A stretch of DNA of 15,005 nt, from the NCBI GenBank assembly GCA_963842945.1, contig CAWJIM010000013.1, positions 1 to 15,005 of the forward strand, written 5' to 3'. A model generated the notes under the pieces. It was not told the DNA's origin and did no database searches. It saw only the letters and a program-made list of their open reading frames with translations. The DNA is from an uncultured Gemmatimonadales bacterium. Its GTDB lineage: Bacteria; Gemmatimonadota; Gemmatimonadetes; Gemmatimonadales; GWC2-71-9. This document shows, piece after piece, positions 1-15,005 of this stretch. Position 1 is the first letter of the stretch, and every line of letters begins with the position of its first letter. A program made the translations under genes and the position numbers.

Positions 1-38
1 CCGGAGGAAACCCGTGTCGAGCCGCGCGCGCTGGTCGC

Positions 39-67
39 TTGACAGTCCCCGTCCCGCTCTGTAACTC
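39..67 (+). promoter_or_regulatory. putative sigma70-type promoter for the 227..529 gene
   Basis: Perfect TTGACA at 39-44. Only a weak -10-like TGTAACT at 60-66 follows. Confidence 0.35.
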
Positions 68-226
68 AGAGTCGCCAATCCCACGACAAATCACACACGG
101 CGAAAGCCGGGGCCGCGGTGTTTATCGGGACTGTGCGCTGCCACCCGCTGCACCAACAGCGATTTGAGAGGTTACCCCGCGCCGGGGGGAGCCCGGCATC
201 GTCTGCAGAAAGAACAGGTGGTTACC

Positions 227-529
227 ATGGCGATTGCACTCTACCTGGAGTTTCCCGGCTTCACGGAGCAACAGTACGATGCGGTGCTCCTGGAGCTGAA
301 CCTCGGCGGCCATCTGGCGCCAGGAGGGGTGTTGCACTGCGCCGGCCCGATGGAAGGGGATGCCGGCTGGCGCGTCGTGGACGTTTGGGAGTCCCAGGCC
401 GATTTCGACCGCTTCCGGCGCGAGAAGCTCGACGCGGCGATGCGCAAGATCGGGGCGGAGATGCCCCCGCGGGTTATCTCGTGGCCCGTGCACAACGTAA
501 TGCTCGGTGAGCGTGCGCCCGCGAGGTGA
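227..529 (+). CDS. small hypothetical protein, dimeric alpha/beta barrel (ABM/antibiotic biosynthesis monooxygenase-like) fold
   Basis: ATG at 227 is preceded by AGGTGG (216-221). The 100-aa product has G-x-x-x-H-x-A-G-P...GWRVVDVWESQADFDRF, typical of small ABM-like barrels. GC-rich third codon positions. Confidence 0.75.
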   Translation: MAIALYLEFPGFTEQQYDAVLLELNLGGHLAPGGVLHCAGPMEGDAGWRVVDVWESQADFDRFRREKLDAAMRKIGAEMPPRVISWPVHNVMLGERAPAR

Positions 530-765
530 CCATCCTGCCGGACGGCACGCTGCTGTTTGACGAGGAACGCGTCAGACTGACGCCGCTCTGAGCCCCCATA
601 GGACAAGGTGGACTGAGGAATGGAGCGGGGTGGAAGCATCGCCCCCGTTTCAGTTAGGCTCCGTGTATTGATCTCTGGCACTCCTTACGAGTGCGAGACA
701 CATTGAAGCGCGCCCCTACCCGGCAATCCCGTGACTAAAGTCGACTCAGCCCTCGGTGATAAGAC

Positions 766-3360
766 GTGACCAGCGCCGCAGACCGGTTGGACGCCGCTCT
801 GAGCGGCCGGTACGTCATCGAGCGTGAGCTCGGCCGGGGCGGCATGGCCACGGTGTATCTCGCACGCGACCTTCGGCACCGCCGCCATGTCGCGCTCAAA
901 GTGCTCCACCCCGAGCTCTCGGCAGTGCTCGGCTCCGAGCGCTTCCTGAAGGAAATCGAGCTCACCGCCAACCTGCAGCACCCGCACGTGCTTCCGCTCT
1001 TCGATTCCGGTGAAGTCGACGGCCTCCTCTACTATGTCATGCCATTTGTGGATGGCGAGACACTCCGGCGCCGGCTCGAGCGAGAGCAGCAGCTGCCGGT
1101 GGCCGAAGCGGTGCGCATCACCTGCGAGGTAGCCGACGCCCTGCAGTACGCCCACAAGCATGGTGTGGTACATCGCGACATCAAGCCGGAGAACATCCTG
1201 CTCCACGACGGCCGCCCGCTGGTCGCCGATTTCGGGATCGCCCTGGCGGTGCAGCAGGCCGGCGGCAACCGGATGACGCAGACAGGGCTCTCGCTGGGAA
1301 CCCCGCACTACATGGCGCCGGAGCAGGCCACCGGGGAGCGAACCGTCGACCACCGAGCCGACATCTACGCGCTTGGTGCGGTGACCTATGAGATGCTGGC
1401 AGGCGAGCCGCCGTTTACCGGCCCCAGCGCGCAAGCCATCATCGCCAGGATGCTCACCGAGGATCCGCCGGGGCTCACCGCGCATCGGCGGAGCATCCCC
1501 GACCAGGTCGAGGCAGCGGTGCTCACGGCACTGGAGAAGCTGCCGGCGGACCGGTTTGCCAGCGCCGCCGATTTCGCAGCCGCGCTCACCGCCGACGGGT
1601 CCCGTCCGCTCAGCAGGCCCGGGGCAAGGACCTCCAGTGCTGCCCCGGGCCGCTGGCGAGCCGTTGCGCTCGCCGCCACTGCCCTGGCGGTTGCAGCCAC
1701 AGGAATCGCCCTGTGGAACTGGAAGACCAACCCCCGCGCGGCTCCCCCGGTCATCCGGCGCGCCGAGTTCACTATGGCCGGTCAGTTCGAGGTCGGTGGC
1801 GCCCAAGTCGCTGCATCGGCCGACGGGCGTACCATCGCCACGACCGATGGGGGACAACTCGTGGTCCGCCGAGTCGACCGGCTGGAGCTCATCACGGTGC
1901 CTGGCAGCGTGGGAGCGATCGAACCCTTTCTGTCAGCGGACGGCACCCACATCGGCTTTCATCGGCGGGGAGAACTGGTGCTGCAGCGGCTCGATGGCGG
2001 TGACGCAGTGACGATGCCGTTCGTCAGCGGTCGCTTCCCGGCAGATGGCGGTGGCGGCAGCGTGGTGGCCATAGACAGCGCCGGGCTCGTGCTCCTGCAG
2101 CCACAATCATCCCGGCGCCAGCTTCTCGTCCCAGCGCCGCGCGGGGTGGAGTTCCTGCAGCCCCAAATGCTACCTGATGGACGCCACGTCCTGTTCAGCT
2201 CGATGCGGGGATCGCCCACGCGCGCACGTATCCTCTCCCTGGACCTGCGGTCCCGTCAGGTGGATACCCTGTTGGACGAGAGCGGCCTGCGTCCTCAGTT
2301 CGCCGATGGTCGGCTCTATTTCATCCGCCCGGACGGAACCCTGCAGGCGATCGATTTCGATCCGGTGAAGGCGCGCACTCGCGGCACGGTCGTGCCGACC
2401 GGGGACGTGACCCTCATCGCCCGCACCGGCCGGGTGGCGTTCGCCGCGGGTGCGGGGCTCTTGGTCTCCGCCCAGCGGCCGGACAACCGGGTCGTGATTC
2501 TGTCGCCCGACGGCCGGCGCGAGGTGCTGACCACCGAGCTAGGCACCTTTCACAACCCGCGAGTCTCTCCCGATGGCCGACGCATCGTGCTCGATCGGAA
2601 CGTGGGCGGCCGGCAAGGACGGGACGTGTGGGTCCTCGACCGTACCACCCGCGGGTTGAGCCGCATCACCTATAAGGGCGACGCCCACGACCCAGTTTGG
2701 ACCCCCGATGGACATCACGTCACTTATCTATCCCTCGGAACTTCAGAAGGGCCGATTTTCACCGCGTCGGCAGACGGGGATGCCGGCGAGCGTCACATGA
2801 CCATCCCCGGCCTGGTCCACCCGGGCGTGTGGCTTCCCGACGGACGGCGCTACGTGGTCGGTTATGGGGAAATCGAGAATGGACCGAGCGACATTGTCAT
2901 ACTGAATGCCGACGGCGGCCCGCCCGAGCCGGTGGTCACGTCGCCCTACGAGGAGCACTCGCCTGCCCTCTCGCCGGATGGCCGCCTGATGGCGTACATG
3001 AGCGACGAGACCGGTCTCAGGCAGGTGTACGTGCGCGGGCTCAGCCGTCAAGGAGGTCGCACCCTGGTCTCCGAGGGGCCCGGAGAGGAGCCGGTATGGA
3101 GCCGCGATGGCCGACGCCTCTACTATGTCGAGCATCAGGGCGCCACGTCGCGGCTCCTTGCCGCGCACATCGACCCGGCCAGGCCAGGCGCACCGCCGCG
3201 GGTGGCCTCGCGGGAGATTGTCATCGACCCGCTCCGCTACGATCCCGTCAGCAATCATGCGAACTGGGACGTGACACCCGATGGCCGTTTCGTCTTCATC
3301 GAGCCGCTCTCGGGGGGCCGATTAATGATGGTCTTCGATTGGAGGCCGACAGGGCGGTAG
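766..3360 (+). CDS. Hanks-type Ser/Thr protein kinase with a transmembrane helix and C-terminal TolB-like (PD40/WD40-like) beta-propeller
   Basis: Kinase motifs GRGGMATVY, VALK, HRDIKPEN, DFG and GTPHYMAPE. Hydrophobic segment WRAVALAATALAVAATGIALWNW. Repeated P-x-x-S-P-D-G motifs (PRVSPDGRR, PVWTPDG, PALSPDGR, PVWSRDGR). GTG start. Confidence 0.95.
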   Translation: MTSAADRLDAALSGRYVIERELGRGGMATVYLARDLRHRRHVALKVLHPELSAVLGSERFLKEIELTANLQHPHVLPLFDSGEVDGLLYYVMPFVDGETLRRRLEREQQLPVAEAVRITCEVADALQYAHKHGVVHRDIKPENILLHDGRPLVADFGIALAVQQAGGNRMTQTGLSLGTPHYMAPEQATGERTVDHRADIYALGAVTYEMLAGEPPFTGPSAQAIIARMLTEDPPGLTAHRRSIPDQVEAAVLTALEKLPADRFASAADFAAALTADGSRPLSRPGARTSSAAPGRWRAVALAATALAVAATGIALWNWKTNPRAAPPVIRRAEFTMAGQFEVGGAQVAASADGRTIATTDGGQLVVRRVDRLELITVPGSVGAIEPFLSADGTHIGFHRRGELVLQRLDGGDAVTMPFVSGRFPADGGGGSVVAIDSAGLVLLQPQSSRRQLLVPAPRGVEFLQPQMLPDGRHVLFSSMRGSPTRARILSLDLRSRQVDTLLDESGLRPQFADGRLYFIRPDGTLQAIDFDPVKARTRGTVVPTGDVTLIARTGRVAFAAGAGLLVSAQRPDNRVVILSPDGRREVLTTELGTFHNPRVSPDGRRIVLDRNVGGRQGRDVWVLDRTTRGLSRITYKGDAHDPVWTPDGHHVTYLSLGTSEGPIFTASADGDAGERHMTIPGLVHPGVWLPDGRRYVVGYGEIENGPSDIVILNADGGPPEPVVTSPYEEHSPALSPDGRLMAYMSDETGLRQVYVRGLSRQGGRTLVSEGPGEEPVWSRDGRRLYYVEHQGATSRLLAAHIDPARPGAPPRVASREIVIDPLRYDPVSNHANWDVTPDGRFVFIEPLSGGRLMMVFDWRPTGR

Positions 3361-3390
3361 GGCTCCGGGGGGCTTCCCCTAGAAAATGCG

Positions 3391-4512
3391 CTACAGCCGA
3401 AAGAAACCCTGCAGGTCCGCCACGATAGCTTGCGTGAGGTCATCCTGGGTGGTCAATACATCTCCTACCACCCTGTCGTATCGATTGGACCACAAGTACG
3501 AGCCGTCACTGGTGTCCAGCAGCCGGACGATCAGTCGTACTCGACTCCCGACTTGCCGGATGATCCCTTCCAGAATGGCATTGGGCCCAGGACGGGGCAG
3601 CCGCTCCAGCGAGCCCACCGCCGTGACCCGCACCGACTCCAATCCGGCCAATCCACTCCTGAGGTCTTCGACCAAACCTTCCGCCAGGTAGGTCTCGGGC
3701 ATCGAGCCGAGCTTGGTGAAGGGGAGGATGGCGATGAAAATCCGGCCGCGCGGGCTCACCAGAGCGGAGCCCGATACCGCCGCCGTCTGACGCAGCCGGT
3801 CGGCCAGGGCCAGCACCGCGGGATTGGGTGATGCCTCCAGCTCCCGGTTGAGACCTTCCTCATATCGGCGGGCACTCTGCAGCGCCCCGGCCCGGTCTCC
3901 ATGCGCGGCCAGCGCCGACATGAGCCGGATGATCACCCGGGAGCTGAGCGGCTCGTACTCGGCCAGCTTACTCCACCATCGCGCCGCCTCGGCCCGGTTC
4001 CCCCGCGCCTCTGCTTCGATCGCCAGGGTCTCCAACGCCTCGGTGAATGCCCGGGCGCAGGCCACCCGCTCTCCTTCGACCCAGCGCTCGAACTCGGGAG
4101 CTCCGCTCAGGAAGAACCCGTCCAGGAAGGGGCCGCCCATAGCAGGCGACCGCCTGCTCCGACTCTCCGGCTGACACGCCGCCTTGAACTCGGCCACATC
4201 GCTGCCGATCCGGCTCGAGTCGAGACGGATCTCCGCATTTCCCGGAGATACGATGACGTCGCCCAGACGCCGCCGAAGCGCGTGGCACAGCTGACTCAGC
4301 CGGTGGCGCACTTTCTTCGCATCGGCCTCCGGCCACAACCAGGCAACCAGCTTGTCACGGCTCAGACCCCGCTCACCGGCGGAAGCCAGCAGCGCGAGCA
4401 GGGCCAGCGACTGAGGCTGAGCCGCTGTCCCGCGCACGGCACCCGCTGGTCCTACCACTGCGGGACTACCAAAGGTCCTCAGCCTGAGACCGAGAGCAGG
4501 GGCGTCTGACAT
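3391..4512 (-). CDS. BTAD/SARP-family transcriptional activator with C-terminal TolB-N-like (IAILPF) domain
   Basis: N-terminal winged-helix (LRTFG...LALLALL...SRDKLVAWLWPE), BTAD region (SDVAEF...GPFLDGF...EFERWVEGER...EPLSSR...LMSALAAHGDRAGAL) and C-terminal IAILPF...LWSNRYDR domain. A compensated frameshift pair is likely near 4140-4175, because the alternative frame reads GESEQAVACYG. Confidence 0.9.
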   Translation of the reverse strand: MSDAPALGLRLRTFGSPAVVGPAGAVRGTAAQPQSLALLALLASAGERGLSRDKLVAWLWPEADAKKVRHRLSQLCHALRRRLGDVIVSPGNAEIRLDSSRIGSDVAEFKAACQPESRSRRSPAMGGPFLDGFFLSGAPEFERWVEGERVACARAFTEALETLAIEAEARGNRAEAARWWSKLAEYEPLSSRVIIRLMSALAAHGDRAGALQSARRYEEGLNRELEASPNPAVLALADRLRQTAAVSGSALVSPRGRIFIAILPFTKLGSMPETYLAEGLVEDLRSGLAGLESVRVTAVGSLERLPRPGPNAILEGIIRQVGSRVRLIVRLLDTSDGSYLWSNRYDRVVGDVLTTQDDLTQAIVADLQGFFRL

Positions 4513-4548
4513 CTGTCTGACAGGGCTCTGATGGGGTTGGGCTATTGT
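4504..4548 (+). promoter_or_regulatory. putative SARP/BTAD operator: three 11-bp-phased direct repeats plus a -10 box
   Basis: GTCTGACA (4504-4511), GTCTGACA (4515-4522) and CTCTGATG (4526-4533) occur at exact 11-bp spacing, followed by TATTGT at 4543-4548, upstream of the 4599 gene. Confidence 0.6.
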
Positions 4549-4598
4549 AGCCCTCGGTACTCAGCCCGGCAAGCAAACCTTGGATCAGGAGGTGGCTC

Positions 4599-5156
4599 AT
4601 GCGCTCCCATCAATTCCCTCTCGGCGGCCTGGTTGCTCTGAGCCTCCTCATCAGCTGCGACCAGTCCTCCCCAGTTTCGCCATCTGGCGCCTCATCGGCC
4701 GACATCCCCATGGCAACTTCGGCAGGGTCCCGGCCCTGGAAGGAGTCGTACCACTCCACCGGCACCATCACCGCCGCCGCCCAGTGCCCGTCACCCCTTC
4801 TCCTCGAGAGCTACCAGGGCGGCGGTACTGCGACCCACACTGGCAAGTACGATATTGTGAACTCTCACTGTCTCGATCCGGCGACCGGCGCCCTGACCAA
4901 TGGCACGTTCGTCAAGACGGTGGCCAGCGGCGATCAGCTCTTCGGCACCTATGTCGGCAGCGCAAGCGTGATTCAGCCGCCGACTCCAGTTGCGATCTTC
5001 GGTATCACCGGTACACTCAGCTTCACCGGGGGCACGGGCAGGTTCACCGGAGCGACCGGCACCACCACGATGTCGGGTACCGAGCAGGCCGATTTCTCTC
5101 AGACGCCGATAGCGACGCAAGACGAGCTCACCATGGTGGGCGAGATCTCCTACTAG
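4599..5156 (+). CDS. predicted lipoprotein, possibly an allene-oxide-cyclase/dirigent-like beta-barrel
   Basis: AGGAGG RBS upstream. Signal peptide ends in the lipobox LISC. The body is beta-rich and contains FTGGTGRFTGATG, a motif seen in AOC/dirigent-like barrels. Confidence 0.75.
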   Translation: MRSHQFPLGGLVALSLLISCDQSSPVSPSGASSADIPMATSAGSRPWKESYHSTGTITAAAQCPSPLLLESYQGGGTATHTGKYDIVNSHCLDPATGALTNGTFVKTVASGDQLFGTYVGSASVIQPPTPVAIFGITGTLSFTGGTGRFTGATGTTTMSGTEQADFSQTPIATQDELTMVGEISY

Positions 5157-5167
5157 GAGGATGAACC

Positions 5168-6919
5168 ATGACCGCTTCGACCGCAGCGTCACTCAGGCAG
5201 ACCCGCGCGTCTCCCGTTTCCATTCCGGCCCCCACCGGCCAGTCGCAGCTCGAAGCCGCGGTGGCTCGGCTCCGTGAGAACGCCCGCAAGTTCACCGGGT
5301 TGTCACTCGATGAGCGGGCGCAGCTCGCTCGCTCGATGCAGGCCGGCTACCTTCGGGTCGCTCGGGCCAGCGTCGAGGCCGCCTGCGCCGCCAAGGGAAT
5401 TCCTCTCGGCAGTCCGCTGGAGGGGGAGGAATGGACCCTGGGACCCTGGTTCGTCGTGCGGCAGCTCCGGCTGATCCGCCAGTCGCTGCTCGCCCTCAAG
5501 CACATCGGCAACACTCCTATCGGGCAGGTCGGCCGCACGGTCGACCAGCGGATCGCGGTGCAGGTCTTCCCCGCGGGAACCATAGACGGGATGCTGTTCC
5601 AGGGAGTCCGGGTAGACGTGCACCTGCAGTCCGGAATCACCGAGGAGGAGATGAATGCCAGTAGAGCCAGCTTCTACAAGTCCCCCGATCACGAGGGCCG
5701 AGTAGTGCTGGTGCTCGGCGCCGGCAACATCAGCGGGATTCCCACCAAGGACCTGCTCACCAAGATGTTCAACGAGGGGAAGGTGTGCGTCCTCAAGATG
5801 AACCCGGTCAACGCCTATCTCGGCCCGTTCCTAGAGGAGGCCTTTTCCGACCCGATCCGGCGCGGCTTCCTCGCCGTGGTCTACGGCGGCCCTCAGGAGG
5901 GGGCGTACCTGGCCAACCATCGGGCCGTCGACGAAGTGCACCTCACCGGTTCGGACAAGACCTTCGATCAAATCGTGTGGGGACCGGCAGGACCCGATCG
6001 CGAGCGTCGGAAGGCTGAAGGGAGACCGGTACTGGAGAAGCCGGTCACCGCGGAGCTGGGTAACGTATCGCCGGTCATCGTGGTGCCGGGGCCCTACAGC
6101 GACAAGGAGCTGGCCTATCAGGCTGAAGACGTCGCCGCGGGGCTCACGTTCAATGCCTCCTTCGACTGCAACGCCAACAAGGTCCTTATCCTCCCGAAGG
6201 GCTGGGACCAGCGGGAGGTGTTCCTGGCTGGAGTGGAGCACGCCCTAAGCAAAGCCGCCGCCCGCCGGGCATACTATCCCGGGGCACGGGATCGCTGGCT
6301 GGCCTACTCCAAGGGCCACTCGACGATCCGCCGCTTCGGCTCCGAGTCGGAGGACGTGCTCCCCTGGACGATGGTTCGCGATGTCGATCCGAGCAACCGC
6401 GACGAACCCGCTTTCGCCTCGGAATCGTTCTGCCCCATCCTGTTTCAGACCGAGATCGGAAGCGCCGATCCGGTCGAATTCCTGGACCGGGCGGTGACCT
6501 TCGCCAACGAGCGGCTCTGGGGAACGCTCTCCGCCGGACTGGTGATTCATCCCAAGACCAGCAAGGACCCCACACTTGGCCCGGCGGTGGAGCGGGCTAT
6601 CACCAAGCTGCGCTACGGCTCGGTCAACGTGAACGCCTGGTCCGGTTATGTGTTTGCCTTCGGAACGCCACCCTGGGGCGCGCATCCCAGCTCGACCCTT
6701 GCCGACATTCAGAGCGGCCGAGGCTGGGTGCACAACACCCCGATGCTGGAGGGGATCGAGAAGGCGGTGCTGCGGCATCCGATCACCGCGATGCCGAAGC
6801 CGACGTATTTCCCCTCTCATCGAAGCGCCCACGTCCTGATGCGGCGCATGACGACGTTGGAGGAGAACGCCAGCTGGACCCGGGTACCCGGCGTGATGGC
6901 GGCGGCAATGAAAGCGTGA
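5168..6919 (+). CDS. aldehyde dehydrogenase family protein (long, atypical subfamily)
   Basis: VLVLGAGN, LKMNPVN, HLTGS, catalytic Glu in TAELGNVSP, catalytic Cys in NASFDCNA, ESFCP and FANERLWGTL. The GGAGG RBS overlaps the upstream stop codon. Confidence 0.9.
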   Translation: MTASTAASLRQTRASPVSIPAPTGQSQLEAAVARLRENARKFTGLSLDERAQLARSMQAGYLRVARASVEAACAAKGIPLGSPLEGEEWTLGPWFVVRQLRLIRQSLLALKHIGNTPIGQVGRTVDQRIAVQVFPAGTIDGMLFQGVRVDVHLQSGITEEEMNASRASFYKSPDHEGRVVLVLGAGNISGIPTKDLLTKMFNEGKVCVLKMNPVNAYLGPFLEEAFSDPIRRGFLAVVYGGPQEGAYLANHRAVDEVHLTGSDKTFDQIVWGPAGPDRERRKAEGRPVLEKPVTAELGNVSPVIVVPGPYSDKELAYQAEDVAAGLTFNASFDCNANKVLILPKGWDQREVFLAGVEHALSKAAARRAYYPGARDRWLAYSKGHSTIRRFGSESEDVLPWTMVRDVDPSNRDEPAFASESFCPILFQTEIGSADPVEFLDRAVTFANERLWGTLSAGLVIHPKTSKDPTLGPAVERAITKLRYGSVNVNAWSGYVFAFGTPPWGAHPSSTLADIQSGRGWVHNTPMLEGIEKAVLRHPITAMPKPTYFPSHRSAHVLMRRMTTLEENASWTRVPGVMAAAMKA

Positions 6920-6989
6920 ATGTAGAGCGGCATCTGGCTGGGCTCCTCCCAGGGTGGTATTCTATCGGAGAGCCCTCCGGATACCCACT

Positions 6990-9281
6990 TTGCCAGATCT
7001 GCAGGACCAGCTCACGGCCACCCTCCACGGCCGCTACACCATCCGCCGCGAGATCGGCCACGGCGGGATGGCGGTCGTTTATCTCGCCCACGACCTCAAG
7101 CATGACCGTGATGTGGCGCTGAAAGTGCTCCACACCCGTTTGGCGGAAGTGCTGGGACGGGAGCGGTTCCTGCGGGAGATCCGGACGGCGGCGCAGCTGC
7201 ATCATCCTCATCTCCTGCCGCTCTATGATTCGGGGGATGCCGGCGGGTCCCTCTACTACGTGGTGCCGTTCATCGAAGGCGGGTCGTTGCGTGACCGCCT
7301 GTCTCAGGAGGGTCGGCTTGGGTTGGCCGCTTCGCTCCAGATCGCCCGCGAAGTCGCCGGAGCGCTGGACTACGCTCACCGGCACAATGTGGTGCATCGC
7401 GATATCAAACCGGAGAACATTCTGCTGGACGAGGGCCATGCCGTCGTTGCCGACTTCGGGATAGCACGCGCGATCAGCGAGGCGGCCGATGCCCAGATCA
7501 CTCAATCCGGGCTTCTGGTGGGCACGCCGGCGTACATGAGTCCGGAGCAGGCCGCTGAGGAAGAAATCGACGGGCGGAGCGATATCTACGGGCTCGGGTG
7601 CGTGTTGTTCGAACTATTGACCGGAGAGCCCCCGTTTGGGGGAAAGACTCCGCTGGGCACTCTGGCTCGCCGGCTAACCGAGAGGGCGCCCCGACTCTGC
7701 GATCGCGGGGTCTCGGCGCTGCCCCGATTGGAAGAGACGATGGCTTGCGCACTGGCCCGTCATGCCGAAGACCGTTTTGCTACTGCGGGCGAGTTCGCGG
7801 AGCAGCTCGCCGCGGCGGCGAGTGAAATCACTCAGCCTCCGGGAATGCTCAGCGGCGAACTCGGACATCCCGTCCCTTCGGGCACGGCGCAGCTCGAGCG
7901 CCACGCCATTGCCGTTCTCCCCTTCGTCAATCTCAGCACGGAGCGGGAGAACGAGTACTTCAGTGACGGCATGGCGGAGGAGATCATCAACGCGCTGACC
8001 CAGGTGAAGGGGCTGCGGGTTGCGGCGCGAACCTCCTGCTTTGCGTTCAAGGGGAAGGACCTCAATGCTCAAACCATTGCCCAGCGGCTGAGGGTGAACA
8101 GCCTGGTCGAGGGAAGCATACGCAAGCTGGGCAACCGAATCCGCCTTACCGCTCAGTTGGTCGATGGAGCAGATGGTTATCAGCGGTGGTCCCAGACCTA
8201 CGAGCGCACCATGGACGATGTCTTTGCCTTACAGGAAGAGCTGGCCCAGGCAATCGTGCGTGAGCTCCCGCTTCCGGTCTCCGCGTCGGCGGCACTAGTG
8301 TAAGCCCGTAACGGAGAACCTGGAGGCCTATACCCTGTACATGAGAGGGCGGTACTTCGCCAATAAGCGGACGCCGGACGGTCTTCGGGTAGCCACCCAA
8401 CACTTCGAGCAGGCGATCGAGCTGGACCCATTCTCCGGTCCGGCGCGGAGCGGCTTGGCCGCCTGCTTGTCGCTGCGGGGATTCGAGGAGTTCGGTGACC
8501 TGCCGCCCTGCCAGGCGATGCCGAGGGCGAAAGCAGCGGCACTCAGAGCCATCGAGATCGACCCGGCGAACGCCGAGGCCCATCTCTGGCTGGGGGTGGT
8601 GCCATGTTGTTTGACTGGGACCGGAACCGATCCGAGGTGGAGTTGAAGATGGCAGCGGAGTCAGGCCAGAACCCGATTGCGCAGCTATGGTATGCTGTTT
8701 TTCTGGCGAGCAGATCGAGGCTACGAAGAGAGCATCGCGTGCATTCTCCGGGCTCAGGCGCTCGACCCGCTCTCCCTGCCGGTTCACCAGACCGTTGCCC
8801 GCTGTTACGCCTGGGCAGGGGAGTACGAGAAGGCGCTGGAGCAGCTGCGGGCAACGCAGCAGATGGAGCCGCACCATCCGTTGATCTACGCCTGGTTGGG
8901 ACGAGTATTCCTGGGGATGGGCCGCTTCCAGGACGCATTGGCCGAAGTACAAAAGGGCATGGAGGTCGTCGGCAGGCTGCCGCTTTTGCTCCAGCTCGCC
9001 GGGGTGGCCTATGGCCAGCTGGGCCGCAGGCAGAAGCGGGGACGATCGTCCAGGAGCTGCGGGAGCTATCGACCCGTCAGTACGTGTCCCCGATTTACCA
9101 GGCGTATGTTCTGGGGGCGATGGGTGAGCTGGACGAGGCCTTTCGAATGTTCGACCGCGCCGTAGAGCAACGGAGCGGGCTCCTGTGCGTTACTGAATGT
9201 TACCCAGGAAAATGCCGCCACGCTGTTAGATCGGATCCGCGATTCGCCGCGTTGTTGAAGAAGGTTGGGCTCGAGGAGTAG
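6990..9281 (+). CDS. Ser/Thr protein kinase with TolB-N-like domain and TPR repeats (about 4 frameshifts in this assembly)
   Basis: Kinase motifs GHGGMAVVY, VALK, HRDIKPEN, DFG and GTPAYMSPE, then an IAVLPFVNLS...YFSDGMAEEI domain. The TPR tail (EAYTLYMRGRYF, AIELDP, FDWD, ALDPLS, RSDPRFAALLKKVG) is split across ORFs 8341, 8604 and 8677, with shifts near 8300, 8600, 8720 and 9030. Start taken as TTG at 6990; the ORF opens at 6954. Confidence 0.88.
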
Positions 9282-9335
9282 TGCCCCGCCGCGCGCCTCG
9301 TCACACCGAAGGCTGTGCGGCTCCAGCGACGAAGG

Positions 9336-10315
9336 CTACTGCGCCAGCTGCAGCGGATCGATCCCCTTGCTCGCATCGAAGGAAGATCCCACCGCGGCCA
9401 CCACCGCCCGCTTGCGATCGAGCGCCGCGAACTCGCGAATACGATAGACCGCTTCGATGCCGGTACAGTGCCCGCCCAGCAAGTAGCCCAGCTGCGCAGC
9501 CTTGAGCCGGCCGGCGGTCCAGGCCACGGCGGAATCACTCGCGGCGAACAGGTGGAGCCCGCCGATCAGGGCGTACACCGGCTCCGGCCCGAGGATTTTG
9601 CGGCCATACTCGACGGTGTTGATGGTGCCGGCGTGGCCGCACCCGACGATCACGACCATCCCCCGATCGGTGTTGACGATCAAGGCCATGTCCTCGGGAA
9701 TGGAGTCGGGAACCAGGCCTCCGCTGGTCACGATGCTGGTGGGCGTCCCCGAAGCCGCTCCGGGTTCGGGCGAGGGACCGGGCCGCTGACCCAGACGCCG
9801 GGGAACAGCTCCACCGGAGTCCGGTGCTCCACGAAGACCGCGCCGGAACTTTCCATACCGGATTTGATGGCGATAGTGGGATTCGCCTCTTGCTCGCTGC
9901 CGGGATGGCGGCGGCTGAGGAAAATCCCCGGAGCCACATGAACCCGGGAGAGCGCCGCCGGTGTCTTGCCGGCCAGCTCTCGCCTGAGGCTAAGCAGGCC
10001 GCCGGTGTGGTCGCCGTGGTGATGACTCAGGACCACATCGGTGACGGTGGATAAGTCGATCCCCAGCTCGCGGGCGTTCTGCAGTACGGTCCCGGGCCGG
10101 TTGCCGGTGTCGAACAGAATGCGGTGGCCGTCGGCTTCCACCAGGGCGGAAAAGCCCCACTCGCCGATACCCGGATCGGCGAGCATGGTCGACAGGATGG
10201 TGACCTTGAGCGACTTGACCCGGTGTCCCGCCCGGCCGGAATCAGTGGGATGAGCGACGGCACCAGTGGTGAGAACGACTCCGATCGCCAGACAGAAGGC
10301 ACGCGAGCTTGGCAT
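9336..10315 (-). CDS. MBL-fold metallo-hydrolase (DHPS-like/MJ0301-type subfamily) with N-terminal signal peptide; one frameshift near 9750
   Basis: GEWGFSALVE, ILFDTG, SHHHGDHTGG (HxHxDH), EDMAL, GCGHAG, IGGLHL and GHCTG motifs lie across ORFs 9728..10582 and 9336..9731. ATG at 10315 is preceded by AAGGA. The N-terminus is hydrophobic (AFCLAIGVVLTTGAVA). Confidence 0.88.
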
Positions 10316-10368
10316 AGGCATCCTTTGTAGCCTTAACCTTACGCCCCGGATTCGCTCCCGGCCATACC

Positions 10369-10439
10369 GGCGGTAAGGCGGTAAGGCGGTAAGGCGGTAA
10401 GGCGGTAAGGCGGTAAGGCGGTAAGGCGGTAAGGCGGTA
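10369..10439. repeat. octanucleotide tandem repeat (GGCGGTAA)x8 plus a 7-nt partial ninth copy
   Basis: Eight perfect copies at 10369-10432, then GGCGGTA at 10433-10439. It lies between the divergent MBL and CHAD-CYTH genes. Confidence 0.97.
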
Positions 10440-10521
10440 CTCGGTTGTCTACGCTTGGAGATCTGGCCGATAGCTGGAGGAGAGGTTATCACTCCCAAGA
10501 ACCGCAGCAGGTTGGTGCCGT

Positions 10522-12081
10522 ATGCAACTACCCCCCGATATCCTCCGACTTCTCGCCAAAGAAGGCGCCCGCCGCCTGGCACTCGAGCACCTCAAGGCCG
10601 CCGCCGCTCTGCGCGACCGGCTGGCCGACCCCGCCGATCCGGAAGGGCTGCACGACTTCCGGGTCGCCATCCGGCGGCTCCGAAGCGCGCTCCGGGCCTA
10701 TGAGCCCGAGATCCGCTCCACCGTCCGCAAAGGGACACTGAGCAAACTCGAGCGAGTGTCCGACGCCACCCGGGAGAGTCGCGACCTGCAGGCCCATCTC
10801 GAGTGGCTGAATGAACAGCGCGAGGACCTGGCGCCGGAGGAACAGCCCGGTCTCGCCTGGCTGATCAGCCGGCTGGAACAGGATCGCCGCCGCGCGTGGG
10901 ACGAGATGACCAAAAAGATCGACGCGACCTTCGCCGGCATGGCCGAGCGGCTGGATGACGAGCTGAAGACGTTTCGGACCCGGATTCGGCTGGACGGCTC
11001 CCGCCGCCGGCAGTCGATGGCCCGGGTGACCTCCGAACGGCTCGCCGACGCGGCCGATCGGCTTCGGGACCGGCTCTCCCGCGTGCACCAGTTCACCGAC
11101 GAGGAGCCGATCCACCGGGCCCGGATCGCCGCCAACGGGTGCGCTACCTGCTGGAGCCGTTCGCCGAGAACTAGACGATGGACCCGGGATCGTTCACCAA
11201 TTGAAGGATCTGCAGGACAGTTTCGGTGACGTACACGACGTGCACGTGTTCACCGGCACGCTGGGCGACGCGCTGGCCGAAGCGACCCGGATCGACATTG
11301 CCGCCAAATCGCCGGACGAGAGCCGCTGGTGCCCGGGCTCTCCGCACTGGAGAAAGCGCTTCGGGACCGCGGGTCGAAGGCGTTTGCCAAAGCACAGGAT
11401 TCCTGGCTGGGCGACAAGTCCGCCGGGTTCTTCCAGTCAGCGGACCGGGTCGGCCAGGCGATCGGCAGCGAAACGAGCCGGGATCAGGAGATCGAGCGGA
11501 AATTCCTGCTGAACGGATTGCCGGCGTTCGACCGGCCCGACTCAGTCGCGGAGATCGAGCAGGGCTACCTGCCGGGTAAGAAGCTGATCGAGCGAATCCG
11601 CCGGGTCCGCTCCGAAGGAAGGGAAGAGTTCCTCCGGACTATTAAGGAAGGGACCGGGATGACGCGACTCGAGGTGGAGGAGCCGGTGCCGGCCGAATTG
11701 TTCGACCAGCTCTGGCCCCTGACCGAAGGACGGCGGCTCCGGAAGCACCGCCACAAGGTGAAGGATGGCAAGCTGACCTGGGAGATCGACGAGTTTCAGG
11801 ACCGGGACCTGGTGCTGGCGGAGGTGGAGCTCGATTCTCCCTCGGCCGAGGTCACCGTACCCGACTGGCTTCGTCCTCATCTGGTGCGGGAGGTTACCGA
11901 CGACTCCAGGTACAGCAACTATCCGGCTGGCCTGCGATTCGGGGAAGGACGAGGAGAGCCCCGCGCCATCGAGTCCCCAGCCAGAGTCCCAGGCCGCTCG
12001 CCGCAGCCAGCGTTACCAGGCGCGCTCCCGCGATCCGGCGAAATTCACCCCGACCCAGCGCAAGTGAGAACACCAGCTTGA
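10522..12081 (+). CDS. CHAD domain + CYTH (triphosphate tunnel metalloenzyme) domain protein; frameshifted in this assembly, 3' end uncertain
   Basis: CHAD motifs LHDFRVAIRRLRS, RDLQ, IHRARIAA[K]RVRYLLE and LKDLQDSFGDVHD. CYTH motifs EIERKFL, IEQGYL, RIR, RLEVE, LRKHR, WEIDEF, LAEVEL and EVTDDSRYSN. Frame shifts near 11135, 11170-11200 and 11320. Recognisable homology ends at about 11925. Confidence 0.85.
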
Positions 12082-13210
12082 GAGCGGTGTTGGAGAGAAC
12101 TCCGATCGCGATCGCCGTGGCGGCCAACTCGAGCGCGAACCCACCACCCATGCGGGTAATCGAGTAAGTCAGCGCATCCACGTCGGTGAGCCCGACGAAC
12201 GCGGCCGAGGCGAGCACACCCGACGATCCCCACAGGTGCTGCACGAAAGGCAGGAGCACCACCACCGTCTGGAAGGCGAGCGCCAGCCGGATCGCGTTCC
12301 CCAGCCGAAGAGGGTTCCGCGCCTGCTCGGCCTTGCCGCGGCCACGCTCGGGAGGGCGGAGGCGGTAGGAGCGGCTTTGCAATTCAGCTGCACAGGCGCG
12401 GATCGGCGGTGGCAGCGCCACCCCCAGCTGCAGTAGGGTCGCGACCAGTCCGACCCGTACCGCCAATACGGTACAGGCCCCCACGACGCCGAGCGCGAGC
12501 CCGCGGCCGAGCTCCGGGTTCTCCTTGCTCCGGCGGGCGAACTGCCAGGTGACCGCGGTGGAGGAGACCAGCCCGCCGAGCAATCCGGTGACGGCATATC
12601 CTCGGCTGGCGCCGAGCCAGCGGCCGATGAGGTATCCGGCGAAGTTGAGCGCGGAGAAGAGCAGCACCACGACCCAGATCGCGCGGGGCTTGATGCTGTC
12701 GTAGGGCCCGTATGGCCCCTCGGGCGGGACCGGAAGGATGACCAGGGCCGAGCGAACTGGAGCGCCGCTCGAAGCTCCCCCTCTCCCAGCCGCTCGATCG
12801 CTCCGTGAATCCGGGTCTTCTCCGCCAGGGCGAGAACCATCACCGCCGCCGGCTGCCGGTGACCGGGGATAGCCCAGGGTTGAGATGGCAGCGATGGCCA
12901 GGACCACCAGGGCGGCGACCTCCGTGGTTCCGTCCACCGTCTCGCTGTGGCGGGTGGTCATGACGTACGCGGCCACCGTCGGAGCGACGCCGCTCCCGAG
13001 GAGAAGCACACCCGGCGCCATCAGGCCACCCTGGATGAGCCAGCCGGCCGAGGCCACCGAGCACTCCCAGCAGGAAAAAGGTCCGGACGCCGGCAAACCG
13101 GGCCTCCGGTCCTCGGGCGTGGCCGGGCCATTCTCGCTCGATGCCGACGGCAAGGCCCGCGAGGGCGGCTCCACGGCCAGACGGCCGGCAACGGCGAGGT
13201 CCAGGGTCAT
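11894..13210 (-). CDS. MgtC/SapB-family N-terminal domain + DUF4010 integral membrane protein; frameshifted in this assembly
   Basis: An alternative frame near 13170-13050 reads AALAGLAVGIEREW...RFAGVRTFFLLG (MgtC motif). Also GTTEVAA, LNFAGY, TGLLGGLVSSTAVT, NPLRLGNA, GLTDVDA and SNTALK, with many TM segments. ATG at 13210, 13 nt after the moaD stop. The true stop may be nearer 11960. Confidence 0.82.
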   Translation of the reverse strand: MTLDLAVAGRLAVEPPSRALPSASSENGPATPEDRRPGLPASGPFSCWECSVASAGWLIQGGLMAPGVLLLGSGVAPTVAAYVMTTRHSETVDGTTEVAALVVLAIAAISTLGYPRSPAAGGGDGSRPGGEDPDSRSDRAAGRGGASSGAPVRSALVILPVPPEGPYGPYDSIKPRAIWVVVLLFSALNFAGYLIGRWLGASRGYAVTGLLGGLVSSTAVTWQFARRSKENPELGRGLALGVVGACTVLAVRVGLVATLLQLGVALPPPIRACAAELQSRSYRLRPPERGRGKAEQARNPLRLGNAIRLALAFQTVVVLLPFVQHLWGSSGVLASAAFVGLTDVDALTYSITRMGGGFALELAATAIAIGVLSNTALKLVFSLALGRGEFRRIAGARLVTLAAASGLGLWLGTRWRGALLVLPRIAGQPDSCCTWSRR

Positions 13211-13223
13211 GCTAGAGGCTAGC

Positions 13224-13499
13224 CTAGCCTCCCGCCACCGCAATCACCACGGTGATCTCGTCGCCCTCGGTCACCGGCGCCTCGAACCCGCCGAGGAACC
13301 GGGTGTCCCGGTCGTTGAGATAGAAGCCGACGAAGGGATAGGGGCCGCCGTGCTCGTCCTTGAGCCGCGGCGCCAGCCGGGGAAACGGGTCGGACACCTG
13401 GGTCACCACCTCTCCCACCGTCGCTCCGTCCGCCTCAAGCGTGCTCTGGCCGTCGGTCAGCCGGCTCAAAATCGTGGGAAGACTGAATGTCACTGGCAT
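13224..13499 (-). CDS. MoaD/ThiS/CysO-family ubiquitin-like sulfur carrier protein
   Basis: 91 aa with a beta-grasp pattern (LPTIL...GATVGEV...FYLNDRDTRFLGG...GDEITVVIAVAGG) and a free C-terminal Gly-Gly. A GGAG RBS lies directly after the upstream gene's stop. Confidence 0.93.
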   Translation of the reverse strand: MPVTFSLPTILSRLTDGQSTLEADGATVGEVVTQVSDPFPRLAPRLKDEHGGPYPFVGFYLNDRDTRFLGGFEAPVTEGDEITVVIAVAGG

Positions 13500-13511
13500 A
13501 GTCCGATCTCC

Positions 13512-14822
13512 TCAGGGTAGGTACGTCTGCTCCACCAGCGCGGTCAATTCCCTCAACCTCGGCGCGATGGTCGGCAGGTTGCGAATGGTGTCGCCCACGA
13601 CGTCCACGGTCTTGAGTCCATTTCCGGTTATGCAGAGCACCACTTCGTCGTCCGAGTTCAGGTGACGGCTCTCCGCCAGCGCCAGAGCCGCCGCGACCGT
13701 CACTCCACCCGCCGTTTCGGTGAACACGCCGCTGGTCTCCGCCAATAGCCGGATCCCCGCGATCAGCTCCTGCATCCGACACCGCCGCGGCCCAGCCACC
13801 GGTCTCCCGAATGGCCCGCGCCGCGAGAAGACCGTCGGCCGGACTGCCGATGGCCAGTGAGCGCGCAATCGTATCGGGGATCACCGGCTGAATCACGTTC
13901 GCCGTGCTCCGCGCACCAATCGCACGATCGGCGCGCACCCCTCGGCCTGCGCTCCGAAGAGGCGAGGAACGTCCCCGCTCCCACCACCCCGGCCTCGAGG
14001 AACTCGGTGAAGCCCTTCCGGACCTTGGTCACCAGTGAGCCGCCTGCCATCGGCGCGATTACCGCCGTCGGCAGACGCCAGCCCAGCTGTTCCGCGATCT
14101 CGAACGCCACGGTCTTCGATCCCTCGCCGTAGTAGCTCCGGAGATTGACATTAACGATGCCCCAGCCGAACCGGTCGGCCGCCTGGGTGCAGAGCCGGGT
14201 TGACGTCGTCGTAGGTGCCGCGGATCCGAACCACAGGGCGGGCGCCGTACACCGCGGTGCCGATGACCTTGGCCGGGCTCGAGATCGTGGGGATGAAGAT
14301 CCAGGCCGGGAGACCGGCGCGGGCCGACTGCGCCGCCACCGCGTTGGCCAGGTTGCCGGTCGAGGCGCAGCCCACGGTGTCCAGGCCGGAGTGCTCGGGC
14401 CGCGTTGAGGGCGACGGCGACTACCCGATCCTTGAAGGAGAGCGAGGGGTGCGACACGGCGTCGTTCTTGAGCCAGACCCGGGCGACGCCGAGCCGATGG
14501 GCGAGTGCGGGCGGACTCGAGCAGCGGAGTGAAGCCGCTGTCGAGCGAGAGCTCCGGCTTCTCCGTCGAGCGGGAGGAACTCGCGATAGCGCCAGAGCGA
14601 GGGTGGTCACGTTGGGCGATGGTCGCGCGGGGGGGGAGCGTGGGCCGTCCGGATAGACCGGCTCCAATGGACCGAGACAGTGCTCGCACACGCGCGATCG
14701 GTGCCGCATCGTACTCTGCGCCGCAGAGGGCGCAGGCGAGCGGCAGGAGTCCGAACGAGGTGTGGTGGAGCTCGGGAGCCGAGAGGCTCGGGAGGTAAGG
14801 CGATTCCGCCGACGGGAGACAC
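13512..14822 (-). CDS. thrC: threonine synthase-like PLP-dependent (fold type II) enzyme with N-terminal Zn-ribbon; multiple frameshifts in this assembly
   Basis: Stitched frames give CALC...CEHC, LWRYREFLP, GFTPL, PSLSFKDR (PLP lysine), CASTGNLANAVAA, YYGEGSKTVAFEIAEQLGW, PMAGGSL, IARSLAIGSPADG, ETAGGVT and ITGNGLK. Probable GTG start at 14822 behind GGAAAGGA. TGA stop at 13512-13514. Confidence 0.88.
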
Positions 14823-14865
14823 GGTTTCCTTTCCGCCCGCATCGCCGGATGTCCGGTTGGCCCGG

Positions 14866-14900
14866 AAGAAAAAATCCCGGTGCCAGAAAGACACGCGGGA
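14866..14900 (-). terminator. intrinsic terminator in the thrC-like leader (riboswitch expression platform)
   Basis: The minus strand reads TCCCG-C-GTGTC-TTTCT-GGCAC-CGGGA-TTTTTTCTT: a 10-bp stem with one bulge and one G-U pair, followed by a U-tract. Confidence 0.75.
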
Positions 14901-14905
14901 CGCGA

Positions 14906-14956
14906 GGCCTTTTAGCAGTTGTTTAACGTGGCTGCAATAGGCCGCAACTCACCACG
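14906..14956 (-). ncRNA. SAM-II (SAM-alpha type) riboswitch aptamer
   Basis: The minus strand reads CGTGGTGAGTTGCGGCCTATTGCAGCCACGTTAAACAACTGCTAAAAGGCC. It has the SAM-II hallmarks TTGCAGCCACG, TAAA and GCTAAA, the P1 stem CGTGGT/GCCACG, and pseudoknot pairings AGTTG/CAACT and GGCCT/AGGCC. Confidence 0.88.
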
Positions 14957-14975
14957 AAGGAGCAGTTGTACGGCT

Positions 14976-15004
14976 ACGATAGGACTAATCTCTTCCCAGC
15001 GCAA
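14976..15004 (-). promoter_or_regulatory. putative sigma70-type promoter for the riboswitch-thrC-like-moaD operon
   Basis: TTGCGC (15004-14999), a 17-nt spacer, then TATCGT (14981-14976). This predicts a start site near 14969, just upstream of the aptamer. Confidence 0.6.
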
Positions 15005-15005
15005 G

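Follow-up and report, generated by a model that had tools for sequence, protein, structure and literature searches.

A SAM-II riboswitch-controlled MetM/MetO-like locus in a Gemmatimonadales genome

Introduction

Does a threonine synthase-like enzyme that is encoded behind a SAM riboswitch and in front of a ubiquitin-like sulfur carrier make threonine, or does it make homocysteine with sulfur delivered by that carrier? The question is raised by a locus on contig C13 (15,005 nt; "the window" denotes this whole stretch of DNA as analysed) of a Gemmatimonadales-like genome of 4.3 Mb in 24 contigs, with 87% completeness and 6% contamination.

The use of a protein thiocarboxylate as sulfur donor is known from Mycobacterium tuberculosis, in which CysM, CysO, Mec and MoeZ yield cysteine via β-replacement on O-phosphoserine with the carrier thiocarboxylate as the donor, and from Wolinella, in which HcyS, HcyD, HcyF and MetY constitute a protein-thiocarboxylate route to homocysteine with a MetY-type enzyme and O-acetylhomoserine. 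With the mycobacterial system the present locus would share a fold-type-II PLP enzyme, a phosphorylated substrate and a ubiquitin-fold thiocarboxylate donor, whereas a γ-replacement is proposed here and the genome holds a separate cysM-mec-carrier cluster. Carrier-dependent homocysteine synthesis would be common to the Wolinella route and this locus, the enzyme here being ThrC-like rather than MetY-type.

According to the available portions of PMC13759103 and PMC12172450, MetM/MetO of Streptomyces albulus converts O-phospho-L-homoserine to homocysteine (Hasebe et al. 2024, Appl Environ Microbiol 90:e01247-24). Those of PMC13759103 list the pair with experimental evidence in GapMind 2026 and describe MetM as "often misannotated" as threonine synthase, and those of PMC12172450 place a SAM riboswitch upstream of S. 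albulus metM. The statement in a preliminary description of this DNA that pairs of ThrC-like and MoaD genes have no established function is, in the light of these sources, out of date.

Layout of the locus

Every named part of the operon lies on the minus strand of the window, as follows.

14976..15004, minus strand: sigma-70-like promoter, read from the sequence (-35 TTGCGC at 15004-14999, -10 TATCGT at 14981-14976, 17-nt spacer)
14892..14965, minus strand: SAM-II (SAM_alpha) riboswitch aptamer, Rfam RF00521 (P1 14956-14952/14931-14927; pseudoknot P2 14943-14932/14918-14906)
14869..14900, minus strand: intrinsic terminator hairpin and U-tract, the putative expression platform (hairpin 14900-14875, -17.1 kcal/mol; U run 14874-14869)
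14827..14831, minus strand: ribosome-binding site of the enzyme gene, read from the sequence
13512..14822, minus strand: MetM-like PLP enzyme of the ThrC family with 19 indels (PALP/thrC HMM fragments, indel map, motifs, tree)
13500..13511, minus strand: intergenic gap of 12 nt with a GGAG ribosome-binding site at its start, read from the sequence
13224..13499, minus strand: MetO-like ubiquitin-fold sulfur carrier of 91 aa with C-terminal Gly-Gly (PF02597, E 7.7e-10)

The promoter, aptamer, terminator, ThrC-like gene, GG carrier and 12-nt gap with GGAG had all been pointed out in the preliminary description and were all recovered, the promoter being the one part that a strict scan did not call: this sigma-70 scan of the window returned 0 sites, and the promoter-like site matches 7 of the 12 consensus letters. 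The TTG.../TAnnnT boxes and their spacing nevertheless recur 5' of the aptamer in relatives, several of which carry TTGAC there.

The carrier belongs to the ThiS family, with best PDB matches to 4n6e_B (a ThiS/MoaD protein) and 3dwg_C (cfp10A), the latter of which we take to be the CysO of M. tuberculosis. An adjacent ubiquitin-like carrier ending in Gly-Gly, a feature of MetM/MetO, is present. The carrier here ends in its mature Gly-Gly, in contrast to the MetO of S. albulus, which needs Mec for its maturation per GapMind, as given in the available portions of PMC13759103.

The SAM-II leader

An Rfam search had been suggested as the means of checking the riboswitch, and its result bears the assignment out: RF00521 matches with 42.9 bits and E 5.9e-7, above its gathering score of 36, as the sole Rfam match within the window, and both P1 and the pseudoknot P2 are present. 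All 19 of the 19 aligned leaders have the same P1. In the alignment, 90% of cells are paired as against 27-49% when the partners are slid, although the leaders are related and the shuffle counts are not probabilities; for the pseudoknot and terminator helices, pairing across the leaders is 84-90%, with a few two-sided changes. For 16 of 20 leaders, the fold of lowest energy includes a hairpin at the position of the terminator.

As expected of the SAM-II class, the leader combines a pseudoknot aptamer with a terminator; it differs in its Gemmatimonadales host. Most SAM-II riboswitches are transcriptional, and the range given for the class is the alpha-, beta- and gamma-Proteobacteria and the Bacteroidetes, according to the available portions of PMC6061858 and PMC2258182. 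From its sequence, the leader would act as a SAM-binding termination switch. When the window leader is folded, the 5' strand of P1 pairs with the 5' arm of the terminator before the 3' arm is made; this pairing is one antiterminator candidate, but was found in only 2 of 20 leaders. The other antiterminator candidate is a weak local hairpin of -4 to -7 kcal/mol.

Three SAM-II riboswitches were counted in the genome, namely those of the window operon, of its duplicate on contig C12 and 5' of metH, the last being followed by metH and a gene for a bifunctional methyltransferase/MetF, and no SAM-I was found in this 87% complete genome. Among relatives, SAM-II lies upstream of the enzyme in 18 of 18 loci scanned (the best DNA matches, with one truncated locus outside the scan), and it occurs in 57 of 61 genomes of the order Gemmatimonadales. 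A search for literature on SAM-II in Gemmatimonadota found none, and measured against the literature found, the order-wide occurrence amounts to an extension of the range of the class.

The enzyme gene and its frameshifts

The enzyme gene runs from a GTG at 14822 to a stop at 13512 and is not a single ORF: its PALP fragments are spread over the three reading frames, and 19 indels set it apart from the intact gene of a same-genus genome (G011). With X placed at the breaks, its translation contains 0 stops, retains all six of the six motifs checked and is 92% identical (379/411) to the intact relative P0003. There is a double CxxC at the N-terminus, and the PLP lysine codon lies at 14433-14431. 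The second copy of the locus, on contig C12, is 93% identical at the DNA level and has 7 indels, mostly at other sites than those of the window, with one +1 near codon 43 common to both copies. Between the two copies there are 18 indels in the enzyme gene, and its neighbours have them too, with 27 in the gene for the DUF4010 protein, 12 in the MBL region and 7 in CHAD-CYTH. Substitutions in the enzyme gene are mostly synonymous (81 vs 30 codons; 90 at third vs 11 at second positions), and thrA and moeZ elsewhere in the genome are likewise frameshifted, moeZ near its end. Public sequencing runs were checked for the frameshifts; the best of them covered a share of 0.11 of the words, and the contigs assembled were those of relatives. 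The indels are probably assembly errors, which is their simplest reading.

When profile models were applied, the intact homologue P0001 scored above the cut-off of TIGR00260 (thrC; 254 vs 167 bits), a model that does not tell MetM from ThrC. On the cysteate synthase model TIGR03844 the enzyme remains below the cut-off (68 vs 325 bits), the true match to that model lying elsewhere, on contig C5, and the homologues shown reach at most 28.6 bits on the cysKM models, below their cut-off of 344. NCBIfam was found to hold no MetM-specific model, and no solved structure closer than ThrC was found.

Relation to MetM and to threonine synthase

The Streptomyces MetM was sought in the plasmid collection, which gave Nonomuraea and haloarchaeal matches only. 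The Nonomuraea (actinobacterial) homologue has a SAM-I riboswitch upstream and a MoaD-like gene downstream, and the window enzyme is 48% identical to it, compared with 35% to the ThrC of its own genome. A quick tree of 40 rows placed the window enzyme and that of Nonomuraea, the latter on a long branch, in a 28-row clade (SH-aLRT 99), with the ThrCs of thr operons separate (98). The same split from the thr-operon ThrCs was obtained without Nonomuraea in a tree of 109 rows (109 of 120 kept, 11 close relatives being thinned), in which the enzyme of genome G061 groups with those of Verrucomicrobiota. Phylogeny, a check called for in the preliminary description, sets the enzyme apart from the thr-operon ThrCs, together with a homologue that has both SAM-I and a carrier. 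Kinship with the MetM of S. albulus is suggested by way of this Nonomuraea proxy.

The clade carries the motifs N-x-N-L-R-x-Y-Y and A-G-G-S in 95 members, where eight ThrCs have N-S-I-N-P-x-R and A-G-N-x-G-N at the same active-site stretches; the window enzyme neither groups with thr-operon ThrC nor has its active-site motifs. Nothing usable was found in a search of the literature on the roles of ThrC residues. Compared with ThrC (TIGR00260; PDB 2zsj, 6cgq, 1uim, 2d1f), the enzyme has the family, the PLP lysine motif and probably the substrate in common, but differs in its separate clade, its identity of approximately 35% to its own ThrC, its active-site motifs, its carrier partner and its SAM control.

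A co-fold of enzyme and carrier had likewise been recommended, and was carried out with residues 22-430 of P0003 (the intact relative, standing in for the window enzyme), PLP and the window carrier. It scored 0.77 against 0.00 for the best control, a mark reached by 116 of 157 solved pairs and by 2 of 215 mismatched ones, these counts being rough given the custom alignments and the ligand. At least 59% of contacts are shared between runs, and the partner pLDDT is 87 or higher. In the model, the interface is formed by carrier residues 85-91, the last seven, and by enzyme residues 201-228 and 43-53 (clade-specific stretches and the CxxC region). Given that a CysM-CysO complex has been solved, the pass may partly reflect likeness to it.

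Helper genes and competing routes in the genome

The preliminary description held that the enzyme is not a threonine synthase. That it is not the housekeeping one is supported by the genome, alongside the separate clade and the other active-site motifs: the second, canonical thrC that was to be looked for sits in a thrA-thrB-thrC operon on contig C24, separate from the window enzyme. The homoserine kinase gene thrB on C24 scores above its cut-off, so that a source of O-phosphohomoserine is present.

No MoeB- or JAMM-like gene was found among the 13 window ORFs scanned, as had been claimed, and both turned up on C24, where a cluster at 108-110 kb comprises an rrf2-like gene, cysM, mec and an in-frame fusion of a CysO-type carrier with MoeZ. 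The MoeZ-type activator and Mec peptidase of the MetM/MetO system are hence both in the genome. The carrier-MoeZ fusion recurs in 11 of 12 Mec loci examined in relatives, and the fused MoeZ is the only ThiF-family gene of the genome above cut-off. Inspection of the ORFs showed that the other two ThiS-family genes adjoin thiG and moaE/moaA, which pairs the carriers as ThiS with thiG, MoaD with moaE, and CysO with MoeZ beside cysM-mec.

As regards other routes to homocysteine, neither metA nor metY was found in the 87% complete genome, in agreement with the absence of metY that was to be checked; for metY, the scan covered two distinct Cys/Met PLP proteins, neither of which reached a cut-off. 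For metX, the same genome gave a partial match only (2.9e-27) and no convincing gene. One of the two Cys/Met PLP proteins is of the cystathionine gamma-synthase/lyase type and the other has no assignment. The former exceeds one cystathionine gamma-synthase cut-off, which counts against the explanation favoured below. A cystathionine beta-synthase-like gene lies just below its cut-off.

Relatives and homologous loci

The enzyme (E<1e-90) occurs without internal stops in 30 of 36 same-genus genomes, three of the genes being partial at contig ends, and in 3 of 24 genomes of two other families, plus one fragment; in the distant relative G051, a fragment is all that follows SAM-II. A strong metX (E<1e-70) was found in 17 of the 30 same-genus genomes with the enzyme, beside metY in at least one. 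A search for mutually exclusive occurrence of the enzyme and metX within the genus came out negative, as these 17 have both, and the carrier route is not the sole one across the genus.

Homologous loci were surveyed in species genomes. Among the best 80 of 597 loci, a SAM riboswitch lies upstream on the same strand in 58 (51 SAM-I and 7 SAM-II, six of the latter in Gemmatimonadota), a carrier is present in 68 (three of the other 12 being without downstream DNA) and a MoeB/MoeZ-like gene in 16, with thrB in 5, metY in 3, panB in 3, cysM in 6 and mec in 3. That one enzyme clade is found with two SAM riboswitch classes of unrelated structure lends independent support to a product that feeds methionine and SAM. 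As a control, six ThrC loci of thr operons and six other ThrC-paralogue loci were found to have neither SAM riboswitch nor carrier; the DNA examined included the leader in four of the six thr operons.

Gemmatimonadales operons in this survey offer a hint of the substrate. The operons L072 and L073 read SAM-II-panB-enzyme-thrB-carrier-moeZ, L153 likewise contains homoserine kinase and MoeZ, and L070 contains MoeZ and an aspartate kinase-homoserine dehydrogenase; these companions point to O-phosphohomoserine.

Alternative explanations

It is judged very unlikely that the enzyme is a further threonine synthase under SAM regulation, or that it is bifunctional with threonine as its main product and the carrier as a bystander. 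It passes the TIGR00260 cut-off, the thrB of related operons would also fit threonine synthesis, and the available portions of PMC12172450 describe a Microcystis (cyanobacterial) homologue, 51.6% identical to MetM and adjoining a metO-like gene with no riboswitch, which made threonine in vitro and was judged not fully MetM-like in cells. Against this, a canonical thr operon is already in the genome, the ThrC-type active-site residues are replaced, and the carrier, which docks onto the enzyme in the co-fold model, accompanies it in 68 of the 80 best loci out of 597; a repression of threonine synthesis by SAM would also be hard to justify. A CysM-like cysteine synthase that uses O-phosphoserine and the window carrier appears exceedingly improbable. 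The carrier does resemble CysO-type proteins, and cysM and mec accompany 6 and 3 of the best 80 of 597 loci, respectively, but the enzyme is ThrC-like and at most weak on the cysKM models. The preliminary description had left this option beside homocysteine when it proposed that carrier-COSH replaces the phosphate under SAM feedback: homocysteine from O-phosphohomoserine stands as probable, while cysteine from O-phosphoserine became much less likely because the genome encodes a CysM elsewhere, together with mec and a CysO-type carrier of its own, and related operons contain homoserine kinase or homoserine dehydrogenase.

Membership of the MetM family would still be compatible with a window copy that is a real pseudogene, a reading considered quite unlikely. 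The 19 and 7 indels of the two copies with their common +1 near codon 43, the lone fragment behind the SAM-II of G051 and the coverage of just 0.11 of the stretch's words by the best public run speak for it. On the other hand, the indels between the copies extend into neighbouring genes, thrA and moeZ are frameshifted as well, in-frame stops are absent, substitutions are mostly synonymous, and 30 of 36 same-genus genomes hold the gene without internal stops (three partial at contig ends).

Proposed pathway and its meaning

The locus is very probably a MetM/MetO pair, in which the carrier thiocarboxylate replaces the γ-phosphate of O-phosphohomoserine. The fused MoeZ would charge the carrier in trans, homocysteine would be released directly or through Mec and then methylated by MetH, and SAM-II termination would provide the feedback. 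For this mechanism, the overall reaction and the helper genes are drawn from the literature on the Streptomyces system, and the present analysis adds the parts of the locus with their conservation, an inventory of the genome, a tree and a model of binding; we infer which substrate and product the enzyme has in this organism, that the carrier is activated in trans, how homocysteine is released and how the leader switches.

Homoserine kinase (thrB, C24) would make O-phospho-L-homoserine, and the carrier-fused MoeZ of C24 would adenylate the C-terminal Gly of the carrier for conversion into the thiocarboxylate. The carrier is predicted to dock via the N-terminal CxxC region and the clade-specific helices of the enzyme, its GG tail entering the active site, where the enzyme would eliminate the γ-phosphate and the thiocarboxylate sulfur would be added at the γ-carbon, instead of water at the β-carbon. 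Homocysteine may then be released by hydrolysis, or by an S-to-N acyl shift as in CysM/CysO followed by the Mec peptidase, and be methylated by MetH. At high SAM, binding to the SAM-II pseudoknot would stop transcription at the terminator, metH presumably being under the same switch.

Apart from direct orthology to the MetM of S. albulus (A0A059WBP2), which is suggested by proxy through the Nonomuraea enzyme, every defining feature of MetM/MetO that could be examined is present at this locus or elsewhere in the genome. As far as the available portions of the literature go, the likeness to the S. albulus system lies in the ThrC-like enzyme, the adjoining carrier gene, the upstream SAM riboswitch, and MoeZ and Mec in the genome. 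The differences are the phylum; the use of SAM-II, where the Nonomuraea proxy and 51 of the 58 riboswitch-bearing loci (among the best 80 of 597) use SAM-I; and the encoding of the helpers elsewhere, the sole detected MoeZ being fused to a CysO-type carrier in the cysM-mec cluster. More tentatively, and with considerable doubt, the Gemmatimonadales version could be a mechanistic variant in which a ready-made GG carrier is charged in trans by the MoeZ fused to the CysO-type carrier, this one E1 also serving ThiS and MoaD, and in which SAM-II, having replaced SAM-I on the operon across the order, would partition protein-bound sulfur between cysteine and homocysteine via the MetM/MetO branch alone.

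Since the route was described in Streptomyces in 2024, the locus represents a new and well-supported member of a system already known, rather than a system of its own. It would extend the MetM/MetO route to Gemmatimonadales and, via the homologous loci, to Acidobacteriota, Verrucomicrobiota, Planctomycetota, Nitrospirota and others. The assignment would also correct a common misannotation, such proteins being labelled threonine synthase in databases; the close homologues of the window enzyme carry the name "threonine synthase [Gemmatimonadales bacterium]".

SAM-II riboswitches and MetM operons in related genomes

SAM-II was found to be the common SAM riboswitch of the order, being present in 57 of the 61 genomes scanned, and in genomes that lack the MetM-like enzyme (G037, G057, G059, and G043) it lies immediately 5' of metX-like matches. 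In four further genomes of the Gemmatimonadales, the MetM operon that follows a SAM-II riboswitch includes a homologue of panB (ketopantoate hydroxymethyltransferase), located as follows:

L072, 2078-2980: panB homologue
L073, 2066-2941: panB homologue
L153, 7418-8215: panB homologue
L154, 2366-3178: panB homologue

A weaker panB match, on the opposite strand, was seen at a further locus, L070.

The enzyme of L148, a record assigned to Anaeromyxobacteraceae, nests inside the Gemmatimonadales sequences with 68% identity, a placement that may reflect either transfer or mis-binning. Its gene cluster runs enzyme-carrier-moeZ-metY, in which the Rfam riboswitch search returned no match.

Variation at the carrier C-terminus was encountered in the Acidobacteriota, where the Gly-Gly of many carriers (L080, L085, L100, L112, L120, L124, and others) is followed by a C-terminal extension, in some cases Cys-rich. 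The carriers of L096, L115, and L119 bear C-terminal fusions of about 80 residues.

Cysteine and cysteate genes elsewhere in the genome

Two further loci were located on other contigs of the window's genome (G000):

C24, 107895-111193: rrf2-like gene, cysM, mec, and an in-frame fusion of a CysO-type carrier with MoeZ
C5, about 70590-71790: cysteate synthase (TIGR03844, passing at 447 bits versus a cut-off of 325)

The junction of the C24 fusion holds an internal Gly-Gly, and such a carrier-MoeZ fusion was found in 11 of the 12 Mec loci examined in relatives.

Contigs C12 and C13 (the latter carrying the window) contain a syntenic duplicate with 94% DNA identity across 5.7 kb, and a second syntenic duplicate on C19 and C21 places the cystathionine lyase-peptidase-purD region in two copies; these duplicated stretches indicate that the bin is a mixture of strains.

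Other genes of the window

Inspection of open reading frames revealed three genes within 766-9281:

Ser/Thr kinase-like gene with beta-propeller-like repeats
Ser/Thr kinase-like gene with a TolB/TPR-like tail, frameshifted
transcriptional-activator-like gene

Four more are distributed over 5168-6919 and 9336-13243:

atypical aldehyde-dehydrogenase-family protein (weak PF00171 match)
metallo-beta-lactamase-fold gene, split
CHAD-CYTH gene, split
DUF4010 membrane protein gene, immediately 3' of the carrier gene
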